Virus record (IMG/VR): IMGVR_UViG_3300028388_004772
Span: 77,248 to 141,247 of that record
Origin: a virus
Strand: one strand, 5' to 3'
DNA length: 64,000 nt
Position 1 is the first letter of the stretch; each line of letters begins with the position of its first letter. This document shows positions 1-64,000 of the stretch, one piece after another. The position numbers and the translations under genes are program-made. The notes beneath the pieces are model-generated. The model ran no database searches. It was not told the DNA's origin and saw only the letters and a list, made by a program, of their open reading frames with translations.

Positions 1-672
1 GTTGAACTCTTGTAGAGGATTCAATTGACTGTAGATTACTTCAAGCTCTTCATCAGACGCAAGCTGTGAAGGTGACTCAAACTCAGACTTATCGTAGTTA
101 CGATAGCCTTCAACATTACGAATCTTCAACTTGAAGTTTGCTCCATTCCAAAAGTCGAATGGATTGATTGGATCTTCGTCTTGGAATGATGGCTGCATTA
201 CGTCCATAATCATGTCAAAGATTTTCTTACCGAATTGATAGAGGAAGATCTTACCTTCGTTCTGAGGATTGGATGGGTCGCTAATCACCTGGATGTTAGT
301 TACATAATGTAGACGGCGCTTCTGATCGCGAGCCTTCTCTTTATTAGCCTCGATACCTGAGTTCCACAGACGAGAGTTTAACTCGCCAACAGGATCAGGT
401 TGACCGACAGAAGTCAGAGACTTCTCGATATACCACATACCAGTAGGTCCTTTGAACCCATGATCCCAGTAACGTACCCATGGAAGGTCTTCGCCTTCTG
501 CTGCTGGTAAGAAACGTAGGACTGCATACCCATTACCAGCCTTATCGACTGTAGGTTTCCAGAATCGGTCATCACCGTAGGATTTCTTTTCTTGGGTTCC
601 ACCGACTGCATCGGCCGCTTGAACAAGCTTAGAGATTTGATCGCGATTACGCTTTAGATTTTCGAATGACAT
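1..672 (-). CDS. gp32: Single-stranded DNA binding protein, T4 gp32-like (runs off window start)
   Basis: Manual translation from ATG at 672: MSFENLKRNRDQISKLV...DDRFWKPTVDKAGNGYAVLRFLPAAEGEDLPWVRYWDHGFKGPTGMWYIEKSLT; hallmark gp32 motifs; lies next to gp33. Confidence 0.95.
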   Translation of the reverse strand, partial: MSFENLKRNRDQISKLVQAADAVGGTQEKKSYGDDRFWKPTVDKAGNGYAVLRFLPAAEGEDLPWVRYWDHGFKGPTGMWYIEKSLTSVGQPDPVGELNSRLWNSGIEANKEKARDQKRRLHYVTNIQVISDPSNPQNEGKIFLYQFGKKIFDMIMDVMQPSFQDEDPINPFDFWNGANFKLKIRNVEGYRNYDKSEFESPSQLASDEELEVIYSQLNPLQEFN

Positions 673-750
673 CGTATTGTCCTTGTATTGCTGAAATATG
701 TTGCTGTATTATACACTATATTTGTACCGATGGGTACACTATTATATAGA

Positions 751-984
751 CTAATCAAACGTGAGTTCATTAGTCCTTGGCAAAAAATTTAGTCTTCTTG
801 CCTCCGCTTCAAGTTTATCTTTAATAATAGGATTAATAAACTTTTTGCAGTCTTCAATCTCAATGGAGTTCTGTTCACATAACCATACTATTGCATCCAT
901 ATATGAGAGTTGTTTTTCAATCACCGTTCTTTCGACCAGCTTTGAAAATTTTGCTCTGGTTAAGAAGTTTTCTTCTACACTCAT
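751..984 (-). CDS. gp33: Late-transcription coactivator, gp33-like
   Basis: F-S-x-x-V-E...SYMDAI...IKDKLEAEA..LNFLP pattern; synteny with gp32. Confidence 0.85.
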   Translation of the reverse strand: MSVEENFLTRAKFSKLVERTVIEKQLSYMDAIVWLCEQNSIEIEDCKKFINPIIKDKLEAEARRLNFLPRTNELTFD

Positions 985-1706
985 TTTGTTCTTTTCTTCC
1001 TCATCGCTTTTTGATTATCCTTAAATTGCTCAAGGTCTGCGATCATTTTATTGACACACTTGATTCTCCGAGATAATTCTCTCTTACCAAGGTGTCCGTA
1101 AGCAGCCTTTGCATCCTTGCATACACCACTGTGAGCGTCTTGATATTCAGGTAAGAGACGCTTGAGATACTCTATCACAGGTCCAACAGCCATACCCTTC
1201 AACTCGTGGATACGGAAAGCAGCAACAATGTCAAGGCATGTGTCCTCATTGTTAAACCATTCTTCCTCAAGTTGATCAATATCATACATCACAGTGTTAT
1301 TGATCTTCATCGCAAGACGTTGTTGTGGTGTATAGACCTTTTTATCTCTTTCCTCAGTTAGAGCAGCTTTGGCACGTTGGATACCCTTGCCTTTTGATAT
1401 CAACGTATCAATATATTCTTTGACCTTTTCACCCAGGTCATTATATTTTTCTGGGAACTCGTATCCTTTATCCATCCAATAACATGCAGCAACAATACTT
1501 CCATAAGCAGAGAAATTCCACTCGGCATTTGCAGTAGCGGCACTGTAGTCTTCTTTTGAGTAATTGTTCTTAATGTAATTTTTGAGAAGTTTTGATCTAT
1601 CCTTCTCATCTAAGCTGTAGTGAAAATAATAATCAACTTTATTCCAATCACCATCAGTGGGAATATTACGGATACCTGTTTTCAATACACCTTTGTTAGT
1701 AGCCAT
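981..1706 (-). CDS. Hypothetical protein (241 aa)
   Basis: Long ORF translationally coupled to its neighbours. Confidence 0.8.
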   Translation of the reverse strand: MATNKGVLKTGIRNIPTDGDWNKVDYYFHYSLDEKDRSKLLKNYIKNNYSKEDYSAATANAEWNFSAYGSIVAACYWMDKGYEFPEKYNDLGEKVKEYIDTLISKGKGIQRAKAALTEERDKKVYTPQQRLAMKINNTVMYDIDQLEEEWFNNEDTCLDIVAAFRIHELKGMAVGPVIEYLKRLLPEYQDAHSGVCKDAKAAYGHLGKRELSRRIKCVNKMIADLEQFKDNQKAMRKKRTK

Positions 1707-2035
1707 CAGTTACGTCTCATCGTTGCATAATCTACTGGATTGTCGTCCTTTCCTACTGGGACGATGTTGCTTTTGTGGAGGGTGGCGAGACCAGTGACGT
1801 AGTCTCCTGTGTATTCTTTTCTTTCTCTTTTTGCTGCGGTCTGGTGGAAGAGTTGGTATTGGGTGAGTGATGGAACGGGCTCAGGTACGCGTACATATTT
1901 CCTGCTCGGAACATATTCTTTGAATTCCTCGATCTTTGAAGTTGGAGCCTCGAACTTCTTAGCTCGCTTTAGCTCGCTACTATACATGCGTAACGCATTT
2001 TCGCGAGCTAACTTTTTCCGTCTGCTTACTGCCAT
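1706..2035 (-). CDS. Conserved T4-like phage hypothetical protein
   Basis: C-terminal YTG...G-x-A-T-L-H-K-S-N-x-V-P-V motif typical of marine myoviruses. Confidence 0.7.
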   Translation of the reverse strand: MAVSRRKKLARENALRMYSSELKRAKKFEAPTSKIEEFKEYVPSRKYVRVPEPVPSLTQYQLFHQTAAKRERKEYTGDYVTGLATLHKSNIVPVGKDDNPVDYATMRRN

Positions 2036-2361
2036 TCATCATATCCTTTCATTGCTTGGTAGGTATCTATAACACCTGAACCTTCCAAAGCATTATACAC
2101 TTCTTTTTCATCTATGTAAACAGAATTTTCATTAGCAAGACGAGCAGCTACTTTACGCTCACGGTCAACCTTCTTAGCAACCCTCTTGATTAGCTGGAGC
2201 CTTTGTGATTTTGTCATAATGTAATTTCCTCTCAAATTCATATCTAAGCATTCTGAGGTTTTCGATCTTCTCTTCCACCTCAGAAGTTTTGTTACCGACC
2301 TCTTCTAGGAATCCAAGGTCCTCATCAATTTCATTTAATTTTTGAATGATCTCTTCATGCG

Positions 2362-2628
2362 TCATATTACCAAACCAGAAACAGCCTGAACATAAGCCTT
2401 CTGGAATTCCTCGTTTGTTGGTGTGATAAACACATAGTTACTGATTGTGATCTTTCGAGTCTGTAATTGACCAGATACACAAACACCCTTTGCAAAACCT
2501 AGCCCTTGCTCGTTCTGCATTAATACTCGTGGATCCTCAAGTGAAATTTCACCATCCTTTCCATTAATGTATTTACCTACAATCTCTCCTGCTAGAGAAA
2601 AAACTGTTACGATATCACCTTTTTGCAT
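2362..2628 (-). CDS. Small Sm-like/beta-barrel hypothetical protein
   Basis: GDIVTV..LAGEIVGK...SGLVI; GGA Shine-Dalgarno upstream. Confidence 0.6.
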   Translation of the reverse strand: MQKGDIVTVFSLAGEIVGKYINGKDGEISLEDPRVLMQNEQGLGFAKGVCVSGQLQTRKITISNYVFITPTNEEFQKAYVQAVSGLVI

Positions 2629-2657
2629 TACTTATTCCTTCTTACTAAAATAAAAGG

Positions 2658-2850
2658 CGGAACGGGGGGATTCGGGTAACCCCCAAGGAGGTACTATCTG
2701 ATGTACCTTTCCGAATGGACCTCCTACGACCTGACGTTCCCGCTAAGGACATGGGCGCTACCCCTTCGGTCTACCTTACCCCCCATCAGCGAGAGGTATT
2801 CGGTCACGTTCCTATCGGGGCAGCGGTCTACCAGACTGACCTATACTCCG
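2658..2850 (-). ncRNA. ~193-nt structured non-coding RNA with a tRNA-like 5' end (possibly manA-class)
   Basis: GC-rich intergenic island. End pairing CGGAGU/GUUCCG; D-arm-like GGUC-AGUCUGGUA-GACC; 9-bp CGCUGCCCC/GGGGUAGCG; GGGGG-UUACCCGAAU-CCCCC hairpin; downstream of two tRNAs. Confidence 0.7.
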
Positions 2851-2909
2851 TAAACTGTGGCGCCTTTTGTTCGTTGCAAAAGGTTTCCAGTGACGCCCAA
2901 CTGGAGACT

Positions 2910-2984
2910 TGGAGTGGACGACAGGATTCGAACCTGCCTAAAACTGATTTGCAGTCAGTCGCCTAACCTATCAGCCACGTCCAC
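2910..2984 (-). tRNA. tRNA-Cys(GCA)
   Basis: GUGGACG/CGUCCAC acceptor stem, CUGA-CUGCAAA-UCAG anticodon arm, GGUUCGAAUCC T arm, encoded CCA. Confidence 0.93.
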
Positions 2985-2989
2985 AAAAT

Positions 2990-3066
2990 TGGCCTGCTCG
3001 GCAGGATTCGAACCTGCGACCCTCTGCTTAGAAGGCAGATGTTCTATCCAACTGAACTACGAGCAG
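2990..3066 (-). tRNA. tRNA-Arg(UCU)
   Basis: CUGCUCG/CGAGCAG acceptor stem, UCUGC-CUUCUAA-GCAGA anticodon arm, T loop, encoded CCA. Confidence 0.95.
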
Positions 3067-3507
3067 ATTCTTTAAATTGTCTAACATATCAGCATCTTGT
3101 AAAATATACATCGCCACAAGACCTAAAATAATATGCATCCCATATTTTGATATGAATGATACGATTGCTGAAAATAGACCAATTAGGACTGCTACCACTA
3201 CCACGAGAGAGGAGAGAGATAATAGCAGTGATAACAGTTCTGATTGATCCATTATGCAGGCTCTGTATTCAAATACGTATCAACAATTTCTTTGAACTCT
3301 TCGAGTGAGATTTCTCCGTACATATCTAGATCAATCTGTTCACCCGAATCTCGAAAGCGCATCTGGCGCTTTACGATCTGTCCTGTATTGTTTGACACAA
3401 CCTCGTATGTCAAACCCTTGTAAGCGTATATAGGATTGCCTTTCATAGCGCTGATACCACTACGTATTCAACAACGGCAACCACAATCATCAAACCTAAA
3501 AATTCCA

Positions 3508-3912
3508 TTACACTTCCTCCAAGTATACATATTCTTCATAAGGGAGAGGCTCACAATCGAGCTGAAGACCCTGAGCAGCAATCCGCTCTTCCTCAGCCTT
3601 CTCGGCCTCCCACTCCTGCTCCATCTCGAACTGAGCATTCAGAGCACGACAAATGTCATCGTACTTCTCCTGCAACTCTTCGATAGAGTAGTTATCCCAC
3701 TCAAGACGCAGACGACAACCATAAAGGTCCTTCGACGCGTCACTGATCCCATTGATCAGATTGTGACGGATGAAATCCGCAGCGGTGTAAACACCCATCT
3801 CAGCCCAATGCGTGAGATCGAGAGTCCACTCAGATGCCCATCCATCATTCTCCTCAGCCCACTTACGAGCTTGAGCGTTAAGCGAATTCAAGTGATCTAA
3901 TAATGTGTACAT
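3508..3912 (-). CDS. Acidic early hypothetical protein
   Basis: Start moved to MYTLLDH (3912), just downstream of the GAGGAGAGA SD of an early-promoter repeat. Confidence 0.7.
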   Translation of the reverse strand: MYTLLDHLNSLNAQARKWAEENDGWASEWTLDLTHWAEMGVYTAADFIRHNLINGISDASKDLYGCRLRLEWDNYSIEELQEKYDDICRALNAQFEMEQEWEAEKAEEERIAAQGLQLDCEPLPYEEYVYLEEV

Positions 3913-3916
3913 AATG

Positions 3917-3972
3917 TCTCTCCTCATTTGATGTAACCATTATCTTACCTCTTGAAGAAAATGTCTACAACT
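3917..3972 (-). promoter_or_regulatory. Early promoter/leader repeat, copy 1
   Basis: TTGTAG..GATAAT-GGTTACATCAAATGAGGAGAGA. Confidence 0.75.
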
Positions 3973-3974
3973 TT

Positions 3975-4433
3975 TTAATCTTTTTTGTTGAAAACTTTTT
4001 TCTTAGATTTCAACGATTTATATTCATCTCGTAGAATACTTTCAAGTCCGTAAGCTTCTTTTTCCCATGGAAGATTCATGTACTCATCAAGAGTTGTGTA
4101 CATGGCAATATATTCTTCACCTTTCCATTTTTTCAAGGCAAGCGAACTTGTATCTTTGAGTTCATTTCTAGCATGCTGTTTAACATGAACCATTTCATGA
4201 CAAAGTGTCTCAATCATTTCGTCAATAGTTTCTTTGGCATCAATCTCAATAACAAATTCTCTGTTCGTAACTGAAAGACAGAAACCACTATGGAATTCAA
4301 GATCATTCGACAATTGAATACAAATGTCTAATGTTTTCATCCGAGGCATCAATCGTTTGACACAAAAATTAACTACATCTTCTGCTAGTGCACGTTTCTT
4401 TTTTGTAGAACCCCATGCCATTATTTGATTCAT
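3975..4433 (-). CDS. HExxH zincin metallopeptidase-like protein
   Basis: TLCHEMVHVKQ...PWEKEAY; start reassigned to MNQIMAW. Confidence 0.75.
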   Translation of the reverse strand: MNQIMAWGSTKKKRALAEDVVNFCVKRLMPRMKTLDICIQLSNDLEFHSGFCLSVTNREFVIEIDAKETIDEMIETLCHEMVHVKQHARNELKDTSSLALKKWKGEEYIAMYTTLDEYMNLPWEKEAYGLESILRDEYKSLKSKKKVFNKKD

Positions 4434-4599
4434 ATCACATCTCCTTTTTGAGGAGTATAAACGATTGTATCCTGAATTACAACACGTTTGTATTTTTTTA
4501 ATGTCTTTTTGATAGCATCTTCTGGTTCTGTGTTCATCCATTTCATATGATGCCAGTGATCACTTCCAGGGACTGTGTAGAATACTTTGCAAACTGTAT

Positions 4600-5094
4600 T
4601 CATGCCAATCTCTCCCAATATGCTTCTTGCTTCTGATTAATGATAGGATTAACTAGATCAGAACGAAGATATCGATAGATAGTTCTGAAGCACTCTCCGT
4701 GGCCACGATCCTTATCCTGCTTTCTCTTCATATACTCAGGGAACCAGTTGTAGTATGTGAACTGAATAAAATGTGACACCTCATGAGCTACAAGACAAAG
4801 GAGGATGTCTCGGTTGTCTGTAACAGTGATTCGACCAATCACAGGATCCATATTGAAACGACTGTACTCACTCCATTCTGAGTTACCGAACTGCCAACAC
4901 AACACATTGATCTTGATCATGTTATGTCCAGCCCATGAGCGGCCATTACGGCGCGCATAGACCTTCAAACACTTTACAGCATTATCAACAGCAGACTTAG
5001 GAAGGTTGAGCTCATACTTCTTCTTACGAAGATGACGGACACAAAGCTTGACCATGTCTTCGACAATCTTTTCTTTCTCGCGAGGAATATTCAT
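4600..5094 (-). CDS. SprT-like HExxH metalloprotease
   Basis: LVAHEVSHFIQ...GHGECF (HExxH plus HG motif). Confidence 0.65.
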   Translation of the reverse strand: MNIPREKEKIVEDMVKLCVRHLRKKKYELNLPKSAVDNAVKCLKVYARRNGRSWAGHNMIKINVLCWQFGNSEWSEYSRFNMDPVIGRITVTDNRDILLCLVAHEVSHFIQFTYYNWFPEYMKRKQDKDRGHGECFRTIYRYLRSDLVNPIINQKQEAYWERLA

Positions 5095-5291
5095 ACGCAG
5101 ATACCTGGTGTGAAAGTTTCTTCCCGAACAAGACGTGCTGTCGCTCTTAAATAGCCAGATACGCTGTCACACTTACGTGCAAGCTCCATACCCTTTTTCA
5201 GCGCGTTAAGTTTACAATCAGCTGAAATAATAAAAGACTCGTGGTAGCTGCAGTTGTAACCAGAAACCGTAACATCAAACTTACTCATATA

Positions 5292-5345
5292 TCTCTCCTT
5301 CATTTGATGTAGCCATTATCCTACATTATGAGAAAAAGAAAACAT
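5292..5345 (-). promoter_or_regulatory. Early promoter/leader repeat, copy 2
   Basis: GATAAT-GGCTACATCAAATGAAGGAGAGAT; one mismatch to the copy at 49330. Confidence 0.75.
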
Positions 5346-5382
5346 GTTTTTATAAAAAAGAAATCATAAAGAAATTAAGTAG

Positions 5383-6003
5383 TTACGAAGCTTTTTTACC
5401 TTTACTATGAAGTTCTACCCTAACATTGTCGGAAACAGGGAACTTAATATTGTTGTGATTATGATGCAAAACGAATTCAACGTTATTAAATTCTTTGAAC
5501 ATATTTGTCCAGATTGGTCTCCAGTTGTTAGCCAACCGATTTGTATTCATATCATCGCGAGGAGATGGAAGATAAAAATCTGTGCATGATCTTAGATTAA
5601 AATCAAACATCGAATCGAATCCCCACATATGAACAACATCTGGTTTAAACTTTGTACAACCAAAGTGAGTGCACATATGTCCACAATTGAAATCAGTATA
5701 GTTTGCAACATACTTAGGAAGTGTTAGATAGAATTCTTTGATCCTAGGGGCAACCTTCATATAGAACCCTGGATTCTTTTCCATCCAAATCTTTGGTCTC
5801 ATCCCAAGAATCCAGTTACCAGGAGCTTCAATCTCTCCTTCTGTGATTGCCTTCATCATTTTGAAGTCAACAATTACAGTTCCATATGCATTCTCTACAG
5901 GAAATGGTGGAATGTTACATGTGAGGTTTAGTCCTTTGCGAGGAGCCTCGTTATAGAAATGAGCATTGTCACCATTGCCAACAATGTGTACAACCCTAGG
6001 CAT
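5383..6003 (-). CDS. GT-D/GT29-like or TPK-fold protein of the glycan cluster
   Basis: VHIVGNG...CN...VDF...NCGH...VHMWGFDS pattern. Confidence 0.5.
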   Translation of the reverse strand: MPRVVHIVGNGDNAHFYNEAPRKGLNLTCNIPPFPVENAYGTVIVDFKMMKAITEGEIEAPGNWILGMRPKIWMEKNPGFYMKVAPRIKEFYLTLPKYVANYTDFNCGHMCTHFGCTKFKPDVVHMWGFDSMFDFNLRSCTDFYLPSPRDDMNTNRLANNWRPIWTNMFKEFNNVEFVLHHNHNNIKFPVSDNVRVELHSKGKKAS

Positions 6004-6637
6004 TCATTTGTCTCCTAATTTCATCCTTGCCTTTTTGACCTGTCCAGTGAGTTACTAGCTCACCTTTTGGTCTGCGGCCATCAATAATATCTAATCTCAG
6101 CACATTGTACTTGTGTGGAAGGTCTTTTATATATGACATTTTTGTAATCGGATTTAACATTGAGTGGAGAACTTCCTGGTCACCCCGAACAGATGTTTCT
6201 TCCACTTGCTGGGTCCACAGTTTAAGAATCTGTGGCTTACCTTGAAAGGCAACAATTCCTGAATTGTGCCAAATCTCTTGTCTGCGTTTTGTCCAGGGAT
6301 GGTCAATAACCATAGACAATTTCTCTGGTTCAACCTCTTTGAAGATACCACTGATATCTCCGTGGACTTGACAATCTGTATCAATCCAACATGTTTTATC
6401 TGATGGACAATGAACCATTGATTTTGGTTTAAGAAACCACCCCTTTCCTTTAAACTTTGACAAGTCTAAAACACCGACAGCTTTTGTTTGAATGTATTTT
6501 AACATATCGGAGGAGATACCAAAGTTTGCGAAGACCAATGGAGTATTATTATGTTTTTCATAGTTCTCCACAAACCAAGGTAACATCCATTCTGTATTCT
6601 CATCACATCCTGTTAAAAATGCTTCAGAGTATCTCAT
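5996..6637 (-). CDS. GT-A glycosyltransferase (GT8/GT77-like)
   Basis: WIDTDC (DxD), NSGIV, GDQEVL, HWTG. Confidence 0.75.
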   Translation of the reverse strand: MRYSEAFLTGCDENTEWMLPWFVENYEKHNNTPLVFANFGISSDMLKYIQTKAVGVLDLSKFKGKGWFLKPKSMVHCPSDKTCWIDTDCQVHGDISGIFKEVEPEKLSMVIDHPWTKRRQEIWHNSGIVAFQGKPQILKLWTQQVEETSVRGDQEVLHSMLNPITKMSYIKDLPHKYNVLRLDIIDGRRPKGELVTHWTGQKGKDEIRRQMNA

Positions 6638-7265
6638 ATTTTTCACCATAATTATGTTTTGCCTGACAGCCAACCTCATTCTGAATAGTCGTGAATGTGT
6701 CACGAGCTTCTACTGGCCACGGATAAAATTCTTTTAAGTTGGGAAAGTTATCAAGATTGATAAACACGTCTGTCGGTCCAGCACTTCTCAGTGCCTTATC
6801 AATTAGTTGTCGGGCTCCTGCAGGCTCAATATAATATCCATGAGCTCCAGGAAAGTATCTCTTGGAAACAAGAGGACCTTCTCCTAATACTTGAGGAGTA
6901 TTGAACCGTCCATAAGAAGGCTTACCAAGATTAACAATTGAGCTCTGGAACAGAGATGGCAACGAGTTAACGAAAATTGCATCATGTTCAAGAATGACGA
7001 ATGGTTCTTTACTCTCAGCACATTTTTCCCATAACGTAAAATGAGAAAGAAATGCAGCCAAGCAATTATTAAATCGCGAATACTTTTCTTCGAAGTTGTC
7101 GATTGGTATTTGTTTTTCTGATGAAATCTTTACAGGACTATCACTTGGTGTAAATGCCTTATGTTTGATTACATCAATACCAAACATCTTTCCAGACTGA
7201 ATGCAGCGTTCAGCCGACTTTACTGATTTATCATTATCAAAGATTGTAATTACATATGCTTTCAT
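6624..7265 (-). CDS. Glycosyltransferase family 25-like
   Basis: AFLSHFTLWEKC...ILEHDA...GAHGYYIEP.GA..L. Confidence 0.8.
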   Translation of the reverse strand: MKAYVITIFDNDKSVKSAERCIQSGKMFGIDVIKHKAFTPSDSPVKISSEKQIPIDNFEEKYSRFNNCLAAFLSHFTLWEKCAESKEPFVILEHDAIFVNSLPSLFQSSIVNLGKPSYGRFNTPQVLGEGPLVSKRYFPGAHGYYIEPAGARQLIDKALRSAGPTDVFINLDNFPNLKEFYPWPVEARDTFTTIQNEVGCQAKHNYGEKYEIL

Positions 7266-7942
7266 GATGTTGTTGAGGGGGTTCCCTGTACCTTCGTATA
7301 AAATGTTTTTGTCACACCAAGCATGCTACCAACAAGTTGTCTACACATCAGTGCATCGTTTGGCCACGCTCCATACTCATCAACGAGCTCGAGCATTTTC
7401 CTAGCACCCTTTGGTTTAATTATGTAGGCTGAGTTTCCAGCGAGACCCTGAGGAACCGTAACCTCATCAATTGTCGGAACCTGTTGAATAAAGTCATTAT
7501 TTTTTTGAATAAGTTCATAATATTGCTGAGATCTTCTCGTTGCACCAAGAGGATTATTGATTCCAACAATTTGATACTTGTTATCCAATATTCTAAGAAT
7601 ATCAAGGTCTCTGACAAAAATAGCATCATGCTCAAGAATCATATACGGATCCTTACCTTGAGAACATTCCTTCCAAAGAATATAATGACTAAGAAAGCAT
7701 GCAATCCGAGCCTTTGGGTTGGGTGTTTGGTATGGATTGAGTTTCAACCCTGAAGCAAAGTCAACTTTAGGGCTGTCCCAAGGATATGTCCATTTGATTC
7801 CATATTCTTCCATCAGACCATCAACCTGATCTGGAGTGATAGCATCAAATGTTTCAATGAAGATCTTTGTGGACTTCATGCATTTCTCAGCAGCCGCTTC
7901 AGAAACTTTATTATCTTTAATTACGATAATACTTGATTTCAC
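7262..7942 (-). CDS. Glycosyltransferase family 25-like (paralog)
   Basis: ACFLSHYILWKEC...ILEHDA...SAYIIKPKGARKML. Confidence 0.8.
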   Translation of the reverse strand: MKSSIIVIKDNKVSEAAAEKCMKSTKIFIETFDAITPDQVDGLMEEYGIKWTYPWDSPKVDFASGLKLNPYQTPNPKARIACFLSHYILWKECSQGKDPYMILEHDAIFVRDLDILRILDNKYQIVGINNPLGATRRSQQYYELIQKNNDFIQQVPTIDEVTVPQGLAGNSAYIIKPKGARKMLELVDEYGAWPNDALMCRQLVGSMLGVTKTFYTKVQGTPSTTS

Positions 7943-8538
7943 TTTGTACCTTCGACAACAATCGATTCATGCTCACGCAAGCCATCAACTAGATCCACAC
8001 CGTTCAACTCTTTGTGTTCACTTTCTGCATATGTACATTCTTTAACATCCTGGAAGCCAGCCTTCTTATGTTGATCGATCAACATCTCTAGGGTGGGTAC
8101 CCAATAGTGACCTTGTTCCCCTAAACTTCTCTGTGCAATCTGATTGGCAGCTCCGAGAAATGTTTCTCGGTTGAGAATCCTGCGGCAATAATTTACTGTA
8201 AATTCAGAATGATCGTCGCGGTGTGTTTCATAGAATGTTCTACTAGGAGCAACTGTACGAACAACACCTCCAGGCTTCAATACTCTTAAACATTCTTGTA
8301 AACAATGTAAACCATCTTTTTCATAGACGTGTTCAATCATATGCTCACTGAAGATATAATCAATTGATTCGTCTTCAAACGGAAATTTCTCCGTCACATC
8401 AAGAAAGATAATTGTATATCCTTCCTTTCGTTTTTCCTCAAACCACGACAATGTCTTTTGTTTGGTAAATCCTTTCTGGTCAGTGTTAATCCACCCCAGC
8501 TTAGGTTCTCTACCACAACCCAGAACAACCTTTTTCAT
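7939..8538 (-). CDS. Class I SAM-dependent methyltransferase
   Basis: VLGCG, FPFEDESIDYIFSEHMIEH, RVLKPGG. Confidence 0.85.
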   Translation of the reverse strand: MKKVVLGCGREPKLGWINTDQKGFTKQKTLSWFEEKRKEGYTIIFLDVTEKFPFEDESIDYIFSEHMIEHVYEKDGLHCLQECLRVLKPGGVVRTVAPSRTFYETHRDDHSEFTVNYCRRILNRETFLGAANQIAQRSLGEQGHYWVPTLEMLIDQHKKAGFQDVKECTYAESEHKELNGVDLVDGLREHESIVVEGTK

Positions 8539-9192
8539 TTAAACTCCAAATTCTCTATCATACGATTGTACATCATTATTGTAAATTTGTCTACATCTAC
8601 CAGCAACATGGACAACAGGAGCATGCTTTGAGTATTTTGTTTCTCTTAGAAAGCAACAATCGGATCTATCGATTTTGCGATATTTACCGAATGCCTGCTC
8701 AACCATTAGGTTCAATGCATATTGATCCCGTCCAGGTTTTGTATTCTTATATGTTTCCCTGTACTTCCTCGGATTCAATTCTCTTAACTTGTTAATTGAG
8801 TGTCTAGTAAATACAATAATTCCACTATTAAAATATTGGTTTCCCCATTTTACAAACTCAGGTCGGGATTTAGGATGAGGATCATCAACCTCTTTACATG
8901 CGGAGAATTCATTATATTTTTCGAAGACATTTACATCTGTGTCACGAATAAAAACATCAGCATCAACAAAGACGATTCTGTCATACTCTTCAAACTCATC
9001 TGATTCAAGGATTCGGAATACTTCCCATACAGGACTAAATCCTTTAAAGTAGTTATCAGATTTCAGTTGATAGTCCCACCCAATATTATCAGCATATCTT
9101 TTTACTGATCCCACTGCCTTAGTATACAACGATTGTTTGACTTCAGCTAGATCTGGTTCGACAGAAAAATGTTGTAAAATTAAATTCTTCAT
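8539..9192 (-). CDS. GT-A glycosyltransferase (GT8/GT34-like)
   Basis: FVDADV, YFNSGII, DQYALN, HVAG. Confidence 0.75.
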   Translation of the reverse strand: MKNLILQHFSVEPDLAEVKQSLYTKAVGSVKRYADNIGWDYQLKSDNYFKGFSPVWEVFRILESDEFEEYDRIVFVDADVFIRDTDVNVFEKYNEFSACKEVDDPHPKSRPEFVKWGNQYFNSGIIVFTRHSINKLRELNPRKYRETYKNTKPGRDQYALNLMVEQAFGKYRKIDRSDCCFLRETKYSKHAPVVHVAGRCRQIYNNDVQSYDREFGV

Positions 9193-9193
9193 G

Positions 9194-10339
9194 TTACCAC
9201 TTTGGTGAGTTTGTTACATTCTCAAACAGCATGTAGTCTTTACATTGTTCGGCAATGAACTTAACATCATCAATTAATCCTTCATTTAACGTAATTGGTT
9301 CAAAACCAAGAGACTTCAAACCTTCATTGACCACACTAAGGTCGTTGACAGGAGCTTCCTTACGAGGGTTGTCCATGTATTGAATTGCTGCTCCATACCT
9401 CGTTGCAATCATATCAGCCAACTCATTGACCTCTTGAACTTCAGAAACCTGGTTAAAGATTCTCACTCTTGAAGTATCTTCAGGTGGTGTCTGACAAGCT
9501 AACATTACACAGTTTGCTGTATCTTCAATATGGATAAACGCTCTCTTCTGGCCGCCTACACCATAAACTGTCAATGGATGATCTGCTGCAGCTTGAGAAA
9601 TAAATCTATTCAGTACTGTTCCGTAAAGACCATCGTAATCAAATCTGTTAACAAGTAATGGATCGAGACGCGTCTCTTCTGTCTGTGTTCCCCAGACAAT
9701 TCCTTGATGAAGATCCGTGATTTTCAATTTCCAGTTTTTGTTATAGAACTGAAAAAGAATCTGGTCGAGAGACTTCGTCATGTGATAGACACTACCAGGA
9801 TTTGTTGGATATAGAATGTCCACCTGTTCATTAGTCTGGTTGACAGTGATATCCAAATATCCTTCCGGAATATCCCCAAACTCCTTTGAATAACCATAGA
9901 CACCCATTGTTCCTAAATGGACAAGGTGAATATCTTGATCAACATCGACAATAGCATTTAATACATTATGTGTCGCCACCACATTATTATCAACTGTATA
10001 TCGTCTCTCTTTGTTTGAAATCATTGAGTAAGGAGCAGCTCGTTGTTCCGCAAAATGAACAATTGTATCTGGTCTATGCTTCTTTACATGACCAACAAAC
10101 TTCTCGTAGTCTGTAATGTCGACATTAATAAATTCAATATCAGCTTCGAGTATTTGATTTGCTGTCTCGACGCGAGTAGTGATAGGAGAGATATTTGTTA
10201 ACGAATTGCTTTTCGTTTCCACATCAATCTGTCGACGTGATAAGTTATCGAGAATGAATACCTTATGACCATTCTTGGCTAGCTTTAACGCGGTTGGCCA
10301 ACCACAGAATCCATCTCCTCCAAGTACAAATATTTTCAT
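9194..10339 (-). CDS. sqdB: UDP-sulfoquinovose synthase
   Basis: GGDGFCGWPTAL, HFAEQRAAPYSM, HLGTMGVYGY, PGSVYHMTK, DLHQGIVWG and RFDYDGxYGTVLNRF are the SqdB/SQD1 signatures. Confidence 0.93.
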   Translation of the reverse strand: MKIFVLGGDGFCGWPTALKLAKNGHKVFILDNLSRRQIDVETKSNSLTNISPITTRVETANQILEADIEFINVDITDYEKFVGHVKKHRPDTIVHFAEQRAAPYSMISNKERRYTVDNNVVATHNVLNAIVDVDQDIHLVHLGTMGVYGYSKEFGDIPEGYLDITVNQTNEQVDILYPTNPGSVYHMTKSLDQILFQFYNKNWKLKITDLHQGIVWGTQTEETRLDPLLVNRFDYDGLYGTVLNRFISQAAADHPLTVYGVGGQKRAFIHIEDTANCVMLACQTPPEDTSRVRIFNQVSEVQEVNELADMIATRYGAAIQYMDNPRKEAPVNDLSVVNEGLKSLGFEPITLNEGLIDDVKFIAEQCKDYMLFENVTNSPKW

Positions 10340-10352
10340 GCATTATTTCCTT

Positions 10353-11078
10353 TCATAAAAATGATCCGACCACAGACTTATCCGGATTTGCCCATCCAGA
10401 AAAACACCTATGGTCATTACCTCCACTGAGTACCTGCCACCAACCATACTCAGCAGCAATTAATTTCTTTTCTTCGTGCAGCTTATATACCCGATCAATA
10501 TCCAACAGTTCATTAGGATGAACAATCAATTGATCAAATAGAAAATGATCATGATAGTTATTATCTCGCTGCTCTCGTATCTTTGTGAATCCTGAATCAC
10601 TAATTGAAAGACAGGCAAACCCTATTGCTCTTTTGTTTTGATAACTATCCTCGACATATTGTTCAAACTTAGCATGTCGATATGTAAGTGTATCGTATCT
10701 ACACCTGACTATTATATCATACTTTTGTGGTAAAGTGCTAACTAATTTACAATGTGCAAGTATTTGTTTTGTTTGGTGAGAAGAAGTTTCCTTGAATTTT
10801 TGATTTGCCTTTGCATGACGTACAGCTTTAGCAAGTTTACCAGATTGCTCAGGAACCTCAATATCCAGAAACGGATGATAATCGATCTTAGGTTCATCAA
10901 AGAATTTCACATCAAAGTCTCGGAAGTACTTTTCAATGACAGTCTCATATCCTTTCCAGGCCCCATAATAAAAATCTGCATCAGGGAAGTTAATTTTGAG
11001 ATTATCATAATTTCTTCTTAGGTCTCTGTTGTTTACTCCTGATCTGGGAGCACCAGAGACACACACTGCTATATTCAT
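10353..11078 (-). CDS. Putative glycosyltransferase-like protein
   Basis: IAVCVSG..R...YDIIVRCRYD pattern seen in viral glycan clusters. Confidence 0.55.
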   Translation of the reverse strand: MNIAVCVSGAPRSGVNNRDLRRNYDNLKINFPDADFYYGAWKGYETVIEKYFRDFDVKFFDEPKIDYHPFLDIEVPEQSGKLAKAVRHAKANQKFKETSSHQTKQILAHCKLVSTLPQKYDIIVRCRYDTLTYRHAKFEQYVEDSYQNKRAIGFACLSISDSGFTKIREQRDNNYHDHFLFDQLIVHPNELLDIDRVYKLHEEKKLIAAEYGWWQVLSGGNDHRCFSGWANPDKSVVGSFL

Positions 11079-11848
11079 CGTAAATCTTTAAAGATCTTTG
11101 GTATCTGATATCTACTGTCGTTGACATAATGTGCAAAGTTACAAGGATAGTCCTCATTTCTTGTTGGGAATCTATTCCATTCAATTCCAAGCTCAAGGAC
11201 ATCAAAATTGTGTTTGCTCCACATTGCGTTCATGTATGGCTGATCCAAACAATGTGAACTGTGGCCACCAACATTAACCCACTTCTTATCCAACCATGCG
11301 TTTCTAAATTCGAACCACTCCTCATGGTCAACAAACAGTTCTCTTGCTTTTAGCCTAGCCTGCTTTGACCATACCATTACACCTGAGTTGATCATCCTCA
11401 AAGGAGCATTTGTACTCTTCGCTGGAATGATCGGGGCTCCAAAATGAGCAAACCTTTGTGTTAGTGGTCCTGATGGCTGCCAATTAATCTGAGCCGTGAT
11501 GTCCGGGTGCCTCCACTCAGGCCAACCAGCAACATCAATTACAGGCAAGTTGAACACGTTAACGTCCATGTTTTTCGGCATGACATCTACATCACAATAC
11601 AATACATTCTCATACTGATCGAAGATAGGATCTTTAAATATTCTTGTCACTTCAAAGTAATTGGAACGAGACTCAACAAATCTGTCTGTCATGAAGTGAT
11701 GGTCAGCATCATGTTTCTTAGCATATTCTTTGAAGTATGCAACTGAATATTCGGCCCACTCAGGCATTCCCTCTGTTGGGTAATGCCTGCTTTGTTTACC
11801 TATTCCATTGTAGTTTAGGTAATATTGGAAGATTGCATTCTTAGCCAT
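11075..11848 (-). CDS. GT-A glycosyltransferase (GT8/GT34-like)
   Basis: YCDVDV, INSGVMV, DQPYMN, WN...FAHY. Confidence 0.75.
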   Translation of the reverse strand: MAKNAIFQYYLNYNGIGKQSRHYPTEGMPEWAEYSVAYFKEYAKKHDADHHFMTDRFVESRSNYFEVTRIFKDPIFDQYENVLYCDVDVMPKNMDVNVFNLPVIDVAGWPEWRHPDITAQINWQPSGPLTQRFAHFGAPIIPAKSTNAPLRMINSGVMVWSKQARLKARELFVDHEEWFEFRNAWLDKKWVNVGGHSSHCLDQPYMNAMWSKHNFDVLELGIEWNRFPTRNEDYPCNFAHYVNDSRYQIPKIFKDLR

Positions 11849-12485
11849 TCTTTTTTAACTCTATAATAAAACTATCTGGTTCTCCGGTCTTCGATCTAAA
11901 GTCGTGTTCCGCCATTTCCAGATTGTATTCTTTCTTGAGATTATTCAACGAGTTGATAAACATATCTTGTTGAAATTGATTATACCTTTCAGGATATTTT
12001 TGAATCCAAGCATGCTTCATCTCACCCATTGTCATTTTATCTATCGGCCAAACATCTTCGATGACATATGTGCCTCCATCAGCAAGAAACGGAATAAAGT
12101 TCTCTAGTGTTTTCTTGTTTGCTTCCGGAAAATGAGCACCATCGTCGATAATAATATCAAACTTTATATCACCAAATGATTTCATTGCCGCGGCAACTGA
12201 TTGACTATCCATAGAATCACATTGAGCAAATGCCACAGGATCATTAGCAGCAAATTTACCGCGACACTGTTCAATAGGGACACGTTGAAATAAATCAACC
12301 CCGTACAAAGATGCCTCTGGAATGCCCTCTAGGAATGCTTTGGTCGAATCTGCCTTGAACACACCAATCTCAAGAATATTGATTTGTTGACCACCATACA
12401 CATCGATCAATGGTTGATAGAATATATCATAGCGATGCTTTTTACTTTTATCGCAGCCGTACTTATTAAATAATTCTTTAATCAT
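11841..12485 (-). CDS. SAM-dependent methyltransferase (MT24/MycE-like)
   Basis: DK...H.Y...ILEIGV, FDIIIDDGAH, GGTYVIEDV. Confidence 0.8.
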   Translation of the reverse strand: MIKELFNKYGCDKSKKHRYDIFYQPLIDVYGGQQINILEIGVFKADSTKAFLEGIPEASLYGVDLFQRVPIEQCRGKFAANDPVAFAQCDSMDSQSVAAAMKSFGDIKFDIIIDDGAHFPEANKKTLENFIPFLADGGTYVIEDVWPIDKMTMGEMKHAWIQKYPERYNQFQQDMFINSLNNLKKEYNLEMAEHDFRSKTGEPDSFIIELKKNG

Positions 12486-12488
12486 ATT

Positions 12489-13325
12489 TCATTTCCTATC
12501 TGTGTGCATTAACATGAACACGTTATCCATCAAGTCTTGGTCAATTAATTTTTTAATCCACATTGGCTTATATTTAGCAAACGCTTTCTTAAAGAAAACA
12601 GGATCAATTCTCGTCTGAGATTCTAAAAAGCTTCCTCTGTCCCCTTGAGGAGCAAGAGTGCTGTCGACATTAATAATTTCGATTCTACAGTCGTCCTGAG
12701 TAATTAGGTAGTAGAAAAATAAAATGAAATCAAATGACTCATATGTTAATTTAGATCTGACATTCGGATTGTCATAATCAATGTATTCTAAAAAAGCATA
12801 GAACCTTTCGCGATCATATACAGGAACATCATTAAACCAAATATAGCTATGAAAGTTATCTGTTGTCTGTTTAATCTTCTCATAATCTTCTTCAATGAAG
12901 AAGTCTCTGGCAGTCCGGTTACCAATCATGTCATTGATTCCTCGGTTAACTACCTTGCTCGCTGTATAGACCTTTTCATTGATTTGTTGTTTAAACAGAG
13001 CATCATAGTCTTTATTCATAATAAATTTAGAGTCAACATCGATAACAGCGACATAGTCAAAGTCGGTGTTATTAAATACCCATCGAGCTCCAAACAACTT
13101 CTTCTGGGTAATTGGTTTTGAACCAAGAAGCTTTTCTGTACAGACAATAGACTGATATCTTAGGTGTTCTGTCTTAGATTCGAACAGATCCTTCTCATCT
13201 TTATTAGTGAATACGATAAACAGATCACTATCATCAAAGTGATTATTATATGATTGTATAAATTCAATTCCACGATCCATGTGCTTTCCAACATGAATCG
13301 GTGCTACAAAACAAGAGTTTTTCAT
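12489..13325 (-). CDS. Putative glycosyltransferase
   Basis: QKK...VIDVDS (DxD); position within the glycan cluster. Confidence 0.5.
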   Translation of the reverse strand: MKNSCFVAPIHVGKHMDRGIEFIQSYNNHFDDSDLFIVFTNKDEKDLFESKTEHLRYQSIVCTEKLLGSKPITQKKLFGARWVFNNTDFDYVAVIDVDSKFIMNKDYDALFKQQINEKVYTASKVVNRGINDMIGNRTARDFFIEEDYEKIKQTTDNFHSYIWFNDVPVYDRERFYAFLEYIDYDNPNVRSKLTYESFDFILFFYYLITQDDCRIEIINVDSTLAPQGDRGSFLESQTRIDPVFFKKAFAKYKPMWIKKLIDQDLMDNVFMLMHTDRK

Positions 13326-14668
13326 GTGTTATGTTTCAAATAAGTTTCTAAATCTTCTGGTGTTCCTAGACCCCACATACCTGACGCTGTGTATGTTCGA
13401 ATCTCTTTGTCATCTTCAATTGCCTGATTGAACACTGGACAAACATAGAATTCGTTATTGACTCGAATATCTTTTTCGATCATCTGTTCAGCATACTTGA
13501 CAAAGTCAGAACCGTTTTTCCAATAGTAGTATCCTACCGTAGCATTATCCGATATTGGTTTCTTTTCGGCAACCTCTGTTACGCAACCTTTTTCATTTAT
13601 TTTTGCAAATGACCATTTAGGATGAGTTGCCTTGAAAGTAACAATACCACCATCAGCACTCTTTTCTTGCATATTGTACATAAACTCGATTGGATCCCAT
13701 TCAACATACTGATCAGAGTTTGCAAAAAATAATGGTTGGTCATTATCAATAAACTCTTTTGCAAGTAACGCTGTACATGCAGCCCCTTCAGTAATTCCAT
13801 CAGTTTCCACTACTTTACAATCAGGGGCTATCAAGTTCAGCATTGTATCAAGCTGATATTTTTCTCTATGTTCTTTTTGTACAACAAAGATATAATTAGC
13901 ATCCAAGCCAAGGTTGTCGACCACAACCTGAATCATTGGTTTGCCGTTTACATCAATTAGAGGTTTAGGGAATGTGTATCCAGCCTGAGCAAATCTACTT
14001 CCAGCTCCTGCCATCGGAATCAAAACATTTAATTTATCATCAGACCATTTCTTTTGCATTGGTTCACCTTTCAAATGTGGAAATACTTTATCACAATTCA
14101 CTTCATATGGATTTGCTACTCTGATATACTTAGCTCTTGATCTAGAGGCAGCTAATAGTCCTGGAGGAGAGTCCTCTATAATCAACGTTTCTTCAGGTAG
14201 GACACCCATCATCGACATTGCTTTCCAATAGATCTCAGGGTGTGGTTTTGAATTCTTGACGTCATCATTTGATAAAATAATAGAACAATGTTCAATCAAA
14301 TCAGTCTTGGCCAAAGCCGTCAGAGCAGTACGACGAATAGAATTAGTACAAACCCCAATCTTATAATCGTGAAGCTCGAGCTCTTCAAATAAGATCTTGA
14401 TATCTCGGATTGGCTTAAGTTCACTAAGCTTATCGATTGTCAGCGCTTGTTTCTTTTCAAAAATTGTTTGATGAAGATCGAGTGGAAGACCTTTTGTATC
14501 AGAAAGCATATCAAGCTTCTCACGAGTCTTCCTGCCATCATAAATATTATGATGCTCATCATCTGTAATTGCGTACTGAGGTCCAAGAGCCTCATTAAGG
14601 GCCTCGTAATGAATTTGTTTGGCATCGATCAGTACACCATCTAAGTCAAACAATACTAACTTGATCAC
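13322..14668 (-). CDS. HAD phosphatase fused to a nucleotidyltransferase (NDP-sugar synthesis)
   Basis: N-terminal FDLDGVL...KPHP...EDS; C-terminal IPMAGAGSRF...PKPLI...GLGTPEDL. Confidence 0.9.
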   Translation of the reverse strand: MIKLVLFDLDGVLIDAKQIHYEALNEALGPQYAITDDEHHNIYDGRKTREKLDMLSDTKGLPLDLHQTIFEKKQALTIDKLSELKPIRDIKILFEELELHDYKIGVCTNSIRRTALTALAKTDLIEHCSIILSNDDVKNSKPHPEIYWKAMSMMGVLPEETLIIEDSPPGLLAASRSRAKYIRVANPYEVNCDKVFPHLKGEPMQKKWSDDKLNVLIPMAGAGSRFAQAGYTFPKPLIDVNGKPMIQVVVDNLGLDANYIFVVQKEHREKYQLDTMLNLIAPDCKVVETDGITEGAACTALLAKEFIDNDQPLFFANSDQYVEWDPIEFMYNMQEKSADGGIVTFKATHPKWSFAKINEKGCVTEVAEKKPISDNATVGYYYWKNGSDFVKYAEQMIEKDIRVNNEFYVCPVFNQAIEDDKEIRTYTASGMWGLGTPEDLETYLKHNT

Positions 14669-15444
14669 ATCACGTCCTTCATCAGCTGATCAACGTTTTC
14701 TCCAGCATTGGGAAGCTTGTCCTTTAAGAAGAAGTGTACAAAATATGCTGAGGCTGGATCTTTGACTGCTGTGTATAAAGCATTCCATTTCCAGTTCAAA
14801 TGTTGTTGTTTCATCTTCTCTTTACGTACCCAATAATTCAAAAGTGTTTGGTCTGTTGACCACTTCCAAGGTCCCTGTCCATCCACAAAGTCTTTGAACT
14901 CAGGTCTTGTGATAAAGTCCTTTGCCGGCTGGTTGATATACTTATAGATCGATTTATTCATCACCATCAGACCCATGTTATAGAATTCAAATCCGTGCTT
15001 ACCAGGATTGAAGTCAACTTTACCGTGAAGGGATTGGTATTGCATTCTTGAATAGTTATCAATCTTTTGAGCATACCAAGGTTGGATTGGCATGTCACGC
15101 TCAATGACGCCAGCAAAGTCTACACTGGGATCAACGCTATCAAAAATATTAGGAGAACCAGGTCGAATCCAAATATCAGCGTCCACAATAGCAATTTGGT
15201 CGTATCGGTCAAAGTAATCGAACGCATTTTCTTTTTCGTAGATTGGTAGGAACCCACCATGCTTTTCGTAGGACTCTTTAGATCGGTTGGTGGCAAATAC
15301 ATCTGGTTTGATCTTTAAGATCGGAGTACGTTGAACGATATGGTCGATCCCATGACGCTCGCAGTACTCCGATACAGAATTAACACAACGGTCATATAAT
15401 TTAGAAGGCTTACCAACGTAAACCTGGTATATCATTTGTTTCAT
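14665..15444 (-). CDS. GT-A glycosyltransferase (GT8-like)
   Basis: IVDADI, YNMGLMV, TDQTLLN, KWN, FVHF. Confidence 0.75.
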   Translation of the reverse strand: MKQMIYQVYVGKPSKLYDRCVNSVSEYCERHGIDHIVQRTPILKIKPDVFATNRSKESYEKHGGFLPIYEKENAFDYFDRYDQIAIVDADIWIRPGSPNIFDSVDPSVDFAGVIERDMPIQPWYAQKIDNYSRMQYQSLHGKVDFNPGKHGFEFYNMGLMVMNKSIYKYINQPAKDFITRPEFKDFVDGQGPWKWSTDQTLLNYWVRKEKMKQQHLNWKWNALYTAVKDPASAYFVHFFLKDKLPNAGENVDQLMKDVM

Positions 15445-15619
15445 AATTACCTAATTATCTATTTTTCCATTCAACGCATGTGTATGTATAGTTGCCGTCA
15501 AGCTCGCTTATCATAGCCTTACCAACTGATCTACACTGAGACCAATTAGTAAAGTGTCCTTGATCGTAAGCTACGACCTCACCTTTCGCGGTCAATAGCA
15601 TTACGAGAAGTACCCACAT

Positions 15620-15952
15620 TTATTTTTTCTTAGCTAACGCATCCGCTCCAAAGAATGCAGATACTAAAACTGCAATTGAAGCAAAGTAAGTTGGTGCAAT
15701 ATCAGCGATTAGCTGAGCTGCTGTATCTAAACCAAATGCGGAAGTCATAAAGATTCCGATTGGGTAAAGTAAAAGTCCAAATAGTGCGAACCATGCCATT
15801 TTGCGAATAGCATCCCGCTGTGCATCTTGGTCTTCCATTTCTTTACGCTTGAACTCAAGATACATCTCGTGTTCTTCATCAGTAACAATTCCATCACCAT
15901 TACTATCGGCTGGATGAAAACCAGCCTTTTCAATTTCTTCTGCCATATCCAT
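15620..15952 (-). CDS. Membrane protein with an EF-hand-like loop and two TM helices (holin-like?)
   Basis: DSNGDGIVTDEE; two hydrophobic segments; basic C-terminus; late promoter upstream. Confidence 0.6.
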   Translation of the reverse strand: MDMAEEIEKAGFHPADSNGDGIVTDEEHEMYLEFKRKEMEDQDAQRDAIRKMAWFALFGLLLYPIGIFMTSAFGLDTAAQLIADIAPTYFASIAVLVSAFFGADALAKKK

Positions 15953-15974
15953 CTCCTCTCATAGTGGATATAGT

Positions 15975-15982
15975 TATTTATA
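15975..15982 (-). promoter_or_regulatory. T4-type late promoter TATAAATA
   Basis: Exact consensus in the intergenic gap at the head of the glycan cluster. Confidence 0.75.
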
Positions 15983-15983
15983 C

Positions 15984-17018
15984 TTATTCGTTAAACGTAT
16001 ATGTGAATACTCTGTTTCCAGTAGTAGCCCCAGCAACCGTACTATTATGAAAATCAAAGGTGTTCACACCAGTTGTTCCAAATGGTGGATCGTATTCCAG
16101 ATTCGGACTTGTTATGTTGTCCCCTCCGCCACCACCACTTGGTGTAACAGTTCCATTTATTACTGTGACGATAGGGTCTGCTGTATACGAGTGATATAGC
16201 CAAAGGAAATCAAGATACGCAACAGATGTATTCGAGAATGTGTATCTTTGATCACCACTACTATTATAGGTTGTGGTACCAGGCATTTGTATCGAGCAGA
16301 CAGTAGTTCCTGATGAATTTTTCATTAATATTGATCTAAAAGTAATGCTTGATGGAAAGCTTGATTCGAGACCAGACAGGTCACTGTTTGGATTATCGGG
16401 CTCAAAACTTATTCTTACCTGAGATGCATATTGACCAAGTGCTAGGGTTGTTACTCTAAATATATTAGTAACTGATGTGTGGTATACATCATCTCCTAAG
16501 GTAAATGTTTGTGTTGATGATGATGTTGTAGCTATTCCATCACTTGCTTGAAGTGCAAATGTTCGCGATTGTGCTGAAACACTTGCTGTTCTTGTAAATG
16601 AAAACGTGTCGCCCGATTGACCCGTCAATGTGAAGAGATCAGAAGAACCAGTTCCCAATATATAATCATATGATTGAATTCGAAGGCCATCAGGATCTGT
16701 AGCATTTACCACTGCCCTTAATGTATTAGCCGAACCAACCATTGGATGTGTAAATTCTGTACCATCAGGAAATGTTACCGAAGAAATTGTTGGTGCAGTA
16801 TTTGATGAGCTCAATCTAGCCCAACCATTACCAACTGAGACATACGGATTAGTAGTTGATGTAGTGTATGCAATTGTTCCAGCCGGCGATACAGGCAATA
16901 AACCTACACTATCGTACACATCAGTCGTTAGTGTTGCATCTGGTATGTTTTCAGCACCAAGAACTCCAGTACTATCTGCACCACCGAGGCCTCTTGCTAA
17001 ATCTCTATTACGAGTCAT
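15984..17018 (-). CDS. Virion fibre/decoration protein with an Ig/cadherin-like domain
   Basis: Ser/Thr/Gly-rich; NTAPTIS...ATDPDG motif; N-terminus paralogous to the next gene. Confidence 0.6.
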   Translation of the reverse strand: MTRNRDLARGLGGADSTGVLGAENIPDATLTTDVYDSVGLLPVSPAGTIAYTTSTTNPYVSVGNGWARLSSSNTAPTISSVTFPDGTEFTHPMVGSANTLRAVVNATDPDGLRIQSYDYILGTGSSDLFTLTGQSGDTFSFTRTASVSAQSRTFALQASDGIATTSSSTQTFTLGDDVYHTSVTNIFRVTTLALGQYASQVRISFEPDNPNSDLSGLESSFPSSITFRSILMKNSSGTTVCSIQMPGTTTYNSSGDQRYTFSNTSVAYLDFLWLYHSYTADPIVTVINGTVTPSGGGGGDNITSPNLEYDPPFGTTGVNTFDFHNSTVAGATTGNRVFTYTFNE

Positions 17019-18382
17019 TAACGCTCTCTTAAAGTTGGTGTAAACGATGTTGTATCTGACCAGTTGTCACCATACAATGGCTCTGTATATCTCACAGCAA
17101 TTCCAGCAAATTTCATTGGTTCAAAAGGCGCAGCACCTGCATATGCATTATCCCCTCCGAATGTAAATCTTCTTGCATCCGCATTAAAGGTTCCCCTATT
17201 CAAGACAGCGGTATCTTCTTCATGAGTTCCGGATGCACCAATTTGTCCGAGAGAGGTAGTCATAAGTGTTCCATTGATAAAGTAATTAAATTCAATGCTA
17301 TCAGCAGCACCATACATGTTAATTAAACAATGGTTCCAGGAATCATAATTAGGATGATTCATATCCGGACCTCTATCGGCTCCACCACCACTACCATTAC
17401 CATTGTATGAATAGCCATCACCATCACGTAAGAAAAACAGAGCGTCCGTCAGCCCGTCTCCATTACCAAACCACTTAGTTCTGATATTTTCCTGGCCATC
17501 GAATTTAAACCAAAACTCTAGAGACATTTGTTCATCATAATCATTACCAGACTGCATTCGTGCGGAGTCTGTCAAATATGCTGATCCGGATAATCTACCA
17601 CCGATTGCAAATGCATTGTCTGTATTACCAGTATGCAGAACAGTTGTACCTGGGTAAGATGTGCCTCCACCAGTCAACTGAACAGTCTCTTTGGATACTG
17701 TATATGAACCAGCGTCATGAAGCCAAATATCCAAAGTATTAGACTCATCCGTAAATCCATTACTAATAGTAGCAGATTTAGTTCCAGCGGTTAACGCTGG
17801 CCCGTTCAATGCATACACATTGCGCATTGCAATCGGTCTTTGCTTTGACATTCTAATGGAGGGGGATCCAAATGTTGCAATATTGACACCATCTGAGACT
17901 CTGATAGTTAAATCCGTAACATTTACTTCAGCGGAATCATCCAATGTGACAGAAATACGGTTTCCGTCAATAGTATTTGATGTATATGAGTCAAATACCG
18001 AATTGGCTACAAGAGAATATGTCAAAGGTGTGCTATCAGCATCAGTAGCATTAACAGTAATAATTGATGGGGATATGGCCGAGTCGAAAAAATAAATACT
18101 ATCCTCAATATTCCAGCCATCTCCAAACGTCAATCCACTAATCGTAGGAGTACTATTTACAGTACTCACCTTGAACCAACCCGAACCGTTTGTCATGTAA
18201 AGAGTATTGTTTGCTTCTGAGTATGCAATCTGGCCAGTTGTCAACCCTGTAAGAGGAAATGCACCCGCACTATCATATGATACTGGTGTACCAACTCCAG
18301 CATCTGGTGAAATAGCATTGGAGGTAAATTGACCATCAGGTGTGACTGATTTAGCTAGTTTGGATATCCGTCTGTTAGACAT
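17018..18382 (-). CDS. Virion fibre protein with Ig-like and LamG/concanavalin-like domains
   Basis: NSTPTIS...ATDAD; SLEFWFK...WNH...YFING lectin pattern. Confidence 0.65.
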   Translation of the reverse strand: MSNRRISKLAKSVTPDGQFTSNAISPDAGVGTPVSYDSAGAFPLTGLTTGQIAYSEANNTLYMTNGSGWFKVSTVNSTPTISGLTFGDGWNIEDSIYFFDSAISPSIITVNATDADSTPLTYSLVANSVFDSYTSNTIDGNRISVTLDDSAEVNVTDLTIRVSDGVNIATFGSPSIRMSKQRPIAMRNVYALNGPALTAGTKSATISNGFTDESNTLDIWLHDAGSYTVSKETVQLTGGGTSYPGTTVLHTGNTDNAFAIGGRLSGSAYLTDSARMQSGNDYDEQMSLEFWFKFDGQENIRTKWFGNGDGLTDALFFLRDGDGYSYNGNGSGGGADRGPDMNHPNYDSWNHCLINMYGAADSIEFNYFINGTLMTTSLGQIGASGTHEEDTAVLNRGTFNADARRFTFGGDNAYAGAAPFEPMKFAGIAVRYTEPLYGDNWSDTTSFTPTLRER

Positions 18383-18409
18383 AGCAACTCTCTAGTGAAG
18401 TGATATTAT

Positions 18410-18910
18410 CTATTTATACACTTCTTCAAGTCTTGCGAATAAATATTCTTCCAAGTCATCTTCATTTGCTTGATAGCGAATACCAATACCACCTGCATCA
18501 TTCCAACGCTTGATGTTATCTGGCTTATCGTCAATCAGAATGTTCGGAAGACCCGTAATACTTGAAGTTGCATACTTGTGTTTGTTGCCAGTAAAAATGC
18601 ATTTTGAAACAGCAGGCATGTATCCATTCTTTTCTAACCAGCAACGCTTGTGGTAAGTTGAGTTTGCAAAATCATTACGGATCGGTGATGAACAAATACC
18701 CCAGTCTCCGTTAGACAACTCTCGTACAAAATTGATCAATTGATCAGACGTTTCAAACTTGTCAAGATTCTGAAAGAAGTCTGTATTGCGAAGATCAAAG
18801 ATTCGCTCATCAACATCAAAAATATCTTTCCAATGAAACACCTTGAACTTTCGCTCAAGACCACCAAAGAAGTCAGCAATGACTCCATCCATATCAACAT
18901 ATATTGTCAT
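18410..18910 (-). CDS. 5'(3')-deoxyribonucleotidase (HAD, NT5C-like)
   Basis: IYVDMDGVIADF, K..W, ILIDDKPDNI..W. Confidence 0.85.
   Translation of the reverse strand: MTIYVDMDGVIADFFGGLERKFKVFHWKDIFDVDERIFDLRNTDFFQNLDKFETSDQLINFVRELSNGDWGICSSPIRNDFANSTYHKRCWLEKNGYMPAVSKCIFTGNKHKYATSSITGLPNILIDDKPDNIKRWNDAGGIGIRYQANEDDLEEYLFARLEEVYK
18411..18418 (-). promoter_or_regulatory. T4-type late promoter TATAAATA
   Basis: Exact consensus ~30 nt upstream of the fibre gene. Confidence 0.75.
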
Positions 18911-19296
18911 TATTCCTCTCTTATCCATACTGAGTCGGTAGCAAGTCTAAAACTACCGAGAAATTCAAAATTGTAACCTGATCCCCATTCATCGGGACCT
19001 ATCATACTAACCCAGTTTTCTCCATCATGATTTTTGTACAGATGGTAGACTTCTCCAACCTTTGGGTTGAACCGTATCGCTGCATTGTAGATCAGATCAT
19101 TGTCTGCTGCTGTTTCTACAAGCTTCTTAAATTCTGCCTCGAGCTCTTCGTATCGAGTCTTGAGTTTATTTTGTGCTTCCTTGACCTTGACTTCGCGATA
19201 GTCTTTAGTATCAGGAAGTGTGATCGCTGGAGCAGCAACATTATCGCCATAAGGCATTGTCATTTTATTGTCTGCTACTCGATCTGGCTTTCTCAA
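18910..19296 (-). CDS. DUF2452-like hypothetical protein
   Basis: F.PKVGEVYHLY...SMIGPDEW...FLGSFRL. Confidence 0.55.
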   Translation of the reverse strand: MRKPDRVADNKMTMPYGDNVAAPAITLPDTKDYREVKVKEAQNKLKTRYEELEAEFKKLVETAADNDLIYNAAIRFNPKVGEVYHLYKNHDGENWVSMIGPDEWGSGYNFEFLGSFRLATDSVWIREE

Positions 19297-19559
19297 AATA
19301 TATACCTCAACAATGCTGTAAACAACATGAACCCAACAACTGTATTCAAAATAATTAGAGCTCTATCCTTCCAAGCTAGGGCAACATAAAGCCAACCGGC
19401 AGTACCTACCCACGAAAATACAACGTCATATATTTTAGGAATTTCTTCAACTGATCTACATGCCACTGAGACTAAGACAAAGAAGGTTGATATCCACTTA
19501 ACATAGTAGACCCAACCAGTTGTTTTAATCAGTGTGATTTCTTCATTAAGCTGCTTCAT
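19293..19559 (-). CDS. Small three-TM membrane protein
   Basis: KW...GWLYVAL.WKDRALIILN. Confidence 0.65.
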   Translation of the reverse strand: MKQLNEEITLIKTTGWVYYVKWISTFFVLVSVACRSVEEIPKIYDVVFSWVGTAGWLYVALAWKDRALIILNTVVGFMLFTALLRYIF

Positions 19560-19888
19560 ATTTTTTCAACTCAACCATGTGTGACATATAGGGAATCATT
19601 ATTGCCATGGTCCGTGTTGCAACTTCGTATTGCTGCAAACATGTTTCCATTTCAAACACTTGCTTTTCTTCGAAGACACCTTTTGCAACACCTTCAGCCA
19701 AGAGTTTTTCAAAATCTTTTTTAATGCTCATAATCATTCTCCTCCCTTTGCTTTGTCAAGCTCGATGTAAAGGTATTCTATCTCTGCATTAAGAAAATCA
19801 TAAGAGCAAGAACCAAAATCACACTCAGCAATGTCATTTTCTAACTCTTCAATTTCTTTTTTAAGTTCTTCGATTGTTTTCATAATAT

Positions 19889-19942
19889 TCTCTCCTCATT
19901 TGATGTAGCCATTATATCAAATAAATTCAAGAAAGGGAACAG
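19889..19942 (-). promoter_or_regulatory. Early promoter/leader repeat, copy 3
   Basis: TATAAT-GGCTACATCAAATGAGGAGAGA ahead of a short ORF starting MKTIEELKKE at 19883. Confidence 0.75.
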
Positions 19943-19971
19943 TTTTTTGAATAAAAAAATAATGTTAGATA

Positions 19972-20259
19972 TCAATCATCTACAGAGATATCGGAGAATT
20001 GTCTTCCGGCAATATCATCAAGTTGGAGTCTAAACTCTTTGATCTTTTTTTGTCGGTCCTTACCAGGCCATTTGATGTAATCCAATTCAGGGTTCTTTTC
20101 AAGGTTGGTGAGGAGAGGGAGAATCATTTCGTATATTTCACTCACTTGCTTATCGAGAAACTCAATATGGGCATCTTTCTTCTCGTTAATATTTTTTACT
20201 GATTCCAGATCGTTTTCATCAACAAGAGTGAAACCAAAGTCAAAGTCTAGGTCGGCCAA
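19972..20259 (-). CDS. Conserved phage hypothetical protein
   Basis: FDFGFT.VDE..L...ILPLL.NL.KNP..DYI.WP. Confidence 0.7.
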   Translation of the reverse strand: MADLDFDFGFTLVDENDLESVKNINEKKDAHIEFLDKQVSEIYEMILPLLTNLEKNPELDYIKWPGKDRQKKIKEFRLQLDDIAGRQFSDISVDD

Positions 20260-20918
20260 AATTGTCTCCTTTTATATTCTTTAATTGTATCATGTAACAT
20301 TTCAGTCCAATTGTCTCTATGTTCTTTAAACACAAGAGGTTCGTGACCATCAACATCCATAACGACGACGAGGTTTGTGATAGCCTTGCCCGTACGTTCT
20401 TCAAACATAATTGCATAGGCTGCCATCTGACAGAAGTAGTTTGTGATTTTCTCTTTCTGCTTGGGGTATTTGCTTGTCTTCCAGTCAACGATTGACGTTA
20501 CACCATCGAACTCAGCAATACAATCACAGCGCCCAGCCAAACCCAAGTACTGACTATATAAAGGAACTTCAATCCCAAAGATACGTCCAATCCTGGAGTC
20601 GAGTATCGGCTCAACATTGGCGAGACTTTGTCTGATATGCGGTAGATATTCTGAAGTATCTTTTCCATTCAAATAATCCTCAATAATCGAATGTACTAAA
20701 GTACCTCTTTGAGAGGCACGACCACTTACCCGATTGGCTTCTTCTTCACCCACACGTTGACGCCAGGCCTGGATTGCTTCTTCGGTTAATATGCTTAGGA
20801 CAGTAGTCACACTTGGGAAACTACCTTCCGGAGTCTTATATAGTCGTCCAGAGTCGGAAGTTTCGGCCTCTAGATCAATATATCCAAGATCAATTGGATC
20901 ATGCTCAAATGTTCTCAT
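20247..20918 (-). CDS. PD-(D/E)xK exonuclease (Cas4/RecB-like phage exonuclease)
   Basis: PSVTTVL, RGTLVH, AGRCDCIA, IVDWKTS, QMAAYA. Confidence 0.88.
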   Translation of the reverse strand: MRTFEHDPIDLGYIDLEAETSDSGRLYKTPEGSFPSVTTVLSILTEEAIQAWRQRVGEEEANRVSGRASQRGTLVHSIIEDYLNGKDTSEYLPHIRQSLANVEPILDSRIGRIFGIEVPLYSQYLGLAGRCDCIAEFDGVTSIVDWKTSKYPKQKEKITNYFCQMAAYAIMFEERTGKAITNLVVVMDVDGHEPLVFKEHRDNWTEMLHDTIKEYKRRQFWPT

Positions 20919-21148
20919 ACTTTAATAGTGTTGCCGCGGCCACTTCCTTTCTTAATATTTTTCAAATGATCTTGCCAATCACTACCAGCCCTTGTCAACG
21001 GACTTTTTGTATCAGAGATTGGATTCAATGGTTGTAGTTGAATCTTCAAATGAGGATTATCTTCCTTGAATTGATCAAGTTCAGATATCTTCATAATGTG
21101 TTCTTCAATCTGATCAGTAGCTGTATCTTTAAAAACATATGTTGGCAT
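20915..21148 (-). CDS. FmdB-like small protein
   Basis: MPTYVFKD...NPHL...W...L..IKK. Confidence 0.6.
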   Translation of the reverse strand: MPTYVFKDTATDQIEEHIMKISELDQFKEDNPHLKIQLQPLNPISDTKSPLTRAGSDWQDHLKNIKKGSGRGNTIKV

Positions 21149-21356
21149 TATGACCGTGCCCATAACATTTGTTCTTCCAATGCATGGCGAGCTGCGTGAA
21201 TATAATCTCTATCCTCATCACTCAGAGCTGACCAAAATTTACTGACAGATGAAATGTGATCAGCAACTTCTTCTTGTTGTTGAAGGTGCTTTTGACTCTC
21301 CATCATCTCTTGTAACTGATCCATACGCTCATTAATTTTATCTTGTACTGACATAT

Positions 21357-21773
21357 TTACTCCGGGAGCAATCCAGGGAAAGCTTCGTTAACAATTGGTT
21401 TGGTTAATCCCTTTGGGGTCTTCTTGTTAATCATATCGATGACTAGTTTGGCATCATCTGGATGAATTGATTCCAGCATTCCTATAAAAATATTTTCTCT
21501 TTTATATGCTGGTAAATCTTTTCCTTTACCACCCTTAACAAAGTAGGCAAACTTAACATTTTCCTTCATAAGATTTGTAGGAACTGATTCAATAGGACAT
21601 GCTGTATAAGGTGGCTCACCTTCTGGGAGCAACCAAACAACCCTTGGGTCCATTGATCCACGGATAATGTCCTTAAGTGCCCAAGACTCGTTATTCTTTA
21701 GGATCTCAATTTTATCCTTTTTGGATTTCTTTTTGGCGACTTCTTCAAGCACCTCAAATATAAACTTACGCAT
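21357..21773 (-). CDS. Conserved T4-like hypothetical protein (rnh neighbour)
   Basis: WLLPEGEPPY...KRE.IFI.MLE.IHP.DA. Confidence 0.7.
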   Translation of the reverse strand: MRKFIFEVLEEVAKKKSKKDKIEILKNNESWALKDIIRGSMDPRVVWLLPEGEPPYTACPIESVPTNLMKENVKFAYFVKGGKGKDLPAYKRENIFIGMLESIHPDDAKLVIDMINKKTPKGLTKPIVNEAFPGLLPE

Positions 21774-22621
21774 TAAATAAACTCCTCAATGCATTCAATT
21801 AATAATTTACACTTTTTATTTATTAAGTAGGGAAGGACCTTGCCTTTGTTTCCCCATGGGTCTTGAGCCTGATATGACTCGAGTATTTTCTCTTTCAAGG
21901 TCTGTGGAGTTTTTGACAGATCGATTAACATTTCATTTCGTTGCCAGTTTCGATACCAAGGTGGTAATTCAGAACTGGGCGAGTCAAAGTAGTTAAGAAC
22001 CTCTGTAACTTTCTTCTTAGAAGCAGGGGTCTGTCGCAACCCTTCAATAAACACATTGTCGTCAGAAAAGATATTAGGAACCCCATCACCTGTGTCTCCT
22101 TTAATAATTTTCTCCGCAAGATGCAGTCTCGGATGATCCTCTGTAACAAATTTCTTCAGGATAGGAGAGAACTGTTTGACATTGTCGTATCGTTGCAACT
22201 GTTTGAAGTCACCATCAGCTGATACAATCATCACAGGTTCATAGTTACCAAACTCTTGGGTATTGGCAACAATCGTACCGATAATATCATCGGCCTCGCA
22301 TCCATCAATTTGAATTACTTTGTACGGAAAGTTTTCTTTGATCTCTTCCCGTACCGTATTGAGAATGCGAAAAGCCTCGTTCCAATCAAAGTCTGAATCT
22401 TCGCGCGTCTTTCGACGAGAAGCTTTGTATTGAGGAAAGGCATCTCGTCTCCAGTTACCTGGACCATCTGCAGCGAGAATAACTTCACCATACTCTTTAT
22501 GAAACTTTACCCTATACATACGTATAGTATTAAGGATCATGTGTCTAATCAATTCTTCATTCAATGTTTTTTCGATAATAATAGAACCCATTGCAATTCC
22601 ATTATAATCCATAATAATCAT
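21773..22621 (-). CDS. rnh: RNase H / 5'-3' exonuclease (FEN family)
   Basis: WRR..FPQYKA.R, EADDIIG, SADGDF.QL, GD.GDGVPN. Confidence 0.93.
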   Translation of the reverse strand: MIIMDYNGIAMGSIIIEKTLNEELIRHMILNTIRMYRVKFHKEYGEVILAADGPGNWRRDAFPQYKASRRKTREDSDFDWNEAFRILNTVREEIKENFPYKVIQIDGCEADDIIGTIVANTQEFGNYEPVMIVSADGDFKQLQRYDNVKQFSPILKKFVTEDHPRLHLAEKIIKGDTGDGVPNIFSDDNVFIEGLRQTPASKKKVTEVLNYFDSPSSELPPWYRNWQRNEMLIDLSKTPQTLKEKILESYQAQDPWGNKGKVLPYLINKKCKLLIECIEEFI

Positions 22622-22668
22622 ATATCATTCCTTCCCCGAAATGTCTCGGGTATTATACAGGATAATTT

Positions 22669-23070
22669 TTATTTAGACAAGTGCTTTGAGTGAATTTTAC
22701 AACCAATAAATTCATTGTAGTATTCATCTGAGAGTAGAACATCATGTTCAAATTGAAGTTTGGCTTCATAGTAAGAGCATTCGCCCTTGGTCCTACAAAG
22801 CTTTAGGATTTCTCGTTTGTAGTTGTCATGTCCTTTGGATTCAACGAGTCTTTGAACTTCAATACTCGAACCGAAGTAATCACGCCAATCAGACTCAACA
22901 CGAGTCTTTATTCTACGTTTACGAGATTTGGTGATGGGTAAGGTTTTAGGCCGCCAGAAGAATTTTTTACCAATATATTTTTTACCAGTGTCTAATTCAG
23001 TAATGCAATAGACAAACCCCTGATATTCATCAGGGGTGTCCATAAACGGTTTATCTTCGTATATCCACAT
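22669..23070 (-). CDS. GIY-YIG family nuclease
   Basis: GFVYCIT...KKYIGKK...Y.GSS...EIL; start reassigned to MWIYED. Confidence 0.75.
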   Translation of the reverse strand: MWIYEDKPFMDTPDEYQGFVYCITELDTGKKYIGKKFFWRPKTLPITKSRKRRIKTRVESDWRDYFGSSIEVQRLVESKGHDNYKREILKLCRTKGECSYYEAKLQFEHDVLLSDEYYNEFIGCKIHSKHLSK

Positions 23071-23211
23071 GCATTTATATATCATCCCCTTCGGATACGT
23101 CCTCTGGTTCCGCACGTCTCCCACAACACGGACAAAACTCGACCAGAACATACTCCTCAACGACAAGATGTGTTTCCATATCACATTCTTCACACATAAT
23201 CCTCAATTGCT

Positions 23212-24165
23212 TCATGCGGCTTCCCACCCCCAGTCGCCTTCCATGCCGACTACGGAGTATTCAGTTACACGCTTCTCAAAGAAGTTATCATGAGAAGCTC
23301 CATTCAATACCCAATCCAACCAAGGGAGGGGATTGTCTTTTTGCTTGAACTTTGGTTTCATACCAAGTTGAAGCAAACGGCGATCTGCGATATGACGAAT
23401 GTAGAGCTTGACTTCCTCTTTAGTCAAACCTTGAATGTCATGTCCGTTAAACGCCAGATCAATAAATTTATCTTCTAACTTAACAGCATTCTTTGCCATC
23501 TCGTAGATTTTAGACTTGAGCTCATCATTGACGATACGTGGATGCTCATTACAGAATTCACGGAATAACTTTGAGTTACCTTGTACGTGTAGTGTCTCAT
23601 CACGGATTGACCATTCAACAATAGTACCCATACCTTTCATCTTACCAAAGCGCTGGAAGTTTAGCAACATAACGAACGATGCGAAGACAGCAAGACCTTC
23701 ATTAAATACTGATTGTGCAAGTGCTAGGGCAACACCTGTATGAGATTGAATATTACCTTGCTTCATGAAGTCCACTTTATCAGCCATCTCGGTATACTCT
23801 AAGAAAGCATGGAAGTCTTCATCTGGCAATCCAAGTGTATCATTCAACAAAGCATATGCTCTTTGGTGTACACCTTCACGATTTGCAAACGATGAAAGCA
23901 TGTTACGTACTTCGTTGTTCTTGAATCGTGGAATCAATAACTCGTGATAGTTCTCACCAACCTGTACGTCAGATTGGGTGAAAAGGCGAAGAACCTGAGT
24001 CACAAATTCTTTTTCAGAATCTGTTAGTTTGGTTCTCCAATCCTGAACGTCTTCTGACAATTCAGCTTCGTCTTCTACCCAATGGATCTCTTCATGCTTC
24101 TTTGTAAGTTCAACTGCCCACGGATACTGAAATGGTTTGTAAGTCTTTGAAAACTCTGTTAGCAT
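23212..24165 (-). CDS. nrdB: Ribonucleotide reductase class Ia beta subunit
   Basis: REGVHQRAY, WSIRDETLH, NFFEKRVTEY. Confidence 0.93.
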   Translation of the reverse strand: MLTEFSKTYKPFQYPWAVELTKKHEEIHWVEDEAELSEDVQDWRTKLTDSEKEFVTQVLRLFTQSDVQVGENYHELLIPRFKNNEVRNMLSSFANREGVHQRAYALLNDTLGLPDEDFHAFLEYTEMADKVDFMKQGNIQSHTGVALALAQSVFNEGLAVFASFVMLLNFQRFGKMKGMGTIVEWSIRDETLHVQGNSKLFREFCNEHPRIVNDELKSKIYEMAKNAVKLEDKFIDLAFNGHDIQGLTKEEVKLYIRHIADRRLLQLGMKPKFKQKDNPLPWLDWVLNGASHDNFFEKRVTEYSVVGMEGDWGWEAA

Positions 24166-24166
24166 A

Positions 24167-26149
24167 TTAGCCCTCGCATGCTCGACATTCATCTGTTTCT
24201 ATTGTAATTGGTTTATTAAGGTACGCCATTAATTCGTCATAACCACCAACATACTGTCCTTCCACATAAATTTGTGGCACGGTCTTCACTTTACGACCAG
24301 TTACTTCGGCCGCGGTTTTACCAATCTCTTCCAGATCGATAAACTCAAATGGGATATCCCTGAGCTCAAGCTCTTCTTTTGCTTGAGTACAGAAAGGACA
24401 ATTAACCTTACCGTATACTAAGGTTCTCATGTCATCTTGTAATGCTACTCGCTCAACCTTCTCTGATACATTCTCAGCACGAGATTTTGCTTCTGTACGA
24501 AGGTAATATAATCCCTTAAGCTTTTCCTTCCATGCCTTGAGATGTACTTTATTAACATAAGATTTTTCTGCACCGGCCGGGAAGAAGAGATTAACCGATT
24601 GGCCTTGGCAGATAAACGGCTGTCGATCAGCTGCATGCTGTACGACCCAGTTCTGATCAAGTTCCTGCGCAGTTTTAAATACCGCTTTTTCGCCTTCGGT
24701 GAGCTCGGGCAAGTGTTGAACCGATCCCTTATTAGTAATAATCGATGTCCAGGTAGTTTCATTATTTATACCATGAGCGTCAAGAACTTCTTCTAAATAC
24801 TTATTCTTTACAAGATGTGATCCCGCTCTTGTACGATGTGTGTATGCATTTGCCTTGAGAGGCTCGATTGATGGGGATGTTCCAACAATAAGTCCTGAAC
24901 TTGCATTAGGAGCAATCGCCAGTAAGTGAGCGAAACGTAAACCGGTACCATATCCATCTAAATATTCTCCTCTTTGTTCTGCTAGCCGTTGCGAAGATGC
25001 CACAGCTCGATTCTTGATCGTAGAAAATACAACATGATTGATCTCCTGAGCCTTTTCACTTTCCCAAGCAACCCCGTGCTTTTGGAGAAGTGAATGGAAG
25101 CCCATTGCTCCCAGGCCAATCGATCTCTCTCTTGCTGCAGAATAGCGAGCCCTTGAAATTTCATCTGGTGCATTTTCGATAAAGTATTCAAGTACGTTGT
25201 CCAGCATCGTGACGAGATCTTCAACAATAGTGGTATTTTTCCACTCATCGTAGAACTCCAGATTGAGAGATGATAGGCAACAAACCGCAGTACGGTCAGC
25301 GCCGGTAGGTAAATGAATTTCATTGCAAAGATTTGAGCCATTGATTCTTAACCCCTTATCTTTTAATGCTTGAGGTAAGTGTCTATTTGCTTCATCAATG
25401 AAATTCAAATATGGCTCACCTGTTCTAAAACGAACTTCAATAATTCTTTCCCATAATTTACGAGCATTAACGGTTTCTTTTACAGATCCATCCTTTGGAT
25501 CTCTCAGATCAAAATCACTGTTTGAAACTACAGCTTCCATAAATTCATCAGTGATATTAATAGCGTTATGTAAGTTCAATGCCTTACGTTGTACGTCTCC
25601 GGTCGGAATACGCATATTCAAGAATTCTGAAATATCTGGATGAGATACATCCATGTAAGCAGCATATGATCCCTTTCTCGTCTTACCCTGACGATAAGCA
25701 ATCATATCAGCATCCACTGTATGGAGAAAGGGAATAGGACCAGGAGCCTTATCCGATACTGTACGGACATCAGACCAATGTCCGCCAACACCACCACCCA
25801 TGATGGAAAGCCAACGAAGTTCTGATGAATGAGAGATCAGACCTTCTAATGTATCAGGAACGTAAGTAAGAAAACAAGAGATCGGAAGACCGTATCCTTC
25901 TACCTTTCCATTTGGTGCATTGGATAGTACAGGAGAGGCAAACATAAACCATCTTTTACTCACATACTCATAAAGACGCTGTGCAAGATCAGCATCCATT
26001 TCACCCTTATATGTTGACCATGCAGCTGATGCTCGTGCATAGGCTTCTTGTGGAGAAGCCTCATTACCTCGCATATAGAAATCCTTGAGCATCCCTATAG
26101 CGTAGTCGGTAAGTAGGTCATCTCTGCTTTTATCTATTTTTATTGACAT
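24167..26149 (-). CDS. nrdA: Ribonucleotide reductase class I alpha subunit with a fused glutaredoxin domain
   Basis: ISCF, GSNLCNE, IAPNASS, LYYLR; then VYGK.NCPFC...TVPQI...GGY, ending CRACEG. Confidence 0.95.
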   Translation of the reverse strand: MSIKIDKSRDDLLTDYAIGMLKDFYMRGNEASPQEAYARASAAWSTYKGEMDADLAQRLYEYVSKRWFMFASPVLSNAPNGKVEGYGLPISCFLTYVPDTLEGLISHSSELRWLSIMGGGVGGHWSDVRTVSDKAPGPIPFLHTVDADMIAYRQGKTRKGSYAAYMDVSHPDISEFLNMRIPTGDVQRKALNLHNAINITDEFMEAVVSNSDFDLRDPKDGSVKETVNARKLWERIIEVRFRTGEPYLNFIDEANRHLPQALKDKGLRINGSNLCNEIHLPTGADRTAVCCLSSLNLEFYDEWKNTTIVEDLVTMLDNVLEYFIENAPDEISRARYSAARERSIGLGAMGFHSLLQKHGVAWESEKAQEINHVVFSTIKNRAVASSQRLAEQRGEYLDGYGTGLRFAHLLAIAPNASSGLIVGTSPSIEPLKANAYTHRTRAGSHLVKNKYLEEVLDAHGINNETTWTSIITNKGSVQHLPELTEGEKAVFKTAQELDQNWVVQHAADRQPFICQGQSVNLFFPAGAEKSYVNKVHLKAWKEKLKGLYYLRTEAKSRAENVSEKVERVALQDDMRTLVYGKVNCPFCTQAKEELELRDIPFEFIDLEEIGKTAAEVTGRKVKTVPQIYVEGQYVGGYDELMAYLNKPITIETDECRACEG

Positions 26150-26204
26150 TAATTAATTGCCTCGTGTAAAACGGTATTATACACTAAGTCTCATAGTCTG
26201 TAAA

Positions 26205-26624
26205 CTACTGATTATTATCTTGCTCTTGTTGAGCTGAGGGGCTTACGGCTTCTTCGTAGTATACTATGATTTCAGTTTGTTGATTTATGTATCTTCTTAG
26301 CTCTCCGATGTTGAGAGCTAAGTTCTCGTAGTCCTTTACCGACAAAGCGATAAAGGCCAGATCACCATTGGTGTCTGTAAACTCTTTGATAAAGTCATCA
26401 AGATTGTCTTTATTGACAACGTAGATTCTTGTATCAGTTAGTTGTATTGGTTTCGGGCGTGCTACCGTTGGTACCGTTGTCTTCTCGACCTTGGTTACTA
26501 CTTTGATCTCCGGTTCCGGTTGGCTGCTGAACGGGTTCAGGCTGCAGCCAGTTAGGAAGAGGAGTGTCCCCAGTACCACCAGTGTCTTGCTCGAGATCAC
26601 GCCAAAGTTTTGCTGTTGCGCCAT
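26205..26624 (-). CDS. o-spanin-like lipoprotein (Rz1-like)
   Basis: Lipobox LFLTG-C; Pro-rich; overlaps the i-spanin in another frame. Confidence 0.7.
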   Translation of the reverse strand: MAQQQNFGVISSKTLVVLGTLLFLTGCSLNPFSSQPEPEIKVVTKVEKTTVPTVARPKPIQLTDTRIYVVNKDNLDDFIKEFTDTNGDLAFIALSVKDYENLALNIGELRRYINQQTEIIVYYEEAVSPSAQQEQDNNQ

Positions 26625-26949
26625 TCATCTTACCTTCTAATAATCCAGGCTTCTTTAGAGCCAATGCAGTTAAATCATGTCTGCGTAGCTTTGATTGAAG
26701 TTCATCGCCGTATTGTTCGGCTTTTTGTAATTGTGTTTGTAATTGGTTATTTAATTCTTGAAACTTAGCCATGTCCTGTTGTAGTGTCTGCAGACTGGCT
26801 TCACTGGTTTCGATGGCAACTTCTAATTTGGCATTATTCTCGCGTAACGTGGCAATGCGCGCTTGGGTATCTTGATAGTACCACACACCTGCATATCCTA
26901 CAGAGGCAAGTATTCCTAGTACTATGACCATGACATAAATTTTAATCAT
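26434..26949 (-). CDS. i-spanin-like protein (Rz-like)
   Basis: N-terminal TM, long coiled coil, KKPGL motif as in T4 pseT.3-like proteins. Confidence 0.7.
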   Translation of the reverse strand: MIKIYVMVIVLGILASVGYAGVWYYQDTQARIATLRENNAKLEVAIETSEASLQTLQQDMAKFQELNNQLQTQLQKAEQYGDELQSKLRRHDLTALALKKPGLLEGKMNGATAKLWRDLEQDTGGTGDTPLPNWLQPEPVQQPTGTGDQSSNQGREDNGTNGSTPETNTTN

Positions 26950-27118
26950 TTTGGATCTTCGACGTACTTTCTAAATCTTTTAAGTAGGACAGGCACTTGA
27001 TCTTTTTTACGTCTGCGATCAGTGACGTTAGTAGTTTTGAGGCGAGGTCCCATAGCAGTTTGAGCAGGATTGGGAATTGAAGCTGTAGAGGTTGCTGGAG
27101 CGTCTTCTTTTACTTTTT

Positions 27119-27703
27119 TCATTTCGTTAATTCCTGCGCAGAGACATATATCTCGCGTCCAGTGTTTAAATGTGTTGCCTTGTATATATCTATACCAAGG
27201 ACATTTCCAATAGGATAACAATCCTCATTGATTTTTATTTTATCTTTTGCTCTGACCAATTCATCGAATGTATCGTTCAATAATTTAGCTTCTGATAACT
27301 TGTATACACCAGGCGATAACATCTTATCGTCTACTATGAACCATGTATTCTCGACCATCAGGTCAGTTGTATCAACGTGCAATTTATTTATAATTTCATC
27401 GATTGCACGATCGTTCAGACTGTATTGTTCTTTGATTAGAAATAGAGCAGCAGCGAAACTTCCGATTTTGGAGGATCCACCTGGAATCTTGGAGAGCAGC
27501 CGTTTAATGTTAGCAGCCATACGAATAAAAGGAGTGTAGGCAGATTTCTTCTCATCTGTATCAAGTTTGACATTCTTGTCTCTCTTGCCTTCTTCGTCTA
27601 TGATTCCTAGCTTATAGGCATCCCAATCCTTCCAATCAAGGACAAGCATGCGAATGAATCTAAAGGTAAATGCTAGGTCGGCTGCTCTTTTTACAATTCC
27701 CAT
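27119..27703 (-). CDS. Conserved phage hypothetical protein
   Basis: AYKLGIIDE.G...AYT.F.R...NIKR. Confidence 0.7.
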   Translation of the reverse strand: MGIVKRAADLAFTFRFIRMLVLDWKDWDAYKLGIIDEEGKRDKNVKLDTDEKKSAYTPFIRMAANIKRLLSKIPGGSSKIGSFAAALFLIKEQYSLNDRAIDEIINKLHVDTTDLMVENTWFIVDDKMLSPGVYKLSEAKLLNDTFDELVRAKDKIKINEDCYPIGNVLGIDIYKATHLNTGREIYVSAQELTK

Positions 27704-28071
27704 TATATTTCTCTCAATCTTTTTACTACTGTCTTATCCATTTCAATATCTGTTAGCTGCTCGTTGGTGATATATCTAAGGAAGATTAAAAATGGTTTGA
27801 TGACAGGCCAGTGTTTTTCATCGAGTTTCAACTCTAGAATATTTAAGGTGGCCTCAACACCAAAGACATTGAAGACCACCACCAGATGATTTAAAATTAA
27901 CCTCTCAGCCAGATCATCATGTTCTAGGTAACGGTTTGTTAATCTCTTAATATATTTGAACCGTTTTAGATCTTCATAAAAATCATCAATATCCGAGAAG
28001 GTCGGATTATCATAATGTTTGGCAGCATAGAGAAATAAATTCTCTTCAGTTAATTTTTCAAATACAAGCAT
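27703..28071 (-). CDS. Conserved T4-like hypothetical protein
   Basis: YA.KHY.NP...F.EDLKRFKYIKRL...RLILNH. Confidence 0.75.
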   Translation of the reverse strand: MLVFEKLTEENLFLYAAKHYDNPTFSDIDDFYEDLKRFKYIKRLTNRYLEHDDLAERLILNHLVVVFNVFGVEATLNILELKLDEKHWPVIKPFLIFLRYITNEQLTDIEMDKTVVKRLREI

Positions 28072-28107
28072 TTAATACCCTTAAAATGTATAAGAGTATA
28101 TATTGCT

Positions 28108-28368
28108 TTAATTAGTGAATCTACTAATAAAAGATGTCTTAGGAGCTGGTTCAACCTCAGGCTCTACTTCTTCTACAGGAGCTTCTTCCACAACTGGTTT
28201 AGCTTTAGGCTTACGAGCTCTTTTTGGCTTAGGAGCTTCAACAACCGGTGCAGGTTTTACTACACCGTTGAGTTGATCAGCTTTTTCCTGAGTCATTTTC
28301 TGAGCCTTGAGAAGCTCACCTGTCTTAGGGTTAACCCAACCTTTTACTGTAGCCTTTGCGTTTTTCAT
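28108..28368 (-). CDS. Pro/Lys/Glu-rich hypothetical protein
   Basis: [10 protein letters not shown] followed by a low-complexity tail. Confidence 0.6.
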
Positions 28369-29108
28369 TTTTGTATTTCCTTATAAGCAGCAGCAATTGA
28401 TCTCACTGTTTGTGAGAATGATTCTTTCATACCGCCCTTCTTAGTAATATCTTCTGGTGGATTAATAATGTTTTTATCACCTTTAGCATTCATATCAGTA
28501 GGATTCTTTGGTGAAACCTTTGCTTGCTTCTCAGCTTTTGCATTATCATCCGTTGCTTTCTTGATGTCAGCCATTACTTCAGGCTTATGATCAGCTGCCA
28601 TCTTCTTAGCAGATGGTGACCAATTATCATCATATTCTTGCTTCTGCTCAGTGTTGCCGTGATCTTTCTTTTCAAGAACAGACAACAACTTTTCTCTGAT
28701 AGACATATCAGTAGACTCCTTTTTAACAACATCTCTGTCAGCTGGGACCATGCGTGTATGTTTCTTACCGTCTGGTGCAACAAACACTTCGGGTTTCTTA
28801 TCAGCTGATCTTACATTTTCAGTAGTTGACTTACTTTCACTTTTAGGATTCATGACAGCAGTTTCGCCAGTTTCACCCTTTGGATCGTCTTTACCAGACT
28901 TTTTAATAGCCTTGGCAATTGTCTTACGACGATTATGAAGATACTTGTCTGTCTTATCTCTATCTCCATCGTTATCGATGTCACCATCTTCTTGTCCGAC
29001 AGGATCGAGCTTAGAGTTGTACAAACCTTTCTTCATTTTTTCTTTTGAAGACATTTTTTCAGTGACCTCTTGATAAGCGCGGGCCAACGCTTCGATTTCT
29101 TTTTTCAT
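28365..29108 (-). CDS. Probable prohead core / internal head protein
   Basis: Highly charged; A-x-A-Y-x-E motif at both termini; [22 protein letters not shown] motif. Confidence 0.55.
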
Positions 29109-29398
29109 TAAATTATACCTACTAGTTGTGTTACTACCGACCCTGTTACGGCCACTAATACAATCCAGAACAATTTGTTTATTACACCAATTGTTCTATG
29201 ATTATCTCTGCACACTCTTTCAATTTCATCTAATTTTTCAGAGTGTCTATTTAATCTTTCATGCATGTCAGCATGATCGCCTTGAAGATTTACAATCTTT
29301 TCTTCGGCGCGTGCCATTGCGACCATAGCTTCAGCAAGCTTGTCGAGTTTTTCCTCGATTCGATCGAGACGAGTTGTTTGAGTTTCGCGGGTAGCCAT
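29108..29398 (-). CDS. Coiled-coil protein with a C-terminal TM (XhlA/holin-like)
   Basis: [12 protein letters not shown]...LFWIVLVAV. Confidence 0.55.
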
Positions 29399-29410
29399 TT
29401 CTTATCCTTA

Positions 29411-29761
29411 TTAATTATCTACCTTTGCTCCAGCCCGCCATTGGTAACAAGACCAATATCTTGCCTTCCATTTTGGACCTGGATTGTCACAATTGTGACG
29501 TGCTCTAAAACTTTTACGACGATTGGGATCATCTCTCTTAATTGACAAGTTGGGATCACCAAAGTTTACTTTAACTACGTTACCCTTATCATTCTTGACA
29601 TATACAGAAAACTTCTTGGGTCCACTTGGAGTACGGAACGGATCATTCAATGTCACCTTTCTCCCTTGGTACTCTGCTTCTGTCAGTTCGAGCTGTTCAA
29701 ACAACTCATCACATTCGCACGTGTCGTCGATCCACTCTTCTCTAAACTTCTTGAAACCCAT
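29411..29761 (-). CDS. Conserved phage protein with a capsid-targeting-like N-terminus
   Basis: MGFKKFREE; KKF.VYV...V.FGD...R.SFRARH.C...ARYWSC. Confidence 0.75.
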   Translation of the reverse strand: MGFKKFREEWIDDTCECDELFEQLELTEAEYQGRKVTLNDPFRTPSGPKKFSVYVKNDKGNVVKVNFGDPNLSIKRDDPNRRKSFRARHNCDNPGPKWKARYWSCYQWRAGAKVDN

Positions 29762-30297
29762 TAGTCTTTCCTCAACCAATTAAATCTTTTTTCTGGAGGA
29801 ACAGATGTTCCTGGTGATACAGGCTTTCTTTCAAACTTCTTTGGTTCATACTTCTTACGAGTTTCTGGATCCATCTGCGACTTATAGAAGTCATCATGTT
29901 TACCAACACCATGCTTTTTCAACGCTCTGTTCATTCGAATCTGAGCTGTTGTAGGCATAGCAGCTTCTTTTTTCTGGCCGGGAGTCATTTTCCTAGCATG
30001 AGCAGCTGCTTCCGGTGTACCTTCCTCGTATTTATACTCTTCACTAATCGCCAAATGTTTAGGAAGTTTACCTTGTTTGACCAAATCATTGAGCTTATCA
30101 ATTAATTGATTTCCATCACGTGGAGACAATCCCATCATCTTAATAGCTTGTTGTACACCACGCGCACCCTGGCCAGGATTTTTCTTCCGCCAGTTTAAAT
30201 AAGCTCTAACAAGTTTTTTCATCTTAGGTGCCATAACTGCTTTATGCAGCCACTGGGGCCCCATAGATTCTTGTCTCAGATTTCTAAACTTCTTCAT
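29761..30297 (-). CDS. Probable internal head protein
   Basis: MKKFRNLRQE; EEGT...RKMTPGQ motif. Confidence 0.6.
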   Translation of the reverse strand: MKKFRNLRQESMGPQWLHKAVMAPKMKKLVRAYLNWRKKNPGQGARGVQQAIKMMGLSPRDGNQLIDKLNDLVKQGKLPKHLAISEEYKYEEGTPEAAAHARKMTPGQKKEAAMPTTAQIRMNRALKKHGVGKHDDFYKSQMDPETRKKYEPKKFERKPVSPGTSVPPEKRFNWLRKD

Positions 30298-32251
30298 CAC
30301 CCTTTCCGTATGCATAAAGAGATTTCAAGTAATCGTTAGCCTTGGTCAACTTATTCTGGTACCATTCTTCCATATCACCCTGATTACCGACTCTCTGTTC
30401 GATACCATCAAGGAAATGTCTCATTGCCTTAATTTGCTTCATTGCCATCTTTGTTTCTTCTGCACCACCGGTATCAGTAGAATCAACAGCCTCACCCATT
30501 GGACGACCCTGTGCCTTTTGACGATAAGCTTTCTTTACTTCCATGTCAGTATATCTTTCAACATTCTTGATCATGGATGGTTGTTTAACAATTTTACGGA
30601 GATTAGCTAAAATCTCCGCAGATGATTTACCTTGAATGAAAGTTGGAGGCAACCCTTCAATATCTACTTTGAATTGAGCTGCCTCTTCAATCTTTCCCTC
30701 AGGAAGCTTTCTCCCTTTGGCTCTGTTCTTAAATGCAGTACTTACAGCATCAGCAGCTGCTGAAGGATTCATTCCTTTCTTACGTGCTTTGTTGTAAGCT
30801 GTACCAGGTGGAATAACAGCTGGTCCATAATTTTTCTTAACAGCAGCTGGATCCTGTTTAGCATGACGTGCATCGCGATCAGCTCTGCGCTTCTTCATAT
30901 AATCTTGAACTGCAGGAGACTTAGACATAGAAAACTTCAGATGATCTCTGAACTTCTGATCAAATGACTTCGCTTCGTCGATATCTTCCTTTGCCATCTT
31001 CTTAGTAGCTGTCTCAACACCTTTCAAACGCTTCATAGATTTAGAGAAATCTTTGCCAGCTTGATCTGCTCTATTATCTTTAGCAGCTGAAGCAGCGCCA
31101 TAAGCTTTTGATGCAGCATCTCTTGAAGCCTTATTGACATAAGAACCCAATGTACTCTTCTTCAATTCAGATACAGTTTCTTCAGTCTTTGACTTTGAAT
31201 TTGCCCATGATGGGTTATGATCGGGATCTTTCAAAGCTTGACGTGCTTTCTCGTTGTCAGCTTGACGCTTTTTCATGATATCACTATATCTTGAACCCAT
31301 TTGAGCACGACGATGAGCTGCGGATTGTGGAGCTGAATTGTTTTCGCCCATCATATCTTTGTCTTTTGACATGGCCTTCATAGCGTCACGTTCAGCTTTC
31401 TTTTTCTCTTTATTATACTTGTCACCAGCTTTCTTGATCATCTTGTAACGCTCGGGAGATCCAGCTTCTTCAATTGACTCGCGGCGCATTTTAGCACCCG
31501 GCATAAAGTCGCCAACATTATGACCATGCTTGTTTAATACAGATAATACCTTTTCACGCGGGGATGTATCGAGGTCACGTAAATGCTTGCTTAACTGTCC
31601 AAGATGTTGACCTTTATTCATAATATTAGCTCTACCGATATTCTCGATATGTTTAGCTGCAGTGTGGAAATCTTTCTTGTCAATACCACCGCTTTTGTTT
31701 GCATAATCTTTAAGCTCTTTTGCAGCTGATGCATACATGTCTTTAGCTTCGTCAAATTCAACAGACTCTCTGTAAGGTCTACGCTCATGCTTAACCTTCA
31801 TACCCATATCATGAAGATCGTCTACTTCTGAATCAGAAATGTGTTCACCAGGATTCAAACGACCTTTGACATTCTTACCCACCTGACCAACAGTATACTT
31901 TGTCTTGTCGGTCTTATGTGGATGCAAAGTTACATGATCAGGATGAACTGCTTCATTAACATCTTCTTTTTTCATTCCTCTGTCACGAGCCATCTTAGCA
32001 AGTTGTTTTGCTCTTGACAATGGAGAAGTAGCAGAACCGTCACTATTCTTCTTCATATTTTTCTTTGGTGGATCTGGGTCAAATGGAGGATTATCATGGG
32101 CCTCATTCTTAGGACCTTTCTTTGCATCCAAGTAAGCAGCAATCGCCATCTCGCGACGCTCCTTATCTGACTTACCGCTGAACTGAGGGGCATCAGACTT
32201 CTTGAAATCAGAAATCCACGCTCCCATTCCGTCTGATACTTTAAGTGGCAT
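30284..32251 (-). CDS. Large Lys-rich modular internal head protein (probable protease-processed polyprotein)
   Basis: Basic modules separated by E-x-(V/I)-x-E-A linkers. Confidence 0.6.
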   Translation of the reverse strand: MPLKVSDGMGAWISDFKKSDAPQFSGKSDKERREMAIAAYLDAKKGPKNEAHDNPPFDPDPPKKNMKKNSDGSATSPLSRAKQLAKMARDRGMKKEDVNEAVHPDHVTLHPHKTDKTKYTVGQVGKNVKGRLNPGEHISDSEVDDLHDMGMKVKHERRPYRESVEFDEAKDMYASAAKELKDYANKSGGIDKKDFHTAAKHIENIGRANIMNKGQHLGQLSKHLRDLDTSPREKVLSVLNKHGHNVGDFMPGAKMRRESIEEAGSPERYKMIKKAGDKYNKEKKKAERDAMKAMSKDKDMMGENNSAPQSAAHRRAQMGSRYSDIMKKRQADNEKARQALKDPDHNPSWANSKSKTEETVSELKKSTLGSYVNKASRDAASKAYGAASAAKDNRADQAGKDFSKSMKRLKGVETATKKMAKEDIDEAKSFDQKFRDHLKFSMSKSPAVQDYMKKRRADRDARHAKQDPAAVKKNYGPAVIPPGTAYNKARKKGMNPSAAADAVSTAFKNRAKGRKLPEGKIEEAAQFKVDIEGLPPTFIQGKSSAEILANLRKIVKQPSMIKNVERYTDMEVKKAYRQKAQGRPMGEAVDSTDTGGAEETKMAMKQIKAMRHFLDGIEQRVGNQGDMEEWYQNKLTKANDYLKSLYAYGKGDEEV

Positions 32252-32253
32252 GT

Positions 32254-32460
32254 TTAACCTCCATGCATATTAATATAAAAGTTGGCTTGCTTCTTATCCG
32301 AAGTCGTAGCGTTTGGTCTATTTTTTAATGCTTTAACTTTTTGTAAAGTGATTGGTCCATCGATCTTAGCCTTGAGAGTACCAGGTGCACCTCTCTTACT
32401 ATGACTCTTTTTGATAAGGTCTGCTGTCTTTCCTTCCATAAAGTTCTTGAAGGACTTCAT
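32254..32460 (-). CDS. Small protein with a capsid-targeting-like N-terminus
   Basis: MKSFKNFMEG. Confidence 0.65.
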   Translation of the reverse strand: MKSFKNFMEGKTADLIKKSHSKRGAPGTLKAKIDGPITLQKVKALKNRPNATTSDKKQANFYINMHGG

Positions 32461-32693
32461 GCAAGATCCTTATCGTGATTGAGACCACCCTTTTTCTTTT
32501 TCACAATGAAAGCATTGACTCTTGCATGTCCCCATTGAGATGGAGTTGTTCCTGGTCTATGACCAGTCTTCCATGCTGCAACACCTCTGTTGTAAACTTT
32601 CTTTAACGTACCTACAGAAATACCTGACTTCTTTGCCTTATCAGCTAGAGACTTACCAGCCTCTTCCTCTATGTACTGTTGAAATTTGATCAT
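32457..32693 (-). CDS. Small conserved protein with a capsid-targeting-like N-terminus
   Basis: MIKFQQYIEEE; L.KVY.RG.AAW.TGHRPG...QW..ARVN.F. Confidence 0.7.
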   Translation of the reverse strand: MIKFQQYIEEEAGKSLADKAKKSGISVGTLKKVYNRGVAAWKTGHRPGTTPSQWGHARVNAFIVKKKKGGLNHDKDLA

Positions 32694-34252
32694 TAAGAAG
32701 TCCTTCTGTTAATTCTTCTTGTTCTAGCAGAACGAGCTCTATCCATCATCGAGTCATGACGCTTCTTATCAGCAGCATCTCTTCTTCTTTCAATTTCTCT
32801 TTCACGAGAAATGCGATCTTTAACTCTTTCGATATTTTGCTCATTAGTAGGTTCTTTTAGCATATCTTTAAGCGTATCGATATGACTCTGATGATAATTG
32901 TGATCTTTCAACCCGGCTGCTTGAATGGCCGCTTTAGCCGGTTGCTGTCTCTTCTTCATCAAGTCAATATCAGCCTGAGTTGCATATCCTCGCTTCTTAG
33001 CATTATCTTCCACTTCAAGATAATGATCCACAGCTGATATTGCTTTATGGATTTCATTAGTATTGCCGTGCATTTTGATATCTTTTTTAAATGCTGTAAT
33101 TGCACTAGGACAATGGTGGAGGTATTTGTATTGTTTTCCTCCTACAGCCGTATCCTCACCAAACATTTGCTTGAAGGCTTTGGTGTACTTACTTGGCTTT
33201 GTCTTAGCAGTTGCATCACCAGGAGCTGGCTTGTAAGCAGCTGGATCATCGTCAGCCATTTTTGTTTGTTTCTTAAACTGAGCGTCTCTTTTTACTTTAG
33301 TCGACTTAGCCAAACCTTTATGGTATCTTGCTGGCTGAGTTCCTGGACGATCTTTGATATCTGGATCCTGAGCTTCGCTTAATGATTCCATTTTCACCGA
33401 GAAAGGAGCAACTTCGTATTCTACATTATTGTCTTCTACTTTCTCAACAGCATCCAACCACTTACGATATTTGTTACCCGATCCTTCAACGATAACGTAA
33501 TTAGAACCAAGTGTTTTGACTTTTGCTAGTTCACCAGTATCCTTGATGACAACGGTATCACCTTCTTTGAAAAGTTCACCGTTGACATATGATTCTCTGA
33601 TCTCTGATACCTGCTCGAGCTGAACGTGCTGTGTTGTTTCTTTTGCTTCTTTCAATCCCATTCCTTTACGGACAGCATTGTATAGAGCTTTTGTATCAGC
33701 ATTAGAAACATTCTTTGGAATACCTTGACTGAACTTGGTAAAGTCCCCAAGCTTAGCTGCATCTCTCATCTTTGATGCAGACATTCCTTCTACGCCCTCT
33801 GCGTCAGGATCCCTGGCTCCAGCTGAAACAACTGTGATCTTATTGAAGTTATAGAATCCATGGCGTCCCTTGACCCCATTATATTTTTTCAATAGAATAT
33901 CAAATTCAGGAACACGATCCCCACCAGCAACCATAACAAGGTTAACATATCCATCGTTGTACAGCTGAGTGGCAGCATCAATAGCAGTTTTAATTTTTGT
34001 ATTCATCATGATGCTTCTTGCATACTTAGGAAACATCTTTCTAGCGATCTTGACTTTGTCTTTATATGAAAGAGGATTCTTCTTTTGGTCTTCTGACTGA
34101 GAGAGATATACGCGATAAGGGTTCTTACCCGCTTTTGATGCAAGTACCTGTAAAAGCTTCTCATGACCAATCGTCGGAGGATTCATTCTTCCGAACGTGA
34201 AATAAACTGTTTTTTCTTCTTCAACTAAGAAGCCTTTAAATGAACTAATCAC
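32693..34252 (-). CDS. HIGH-superfamily (cytidylyltransferase-like) nucleotidyltransferase with extra C-terminal modules
   Basis: FGRMNPPTIGHEKL, KNPL, VAGGDR, SAG.RDPDA, MSASKMR. Confidence 0.85.
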   Translation of the reverse strand: MISSFKGFLVEEEKTVYFTFGRMNPPTIGHEKLLQVLASKAGKNPYRVYLSQSEDQKKNPLSYKDKVKIARKMFPKYARSIMMNTKIKTAIDAATQLYNDGYVNLVMVAGGDRVPEFDILLKKYNGVKGRHGFYNFNKITVVSAGARDPDAEGVEGMSASKMRDAAKLGDFTKFSQGIPKNVSNADTKALYNAVRKGMGLKEAKETTQHVQLEQVSEIRESYVNGELFKEGDTVVIKDTGELAKVKTLGSNYVIVEGSGNKYRKWLDAVEKVEDNNVEYEVAPFSVKMESLSEAQDPDIKDRPGTQPARYHKGLAKSTKVKRDAQFKKQTKMADDDPAAYKPAPGDATAKTKPSKYTKAFKQMFGEDTAVGGKQYKYLHHCPSAITAFKKDIKMHGNTNEIHKAISAVDHYLEVEDNAKKRGYATQADIDLMKKRQQPAKAAIQAAGLKDHNYHQSHIDTLKDMLKEPTNEQNIERVKDRISREREIERRRDAADKKRHDSMMDRARSARTRRINRRTS

Positions 34253-34776
34253 TTAGCGCCGCCTCTTTTCTTTGCTAGTTCGGCCTGCCGAACTTTAGGA
34301 AACATTCTCTTTGCCAATGTGTCAATTCTTTTCTTGATAGCTGGTTTATCTAAACGCTTTTCAATTTCTTGACGGCGTGCATATGTCAGCTCTGACTTTG
34401 GAATGTCTTTGGTAAATTTCTTTAAGAACATTTGACGAACTTGCTTACGAGTTCGCTTCATTAATTTTTCTTTGGAGGCAATTCTTCGCTTCGCTCTTTC
34501 ACGACCAAGCTTGATTCTCGGTTGAAGTCTCTTGAATGTTCTCTTGCGCTGGAGTCTTTGTTGAACGGTTAGAGCTTCTTCTACTGATTCTGTAACTGGA
34601 CCGCCTTCGCCTACACCATGAGTTCTTTTGCGACGATAGGCGCGATAGTTGGTAAGATCGTCTTCACCAGGACGGTAGTTTGTGACGTGTAAATCGTCAA
34701 AGGATAATGGACGGCTGAAGTTATCCTTCCCATCCATTTCAAGTACATCTCTGAATCGCAGAAGCTGTTCTGCCAT
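34249..34776 (-). CDS. Very basic hypothetical protein (probable head protein)
   Basis: ESVEEAL linker followed by Arg/Lys-rich helices. Confidence 0.65.
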   Translation of the reverse strand: MAEQLLRFRDVLEMDGKDNFSRPLSFDDLHVTNYRPGEDDLTNYRAYRRKRTHGVGEGGPVTESVEEALTVQQRLQRKRTFKRLQPRIKLGRERAKRRIASKEKLMKRTRKQVRQMFLKKFTKDIPKSELTYARRQEIEKRLDKPAIKKRIDTLAKRMFPKVRQAELAKKRGGAK

Positions 34777-34807
34777 TTTTATTCTCCTGGTTTTCCCATC
34801 TAATATA

Positions 34808-36037
34808 TTATTGACGGCGTGGTGTTTGCCAGCCTTTCAAAATTTCTGGGCTAAAGTTGGCGTATGAAAATTCCATACGATCAACAATCTTAACCGCATC
34901 ACCACCAAGTGTGTCAATGGCTACGAAGCCTTCTGACCCTGTGGTTTGGTAACCGTTTTTAGTATGCTTAAGAAAAGTCTTAATCTTATTAAATCGGTCT
35001 AATATATTTATAAGTTTTAGTTTCGCTAATACAATAACTTTTTGTAATTCAAATATTTTTTGTAACGATGCTTTATTCGCTGCAGAGAAAAACTCAAGTA
35101 AATCATTCAACGCTTTTTGTTGAGTAGCCTTACCCTTTTCAGTAGTTCTCTTACTAATTTCCTTCCTGTACTTATTCTTGATCCAGACGATGAGTTTTCT
35201 GGTGTGCGCTGCAGTATCAGTAATAACTGTGCCTGCTCGTACGTGGGTGTTGTTAAATTGCTCAATATGTTGAGCAAGCTTTTGATTCTGTTCGAGCTGT
35301 CTAAGCGTCGAACCTGAGATTTGGTTAAACAATTTCCCAGCTTGTGTAAGATATTCATTGACTTCCTCCGTGTCCTTTTTAGACATAGTATATTGAGTCA
35401 TATCTCTTAGTAGGGCATCTTGTGACCAGACGTTCTTAGATTTTCTAAATCCTGTGACGTCTGCACCATAACTAGCTTTCATTGTTTCAAAACTGTTTCC
35501 TGTATACGAGGTGTGCCACACAATTCCTATTTTCGCCGCATTGATCTCCTTCGCCATAGGGGTATTGGCTGGGACTGCGTAGACGATTGTGTTCGGATGA
35601 AACGTGATGTAATCTTTTCCTTTAATTTTTTCACTCTTAATATCATCGCTTGAAAATAAGAAATCACCTTGAACTACTCCTTTGATTCCTAGATCCGGTA
35701 AATGCTTTAGAGCAAGCTTAAGCTTTGTGTTAAGATCACCGCTTGTATCATCATCAATATCACCATCAGACTTGTACACTTTGGGATTTTTATTGAAAAT
35801 ACCTTTCTTGGCGACAAAGAATCGTCCATCACGAGGATCAGTACCAGCAAAGATAGAAGGAGCACCATCCCACTTAACAGAAACTTTTCCATCGTGTTCA
35901 CCAGCAAAGGTATCTCTGAGAGCACGTAATGCAAGAATTGCTTGCCGAGTTCCATCAACTCCGCCATATAAAACCTTATCCTCAATGTGAGTCATGTGTG
36001 TGTTTTTTTGTTCTGTTATATATTCTGCAAAGTTCAT
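34808..36037 (-). CDS. DUF6267-like protein with a ligase-type KxDG motif
   Basis: KNTHM.H.ED, SVKWDGAP, QGDFLF, F.PNTI.Y, EGFV, K.VDR.EFS. Confidence 0.75.
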   Translation of the reverse strand: MNFAEYITEQKNTHMTHIEDKVLYGGVDGTRQAILALRALRDTFAGEHDGKVSVKWDGAPSIFAGTDPRDGRFFVAKKGIFNKNPKVYKSDGDIDDDTSGDLNTKLKLALKHLPDLGIKGVVQGDFLFSSDDIKSEKIKGKDYITFHPNTIVYAVPANTPMAKEINAAKIGIVWHTSYTGNSFETMKASYGADVTGFRKSKNVWSQDALLRDMTQYTMSKKDTEEVNEYLTQAGKLFNQISGSTLRQLEQNQKLAQHIEQFNNTHVRAGTVITDTAAHTRKLIVWIKNKYRKEISKRTTEKGKATQQKALNDLLEFFSAANKASLQKIFELQKVIVLAKLKLINILDRFNKIKTFLKHTKNGYQTTGSEGFVAIDTLGGDAVKIVDRMEFSYANFSPEILKGWQTPRRQ

Positions 36038-37371
36038 TATCGTACCTCAATCCAACCAAGAGACGCCCAACCAGCTTTATTAGAACTAGTTGCGGCAATG
36101 GCAATTAAAAATACATCTGATGTATCTCCAAGAGTAGTAGTTGTACTTCTCTGAATCTGAGTAATTGATCTTTGCGGAAACGTATACTTCTCACCCTGAT
36201 TACCAGAACTAACATATGTTGTCTGAAGAATATTACCACCCGTAAAGCTAGTTGCAGTTATATTATACTCCACCGGACTCTCAGCTCCAGCACTTACCCA
36301 AGTACCACCAGTAACTGTAGCACCTTCAATTGATCGAATAAAGATATCTGTATTATCTAATGTGCAACCAGCATATTCATCTGGAATAATAACACTAAAC
36401 AGAGAGTCCGATTTTAATCGAATTGCAACAATTGGATAAAAAGTATTTGCATTAGTTAGAGTTTTACCGGTAATTGCGCTTGAAATACTTTCTTGTCTAC
36501 CTAGCAGTGTGGTAGTACCCTCTGCAGACAAAGCGTGAGCACCTTGATAAAAAGTATGTGTACCAGGAGCACCAGTAACGTTGGTTAATTCCACACGAAT
36601 TGGTAATGCTGCCCTTGAAGCCCACGTATGAGGGTGTCTGTTAGCGTGAAGAATGCGATGAACTGGAAACTTATTATTGTCAATGACAAAGTTCCACTCA
36701 ATCATACCAGATCCAAACCATTCATATTCCATACTCATATGCTGTATCATTTCAGGATCAGCTGTAATTCCACTCGGACCAGTACCGTCTAACTTATCAA
36801 CATTCCACTCATCACGAGCATATGATTCTTCCTCAATGCCACCTGCAGTATTTCTTCTTAAAACACAACGATATGTTCCATCACCACTATCTTCAAAATA
36901 GAATCCATTCGATTCATTAAACATGCCAACTCGGCGACGAATGCCAGTAGTAGGTGTTCCAAAGATAATTGTTGTTGAAAATTCACCTTGACGGCCAGGA
37001 AGATATCTTTGAACTCGTTTGGTTTGACGAATCACTTCATCCCCAACATCTGAACCGACTTCTAGTTTAACCATACCAAGATATGCATCATGTGTAGCAC
37101 TTGCTGTACCGGAAGTTAATTCATCAAAAATTCCTGTATCTTTAGATCGAGTAAATGTTGCAAAATCTGTCAGCTCAAATGTAGATACCTTACGTCTGTT
37201 TAATGATGTATGCTGTACGGTATCATCATCAACAAGAACTACTTGCTTACCAAATGGATTGACAGCAGTAACAAATTCACCATCTGTATGAGCTAAGAGA
37301 TTAACTTCATAAAGATCATCATTTTTCTGAGGTCTTTGTTTACTATTTCTTTTCTTACTGTACTGAGCCAT
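36037..37371 (-). CDS. Probable virion structural protein (beta-rich)
   Basis: Thr/Gly-rich; RQT...Y.PG, WN.DKLDGTGPSG, EW.G.G motifs. Confidence 0.6.
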   Translation of the reverse strand: MAQYSKKRNSKQRPQKNDDLYEVNLLAHTDGEFVTAVNPFGKQVVLVDDDTVQHTSLNRRKVSTFELTDFATFTRSKDTGIFDELTSGTASATHDAYLGMVKLEVGSDVGDEVIRQTKRVQRYLPGRQGEFSTTIIFGTPTTGIRRRVGMFNESNGFYFEDSGDGTYRCVLRRNTAGGIEEESYARDEWNVDKLDGTGPSGITADPEMIQHMSMEYEWFGSGMIEWNFVIDNNKFPVHRILHANRHPHTWASRAALPIRVELTNVTGAPGTHTFYQGAHALSAEGTTTLLGRQESISSAITGKTLTNANTFYPIVAIRLKSDSLFSVIIPDEYAGCTLDNTDIFIRSIEGATVTGGTWVSAGAESPVEYNITATSFTGGNILQTTYVSSGNQGEKYTFPQRSITQIQRSTTTTLGDTSDVFLIAIAATSSNKAGWASLGWIEVR

Positions 37372-37374
37372 ATC

Positions 37375-38730
37375 TTAACTTATCTTAATGTATACAGAAC
37401 TAACGTCTGTCTGGGAACCAGCATATGATACAATCTTTTGGATCGCACATTCAACCTTGTCATTAGGCTGACCTTTGAGAGCATTGATCATCTCCATTCC
37501 CTGAATCTTAGATATCAGATATGATTTTGGAGAGGTCTTATAATCTTTATGTGTCTCAATCTCATTCATTAGTTCATCGACATTCATTTTGATAGTTGAG
37601 TCAAACTTCTTAGCTTGGTCAAGAGCATACTGATAGATCTTTCTCTTATCTCTATCATACATCTGAGTGATCTCGGTAGCAGTCATTACTTTGAATTGGC
37701 CACCGACACACTCCTGGATATACTTTTCGATCATTGCTGGTGTAATCTTACCACCCGCAGCAAGTCTACCTTTCAACTCACCCTGAGCAGGAGACATTCG
37801 CTTGAACGATCTGATATCCAGTGAATCTCTACCATTGAATGTAATCGTACAGGTTTTGCTCTGAGTGAATCCACGCTTACCAATATCCAGTTTAGTGAGT
37901 TTGATAGGCTTTTGGATTGCTCTAAAGTTCTTAATCTCACCTTTGACTTTACTGTCAGTCTTCTTTAATGATACACCAATTACAGTCTTAGCAACATATT
38001 GTTTCTGTAGCCATGTGTTCAGTTCGTAGATACTTTCAAACTGACTGAAGTCTGTGTCGAGGAATCTAGGATTGACCATCCAAATGTCAGCTGGATTCCA
38101 CTTATCTAGTTGCATTTCCTTACCAGCTTTTTTCAATAGGGAATCAGCTGCATCCGAAATATTCTTAACAAAAGCACTGTTACTTCTTTGACAGATAGTA
38201 AACGGCTTACTAGCAATCTGAGGAACTCTTGTAACTCTTTTAGCAACAAACTTTGAGCTGATGATCCAACTCTGAGGCGCTTTTTTGATCAGATCTTCAG
38301 CCGAGAATTTTGATTGTACGGATAGGTTGGCAAAATCATCCATAGCAAATTCAGTATTAGGATGTTTCAATTTGCAGGCAATGAAGTATGCAGCGAGAGA
38401 TTCATTTTCATCTGTAGTAAGGTCTTTAGCTCCAGCAGCTGGTTTGACAGAAACATATTGACCAGCATATGCTCCATCAAACTTGACAGTACCTTCTGAC
38501 GACTTTCCTGCCTTCTGACCATCATCAGATACATCTAGTATAGCACCAATTGCTTTTAGATTATCAGCAATGTTTGCAAGTTCAGTTTTTCTTTCTGATC
38601 TTGGAACATAGACAAATAGACGGTTTCTTGTATCGGGTTCAATTTTGCCATATCCGAGTTTAACAAGCCTCTTGACTAGTTCATCTTGAAGCATAGTTTC
38701 CTCCAATATATAATTCTTAAACTTAATCAT
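37375..38730 (-). CDS. Putative PD-(D/E)xK-like nuclease with a capsid-targeting-like N-terminus
   Basis: MIKFKNYILEE; E...DKWNPADIW...GVSLKK. Confidence 0.55.
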   Translation of the reverse strand: MIKFKNYILEETMLQDELVKRLVKLGYGKIEPDTRNRLFVYVPRSERKTELANIADNLKAIGAILDVSDDGQKAGKSSEGTVKFDGAYAGQYVSVKPAAGAKDLTTDENESLAAYFIACKLKHPNTEFAMDDFANLSVQSKFSAEDLIKKAPQSWIISSKFVAKRVTRVPQIASKPFTICQRSNSAFVKNISDAADSLLKKAGKEMQLDKWNPADIWMVNPRFLDTDFSQFESIYELNTWLQKQYVAKTVIGVSLKKTDSKVKGEIKNFRAIQKPIKLTKLDIGKRGFTQSKTCTITFNGRDSLDIRSFKRMSPAQGELKGRLAAGGKITPAMIEKYIQECVGGQFKVMTATEITQMYDRDKRKIYQYALDQAKKFDSTIKMNVDELMNEIETHKDYKTSPKSYLISKIQGMEMINALKGQPNDKVECAIQKIVSYAGSQTDVSSVYIKIS

Positions 38731-38731
38731 G

Positions 38732-39343
38732 TTACCTTACAAATCCCCCGACGCGGCCGTGTAGTTCAGGATAATCAATATATTGATATCCCTCTGGTGG
38801 TTGTTTACTATCACCTTCCCACACGGGTATAAATTCCTGTTGGTTTTCTAAAAAACTGAAGTCTTCATTTCTTCTCAAATGAACTTCAATTAATTTGCCA
38901 TCAATAAACTCACAGTTGATCCAAGGGATCGATAACGATACTTGTTCTAACTCATCAGGAAAAGGAAAGACTATATCATCTCTTATCCATGAATCCCAAT
39001 GGGTCAATGTATCTTTATTTTTTATACCTTTAACTGTCAGCTCTTGCTGGCCCCAAAAGTAATCAACAGAATAATGATCACCCTCAAACCACTCACACCA
39101 AAAATGTCCAAGTGGTAGATGATCGGTTGACTGTTCAAGAAATACTTTTTGCGCACCCAATCCCAGTCCTAGCATATTCACACAAGGTCTGACAATATAC
39201 TCGCCTGGATACGGAACATCCAAACCAGTGGGACCACACATGTATCCCATAGTCCTGGATAGAATCAGCTTATCCATGACCCACAGATGTTCAGCGTCAG
39301 TTGTTAGCCAAGCTTTAGTCTCAGGGTCCATTATCAGTTCCAT
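38732..39343 (-). CDS. ATP-grasp-like conserved phage protein
   Basis: YIVRP..N..G.G, FWCE.FEG.H.SVDY, IN.EFI.GK.IEVH.R.N. Confidence 0.55.
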   Translation of the reverse strand: MELIMDPETKAWLTTDAEHLWVMDKLILSRTMGYMCGPTGLDVPYPGEYIVRPCVNMLGLGLGAQKVFLEQSTDHLPLGHFWCEWFEGDHYSVDYFWGQQELTVKGIKNKDTLTHWDSWIRDDIVFPFPDELEQVSLSIPWINCEFIDGKLIEVHLRRNEDFSFLENQQEFIPVWEGDSKQPPEGYQYIDYPELHGRVGGFVR

Positions 39344-39357
39344 CGATTACCTTAATG

Positions 39358-39365
39358 TATTTATA
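39358..39365 (-). promoter_or_regulatory. T4-type late promoter TATAAATA
   Basis: Exact consensus heading the head-protein block. Confidence 0.75.
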
Positions 39366-39405
39366 ACAAAAAAGTAATCGATATACTGAAGAAAGGGGGA
39401 GGGGC

Positions 39406-40362
39406 TTATGCCGCCTCCGCAAACTCGATCGCTGTTTCCAGCGCATTTTTCTTGCGAGTCTGGTTAGAACCAAACCATGATGAATACAGACGATTGTCCG
39501 CATTGCGTCCCTGGACGTGATCAGTATTGAACGTCACAGAGTTGTATGCCTGCCACCAGCTGCCTTCAGCAAACTCGGCACCAGGCTGTGTCTCGAGGAC
39601 ATCAAGACATGCTTTCGCATTCCGTGACAATGTCTCTGCAGACAACTTCTTGTCTTTGACACGCTTGTCAGAATGACGAGGATAAACTGTGTTGTAATAC
39701 TCAATTAGCTTATCCATAGTGAAACGCTTAGAGCCAAGGTACTCTGCCATCTCACGGTATGTAGCCAACTTCTCAGAAGCAATTCCAAGAGCCTCTTTGA
39801 CTTCACCTGGGTTGAACTCAACACGATGTCCAACCTTTACTTGACGCTCAGCCTGCATGCTGAGAGACAAAGATAATGTGTTATTACACACTACACGAAT
39901 AGGAGTGAATCGAACATCGATTGACTTACCATACTGGTGTGGGTTAGAGAAAAGCAAATACGATTCTACTTGGTCACCACCAAACAAATCAAATGATTCT
40001 TTGACTTTTGCCAAAGCCCAGACCATCTGGCCATCACGAAGAGATCCAGCAGTGTGCATCTCCATATCACCAGCAAAGACATACTCACTAAAGAATTCAA
40101 AAGCCTGCTCGTTCTGGACTGGATTCCAGTCCTTACCTACATTGGTAAGAACTCGGCCGTCAGTAGCACGGACCAGAGCTTTCTGGCCAGTGGCAATCTG
40201 TTCGCCATTTAGATTAACAAATGAAGGAAGCTCTTCAACCTTCCAATCGACCCCAGCCTTCTGCATCATTTGAGCAGGAGTAAGATCATTAGAAACAGGA
40301 ACTCCAAGACCGTGCCAAGGAAGTTCACCTGCGTACGCCATAGTTTCAACTTGATGTGCCAT
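39406..40362 (-). CDS. DUF932/DUF945 family protein
   Basis: MAH.VETMAY...PWHGLG, PVQN..AF.FF, TAGSL..G, TPIRVVC.NTL, W.A.N.VT...DH. Confidence 0.85.
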   Translation of the reverse strand: MAHQVETMAYAGELPWHGLGVPVSNDLTPAQMMQKAGVDWKVEELPSFVNLNGEQIATGQKALVRATDGRVLTNVGKDWNPVQNEQAFEFFSEYVFAGDMEMHTAGSLRDGQMVWALAKVKESFDLFGGDQVESYLLFSNPHQYGKSIDVRFTPIRVVCNNTLSLSLSMQAERQVKVGHRVEFNPGEVKEALGIASEKLATYREMAEYLGSKRFTMDKLIEYYNTVYPRHSDKRVKDKKLSAETLSRNAKACLDVLETQPGAEFAEGSWWQAYNSVTFNTDHVQGRNADNRLYSSWFGSNQTRKKNALETAIEFAEAA

Positions 40363-40379
40363 AATATAAATTCCTTTGT

Positions 40380-40430
40380 TTTTTGATTTCAGATAAACAT
40401 TATCCGACCATACTTATACAAAGTCAACAG
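40380..40430 (-). promoter_or_regulatory. Early sigma70-like promoter (variant of the repeat)
   Basis: GTTGACTT-N-GATAAT followed by GTTTATCTGAAATC. Confidence 0.6.
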
Positions 40431-40685
40431 TTTTTTTCAATTAATTTAAAATTTGTTTTATATCCAACTAATATCTTTTTTTAGGTATTGATTGGATATA
40501 AAAGGTAACTTAAGAATATTCGTCTTTTGATAATTCACGGCACTTTATAAGAAGGAGATCAGCAATGATCTCATCAGGAAGGTATTCAGGTTCAAAAGCA
40601 ATTCCATATCGCATACAGTAATGCAAATAATTTTCAGCCTCTAATAGATTGGCTGGTGTCAAATGATTCCTATACTTTTCTGTAA

Positions 40686-40973
40686 TCATGTTTCCGTGCC
40701 TTGTGGTGGAAATAACTGAAAGTTGTCACCAGATGAAATAACACATGTCGTTTGCTTTTGTTTGTTTGTTACAATGAAGGACCAAGTCTTTGTCCGTGGA
40801 TTCACCCAAAAAGAATGGGCCAAATCTTCACCATCTTCATTTTTACTTGGTGCCATAAAGATAATTTCCTCTTTATATCTTTCACGAAGGCCCTCCAATA
40901 AATTTTGTGAAGGACCACACATAATCGGTAATTGTAATTCGAATGCAGCTACGGCTGCCAGTAAGAAGCTCAT
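40686..40973 (-). CDS. Small secreted/periplasmic-type hypothetical protein
   Basis: Hydrophobic N-terminus; P..C...L...Y.E...N..T.TWS...C...SG. Confidence 0.6.
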   Translation of the reverse strand: MSFLLAAVAAFELQLPIMCGPSQNLLEGLRERYKEEIIFMAPSKNEDGEDLAHSFWVNPRTKTWSFIVTNKQKQTTCVISSGDNFQLFPPQGTET

Positions 40974-40989
40974 AGCTTACATCTCCAAA

Positions 40990-41262
40990 AAAGTAGCCCG
41001 TTGGATTACAAGGTGGGCCAGACCCCGTTTAGCCTCAAGCGGCTAAAGCGTAAACGTCATCGTTTGCGTTTATTTTAAGTCCTTGCATTTTCGGCTAATG
41101 ATCTAACACCCGCCTGAGGTAGCTTGCGCACCTATTCTCCACAAAGCCTTGGGTCGCCGTCGAATCTATTTCGGTCCCATCAGAAACACTCCTCGAAGTG
41201 CTTTTGGTGGAACCGCCGGGTACTGCCCCCGGGTCCGTCAACTTATCTCTTTGCTTCACTGA
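40990..41262 (-). ncRNA. ssrA: Circularly permuted two-piece tmRNA (alphaproteobacterial type)
   Basis: Acceptor piece ends GACCCGGGGGCAGUACCCGGCGGUUCCACCA (41205). After a 26-nt spacer, the coding piece starts GGGACCGAAAUAGAUUCGAC (41178). G3-U70 pair present. Tag ANDDVYALAA* at 41067..41035. Confidence 0.93.
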
Positions 41263-41310
41263 ATTCTACTCTATTATATATTAATTTTTTATTATCGGCA
41301 ACAGGTTTAT

Positions 41311-41318
41311 TATAAATA
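41311..41318 (+). promoter_or_regulatory. T4-type late promoter TATAAATA
   Basis: Exact consensus followed by SD GAGGAG and the ATG at 41342. Confidence 0.8.
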
Positions 41319-41341
41319 TCCCATAGAGAGAGGAGTCGATT

Positions 41342-41779
41342 ATGTTAGCAGAGCTTGCCGCTGCTAATGCTGCATTTGATGTCATTAAGCAGACGATTCA
41401 GAATGGAAAGGAAATTTATGAGGCTGGTGAAGCAGCCGCAGAATACTTTGGTCTAAAATCTGAGATTCAGAAGAAAGCTCATGAACATGGATACAAATCT
41501 GACTTACAAGCTTTCATGGCTGCTGAGAAGCTTAAAGCTCAGGAGGATGAGCTAAAAGAGATGATGGTTTGGCAGGGAAGAGGTGGCATGTGGCAGGACT
41601 GGCTTACTTTCCAGGCTCAAATGAAAAAAAGTCGAGAAGAAGAAATGAAGTTAAAACAGATTGCAAAAGTAAAAAGAAAGAAACTTCTTATCGATTCATT
41701 GATCATTGGTTCAGCAATAACTGTAGGATTTACAGTTATATCTGGATTTGTTCTATTATTACTTTCAAATATAAAATAA
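41342..41779 (+). CDS. Helical protein with a C-terminal TM
   Basis: MLAELAAANAAF..IK...NG; C-terminal hydrophobic helix. Confidence 0.75.
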   Translation: MLAELAAANAAFDVIKQTIQNGKEIYEAGEAAAEYFGLKSEIQKKAHEHGYKSDLQAFMAAEKLKAQEDELKEMMVWQGRGGMWQDWLTFQAQMKKSREEEMKLKQIAKVKRKKLLIDSLIIGSAITVGFTVISGFVLLLLSNIK

Positions 41780-41788
41780 GGAGCAGAG

Positions 41789-42340
41789 ATGCTTAAGAAG
41801 CTAGCAATGGCTGGCTTAATTATGTTTACAGCTATGGCTTTTGGTGCTGACCCAATTGTGACTGATTCAACCAGCAATAGTACGGTTACGACTACAGGAA
41901 AGACCGAGACCACAGTTAAGTCTCCACCTTCTTCTGCAATTAGTCCATCTATTAATTCAAGCAATTCTGATCTATGTACGGTTGGAGTTTCTGGTGCTGT
42001 ACAGACTCAAATCCTTGGTATTTCTGGTGGAGCTACAGTTAGGGATCTCAACTGTGAACGATTAAAACTCGCAAAGACTGTATATGACATGGGTATGAAG
42101 GTTGCTGCTGTTTCTATTATGTGTGGTGATCCACGTGTATTCAATGCAATGTGGATGGCAGGAACTCCTTGTCCTTATGAAGGTAAGATTGGATCAGAAG
42201 CAAAGGCGTTGTGGGAAGCAAATCCTGAGCTGAAGCCAACAGAGATCGAAGTAGAGGAAAGACGTAATGACAAGTTTGAAGGTTGGGGTTGGGGTATTGC
42301 TACTTCTGCTCTTATCTTTGCACTTACCGGCACACTCTGA
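41789..42340 (+). CDS. Secreted Cys-containing protein with a C-terminal TM anchor
   Basis: Signal peptide ..AMAFG-A; SPP.SA.SP...D.C..G.SG.VQ...D.NCER.K...GMKVAAV..MC...AGTPCP. Confidence 0.8.
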   Translation: MLKKLAMAGLIMFTAMAFGADPIVTDSTSNSTVTTTGKTETTVKSPPSSAISPSINSSNSDLCTVGVSGAVQTQILGISGGATVRDLNCERLKLAKTVYDMGMKVAAVSIMCGDPRVFNAMWMAGTPCPYEGKIGSEAKALWEANPELKPTEIEVEERRNDKFEGWGWGIATSALIFALTGTL

Positions 42341-43943
42341 TACATCAGGTAATGTGATTCGCAACGATAGCTGGGACGGTGCTACTTACGGCAATGACCC
42401 TGGCGGTTGTTGTGCATCTATCTCTGGTAGTGGTGCTTTATATGATAACAGTACTGATACGATTATGTTCAGTTATGGACAGGATATTCTTTCTCAAACA
42501 ATAGCAATCAATGATGCATTACAAGCATCTGGTGTTCAGGTTGATGGATACAACTATGCTTGGACATGGCGTAGAGTTTCCAACAATGGCAGAGGTGGAG
42601 ATACATTACGATTTGAAGTAACTGTAAAAGATGCAAATGGTAATGAGGTCGAGGATTATGTTTATGATTATAGCAATATTGGTGCAGATGATACTTGGTA
42701 TTCAAGTGCTGGTACCGAAACCTTTGCAAATAGTTACCTTGATCCACAAAACATTCAATTGAGAATCATTGGTAAGGATGGTGGATTCTGGGCAGGCTAT
42801 TATGGACCAGAAGTCAAAGACGTCTCATTGACTCTTAATTATACTGCTGATCCTTGTGCCGCAAATCCTCTCTACGATCCAGCATGTTCTGGATATGCAG
42901 AAGCATATGCCGAACAGCAATACCAACTAAACTGTCAAGCAAATCCACTTTACGACTCGGGGTGTCCAGGCTATGCACAGGCTTATTTCGACCAACAATG
43001 TAATGCAGATCCCTTATATAACCAGAGTTGTCCTGGTTACGCTTCTGCTTACTTTGACTATCAATGTAGCATTGATCCTCTATACGATACAGCTTGTCCA
43101 GGCTATGCCGAAGCATTGTACGACTACAACTGCTCATCAGACCCCTTATTTGATACCGGCTGTCCCGGATACGCCCAAGCCTATCTCGAATATCAATGTT
43201 CTTTAGATCCTTTATATGATAGAAACTGTGATGGATATGCAGAAGCCTATGCACAGGAGAATATCTTAAATGAAGAGACAACAAGTACGCCGGAGACGAT
43301 TTCTTCAGCATCGGAGACGGTCCTGCCTGTCACTGATCCAGAAGAAATCGGAAGACCGTCAACAACAGGAGACTCAACCGTCGATGGTATCCTATCTGAT
43401 CTGTCAACTAGCCCAACGGTCCCCACTGTGGTTACAGAACCTGTTGCTGACCTGGCACCAGAACCATCTCAACAAGAAACTCAAGAAGAGCAAATGGAAG
43501 AAGAACTGGCTTCCCTGGAGTTAGAAAATGATACAACCGAAACCGAGTCTGTTGCATCTACTGAAGAAGCAGGAGGAGACGATTCTGAATCATCCGATGA
43601 ATCTGAGGGAGAGTCTTCTGATGGAGGAGATTCAGAATCTGAGAAAAAAGATTCAAAGAAAGAAAAAATGAAAAAAGCAATTGCGAAAAAGGCTGCTTCA
43701 TTGGCCGAACAAATGTCAGCAGCTGCATCGCTTGAAGCACAACAAGCAGCACAAGCTCAAGTCCTTGCCTTGATAAACTATGTTCCTGACTTTAATACAT
43801 ATAGTAGGGCAATGAATGGTGGATATCTTCCTGATGTCCAATTCTACACCGAGACTAAAGTGCCAGAATCTCGGCGTGGTCTAAGAAACGGACTGGCACA
43901 GCAAATCCTCCATGAAAAAATGGTGGATATGCAATATAGATAG
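42267..43943 (+). CDS. Secreted protein: beta-sandwich domain, Cys repeats, acidic linker, coiled coil
   Basis: Signal peptide; GKD.GFWAGYYGP motif; six CxxxPLYxxxCPGY repeats. Confidence 0.85.
   Translation: MTSLKVGVGVLLLLLLSLHLPAHSDTSGNVIRNDSWDGATYGNDPGGCCASISGSGALYDNSTDTIMFSYGQDILSQTIAINDALQASGVQVDGYNYAWTWRRVSNNGRGGDTLRFEVTVKDANGNEVEDYVYDYSNIGADDTWYSSAGTETFANSYLDPQNIQLRIIGKDGGFWAGYYGPEVKDVSLTLNYTADPCAANPLYDPACSGYAEAYAEQQYQLNCQANPLYDSGCPGYAQAYFDQQCNADPLYNQSCPGYASAYFDYQCSIDPLYDTACPGYAEALYDYNCSSDPLFDTGCPGYAQAYLEYQCSLDPLYDRNCDGYAEAYAQENILNEETTSTPETISSASETVLPVTDPEEIGRPSTTGDSTVDGILSDLSTSPTVPTVVTEPVADLAPEPSQQETQEEQMEEELASLELENDTTETESVASTEEAGGDDSESSDESEGESSDGGDSESEKKDSKKEKMKKAIAKKAASLAEQMSAAASLEAQQAAQAQVLALINYVPDFNTYSRAMNGGYLPDVQFYTETKVPESRRGLRNGLAQQILHEKMVDMQYR
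42855..43250 (+). repeat. Six ~66-bp (22-aa) tandem repeats C-x-x-(D/N)-P-L-(Y/F)-x-x-x-C-(P/S/D)-G-Y-A-x-A-(Y/L)
   Basis: Visible directly in the translation of 42267..43943. Confidence 0.9.
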
Positions 43944-44038
43944 GAGTCTTATGTCTGATAGAGATTATTTCAATTTAAGGGAAATGATTCGCAAACTTCA
44001 AAGGGAAGTGGAAAGACTAAAACGACAAATAGAGGAAA

Positions 44039-44407
44039 ATGATGTTAAAACTTAGTGCAGCTATTTTAGGACTAGCTCTGATGACGGGATGTTCAACCAT
44101 CCCGTCTTTCTGGGACGATAACGAATCAATGCTTGCTGTTGATGTAAGATTTGCGGTTGCTAAACTCGACTGTAGTCAACCATATCAACATCAGGTTGAA
44201 GAAATCAAAGACAGGGTGGATTTGTTTACCTACTACTCTGAGTCCAGAGGTTCTTCGGACATAGGGGAAATCGTCGGGGAAATGAAAAAAACTGTCGATG
44301 GTTTATATGAAGATAATTCCAACAACGCGTTCTTCTGTAACATGAAGAAGAAGATACTAGTTAAACAATCTGCTGATATTGCAGACGCAACAATGGGGAG
44401 ATATTAA
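44039..44407 (+). CDS. Lipoprotein
   Basis: Lipobox ALMTG-C plus two further Cys. Confidence 0.75.
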   Translation: MMLKLSAAILGLALMTGCSTIPSFWDDNESMLAVDVRFAVAKLDCSQPYQHQVEEIKDRVDLFTYYSESRGSSDIGEIVGEMKKTVDGLYEDNSNNAFFCNMKKKILVKQSADIADATMGRY

Positions 44408-44649
44408 TGAGTGAAAATATTAAAGAAGTACAAGCACTATTATCATGTGGCGACGAGTTTGTTGAAAGACAAGCGGCGTTGGCTCTTGAAATTGCTGATG
44501 CACAAGCAATGGGCAATATATCATCTCAGCAAGCAAAAGAGCTTATGGAAGATCTGGTTCGAACAGAAAACATTGAAGGCAAGTCAGAAAATATCCAATT
44601 GGTTGGAGCGCTAATCACTGGTGTGATGGGCTTGGCTTCCGTAGTATAA
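44407..44649 (+). CDS. Small protein with a hydrophobic C-terminus
   Basis: Coupled to the lipoprotein by a TAATG overlap. Confidence 0.65.
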   Translation: MSENIKEVQALLSCGDEFVERQAALALEIADAQAMGNISSQQAKELMEDLVRTENIEGKSENIQLVGALITGVMGLASVV

Positions 44650-44659
44650 GGAGAAAGTA

Positions 44660-45205
44660 ATGGCAGAGTTTGAATTCGGCGGAATGACATTCCGTGGTGG
44701 AAAAATGATGATTATTCTTACTGCATTGTCGACTGCTGGCGGCGCTGCCTGGGGTGGATTTGAGATCTATAAAGATTACATGGATATGAAAGAGATCATC
44801 CAGAATATTGACGTTGATGCGATTGAGGCTTCAAACAATCAAGTTATTCTCAAGATGGATCAGCAAATGCTTCGCATCGATGAGGCGATTGAATATACTC
44901 GGGATATCAAATCTGGTTTGAGAGACGATATCCTTGGTATTGAAAAGCAAGTTGATCGTATGGAAGATAAAATCCGTGAGACCGAAGAAGATGTTCGTCA
45001 GTCAATTTCAAATGCTGAAGAACGTTTTGAGAATAAAAGAGACGCTCTACAAAACGATTATGATGAAAAAGCAAATCGTCTTGCAGAACGTAATGATAGT
45101 ATGAGAACTGATCTAGAGGATAAAGTAGATCGTGAGATCACAGATCTTGAAGATCGTCTTGGAAAGAAACTTCAGCGCGCATTGGACAATCCTCTAGCTA
45201 ACTAG
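44660..45205 (+). CDS. N-terminally anchored coiled-coil protein
   Basis: SD AAGGAG; TM IILTALST.GG..WGGF; long coiled coil; ends ALDNPLAN. Confidence 0.8.
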   Translation: MAEFEFGGMTFRGGKMMIILTALSTAGGAAWGGFEIYKDYMDMKEIIQNIDVDAIEASNNQVILKMDQQMLRIDEAIEYTRDIKSGLRDDILGIEKQVDRMEDKIRETEEDVRQSISNAEERFENKRDALQNDYDEKANRLAERNDSMRTDLEDKVDREITDLEDRLGKKLQRALDNPLAN

Positions 45206-45376
45206 AGGATTTGTTTCTTCTCAAAACATTATATGGATCTACTTGATCCAACCAAACATCACCAAGTGCAGCAACATAAGCATCATATGATTTCATCTGA
45301 AACTCTGTTTGTTTATCACCTGGAATAAAAATCTCCTGAAATTCATCAGGAGTAATATCCATTTCAATTTTAATTT

Positions 45377-45703
45377 TCATAATTCAATAATCTCAATTCT
45401 ATCGCCGAACCTTTCCTTTAGTTCATTATATATTCCAGCATTACTCATTCGTAATCCTTGACGGCCTTTAAGTAAATAGTATGTTGACCCACTTTCAGTT
45501 TTAACTGTATAGAAGTCTTGGTTTACTTTTATATTGATTTCTTTAATATGTGAGCTCATACGCCAAGAGTCCCCATACAGATAACTACCAGACCAACCAG
45601 AGAGAATCTTTTGACGAGGGGGATAACCTGGATGGATCGGATCTTGTATCTCTACGATCACCCAAGCATCGGGTGTAATACCTTCCTCAGCTTCCAATTT
45701 CAT
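45377..45703 (-). CDS. Conserved phage hypothetical protein
   Basis: PD.WVIV...K.L.GWSGSYL.GDSWRMSS.I. Confidence 0.7.
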   Translation of the reverse strand: MKLEAEEGITPDAWVIVEIQDPIHPGYPPRQKILSGWSGSYLYGDSWRMSSHIKEINIKVNQDFYTVKTESGSTYYLLKGRQGLRMSNAGIYNELKERFGDRIEIIEL

Positions 45704-47371
45704 CTTCTTTCCACCATCTAATCACGTGACCGGTCTCTTGCAAATAGGTCTCCATGATTTGCTCAAACGTCCAGAGTGTTTCTGTCTCAAGATCTTCCAA
45801 CCAAGCACTGAACGGATTCCAATCTTCAGTCCGCATTATCGGCAATGAGTATTCAAATCCCCAAGGATGATCAGGCACACCGTAAATGTCAATACGGCCT
45901 CCGGACCAATGAGATCCATACTCATTAATGAACTCTTCATTGATCGGTCCCATCCAATTGGTAGAATAACTAATCATTCTTGCGGATCACTCCCTGGATA
46001 ACAATATCCATCATCTTGCTCTTCCATAAAATCTGCAGCAGTCATAAACTTAATATCGCCCATAGGCTTTCTTTTATATTTGCTCAAATCCTGTTCCGTG
46101 GCGAGTTCTTCCTTGAGCTCGTCTTCATAAACTCCACCACACATAATCATTAACCTTCTTTCTCCAAATTCCAGCGTACCTTATTCGGTGGCGCAGGATC
46201 TGCTTTTTTCTTTTCAATGGTAAAAATAAACCATGTAAAGAATACCATACTAATCAAAGCAATATGTCCAATAATGTTATAACCAATAAACAATAGCTCA
46301 GCAGTAAAGATGCCGAATGCGATACACCACAACGATGCAAGTAAGTTTGTTGCTAAAAACTTATATTCCATCGGTGCACTTTTGAGTCCATTCTTTGTTG
46401 AATCGAGTAATCCATAACCGATCTTTCCTAGTTTATACCAACCTACCATTTTACTCTACCTCTTGTGGCCAAGATCTGACCATTTCAAAACTTTCTTCAG
46501 GATAGCCAAAGCTACAAACCCATTTTACTAGATCAAAATCGTTTTTGATCCATAGATCATAACCTGTGCCACCAACTGCTTCCTCTGGTAATGCACGAGG
46601 AAATCCATATGCCCAACCAGCAGGAGTTGGGTCGACCATTAATTGATATTTTGTCGCCATTTTCTTTCTTCCTCTTCATAGTAAGCTTCTCGGTCAAAAT
46701 CAATTTCTGTGATAGCTGATTTCACAATCATATCATCTGTCCAATCAGTATAGTAACCATTGTCTACCTTGAATTGGTCGATGGCCTCATCTAATGTTAC
46801 TTCACGACAACTTACTATATTCTCTCCTATGTGCTCCTGAGAAAACTCTCGAGTGTTTTCACAAACAACAGTATCACTAGCATATTCTTGAGGGGTACAA
46901 GGAAACAAGTATTCGTCTTTTGGATTCTCACAATCATCTGGCACTTCTACAACATACCGCATGCGGAACATTGAGACTGTATCGACCATCATATACTTAC
47001 TCATTAATCACCTGTGCCTTACCGTGCTTGAATTTACCAAACCGATTCTTTTTCATATTAACTTTAAACATTGTAAACTTCCAGCCTGGTGGTGGCGGTG
47101 GAATACACTTATCTTCTCTCGTTACCATGCTAGTTGTGGTTTGGACGACTTTGATCAATCGGCCAAACTCCTTCTTGCATGCCCAGATAGCGGCTGGAAC
47201 ACTTTTGTTCAAGAATCTACGTTGCTGAGGAAAACCAACACCGTCTTCAAATTTTACTGTGACCCAGTAACTGGTTGTATCATCTTCTTGATTGTACCAA
47301 CCATCTGTCAATGTGTCATCACTACGCATCGATGCTGGCTTGAACTTTCCTGCTCTTTGATTACTCATAAT

Positions 47372-47875
47372 TTAATCCCATAACGATTGGTAATACTTAC
47401 CGAATAGTTTTAATCCATTAACAATACGATCATTATACAGTTTTAAGCCTTCGGTGTCAACTTTCAACTTATGTACGGATTCTTCAAGAGAATCATTTTC
47501 GTCAACCTCTGAATGATCATAAAACTGACTATCGTCAGATTGAATCACTTGTTCCATAGCCCAGATCATTTCGCCCATCATCCAATCCCAACATTCCTGT
47601 TGTCTTTGGAATTCATCATCATTATATCCAGTGCCATTAAACAAATCACCAACTGCTCTTGGATCCCATTCGCGACGAATATATTGTAGATGCTCTGGCA
47701 TGTCCTCGTAATCCATATAAGGAACACCATGCTTAGTTTCTTTGAGTTGTTTGAGCATAGGAAGAGCAATCAAGGCCAGTGTATGGTCCATATTCCATGT
47801 GTCATATTCATGGATGTGAACCTCCTCTTTGCGAGGAGTATCATCATCTTTATATGGACCAATGTGAACTTTCAT
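47372..47875 (-). CDS. Conserved T4-like hypothetical protein
   Basis: YDTW.MDHTLA.I..PMLKQLK..KHG.P...LFGKYY..LWD. Confidence 0.75.
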   Translation of the reverse strand: MKVHIGPYKDDDTPRKEEVHIHEYDTWNMDHTLALIALPMLKQLKETKHGVPYMDYEDMPEHLQYIRREWDPRAVGDLFNGTGYNDDEFQRQQECWDWMMGEMIWAMEQVIQSDDSQFYDHSEVDENDSLEESVHKLKVDTEGLKLYNDRIVNGLKLFGKYYQSLWD

Positions 47876-48548
47876 TCTGTTAAGAACTCTGGATCCGGTT
47901 CATTGCTATTATTGATCTGCTCGTACAGATCAGCATTGATTGCGCCGTACTTCTTGACAAAGTCTTCCTTTGATAAGTTAATTGCATCTTCTTGCATATC
48001 AAAGAAATCATTACCCATCTTACTCATTATTAAATCCCCTTTACCATTTTAATAATACAATCGGGCCGGCGACGATTTTGATATTCGTACGCTTCTTGCT
48101 TGTCTCGTGTATTAAATACAATGTTACCATCTTTATCTATCAAATGAAATCGCATTAGAATTCTCCGCTTGTTCCGTACTTGTTGTAATACTCAACTGCA
48201 CCACGTTCGTATGCAGTTGAGGCACGTAGCTTACGCATTTTCTCAAAAAAGTAATCCTCGCGCACAGCCTCGTGGATTGCAATTGCTGCTTTGATGTATC
48301 CACGATTCTGTGTAAAAGTTTTCAGAAGCTCATCCTGTTTCGCGAAGATTTCCTTTGCACCTGGAATATCAATGTTACGCATTTTCGTTCTCCTCAGGAG
48401 TAGCCATCTCACCACGCAAGCCAAGCAAAGCAGCCATAGCTTTATGAGCATAGCTTTTTTCTGCGTTAGTCATTTCACCGTACATACGATCTAAGTCCAA
48501 CATCATCTTTTGAACTACCGCATCCATCATTTCATTTTTCATAATATA

Positions 48549-48601
48549 TCTCCTCATTTGATGTAAACATTGTCTCATATACTTTGGCAAAGGTAAACAA
48601 C
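48549..48601 (-). promoter_or_regulatory. Early promoter/leader repeat, copy 4
   Basis: GTTTAC (T4 early -35-like)...GACAAT-GTTTACATCAAATGAGGAGA. Confidence 0.7.
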
Positions 48602-48633
48602 ATTTTCAAATCTTTTTTCAATAACAAATTCAA

Positions 48634-48960
48634 TCATTTACTTAAATGTTTGCACTCGCCTCGGAACTTGAATCCGGTGCAGGTGCATGTGTTCTTAGTC
48701 TTGTTGACTTGGTACACTTTACCCTTCGAGCCAGCAACTTCGATAATATCATCATCATGCTCTTCGGGTACTGTGCCAACCAAATCAAATGTACGGCCGC
48801 GCGTGTCAAACTTCAACGGTTTCGTATACTTATCCAATCCCCGAGAGTAATCTCCAACCTGGAACCAAACAAGTTTGTCTTTTTCATTGACATAATAAAG
48901 ATGTGGTTGATAAGTAAAGTCATCCACCGTGCCAGTTGTTTCTCGAAGAATACGAATCAT
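48634..48960 (-). CDS. SWIM zinc-finger protein
   Basis: V.GSKG..Y.V...CTC.GF.FR..CKH. Confidence 0.75.
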   Translation of the reverse strand: MIRILRETTGTVDDFTYQPHLYYVNEKDKLVWFQVGDYSRGLDKYTKPLKFDTRGRTFDLVGTVPEEHDDDIIEVAGSKGKVYQVNKTKNTCTCTGFKFRGECKHLSK

Positions 48961-49072
48961 TAGAACTTTCTCCATTCACCAGAGATAAGCAGCCAAGAGA
49001 TAGCAACTCCAGTGACGCCAAGCACAATCATGACGTCAAGATAATTTGCAGTATAACCCATAACCTCTCTCC

Positions 49073-49324
49073 TTACGCCCGAGCCAAAACTTCTGTTGCA
49101 TCGAACACTGAGAAGAAACGTGGCTTCTTGTTTGTCTCAGTTTCGTCTTCGTCCTTCGAGAACATCACGAGCTTAGCACAAGCTTTCAAACCTTTCAATT
49201 TAGTTCCTGGGATACCCAACTCACGAGTAGCCTGCTTGAAAGTCAATACTGCATCAACACCAGCTTCAGCCAAGATCGCTGCGTTCTTACCAGTGTACTC
49301 ACGCTTAGTTACATAATTAATCAT
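49073..49324 (-). CDS. Stand-alone ArdC N-terminal-like (ssDNA-binding) domain
   Basis: N..T.R.Y.G.N...L...TFKQA...F.VF pattern. Confidence 0.6.
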   Translation of the reverse strand: MINYVTKREYTGKNAAILAEAGVDAVLTFKQATRELGIPGTKLKGLKACAKLVMFSKDEDETETNKKPRFFSVFDATEVLARA

Positions 49325-49329
49325 TTCTA

Positions 49330-49383
49330 TCTCTCCTTCATTTGATGTAGCCATTATCCTACATTATAAGAAAAAGAAAACAG
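49330..49383 (-). promoter_or_regulatory. Early promoter/leader repeat, copy 5
   Basis: Nearly identical to 5292..5345. Confidence 0.75.
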
Positions 49384-49600
49384 TTTTTTGTAATTATTTT
49401 AAAATAAAAAATACTAGAGATATGAATCACTTAGACCAAGAACGTCATCTAAGTTGACAAGAGTTCGGTTACCATCGCTATCAACCACTTCAATAATCAG
49501 TGGTTCATCATCGATCATAATCTCACCTAAGAGTCTATGAAGATCTGCGGCCATTGCAGCTTCAGCAGCTTCCTCTTTTCTTTTTCGATATTTGTTGATA

Positions 49601-50278
49601 TCAAATATGTTCGACATAGTCTGAAATGCTAGGGAATATAGCAGCAATTGCGTGTGCACATTCTCTGGCAACCTCCATATGTTCTTTCTGCGTACCATTA
49701 GCAGAACGTAGTTCAATAAAATGGATCCACGAACGAAGTGTTCCATTCATATACATACGAGACTTTGTTAGTCCTTCTGGTAACAATGCTCGCGCTTGTT
49801 CTTTTGCAATACCAAGTTTAATCGCGTTACGATACTCTCTTTCAACCATCCACTCAACCCGAGATTGAATTCTATCCCACTCACGTTGAATCTCAATATC
49901 GTCTGTAACAATAGAGTTCTGACGATTTTTCTCATCTTGTAATCTTGCTTCTCTACGCTCAAACATCTCACCAAACTCTTGGTCTGGATTAGCGTACCGC
50001 TGAGAAAACTCTTGAAAAGAAAACGAACGATGACGTAAAATCTGACGTGCGATGTCTCGTGTAGTCTCAATCTCTAAACAAGCACTGACCATCTCGAACG
50101 GGGACCAGTGCTTATGTCGTGATAGATATCCAAGGAGTTTCTCGTTCGTCTCTTTGTTAAGTTGGTTGGATGGGTTGGAGACACGGGCGCAGAAGGCGAT
50201 GAGATCTTGTATCGATGAATCGGCTTGTTCTGCGAGTTGTGTATTTGGTTGAGAGTATGATATAAGCTTAACATTCAT
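49601..50278 (-). CDS. thyX: Flavin-dependent thymidylate synthase
   Basis: ARVS, HWSPFE, QILRHRSFSFQEFSQRY, KEQARA.LP, LRSW.HF. Confidence 0.95.
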   Translation of the reverse strand: MNVKLISYSQPNTQLAEQADSSIQDLIAFCARVSNPSNQLNKETNEKLLGYLSRHKHWSPFEMVSACLEIETTRDIARQILRHRSFSFQEFSQRYANPDQEFGEMFERREARLQDEKNRQNSIVTDDIEIQREWDRIQSRVEWMVEREYRNAIKLGIAKEQARALLPEGLTKSRMYMNGTLRSWIHFIELRSANGTQKEHMEVARECAHAIAAIFPSISDYVEHI

Positions 50279-50529
50279 AGCTCCAGATTGCTCCATTCTT
50301 TAAGCTTTATTCGCTTTGCTTTACATCCATCCATTAATTCAGTGTACGTCAGTAATTTCTTTTCAATACAAATTTCAATCATACAATACAGATCTCCGAG
50401 TTCTTTCTTCAACATTTCTGTTGATTGATCACTTGGAAACCTTAACATCTTGGAACAGGCCTGAACCACTTCTCCACATTCTTCCGATGTAATTGTCATC
50501 AACTCTTCTCGTTCTGTCATAGTTTCCAT
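50275..50529 (-). CDS. MazG-like NTP pyrophosphatase
   Basis: EECGEVVQA.SK..RF...ELGDL. Confidence 0.7.
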   Translation of the reverse strand: METMTEREELMTITSEECGEVVQACSKMLRFPSDQSTEMLKKELGDLYCMIEICIEKKLLTYTELMDGCKAKRIKLKEWSNLEL

Positions 50530-51896
50530 CCATTAGTATCAGGTTTTTCATTATTACCAAAAGTGTTTAGTGGCTTGTCTGGTATTGGATCGTCGTTCAC
50601 TAGATCCTGTTCATCCACATCGTACAGCCTCATCTTAGATCGATCAATCCCAATCAAGAATCGCTTAGCCATTGTCGGGTCATTGTATCTATTCTTCAGC
50701 TGCTTGACCATCAACTGTCCAGCCTGCTCAAGTTCTTCTGTAGATATAAGTGCAAACATGAGGTCGGCAGTTGCAGGGAGACCAAACGATTCTGAGGTGT
50801 CCTCAAGTCCAACATCAGAGTTGGAATAACCGGACCTGGTTGTCTGGGTTGCAGATACAATAGGTACGTCGAATTCCACAGCAAGTCCTCTGAGTTCTTC
50901 AGCAATCGCTTTGATATAATTGTAACTATTGATTGCACCACCCATTCCTTTCATACGAGAACTAGAACAAATATTCAAGTAATCAATAAAAATAATATCA
51001 GGTACGAATTGTTTCTTTAGCTTCAATTCATTCAATAACCCACGGAAATGACCTGCATGAGCCTGACCAGTCGGATACTCTTTAATGATCAACTTACCAT
51101 TCGTCTTACGACTGATATCAGCGACCTTGGTTGTAAACATATCCTTCGATAACTTATCTAACTGATCAATAGGTACGTTCAATAAGTTAGCATCAATACG
51201 TTCTGCGATACGCTCTTCGGCCATCTCCATTGTTATATAGAGAACATTTTGCTGTTGTGTCAGGGCTGCAGCAGCAACATGACACATAAACAGAGATTTA
51301 CCAACCCCTGTCCCAGCAAGAGCAATATTAAGAGTTTTATTCGGAAGGCCGCCTTTTGTGATTTTGTTGAAGTATTCGAGATCGAATGGCAATCTCGATT
51401 CTTCCGTGTGATAGAAGTCAAACCGTTGTTCCACATTTTCAATATAATCGTGTCCGACATTTGTATCGAACGCCACACCTAAAGCCTTACTTAATAAGTC
51501 AGGTAATGCACCTTTTGTTAATGATTCATGTTTACCATCAATAATAGAGATCGATTCCATGATAGCATTATAGATTGCTCTATCCTGACACCATTTCTCA
51601 GTTGTATTGATTAACCATTCTTCGTCCACCTTTTCTGTAGAGAACAAATGAGGTAGAATCTCGGATGACATTCTATACTGCTCATCTGTTAGTCGGTCTG
51701 TCTGATCAATCTCAATCTGAAACGATTCGGCGGTAGGAAGTTTGTTATACTTTGCCACAAACTTGCCAGCTTCCCTAAAAAGGATTCGATATATTCCTTC
51801 AAAGTAGTCTGGCTTAATAAAAGGCAAAACCTTTCTCATGAATTTCTCATCAGTCAAAAGGTTTCGTAGAATAGTCTGTTCTAGGTTTGCATTCAT
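50517..51896 (-). CDS. gp41: Replicative helicase, gp41-like
   Basis: AGTGVGKS, EMAEE.I..R.DAN, IKEYPT, IDYL, SATQ..R, SESFGL. Confidence 0.96.
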   Translation of the reverse strand: MNANLEQTILRNLLTDEKFMRKVLPFIKPDYFEGIYRILFREAGKFVAKYNKLPTAESFQIEIDQTDRLTDEQYRMSSEILPHLFSTEKVDEEWLINTTEKWCQDRAIYNAIMESISIIDGKHESLTKGALPDLLSKALGVAFDTNVGHDYIENVEQRFDFYHTEESRLPFDLEYFNKITKGGLPNKTLNIALAGTGVGKSLFMCHVAAAALTQQQNVLYITMEMAEERIAERIDANLLNVPIDQLDKLSKDMFTTKVADISRKTNGKLIIKEYPTGQAHAGHFRGLLNELKLKKQFVPDIIFIDYLNICSSSRMKGMGGAINSYNYIKAIAEELRGLAVEFDVPIVSATQTTRSGYSNSDVGLEDTSESFGLPATADLMFALISTEELEQAGQLMVKQLKNRYNDPTMAKRFLIGIDRSKMRLYDVDEQDLVNDDPIPDKPLNTFGNNEKPDTNGWKL

Positions 51897-52186
51897 ACTT
51901 GTTCTTTAAAGTCCACACTTCCATCCTCTACACCCTGCAAGAGCAATGCGTAAAGAATATTTGTCACATGCTGCAGAAAGTCTTGATTCTCCTTCTGCAG
52001 ATCAGGATCAGGTGAAGAGACAATCTCAAAATTGTATCTCAAACACCCTTCCTTACCATCTAATCTTATAGTGTCATATTGTACTACAGTTTCAACAAAA
52101 GGTCCAGAAAGGATTCTCACAGCCCATTGATCATCTTGTTCAGGAACAAGTTCATAATCCTCATTCTCCTTCAACGGTTCCGTCAT
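51893..52186 (-). CDS. Hypothetical protein at the gp40 position
   Basis: Lies between uvsX and gp41. Confidence 0.5.
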   Translation of the reverse strand: MTEPLKENEDYELVPEQDDQWAVRILSGPFVETVVQYDTIRLDGKEGCLRYNFEIVSSPDPDLQKENQDFLQHVTNILYALLLQGVEDGSVDFKEQV

Positions 52187-53204
52187 CGACAGCCTCCGTT
52201 AAGATTGAGAATCTTTGTTTGATGTATTCTTTGAAGTCTGTCTCTGCCAGTATTGGTTGCCAGAACTCAGCAGTGAGTGTATCCCGTTCTCTCGACTTTG
52301 GATCCATAAGCTCCCCAGTGCTCCGGTCGACACGACAATACCAACCGTTAGAAGGCTTACCAACGTAGCCCCCGTCCAAAGCAACATCAAGCAAACCGCT
52401 CCAATGCTGAACACCACCTTCCCAACTGACCGAGATAGGAATTCTTGACTTTTCTTTAACATACCGTGATTTCTCTACATTAATCACAAAGTGATAACCT
52501 TTGATCTCCGTTCCTTGCTTATCTTGTTGTCTACCAATAATCCAAATATTATCAGCTGAGTAGTAAACACCAGTACCACCAGAGACAATATCTTTCGGGA
52601 ACAGTCCTTGTTCCTTATACGTATGGTTGATAGCAACACATGGAATGTCTTTCATTGTCAAGTATGGTGTAGTCATTCGGAACAATGACTTCAACTGCTT
52701 GGCGCGAGACATATCTGCTACTGACTTCTCATTCATCGCATCTTCGAGTTCTTTCTTAGAAGCAATGTTACCAATAGAGTCAATAACAATAATTACCTTA
52801 TCACCCTTCTCAATATTCTCAAGCTGATTGATAAGATCAAACTTTAGCTCTTCGATATTCATTACAGGTGTATGTAGTACACGTTCTGTATTGATACCAA
52901 ACGTCTGAAAGTATTCTTGTGGTGAACCAAACTCACTATCATAAAACAATAAGACAGCATCGTCATACTTATCAAGATAGGCCGAAGCCATCATCAAAGC
53001 AAAAGAAGTCTTGAAGTGTTTAGATGGACCAGCAAGGACTGTTAACCCAGGTGTCAGACCTCCATCAACATCACCCGATAAGGCAACGTTGATCATTGGC
53101 ACTGAAGTAGGAATCATATCCTTACTGGTAAAGAATTTGGATTCGGAAAGAATCGAAGTCTCTTTGACTTTCGAGTTCTTCTTTAGTTTGTCCATTATCG
53201 ACAT
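52161..53204 (-). CDS. uvsX: RecA-like recombinase
   Basis: AGPSKHFKT, YDSEFG, IDSIGN.ASKKE, DMSRAK, SGGTG. Confidence 0.95.
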   Translation of the reverse strand: MSIMDKLKKNSKVKETSILSESKFFTSKDMIPTSVPMINVALSGDVDGGLTPGLTVLAGPSKHFKTSFALMMASAYLDKYDDAVLLFYDSEFGSPQEYFQTFGINTERVLHTPVMNIEELKFDLINQLENIEKGDKVIIVIDSIGNIASKKELEDAMNEKSVADMSRAKQLKSLFRMTTPYLTMKDIPCVAINHTYKEQGLFPKDIVSGGTGVYYSADNIWIIGRQQDKQGTEIKGYHFVINVEKSRYVKEKSRIPISVSWEGGVQHWSGLLDVALDGGYVGKPSNGWYCRVDRSTGELMDPKSRERDTLTAEFWQPILAETDFKEYIKQRFSILTEAVDDGTVEGE

Positions 53205-53357
53205 TATTGAACCCTTTGAATTAATACTTGATCATCTTCGGTAATCTCACCACGCTCGATACGAGCATCGAGTACAGTCTTAGACCATACCTTGTAGTGT
53301 TTACCGTCTTTCTTTTTCACCCAATAACAAGTATTGGCTGTAAGAGGCTGGTTTCGT

Positions 53358-53855
53358 TTATCCATACTTTTTGTCATGCTCCTTGCCTTTACCATAATCA
53401 CCGTCATACTTATGTAAAGACTCTGCTGTAAATGAAAGATATTGACCGACTCGTGTTCCCTTCTGAATAGTAAAAGGACCGCATGCAACATGCATTACAC
53501 CAGCCATCACCCCCTTGTATCCACTATCGTACAAACCAGAGGTTAGGAACACCCCATTACGATTCAGTGTAGAACGTGTAATAACAAACCCAGCTTCACC
53601 CTCAGCTACGTCTACCTCATTCTCCATAACAATCTCATAGTGGCCTGGTTGTAGTGTCCAGTATCCATGCTCATTAGGCTTAATCTCAACAGAACCACGA
53701 TGACTCTTGATCTTTTCGTCAATGGTAAATTCAGTATTGTTAATACTAAACACCTTACCAATACGAAGGTCGACTGCATTCGGTTGAACGTCTCCCTCTT
53801 GAATACCAGTCAGGGATGAGCTATTATCCCGGCTGCCAATATTAAGCATCGTCAT
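53358..53855 (-). CDS. Trimeric dUTPase/dCTP-deaminase superfamily protein
   Basis: QPNAVDLR, RSTLNRNG, GLYDSGYKG, RVGQ, YDGDY. Confidence 0.8.
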   Translation of the reverse strand: MTMLNIGSRDNSSSLTGIQEGDVQPNAVDLRIGKVFSINNTEFTIDEKIKSHRGSVEIKPNEHGYWTLQPGHYEIVMENEVDVAEGEAGFVITRSTLNRNGVFLTSGLYDSGYKGVMAGVMHVACGPFTIQKGTRVGQYLSFTAESLHKYDGDYGKGKEHDKKYG

Positions 53856-54129
53856 TGTTCTTTTCCTCATTTTGTAATTCATTTAACAAAAAGATACTGT
53901 AATGAATAATCTTCATTACATCCTTAGGATTGTATCCTTCTTTCTTACCAAAGCGCTTTGCATACTTAATAATATTAGACATGCATGCTTCTTTCATAAT
54001 ACCCATATCATCCCAGTCATCGGTTACCTGATGACCAGACTTGCCACTGTAGTGTGCACTGTATGTCGAATCAACGTATTGCTGAATCGCTTTGATAATC
54101 TTATCTTCATTACGCTTGTATTCAATCAC
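53842..54129 (-). CDS. DUF3310 / T7 gp1.7-like nucleotide-kinase-related protein
   Basis: TY..HY...C..NIIKY..RFGKK.G...D..K..HY. Confidence 0.65.
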   Translation of the reverse strand: MIEYKRNEDKIIKAIQQYVDSTYSAHYSGKSGHQVTDDWDDMGIMKEACMSNIIKYAKRFGKKEGYNPKDVMKIIHYSIFLLNELQNEEKNNDDA

Positions 54130-54548
54130 TGATTAACCTCTTCCACTTCTAAAGGTCCATAGATCCATGTCTCGGTGTCATGATGATCCCAGCCTGCAGA
54201 CTCAAGTCCTGACCAGCCGTCTTCTTCCCACAGTTCGAGAACTTCGTCTATTATACTTGTTTGCTGTTCTTCTGTCAACCCCTTACCTGGAGACCATGCA
54301 TCGTCTACATCAAATGAAAAACTGTCAGAGGATTCCATATCTTCGATCTCAAACTCCTGGACACAGAATCCATTCTCATTAGTACCGTAGACTTCTTCAA
54401 AGGCAACGTCATCTTCTATATTCAGTGTATACGTAGCAAAACGCCAACCTGTTTCAAAGTTGACGTATACATTCTTTTCTTCATTATACCAAGTTTCTGT
54501 CTCTATGACATTCTTCTTGAGCTCATTCGTCACTCGAATCTGTTTCAT
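54126..54548 (-). CDS. Highly acidic hypothetical protein
   Basis: About a quarter Asp/Glu by manual count; coupled ORF. Confidence 0.7.
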   Translation of the reverse strand: MKQIRVTNELKKNVIETETWYNEEKNVYVNFETGWRFATYTLNIEDDVAFEEVYGTNENGFCVQEFEIEDMESSDSFSFDVDDAWSPGKGLTEEQQTSIIDEVLELWEEDGWSGLESAGWDHHDTETWIYGPLEVEEVNQ

Positions 54549-54795
54549 TCTCTTGCTCTCTTTCCCACATTAAATTCTCCACATGATTAATTACATTGGA
54601 GAATCCCATTTGAAGAGGATGGTATTCTTGGAGCTCTTCATCACGAAACACTTCCAGCTCAGCTAACTGCTCTTCTGTTAGTTCTTCAATTGATTCAATA
54701 CCATAGTATTCTGTGACGTATTCTTCTACAGACTCTGTCATATGGTTTTCAACCCAATCAAGAATCTTATGTGTTCTGTGCCATTCAAAAGCCAT
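54523..54795 (-). CDS. Acidic hypothetical protein
   Basis: Coupled ORF, Glu-rich. Confidence 0.65.
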   Translation of the reverse strand: MAFEWHRTHKILDWVENHMTESVEEYVTEYYGIESIEELTEEQLAELEVFRDEELQEYHPLQMGFSNVINHVENLMWEREQENETDSSDE

Positions 54796-55634
54796 TATCG
54801 ACCTCCTGCTAGTTCATCAATGTACCCGATATTATACATTACTGAGTTCAATTTGTCAATATCGATTGACGTATAATCAAACTCAACTTCTTTCTCAAAC
54901 TTACCGTCAACAAGACCTGTGGGTGAGTTATCAAAACGAATATTGTTCAGACCAGCCCACACAGCTGCAGACGAATCCCATGTAGCAATGTAACGATGCC
55001 ATGGTTCAAGTAGAGAGATTTCATTAGGACCATCAACCATTCCTAAGCAATGAAAGATATCCTCATAGTAGTGATGACTATTGAATTGACCTCGTTGAGT
55101 GAGAATCTCGAGGATACGATAGCGGGACATATAACGCTGAAGCTTATTATCCTTCTCTACACCAAATGCATTCGGACACCCGAGAATGGAAAGACCAATA
55201 CGATCCACATACTTACGACCCTCATCCAAAGCCCATTCCATACAATACAGATAATCTTCGAGATCACCTACTTCAGACTGAGGAACAAAGAATGTTTCAT
55301 ATCCAGCATCGTGATAGATGGGAGCAGTCTCACGAGCTGCGTCGATAGTCTTTGATGAGTGCTCGCCTGGATAGTCAGACATGACAATCATATCTGCCCC
55401 ACAGGCTTCTGCCATAGGAAGGAGATCATCAGTAGAGTACATTGGACGACCCTGCTTGTACATTTCGAAAGCAGAGTTATCCATAATCTTCTGCTTGCCA
55501 TCATCAAGGCTTCTATAGAATTCGCGATAGACAGGATCCTGCTCTACAAGATGAGCGAGGATGAGATGTGCACCATTGGTACGGGTGAAAGCACCGAGAA
55601 ACGAAGTCGGTGCAATATGACAAAAGTTTACCAT
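54795..55634 (-). CDS. dpdA: Divergent DpdA/TGT-like 7-deazaguanine transglycosylase-fold protein
   Basis: IMDNSAFE (TGT DSGGF-like), V..D, FFVPQ, IG.S, HCLG, WDSS..VW; lies in the Que cluster. Confidence 0.65.
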   Translation of the reverse strand: MVNFCHIAPTSFLGAFTRTNGAHLILAHLVEQDPVYREFYRSLDDGKQKIMDNSAFEMYKQGRPMYSTDDLLPMAEACGADMIVMSDYPGEHSSKTIDAARETAPIYHDAGYETFFVPQSEVGDLEDYLYCMEWALDEGRKYVDRIGLSILGCPNAFGVEKDNKLQRYMSRYRILEILTQRGQFNSHHYYEDIFHCLGMVDGPNEISLLEPWHRYIATWDSSAAVWAGLNNIRFDNSPTGLVDGKFEKEVEFDYTSIDIDKLNSVMYNIGYIDELAGGR

Positions 55635-55643
55635 AATATATCC

Positions 55644-55988
55644 TTATTCAAATGTTAGACGGCAACCGTTTTCACCATCCTCCGATACTTCAATAGCAAT
55701 CGTACGTCCGGGATACTTCGCCCGAATGTATACTGCCAACTCACGAGCCATCATCTCACAGCTCTTGTAATCAAGTTGCATTGTGCCACCATCATACAAA
55801 GCTTCCAGCTCACGTTTAAATAAAATAAACTCTACATCACGATCGTCATGCATCACCTCGAGCTCAACTCGGAAGTGAAAGATGTGACGATGAGGATGAC
55901 GTAGAAACTCTACCCCTTCTGGTGCATCTGGATACTTGTGAATACCTTCCTTCTGAAAGGTGACCCAGATAAAATCTTTACTCTGCAT
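55644..55988 (-). CDS. dpdL: T-fold QueD paralog, DpdL-like CDG decarboxylase
   Basis: EGIH.YP...FLRHPHRHIFHF (LxxxHRHxF), RDVEFI, SCEM.A, V.EDGENG. Confidence 0.7.
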   Translation of the reverse strand: MQSKDFIWVTFQKEGIHKYPDAPEGVEFLRHPHRHIFHFRVELEVMHDDRDVEFILFKRELEALYDGGTMQLDYKSCEMMARELAVYIRAKYPGRTIAIEVSEDGENGCRLTFE

Positions 55989-56331
55989 TATATCTTCCAT
56001 TATCAATTGATGACTTAACAGGGTCATAGTCTACATTATATTCAGGTTGAAGTAAACGAATAATTTGACCCTCAATCTCTTCAACTTCTTTTTGTGTTCT
56101 CAAAGCTGGTTTAACCAACCAAATGAACTCGCCAGTTTCATTACGACTATCTTCAACCAATTGTCCTCTAAAATTAGTCCAGCCACTGGATCCATATTTT
56201 TCTTTCCAGTTCCTATGATTCTCGGACAATGTGGTTAGTTTACACATTGAAGATCCGGAATAACGAACTATACTGTCGCGTACAAAACCATAGACACCAC
56301 GATATACTTTATCTGTTGGTTTAACAGCCAT
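55978..56331 (-). CDS. Small GIY-YIG-like nuclease (EndoII/DenA-like architecture)
   Basis: GVY...RYSGSS...HR...E..E...I..LQPEYN. Confidence 0.55.
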   Translation of the reverse strand: MAVKPTDKVYRGVYGFVRDSIVRYSGSSMCKLTTLSENHRNWKEKYGSSGWTNFRGQLVEDSRNETGEFIWLVKPALRTQKEVEEIEGQIIRLLQPEYNVDYDPVKSSIDNGRYNAE

Positions 56332-56535
56332 TACAATACCTTCTCATTCAAACACACATTACCAATTAATGCAAAAAGCTTTTCGCGAGCATGGCGCTCA
56401 AGATATTCTTTCTTTCCAATACCCATTTCAACAGTAGACTTGATAGACTGAAGCTTTGATCGATGTAGCTCTTGCTTACCAGCAGCATACTGGTCAATCA
56501 TATTCTCTACGAAAGTATACAACTCATCAAGTGTT

Positions 56536-57237
56536 TCAATCGAGTTCGCTTCCGTTATCAAGTGTTCCAGATTTTTCATAATATATTAACTCCCATTTAC
56601 CATCTGTATTTTCTACTAAAGCAGAACAATTGTCAACCCAATCACCACAATTCATATAATTTTCTTTTATCTTAGGAGAATGAGTATGTCCTGTGATTGC
56701 ACAGTCATATCCTTTTGCTTTAATGTATTTTTTAATTGTGTGTTCAGTGCCAAGAATATTGTACATGATATGTGAAAATGAATCTTGACCCTCTTTATGA
56801 GGAATGAAGTCCCATATCCTTGCTGCAAAATTAATTACAGGAGTAGGGATCTTCATTGTGAGATCAAAGTAGTCACCATGAGATACGTATATCCTGCGTC
56901 CATCGACGCCCACATAATCATACGAGTCGAGAATTTGACACCGACCAAATTGGAAATCATATTTGAAAAACGGTCTGATAAACTCATCATGATTACCAGC
57001 AATATAGTAAACATTGATTTCCTCCGACATTTTAAGAATGCGCCGAATCACTTCTGTTTGTTTTTTAGTCCAGTAGTGACGTCGACGCAAAGCCCATCCA
57101 TCAATAATATCCCCAACCAAGAACAAGTTTTCAGCATGAAATGAGTCCAGGAACTGATGCAGACGTTTTGCCTTACATGCTTTTGTTCCAAGATGCACAT
57201 CAGAGATGAATACTGATCTGTACTTGGGTTTATCCAT
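56536..57237 (-). CDS. Calcineurin-like metallophosphoesterase, LpxH2/PlcP-like
   Basis: YRSVFISDVHLGT..C.A..L..FL, LVGDIIDGW, GNHDE, HGD.FD, GHTH, YMNCGDWV. Confidence 0.8.
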   Translation of the reverse strand: MDKPKYRSVFISDVHLGTKACKAKRLHQFLDSFHAENLFLVGDIIDGWALRRRHYWTKKQTEVIRRILKMSEEINVYYIAGNHDEFIRPFFKYDFQFGRCQILDSYDYVGVDGRRIYVSHGDYFDLTMKIPTPVINFAARIWDFIPHKEGQDSFSHIMYNILGTEHTIKKYIKAKGYDCAITGHTHSPKIKENYMNCGDWVDNCSALVENTDGKWELIYYEKSGTLDNGSELD

Positions 57238-57238
57238 A

Positions 57239-57907
57239 CTAGCCTCGAATATTAGACATTACTTCTTTACGAAGTTCGCTATTGTGTACACCAAACTCTC
57301 CAAGACAACAAGCTGTTACTGTAGAAGATTGAGTGTCCTTGATACCACGTTGTGATACACAAGTATGTCCAGCTTCGATAACAACCATCACGTCCTGCGA
57401 TCCAGTGATGTACGCAATCGCATGAGCAATCTGCTGATTCAGACGTTCCTGTACTTGAGGACGCTGAGCAAAGTATTGAGTGATACGATTCAACTTGGAT
57501 AGGCCTAGGACCTTCTCTCCCGGGATGTAAGCGATGTGAGCTTGTCCAATGATAGGACGTAGATGATGTTCACAATCACTGTAGAGGGTAATGTTCTTTT
57601 CTAGTACAAACTCATCACCATGGCAGAACTTATTTTCTACTGTAGTACATTTAGGGAATGTATCGTAACGTAGACCAGAGAAGATCTCGTCAACGTACAT
57701 CTTAGCAACACGCATCGGTGTCTCTTCTAGTGAGTCATCTGTTAGATCAAGACCAAGTACTTCGAGCATCTCTTTAGTAAGGTCTGCTACTTTACGATGT
57801 TTCTCTTCACGATCTTCTTTAACGAGAGCTGTGATAGGAGTATTGATACCTAGAGTGTCTAGGTACTTATTGACCGCTCGGCCTAGTTCTGGATTGTTCT
57901 TTGCCAT
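57239..57907 (-). CDS. folE: GTP cyclohydrolase I
   Basis: ETP.RVAKM, CEHH, GLSKLNR, RPQVQERL, H.C...RG. Confidence 0.96.
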   Translation of the reverse strand: MAKNNPELGRAVNKYLDTLGINTPITALVKEDREEKHRKVADLTKEMLEVLGLDLTDDSLEETPMRVAKMYVDEIFSGLRYDTFPKCTTVENKFCHGDEFVLEKNITLYSDCEHHLRPIIGQAHIAYIPGEKVLGLSKLNRITQYFAQRPQVQERLNQQIAHAIAYITGSQDVMVVIEAGHTCVSQRGIKDTQSSTVTACCLGEFGVHNSELRKEVMSNIRG

Positions 57908-57911
57908 TTTT

Positions 57912-58001
57912 GATTCCTTCAGGTTGAACTTAACGTGAGTGGAAGGAAGGAGGACTCACTGCACCCGCCAGGGAAAAACGCATTGCACGTGCAACCCCTG
58001 G
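57912..58001 (-). promoter_or_regulatory. Structured folE 5' leader: SD-sequestering pseudoknot (riboswitch candidate)
   Basis: CCAGGG/CCCUGG stem; GUGAGU/ACUCAC stem whose loop CCUCCUUCCUUCC is complementary to the SD GAAGGAA. Confidence 0.55.
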
Positions 58002-58023
58002 AATACTTCGTTGCTTGAGACAA

Positions 58024-58596
58024 TTATTTATACTCTTTCAGCTTTTTAGCTGGACTCTGCCAATCCCATAAAGGCTTCTGAATTAAGTAATTGTCAATAC
58101 ATGCATTCTTCTTACCTTGCTTGAGAGCAACCCTTTCATCTATGGTAATGAAGGCAGAGTTCTTCTCATGCTCTCTACACTCAACGCGAGAGATGTAAGC
58201 TCGTCCATCAGTAATCAAATAGATGAATGGATTGACCTGTTCCCAGATAAAGATAGAGGACATCTCCATTGATACTCCATATGGGAGTACTCGAAGATCA
58301 ACTAGGCCTGATGCATATGCGTGAGTAATATCCTCCATACGAGGATCGTCTGCACCAGCAAGTGCTGTGTGATCAAAGTAATATTCAAGAAAACTTTTTA
58401 CTTTCTTTAGATCCCCAAACCCAACAATCCATCCATGCTCGTCAGCTTCACCAGCAAACTCAAAATGAACAGAACGATCATAACCATGCCACTTAGAGCA
58501 TGGACCTTCACATTCACGTCCAAGTTCATCTGTATCAAACCACTGCATATGAGCAACAGGTAAGTTGTAATAAGATTTAGTACTCTTCAAAATCAT
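58024..58596 (-). CDS. queD: 6-carboxytetrahydropterin synthase
   Basis: AH.Q...C.K.HGY...DE.GWIV.FG.LK...FDH...E...NSA. Confidence 0.85.
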   Translation of the reverse strand: MILKSTKSYYNLPVAHMQWFDTDELGRECEGPCSKWHGYDRSVHFEFAGEADEHGWIVGFGDLKKVKSFLEYYFDHTALAGADDPRMEDITHAYASGLVDLRVLPYGVSMEMSSIFIWEQVNPFIYLITDGRAYISRVECREHEKNSAFITIDERVALKQGKKNACIDNYLIQKPLWDWQSPAKKLKEYK

Positions 58597-59054
58597 TAAT
58601 CTTTCTCCCACGGGAACACGATCCATCTTGGATCGTCAATACGTAACGAACATGCATCCGTCTTAAATTTACTTTCTGTTTTTTCGACAAGCGAAACAAA
58701 CTTCATATGCCTAGGCTGCACATCGATAGGAGGAGAAGTACTATACTCTTCTTTGATCTGCTGCATAGTTAGTCCAGTATCATTGATATCGTCGACAAAG
58801 ACAACAGTTCTACCCGATTGTAATTCTTCATCGACTGGGCCCGAAAATGTCTTCATCCCACTATCCCGTGTAGACCATTGCATACACTCTAATGGAACAT
58901 CCAGTGCATGGGAAAGGTGTAGAGCAGGAAGCAGACCTCCACGAGCAATACCGACAATCAAGTCGGGTCTCATCTTAGAAACCTCATACTCGAGGTTCTT
59001 CATCATCGATAACGTATCATCGTACGTTAAATAAATCTTTTCTTTAAACTTCAT
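58596..59054 (-). CDS. Type I purine phosphoribosyltransferase (Gpt-like)
   Basis: IVGIARGGLLPA, VFVDDINDTGLT (PRPP motif), WIVFPWE. Confidence 0.9.
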   Translation of the reverse strand: MKFKEKIYLTYDDTLSMMKNLEYEVSKMRPDLIVGIARGGLLPALHLSHALDVPLECMQWSTRDSGMKTFSGPVDEELQSGRTVVFVDDINDTGLTMQQIKEEYSTSPPIDVQPRHMKFVSLVEKTESKFKTDACSLRIDDPRWIVFPWEKD

Positions 59055-60043
59055 TATGTTCCTATTGCATTACCAAATAGATATGTGTGCACCCTAGCTG
59101 AGACATTATATCCCCGCTCATATGCCATCTTAGCTACATCTCCCGCAACCATCTCTTGTTCTTCAACTCGTGCACCGGTGGGCATGATCCAGACAGGCCA
59201 TTTCACTCCTGCAGCTCGGAACTGAGAGATTACATCTTCTACTTCTTCCCACTGCTCTTTGTGAGGGCCGACAACAAACTTTAGCTGACCCTGAGGAATG
59301 AAATTAGTATTCGCTCCTGTGTTCCTGGCAACACGATTACTCAACTCCCAATACTGATAGACGACATCAGGTTTAATCGCTCGCTTTGGATCCTCACCTG
59401 CTACAGTCCATAGCTTCGGAGAAACAGAAAAGAACAAGTCAATATTATTGAATGTACCACGGTTTGCAAAATAGTTATAAATCTCATCCTTGAGAGGTTT
59501 TGTTCCATTCGTCTCAAATGTTATCGAAGAAGGGAGATTGCCTATCTTTGTTAGATTCTTATCTTCCCACTGAATATTGTAACCGGGTTTCATTTTTAGA
59601 TGCTGGAGAATGTTGACAATACAATCCTGTGTATTAGGCATTAACGGTTCCCCACCTGTAAAGCATAGATGAGACGTTTGACCCGATACGGGATGACGGA
59701 ACAGACCATCTGGATTAGAATCAGTTCTAATGATATCAATAATCTTATTAGCAAGTTGCTCAGGTGTTCCCGAACCCATCAAATGCTTAAACTTCTTCGC
59801 CCAAGTGTAAGATGAATCACAACCCTTTTCAAATACAGGAAGATCCTCTACTCGAGTAATATCTTTTAGATCAATCTTATCGTATGGAAGTTCCCATGAA
59901 TCTGGATTAGTAGGCTCATCCTGTCCAAATCCATTACACTGTAGATTGCACAAGAAAAATCGAATCCAGGCTGTAGGTACACCTGTGTAATGACCTTCCC
60001 CCTGAATGGAGTTGAAGATCTCACTATACAAATATTCTTTCAT
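59054..60043 (-). CDS. queE: 7-carboxy-7-deazaguanine synthase (radical SAM)
   Basis: SEIF.SIQGEG..TG.P...IR...CNLQC...CDS, FTGGEP, ETNG, SVSPKL, LKFVV, R.H..LFG. Confidence 0.93.
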   Translation of the reverse strand: MKEYLYSEIFNSIQGEGHYTGVPTAWIRFFLCNLQCNGFGQDEPTNPDSWELPYDKIDLKDITRVEDLPVFEKGCDSSYTWAKKFKHLMGSGTPEQLANKIIDIIRTDSNPDGLFRHPVSGQTSHLCFTGGEPLMPNTQDCIVNILQHLKMKPGYNIQWEDKNLTKIGNLPSSITFETNGTKPLKDEIYNYFANRGTFNNIDLFFSVSPKLWTVAGEDPKRAIKPDVVYQYWELSNRVARNTGANTNFIPQGQLKFVVGPHKEQWEEVEDVISQFRAAGVKWPVWIMPTGARVEEQEMVAGDVAKMAYERGYNVSARVHTYLFGNAIGT

Positions 60044-60069
60044 TATATCTCCTAACTGTTGGGGACATT

Positions 60070-61008
60070 TTACATGTTTTTGTAAACAAATTCAAGTGCT
60101 CTGTCCGCTTCTTTATCAAATGGTCTATTGGCATACCAATTACCTGTGTCTCGATCAAACTCCCTGCAAAGATTACTAATCTCAGCCACTGTGATGGGAT
60201 ACTCACGTTTAATAGCGTTTGCTGCAATCGATACCATAATTCTATACATTGTAATATACCACCCCGTTCCCGTGATCGCTCTGTATTCTGATTCAAGATG
60301 TTTGGGAAAGAAAGGACAGTCCCGATATGATGTCCATCGGTAGCTAGTATTCTCTAGTTTAGCTTTACGGTGTTCGATAATCTGCTTCTGCATTTCTTCT
60401 GGCAGACGATCGATAAAATTATTTGAGTCTCTTTTCTCCGAATACGGAAACTCAGACATTAACTGATCCGGGTCAATAGATTGTACGCCACCACCAGTAA
60501 AAATAAAGTTGTCAGCCCCGTGATATTGACCAGGGATATAATACATTCTTGATAGATCTTTAGTTTGGCGATCTCCAATGTCTCCGAGCTTTGATTGGAG
60601 AGCAAACCAGAATGCTTTGATGTTTTCTTTTCCAACTCTTCGTCGAAGTGGAAATACAAGCCTAAATTTTGGCGAATCGCTCCTGCTACTTGCAGTACTA
60701 TAACAAACGTAGTAATAATCACCAACCAATACATCCAGCTCACTCTTTAGATCTCCCTTAAATTCATGGTCATCAACGTCGACTGCACACCAGCCACCCC
60801 AATCGACTACGTTATTGTTGGCTCGTGTTGTATCTGGTACATAGGTTGCTGGAGATATCAACTGAGCGTCTTTCTTGCTCTTCCTCGGAACTTGCGACAA
60901 CTTATATAACAGCTGCTCAAACTCAGCGAAGGACTTAAAGTCCATTCGCTTATGAGTCTTATTGTCAAATATTTTATTGAATATTGTTAACGATATATCA
61001 GTTGTCAT
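60070..61008 (-). CDS. AEP-family primase-polymerase-like protein
   Basis: AVDVDD, YSTAS, KFRLVFPL, D...KD.SRMYY. Confidence 0.7.
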   Translation of the reverse strand: MTTDISLTIFNKIFDNKTHKRMDFKSFAEFEQLLYKLSQVPRKSKKDAQLISPATYVPDTTRANNNVVDWGGWCAVDVDDHEFKGDLKSELDVLVGDYYYVCYSTASSRSDSPKFRLVFPLRRRVGKENIKAFWFALQSKLGDIGDRQTKDLSRMYYIPGQYHGADNFIFTGGGVQSIDPDQLMSEFPYSEKRDSNNFIDRLPEEMQKQIIEHRKAKLENTSYRWTSYRDCPFFPKHLESEYRAITGTGWYITMYRIMVSIAANAIKREYPITVAEISNLCREFDRDTGNWYANRPFDKEADRALEFVYKNM

Positions 61009-61219
61009 TTTTCACAAGTTGTAGGACAGGTTCATCATCTAAAGATACAAAATCTAAGTAACTATATTGAGGAACACTATACCCGATGCCTTTCAAGAAG
61101 TCAACGTATGCTTCCAGCATCTCGTCTAACGTAGCTTCGTCCTCGAGAATATGGGTAATTGTACGAGCCTTGGTGTAATCTTTGTGAAATTCTGGGCATT
61201 CCCATTTAAGTGTGATCAT
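60998..61219 (-). CDS. Hypothetical protein
   Basis: TLDEML..Y..FLKG.GY motif. Confidence 0.6.
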   Translation of the reverse strand: MITLKWECPEFHKDYTKARTITHILEDEATLDEMLEAYVDFLKGIGYSVPQYSYLDFVSLDDEPVLQLVKNDN

Positions 61220-63756
61220 ACGAAAAAGTCCTCTAATGATGCTTCTTGTTCTGCTTTCCAGCCAATTGCGGCTAGGATAAATCGAAGGGGTTCGAGAAAT
61301 GTCTTCTCAAATTGTTTATTATAGTCTATGTATTTATCTAACCTGAGTTCCTGTGGAAGGTAGTCAGGAAATGTGATTACGTTCTCCTTAATGTAGTTGG
61401 GTAGTCTTAGGTAACAAAACTTAATCTTGTCACCATCCTGAATCAATTGATACTTCTTCTCGAGTCCCATACTCTTGATGTGATGGTTATATGTCAGAGC
61501 TCCACGAACATGGATAGGAGTTCCTTTCTGATAGATTGTCTTATTATCTATCCATCCTGTAATGTTTGATACACCTCTCGGAAACGAAATATCTTCTGGT
61601 GCTAGCGACATAAACTCAGCCTTGAAGTCGGCAATCACTTTCTGAGTTTCTTCCTCTGTCGATGATACAATTACCTTGAATAACTTCTTCAGTGCATCAC
61701 GACACACCGTTGGTGTAGATGACTTGATTGCCTCAATACCCATAATCTTCAGCTTGGGTTCAGCATACTGAACACCCTCACTGTTGTGGACATTGAGAAT
61801 GTATCGCTTCTTAGCAGTCCAGATACCACGATCAGCAATCACCTCTCGCTTCATTACCATCTTATTCTCATATGCATTCATTCGCTTTGCCAGTTCATCA
61901 TATCCTTTAGCGATCACAGGCTCAAACTTATCACGACACACACTATCAAGAAACTTTACTGGATTGTTAGGATTAAATTTGCTAACAAGTTGATCTGTCT
62001 TAATGTATAGTGAATCGGTATCGATGGCAACGATGTAGTCAGTATCAGTTGTACCAATCAGCTGGTTCATATAGCCATTGACATACTTTTCTGCCCATCG
62101 AATCGATAGACGACCAGACGATGTAATTGCATCAGCAATCCGAAGATCAAAGTATCTAAAGTGAATGTTACCCAACGCACCATAAAGACTGTTCATCAGA
62201 ATCTTACTTGCCTGCTGTGCATTGTCTAGGGTAGCAATTTCTTTCTCTAGTGCATATCTGTCGTGGGGTGTTGCATCAGCTGGGAGATTCTGTAGTCTCT
62301 GTTCAGCTTCGAGCATTCTCTGCTTCGTCTTCTTGCGGTCGGCGTAAAGTTGATCGACGACTTCAGGTAAGAAGCCACGTTTGTCTTTTCGGAAACACTG
62401 ACCAGTAGCGGCCATTGCATATTCCGTATCGTTCTGTATTGAATTGTTGAGGATTCCATCAATAGTAACTCCTGGTACGCGATGGGGTACGATAGTGTCT
62501 GGTGACATATTGTATTGCATAATCAAGTGAGGATACAGAGAGTTCAAGTCGAATGAACAAATCCAATCGTGTCGTCCAACCATTGGATCTTTGACGTGAC
62601 CGCCTCCCAGGTCAGCTTTCTCTTGTGGAGGTCCCCTGAATGGAATTGCAATCTTTTTGTCATAGAGAATACGATAGATGAATGTATCCCAGATCGATGT
62701 GGTTCCGAATGCCTGATCATAGTTGACTCCAGCTGTATATGCCATAGTCATTGCCAATGTAATCAGACCAAGCTTATCTTCCAGTCGGTCTACCAACTCA
62801 ACGTCTTTAATGTTATAGTCAATAAACTTTTGGAAGTCATGCTTATACAACGTGAACAGTGATCCGTGCTCTTCGTAGGATAACTTACGTTCACCCAGAA
62901 CAACGTGAGCAATATGATCTAATCGATACGACTCCTGAGCTCCATATGAGTATCCAAACTTCTTAAATAGATCAAGATAGTCGAGAAGCATGATGCCACG
63001 AATCTGATAGTTAGCAATCCTTTTATTATTAATTGACAATGGTCTGGATTGAATAATCTTATGTGGGGATAGTTTTTTAGCAAACGGGCCTGGATTTTCA
63101 ATCTCCTGGTGATCGATTATTTTAGTAATCCGGTTGACGAGATAAACCATATCAAATAGTTTACTATTCCAGCCAGTAACGATATCTGGTGTGTTCTGAC
63201 TATCAGACCACCAATCGAGAAACTTCATTAGTAGCTGAGCTTCACCATTACATTTCTCATACATCACAACATTATCTTTCATAATAGACTTACTCGTGTC
63301 ATAGTCATACAGACCCCACACATAGTAAATGTTGTCAATGTTGTTCTTACAGGTGATTGAGATTACTTCTTTGTCTGCCTTATCAGGATGTGGGAATCCG
63401 TCATCCGAGGCGACCTCGATATCGATTGTTGTTACGTTGACGATGTTCCGATCGAACTTGACCTCACCAGGCCAATGCTCTTGACGATACTGTGCAGCAA
63501 AGTCGTCGTTACCATATACTCGGAAGTTTTCCACTCCATCATATCTATGGATGTAGTCCATACAGTCAGAGATTGAATCGAATTCCATAGGAGTGACTGG
63601 ATTACCATCAAGGGCAGTCCAGTCTCCTTTTGGATCAGGAAGAAATAGTTTTGGTTGAAAGTTTCGGTCTACACGCGTGAAGCGCTTGCCGTTGTCGTCG
63701 TAGCCACGACAGTAGACTGTGTTACCGTGCTTGTATACTGAGGTATAGAATGACAT
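61216..63756 (-). CDS. gp43: Family B DNA polymerase, gp43-like
   Basis: Exonuclease DIE, GWN...FD, YN..D; polymerase SFDLNSLYP, KILMNSLYG, DTDS, KKRY, G.E..KSSTP. Confidence 0.97.
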   Translation of the reverse strand: MSFYTSVYKHGNTVYCRGYDDNGKRFTRVDRNFQPKLFLPDPKGDWTALDGNPVTPMEFDSISDCMDYIHRYDGVENFRVYGNDDFAAQYRQEHWPGEVKFDRNIVNVTTIDIEVASDDGFPHPDKADKEVISITCKNNIDNIYYVWGLYDYDTSKSIMKDNVVMYEKCNGEAQLLMKFLDWWSDSQNTPDIVTGWNSKLFDMVYLVNRITKIIDHQEIENPGPFAKKLSPHKIIQSRPLSINNKRIANYQIRGIMLLDYLDLFKKFGYSYGAQESYRLDHIAHVVLGERKLSYEEHGSLFTLYKHDFQKFIDYNIKDVELVDRLEDKLGLITLAMTMAYTAGVNYDQAFGTTSIWDTFIYRILYDKKIAIPFRGPPQEKADLGGGHVKDPMVGRHDWICSFDLNSLYPHLIMQYNMSPDTIVPHRVPGVTIDGILNNSIQNDTEYAMAATGQCFRKDKRGFLPEVVDQLYADRKKTKQRMLEAEQRLQNLPADATPHDRYALEKEIATLDNAQQASKILMNSLYGALGNIHFRYFDLRIADAITSSGRLSIRWAEKYVNGYMNQLIGTTDTDYIVAIDTDSLYIKTDQLVSKFNPNNPVKFLDSVCRDKFEPVIAKGYDELAKRMNAYENKMVMKREVIADRGIWTAKKRYILNVHNSEGVQYAEPKLKIMGIEAIKSSTPTVCRDALKKLFKVIVSSTEEETQKVIADFKAEFMSLAPEDISFPRGVSNITGWIDNKTIYQKGTPIHVRGALTYNHHIKSMGLEKKYQLIQDGDKIKFCYLRLPNYIKENVITFPDYLPQELRLDKYIDYNKQFEKTFLEPLRFILAAIGWKAEQEASLEDFFV

Positions 63757-63897
63757 AGTTTCTCCATAATGATTGGGCATTATACATCATTTTTTTCAGA
63801 TGGAGAACTCCTTTTGTTAAAAATTTTATCCCAGTTTTCACGATATTTGTCATTATCAACAGGTCGGGGATCACTCCCCTTCCCGCCGTGCCATTTC

Positions 63898-64000
63898 TTA
63901 GCCATAGACTACGTCGACCTTACCACGTAGATAGTCTAGTACTTTTTCTGGAGTTGATTCACCATATGGATCAGGATCATCTTCAGTTGCTTCAGGCTCT
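63898..64000 (-). CDS. C-terminus of a Prx5-type peroxiredoxin (partial)
   Basis: Manual translation EPEATEDDPDPYGESTPEKVLDYLRGKVDVVYG*; DPYG.S.P...L..L tail. Confidence 0.5.
   Translation of the reverse strand, partial: EPEATEDDPDPYGESTPEKVLDYLRGKVDVVYG

Follow-up and report, generated by a model that had tools for sequence, protein, structure and literature searches.

Organisation of the folE locus

The stretch of DNA analysed here (64,000 nt, hereafter ‘the window’) comes from the 141-kb genome of a marine T4-like phage, and its minus strand carries a row of genes encoding DNA polymerase B, a primase/helicase-like protein, a QueE-like radical-SAM protein, a phosphoribosyltransferase (PRTase), QueD, FolE and a metallophosphoesterase. 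A first-pass annotation had singled out one sizeable gap in this row, and there is indeed no other: 116 nt (57908–58023, minus strand) separate the queD stop codon (58024–58026) from the folE AUG (57907–57905), and the coordinates and sequences originally given for the gap agree with the letters of the window. It was also correctly described as GC-rich, being a local GC maximum (0.49, against 0.36–0.48 in the flanks). Within the gap lies an RNA element of ~110 nt, with a compact fold of ~105 nt. The gene putatively under its control, folE (57239–57907, minus strand; GTP cyclohydrolase I, Pfam PF01227, E 5e-59), abuts every copy of the element.

The cluster comprises FolE, QueD and QueE together with a T-fold protein bearing the DpdL signature LxxxHRHxF (here LRHPHRHIF), and no QueC was found anywhere in the window's genome. 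The set of FolE, QueD, QueE and DpdL without QueC goes with 2′-deoxy-7-deazaguanine in DNA, and Cellulophaga phage phiST has all of its G replaced (PMC10516641).

A T4-type late-promoter-like box, TATAAATA, overlaps the queD stop codon (58025–58032, minus strand), 10 nt upstream of the first helix of the element, P1. Late promoters of related marine myophages have been called by the same box (PMC9004378). Nine copies of it occur in the window, all of them in the orientation of the genes, against an expected 3.4; among related leaders, TAAATA stands 5–11 nt before P1 in 15/19, compared with 1.1% of background 32-nt windows. In T4, late transcripts begin a few bases past the late-promoter box. 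By this analogy, the spacing of the box and its use in related phages put the start of the leader RNA probably at or just before P1, with TATAAATA as the presumptive promoter.

Structure of the leader

All features described in this section lie on the minus strand. The 5′ domain begins with a pseudoknot helix, P1, whose 5′ strand GCAAC (58010–58014) is paired with GUUGC (57991–57995) in 98.5–99.2% of alignment cells; relatives show ACAAC/GUUGU, CGAAC/GUUCG, GACAA/UUGUC and GGGAAG/CUUCCC in its place. The 3′ strand of P1 falls within the loop of P2, immediately 3′ of the P2 5′ strand CCAGGG (57996–58001), and the P1 and P2 5′ strands are joined by a conserved, unpaired linker, L1 (GAAGUAUU, 58002–58009; consensus AAGGU.UU). 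The notion that L1 (AAGGU) acts as a decoy mimicking the Shine–Dalgarno (SD) sequence was rejected, the effect being too weak (−3.43 kcal/mol in cis versus −3.09±0.14 kcal/mol in trans, 9/1000 shuffles).

P2 is completed by CCCUGG (57968–57973), which is followed by an invariant C57967. Double changes occur in 6/6 of its pairs, and 96–98% of cells are paired; it is identical to the CCAGGG/CCCUGG helix (58001–57996 with 57973–57968) that had been drawn from the window sequence, and which covaries in relatives. The inner helix UUGCA/UGCAA that had been drawn with it did not survive comparison, as it leaves a loop of 2 nt and shows no covariation; GUUGC pairs instead with the upstream GCAAC, and is accompanied by a hairpin, ACGU/GCGU. 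This variable hairpin, P2a (ACGU-GCAAU-GCGU, 57978–57990), is 94–95% paired, with double changes in 3/4 pairs, and in relatives has loops of GCAAU or of GNRA type (GUAA, GAAA). In the window copy, an 18-codon ORF opens within the P2a loop, but it is broken in relatives and was dismissed as a leader peptide. At the boundary of P2a and the P2 3′ strand is a near-invariant U-tract (57974–57977), in which UUU is at least 97% conserved and which might conceivably contact the invariant AA:UU core of P1 in U.A-U triples. P2a and the U-tract were also considered as an intrinsic terminator and set aside, the stem being just 4–7 bp and a terminator scan calling none.

A further pseudoknot, P3, bridges from GCGGG (57964–57968), in the strand after P2, to the first five nucleotides of the P4 loop (CCUCC, 57949–57953), of which CCU is invariant. 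P3, a sixth and shorter helix, has weaker support than the other five, and its register is ambiguous in the window copy. A conserved C.C mismatch within it was tried as a ligand pocket and discarded, since A and U pair there in one subgroup.

P4 (GUGAGU, 57954–57959, with ACUCAC, 57935–57940) is 98.8% paired in relatives, with double changes in 4–5/6 pairs, and had been recognised in the window as GUGAGU/ACUCAC (57959–57954 with 57940–57935). The remainder of its loop holds the anti-SD UUCCUUC (57942–57948), which forms P5 with the SD itself, GAAGGAA (57914–57920), 6 nt before the folE AUG; duplexes at this position range from −5 to −10 kcal/mol. This pairing, a perfect 7-bp complement first noticed between loop and SD in the window, also covaries, the exchanges seen being UUCCUUC/GAAGGAA, CCUUUUC/GAAAAGG, CUCCUUU/GAAGGAG, UUCUUUC/GAAAGGA and UCUCUUC/GAAGAGG. 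With its start in P3 and its remainder in P5, the P4 loop is thus paired on both sides.

Between P5 and the P4 3′ strand lies a single pyrimidine (57941, C in the window) that covaries with 57921. In the 42 leaders compared, 57941/57921 is U/C in 24, C/U in 15, U/U in two and C/G in one, and never C/C; both states are found inside one close subgroup, and this is the top non-Watson–Crick pair of a mutual-information scan. The linker J4/5 (GUUAAGUUCAACCU, 57921–57934; consensus GUUAAAC...) is single-stranded and A-rich, with an invariant AA. A mini-hairpin GUU/AAC formerly placed here shows no covariation, and the stretch is better described as a conserved single-stranded GUUAAAC-type linker. 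Conserved unpaired parts of the element are L1, the U-tract, the GC after P2, the CCU with which the P4 loop opens and the GUUAAAC linker. P1 (GCAAC/GUUGC), the bridging P3 and the adjacent upstream late-promoter box had all been overlooked in the first-pass annotation.

Covariation and chance

Relatives were obtained by an IMG/VR FolE search, which yielded ~40 contigs with FolE 69–92% identical to that of the window, and their upstream regions were compared. The element is plainly conserved in these regions, with compensating base changes. A first alignment comprised 24 leaders, and members were collected and aligned by a covariance model built from nested helices only; since P1 and P5 were left out of this model, their pairing figures (98–99% of cells for P1, 91–95% for P5) are unbiased. 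Over 42 distinct leaders, 95.8% of cells were paired compared with 79.6% when partners were shuffled (97.1% versus 78.0% over 28 distinct leaders), and sliding partners by 1–3 columns lowered pairing to 35–53% of cells. The five better-supported helices showed compensatory double changes in 19–20/28 pairs, with none of 500 shuffles matching the observed values. For P3, 108/130 pairs formed in cis, as against 96.5±2.3 when loops were swapped among sequences (0/2000 shuffles); its exchanges include C:G to G:C and G:C to A:U, and its column pair had MI 0.62 and MIp 0.40 in the mutual-information scan, the top pairs of which all fall within the proposed helices.

Folded alone as a nested minimum-free-energy structure, the window sequence gave z = +0.74, 151/200 shuffles folding equally well, a test that is uninformative because the structure is pseudoknotted. 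That a single sequence folds no better than its shuffles is what might be expected of a chance structure, or of a non-functional spacer with fortuitous complementarity to the SD; yet this explanation is extremely improbable, given 42 distinct homologues, compensatory changes in 20/28 pairs, the lack of any comparable result in 500 shuffles, and a position before folE that is held despite changes in gene order. It is well supported that the gap encodes a conserved, pseudoknotted RNA that occludes the folE SD. Conservation and covariation in relatives, on which the first-pass proposal depended, were both found, and its phage-encoded leader at the GTP-committing step stands as a covarying pseudoknot over that SD.

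Distribution of the element

Uncultured marine phage contigs and metagenomes yielded 42 distinct versions of the element. The window's genome and each related genome have a single copy, in every case adjoining folE, and among ~200 genes per genome it is restricted to folE. Metagenomes were searched with a context-free DNA pattern drawn from the 5′ domain only, which drew 29 stretches; 25 were confirmed by the model, with folE at offset 0 in 25/25, and the four further matches were a single unrelated sequence. The neighbour upstream of the element differs, and may be QueD, PRTase, a QueE-like protein or an unknown protein. Bacterial homologues were sought by a pattern scan of one genome per species for 185,579 prokaryote species, and the 101 matches approximate the chance estimate; of the 80 examined, a single one was genuine, and its 1.5-kb contig probably represents phage DNA binned in error.

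Among cultured phages, Aeromonas phage Ahp1_CNU-2021 (36.3 bits, E 8e-6) has a divergent element immediately upstream of folE, as does Vibrio phage D479 (27.1 bits, E 8.5e-4), and in each of the two there are new compensatory variants of P1, P2 and P4. The element also precedes folE genes whose products are 55–58% identical to that of the window (L145, L326), most of that clade being without it. Some close relatives lack it as well, their folE being either translationally coupled to queD or located behind a bare late promoter. In three leaders (L015, L035, L252) P3, P4 and P5 are kept and the 5′ pseudoknot is replaced by a plain hairpin, and looser relatives (L295, L297, L298, Bakedbeans) retain only a pseudoknot of the loop–SD type.

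This pattern of absence and replacement is relevant to the idea that the leader is a ligand-independent attenuator and 5′-end protector, which would hold FolE translation at a fixed low level from a strong late promoter while its structured end blocks 5′-end-dependent decay. The 5′ domain can be exchanged for a plain hairpin, as in the three leaders above, and the whole element is dispensable in close relatives; moreover, it begins at the predicted +1 of the late transcript, and P5, P4 and P3 appear stable unaided. For such a role, however, an SD hairpin would suffice, whereas the leader has kept six helices, GNRA caps, unpaired nucleotides that are invariant and a covarying junction pair of non-canonical type, and its strict limitation to folE among ~200 genes per genome suggests control specific to the pathway. 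We regard a pure attenuator as unlikely.

Occlusion of the SD and the deazaguanine pathway

The anti-SD loop duplex is always on the SD, 4–9 nt before the AUG (0 nt in one outlier), and has a mean of −7.8 kcal/mol, compared with a weaker −6.1 kcal/mol for the textbook 16S tail. Since the SD is buried in P5 within the conserved fold, and the anti-SD pairs with it more strongly than the 16S tail, the conserved state appears to be OFF. It is highly likely that the gap is a cis-acting structured leader limiting or controlling folE translation through P5. In riboswitches, the conserved fold is normally the ligand-bound state.

Element-bearing records fall into 18 with DpdL and no QueC, and two (contigs L039 and L038) with QueC and no DpdL. 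As the element thus occurs in both DpdL-type (7-deazaguanine) and QueC-type (preQ0) phages, any ligand must suit both branches of the pathway, and since these phages are without QueF, preQ1 itself is unlikely to be that ligand.

The occurrence of the element in both types of pathway also bears on whether a protein, rather than a metabolite, reads it. If the leader were a translational operator, its SD would be locked or opened through the binding of a protein from phage or host, perhaps FolE itself or a different enzyme of the pathway, and the conserved unpaired motifs could be the contacts of that protein. T4-like phages offer a precedent in the operators of gp32, gp43 and RegA, through which translation is repressed autogenously via structured leaders, that of gene 32 including a pseudoknot. 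Against this, no candidate RNA-binding protein specifically co-occurs with the element, which accompanies two FolE clades only 55–58% identical as well as both DpdL-type and QueC-type pathways, and the known T4 operators are simpler. A protein-bound operator seems somewhat less likely than the attenuator, yet both are serious competitors of the riboswitch reading.

Comparison with known RNA families

None of the 4227 families of Rfam 15 matched at E ≤ 10, whether a 901-nt region or 141-nt slices of the window and of L001 were searched; the sole matches, to DUF2693 on the wrong strand and to a snoRNA, were noise. The Rfam covariance models for preQ1-I, preQ1-II, preQ1-III and THF-II, a comparison that had been advised, were among those that gave no match, and the element is absent from Rfam. 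Neither the preQ1-III (RF02680) nor the preQ1-II model found a match at E ≤ 10 over the whole 141-kb genome; for scale, the Rfam gathering threshold of preQ1-III is 63 bits, and the leader fell below even the E ≤ 10 listing.

The order of helices had first been likened to preQ1-II (RF01054), which likewise combines U-rich strands and complete SD occlusion with a pseudoknot that embeds a hairpin. In preQ1-II, however, the SD helix is integral to the aptamer, whereas in the phage element a separate hairpin pairs its loop with the SD, and the layout is nearest to that of preQ1-III. In the latter, a 5′ strand enters the junction of P2 and an embedded hairpin, and the P4 loop supplies an anti-SD for the SD of the 3′ tail (PMC11625349, section 7); docking promoted by the ligand gates the SD (PMC11625349). 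Like the phage element, preQ1-III, as found in the Faecalibacterium prausnitzii queT leader, is ~100 nt long with five pairing regions and two pseudoknots. Both place a 5′ strand in the junction of the second helix beside an embedded hairpin, pair a P4-loop anti-SD with the SD as P5, have U-rich strands beside A-U pairs, and belong to translational control of a 7-deazaguanine-related gene. The two-pseudoknot arrangement of preQ1-III is borne out in the phage leaders by covariation of P1, P2, P2a, P4 and P5, which amounts to architectural likeness and not to proof of homology, the comparison having been made with the published layout and covariance models; no preQ1-III sequence was found in 151 sampled Clostridia genomes.

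There are also differences. preQ1-III controls queT, in Ruminococcaceae, whereas the phage element always precedes, and would control, folE, in T4-like phages; the phage element adds the bridging P3, from the start of the P4 loop to the strand after P2, and its P5 is longer, at 6–7 bp. In preQ1-III, preQ1 is bound in a P1/P2 pocket above U.A-U triples; the phage leaders offer only hints of such a pocket, namely the U-tract and the AA:UU core of P1, both invariant.

preQ1-I offers a further comparison. It is an H-type pseudoknot of ~34 nt with an A-rich tail and, immediately 5′ of the P1 3′ strand, a conserved specificity cytosine (PMC10622847, PMC11625349), and its type III (RF00522, E. coli yhhQ leader; PMC10622847) shares with the 3′ domain of the phage element an H-type pseudoknot, a pyrimidine-rich loop paired to an AAGG-type SD, and an A-containing linker. 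The phage loop, in contrast, measures 11–17 nt and is not a tight turn, P5 has 6–7 bp rather than 3, and no poly-A directly precedes the SD; at the position equivalent to the specificity cytosine, 26/42 leaders have U and 16/42 have C, and the preQ1-I model did not match. THF-II (the Proteobacteria folE motif; PMC9881143) resembles the element in its association with folE and in translational control, but is a single hairpin of ~50 nt with internal loops and no pseudoknots, its model did not match the phage leader, and the phage folE feeds DNA modification rather than folate synthesis. The operators of T4 genes 32 (a leader pseudoknot) and 43 are likewise structured leaders governing translation initiation in T4-type phages; they are bound by protein, simpler, and found on other genes. 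The absence of any match to Rfam or preQ1 models, together with the missing features of preQ1-I, suggests that the element is a new family, one that would resemble preQ1-III-type switches in logic and layout but does not belong to that class.

Full-text searches of the literature turned up no paper on the element, although a catalogue of more than 10,000 phage RNA candidates (PMC10690425) could list the motif unnamed. The Melnitz paper on related myophages reports a glutamine riboswitch as the sole riboswitch.

A candidate translational OFF-riboswitch

Of the readings considered, the likeliest is a translational OFF-riboswitch, which as a whole is given a probability of about 0.48. On this reading the gap encodes the doubly pseudoknotted 5′ leader of the folE mRNA. 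In its 5′ domain, P1 interlocks with P2, accompanied by the embedded P2a with its GNRA-like cap and by the invariant U-tract; P3 couples this domain to the 3′ domain, where the P4 loop engages P3 with its first part and the SD, as P5, with the rest. The complete fold buries the ribosome-binding site and would turn FolE translation off. A small molecule signalling that the 7-deazaguanine pathway is sufficiently supplied would bind the 5′ pseudoknot and, by stabilising P3 and P5, throttle the GTP-consuming first step. The best guesses at that molecule are CDG (7-carboxy-7-deazaguanine, the last common intermediate) or the 7-deazaguanine core of DG/preQ0.

The element has traits resembling those of an aptamer: L1 AAGGU, UUU, GC and GUUAA are invariant and unpaired, the caps are of GNRA type, and the junction carries a swapped C/U pair. 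As in riboswitches generally, a conserved structured 5′ leader of a metabolic gene is found with an expression platform over the SD. The conserved unpaired nucleotides are concentrated in the 5′ domain, and this is tied by P3 to the anti-SD loop; most simply, the 5′ domain would be the sensor and the 3′ domain the expression platform, with a pathway product as the signal to close it.

Other observations sit less easily with a riboswitch. P3, P4 and P5 seem stable alone (P5 having 6–7 bp), and this part contains few unpaired nucleotides that are conserved. The 3′ part is conserved more widely than the putative 5′ sensor; classic riboswitches have an aptamer that is better conserved than the rest. 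Moreover, several close relatives are without any element. That the leader responds to a ligand at all is put at an even chance or slightly less, and the narrower claim that the ligand is a base of the 7-deazaguanine family is rather unlikely. The most specific form of the OFF-riboswitch reading, a new class confined to T4-like phages that senses a metabolite shared by the DpdL and QueC branches (CDG or the 7-deazaguanine core) and shuts off FolE, is possible but doubtful. In such a class, the pocket would not be homologous to those of the three preQ1 classes, and the layout would have converged on that of preQ1-III.

Significance

Riboswitches are, to our knowledge, rare in viruses, and we know of none that governs DNA hypermodification. 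Even if no ligand is involved, the leader constitutes a well-defined new RNA family for Rfam, with an unusual hairpin loop that is paired on both sides, and the divergent versions in two cultured phages make bench work possible immediately. Should the riboswitch reading prove true, the element would be a new deazapurine aptamer, usable as a biosensor part, a test case for convergence on the preQ1-III layout, and the first known RNA sensor over a viral DNA-hypermodification pathway. Phages with this gene set are predicted to swap much or all of their DNA guanine for 7-deazaguanine (PMC10516641), and such replacement would make heavy demands on the GTP of small marine hosts; if real, a sensor governing the first committed enzyme would reveal how a virus balances this drain.

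Fine structure of the leader

At the P4/P5 junction, where the helix of the P4 hairpin meets the pairing of its loop with the folE Shine-Dalgarno sequence (SD), two opposed pyrimidines (57941 and 57921, minus strand) covary by swapping across the 42 distinct leaders: U/C was found in 24, C/U in 15, U/U in two and C/G in one, with C/C in none. From this pattern the two positions could form a non-canonical junction pair or contribute to a pocket. The P2a loop (within 57978–57990, minus strand) and its equivalents in the relatives are either GCAAU pentaloops or GNRA tetraloops (GUAA, GAAA), and because they are of these types a tertiary loop–receptor contact is suggested for P2a.

Genomic context

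A T-fold protein of 127 aa (55644–56027, minus strand) carries LRHPHRHIF, matching the signature LxxxHRHxF of DpdL, the proposed decarboxylase of 7-carboxy-7-deazaguanine (PMC10516641). Homologues were present in 18/20 records bearing the leader, and the remaining two had QueC in their place. The 279-aa protein encoded at 54795–55634 (minus strand) had no match in Pfam or PHROG; homologues with 40–50% identity, annotated as hypothetical or DUF3310, occur in Aeromonas phage Ahp1, Vibrio phages D479 and Bakedbeans, and Rhizobium phage RHph_I1_18. The first-pass annotation, reading the sequence only, had put this protein forward as a TGT/DpdA-like candidate.

The T4 late-promoter box TATAAATA occurs nine times in the window versus 3.4 copies expected, in every case oriented as the local genes, and one copy (58025–58032, minus strand) overlaps the queD stop codon.

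The phage leader was also recovered, at 105.8 bits, from a 1,495 bp contig (CALBDR010000119.1; L156) assigned to the MAG ‘uncultured Candidatus Melainabacteria’; this contig probably derives from a phage and was mis-binned with bacterial sequence.

Other folE leaders

Four further loci (L348, L351, L358 and L360) have a distinct leader type, about 90 nt 5′ of folE, in which a GATAAATA box, a 9-bp hairpin and an A-rich linker are combined, and the word CACAACGG is present twice over, in the loop and immediately 5′ of the SD. Additional folE leaders of T4-like phages have a hairpin loop of CCUUG or CCUU type that is pairable with a 3′ purine run at or beside the SD: L295 (1351–1512), L297, L298/L299, L406 of Vibrio phage Bakedbeans (1200–1329) and L404 of Acidovorax phage ACP17 (1159–1311). 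The pairing extends to 11 bp in L298 (CUUGACCAUUC/GAAUGGUCAAG). These CCUUG/CCUU-loop leaders may be remoter relatives or convergent devices.
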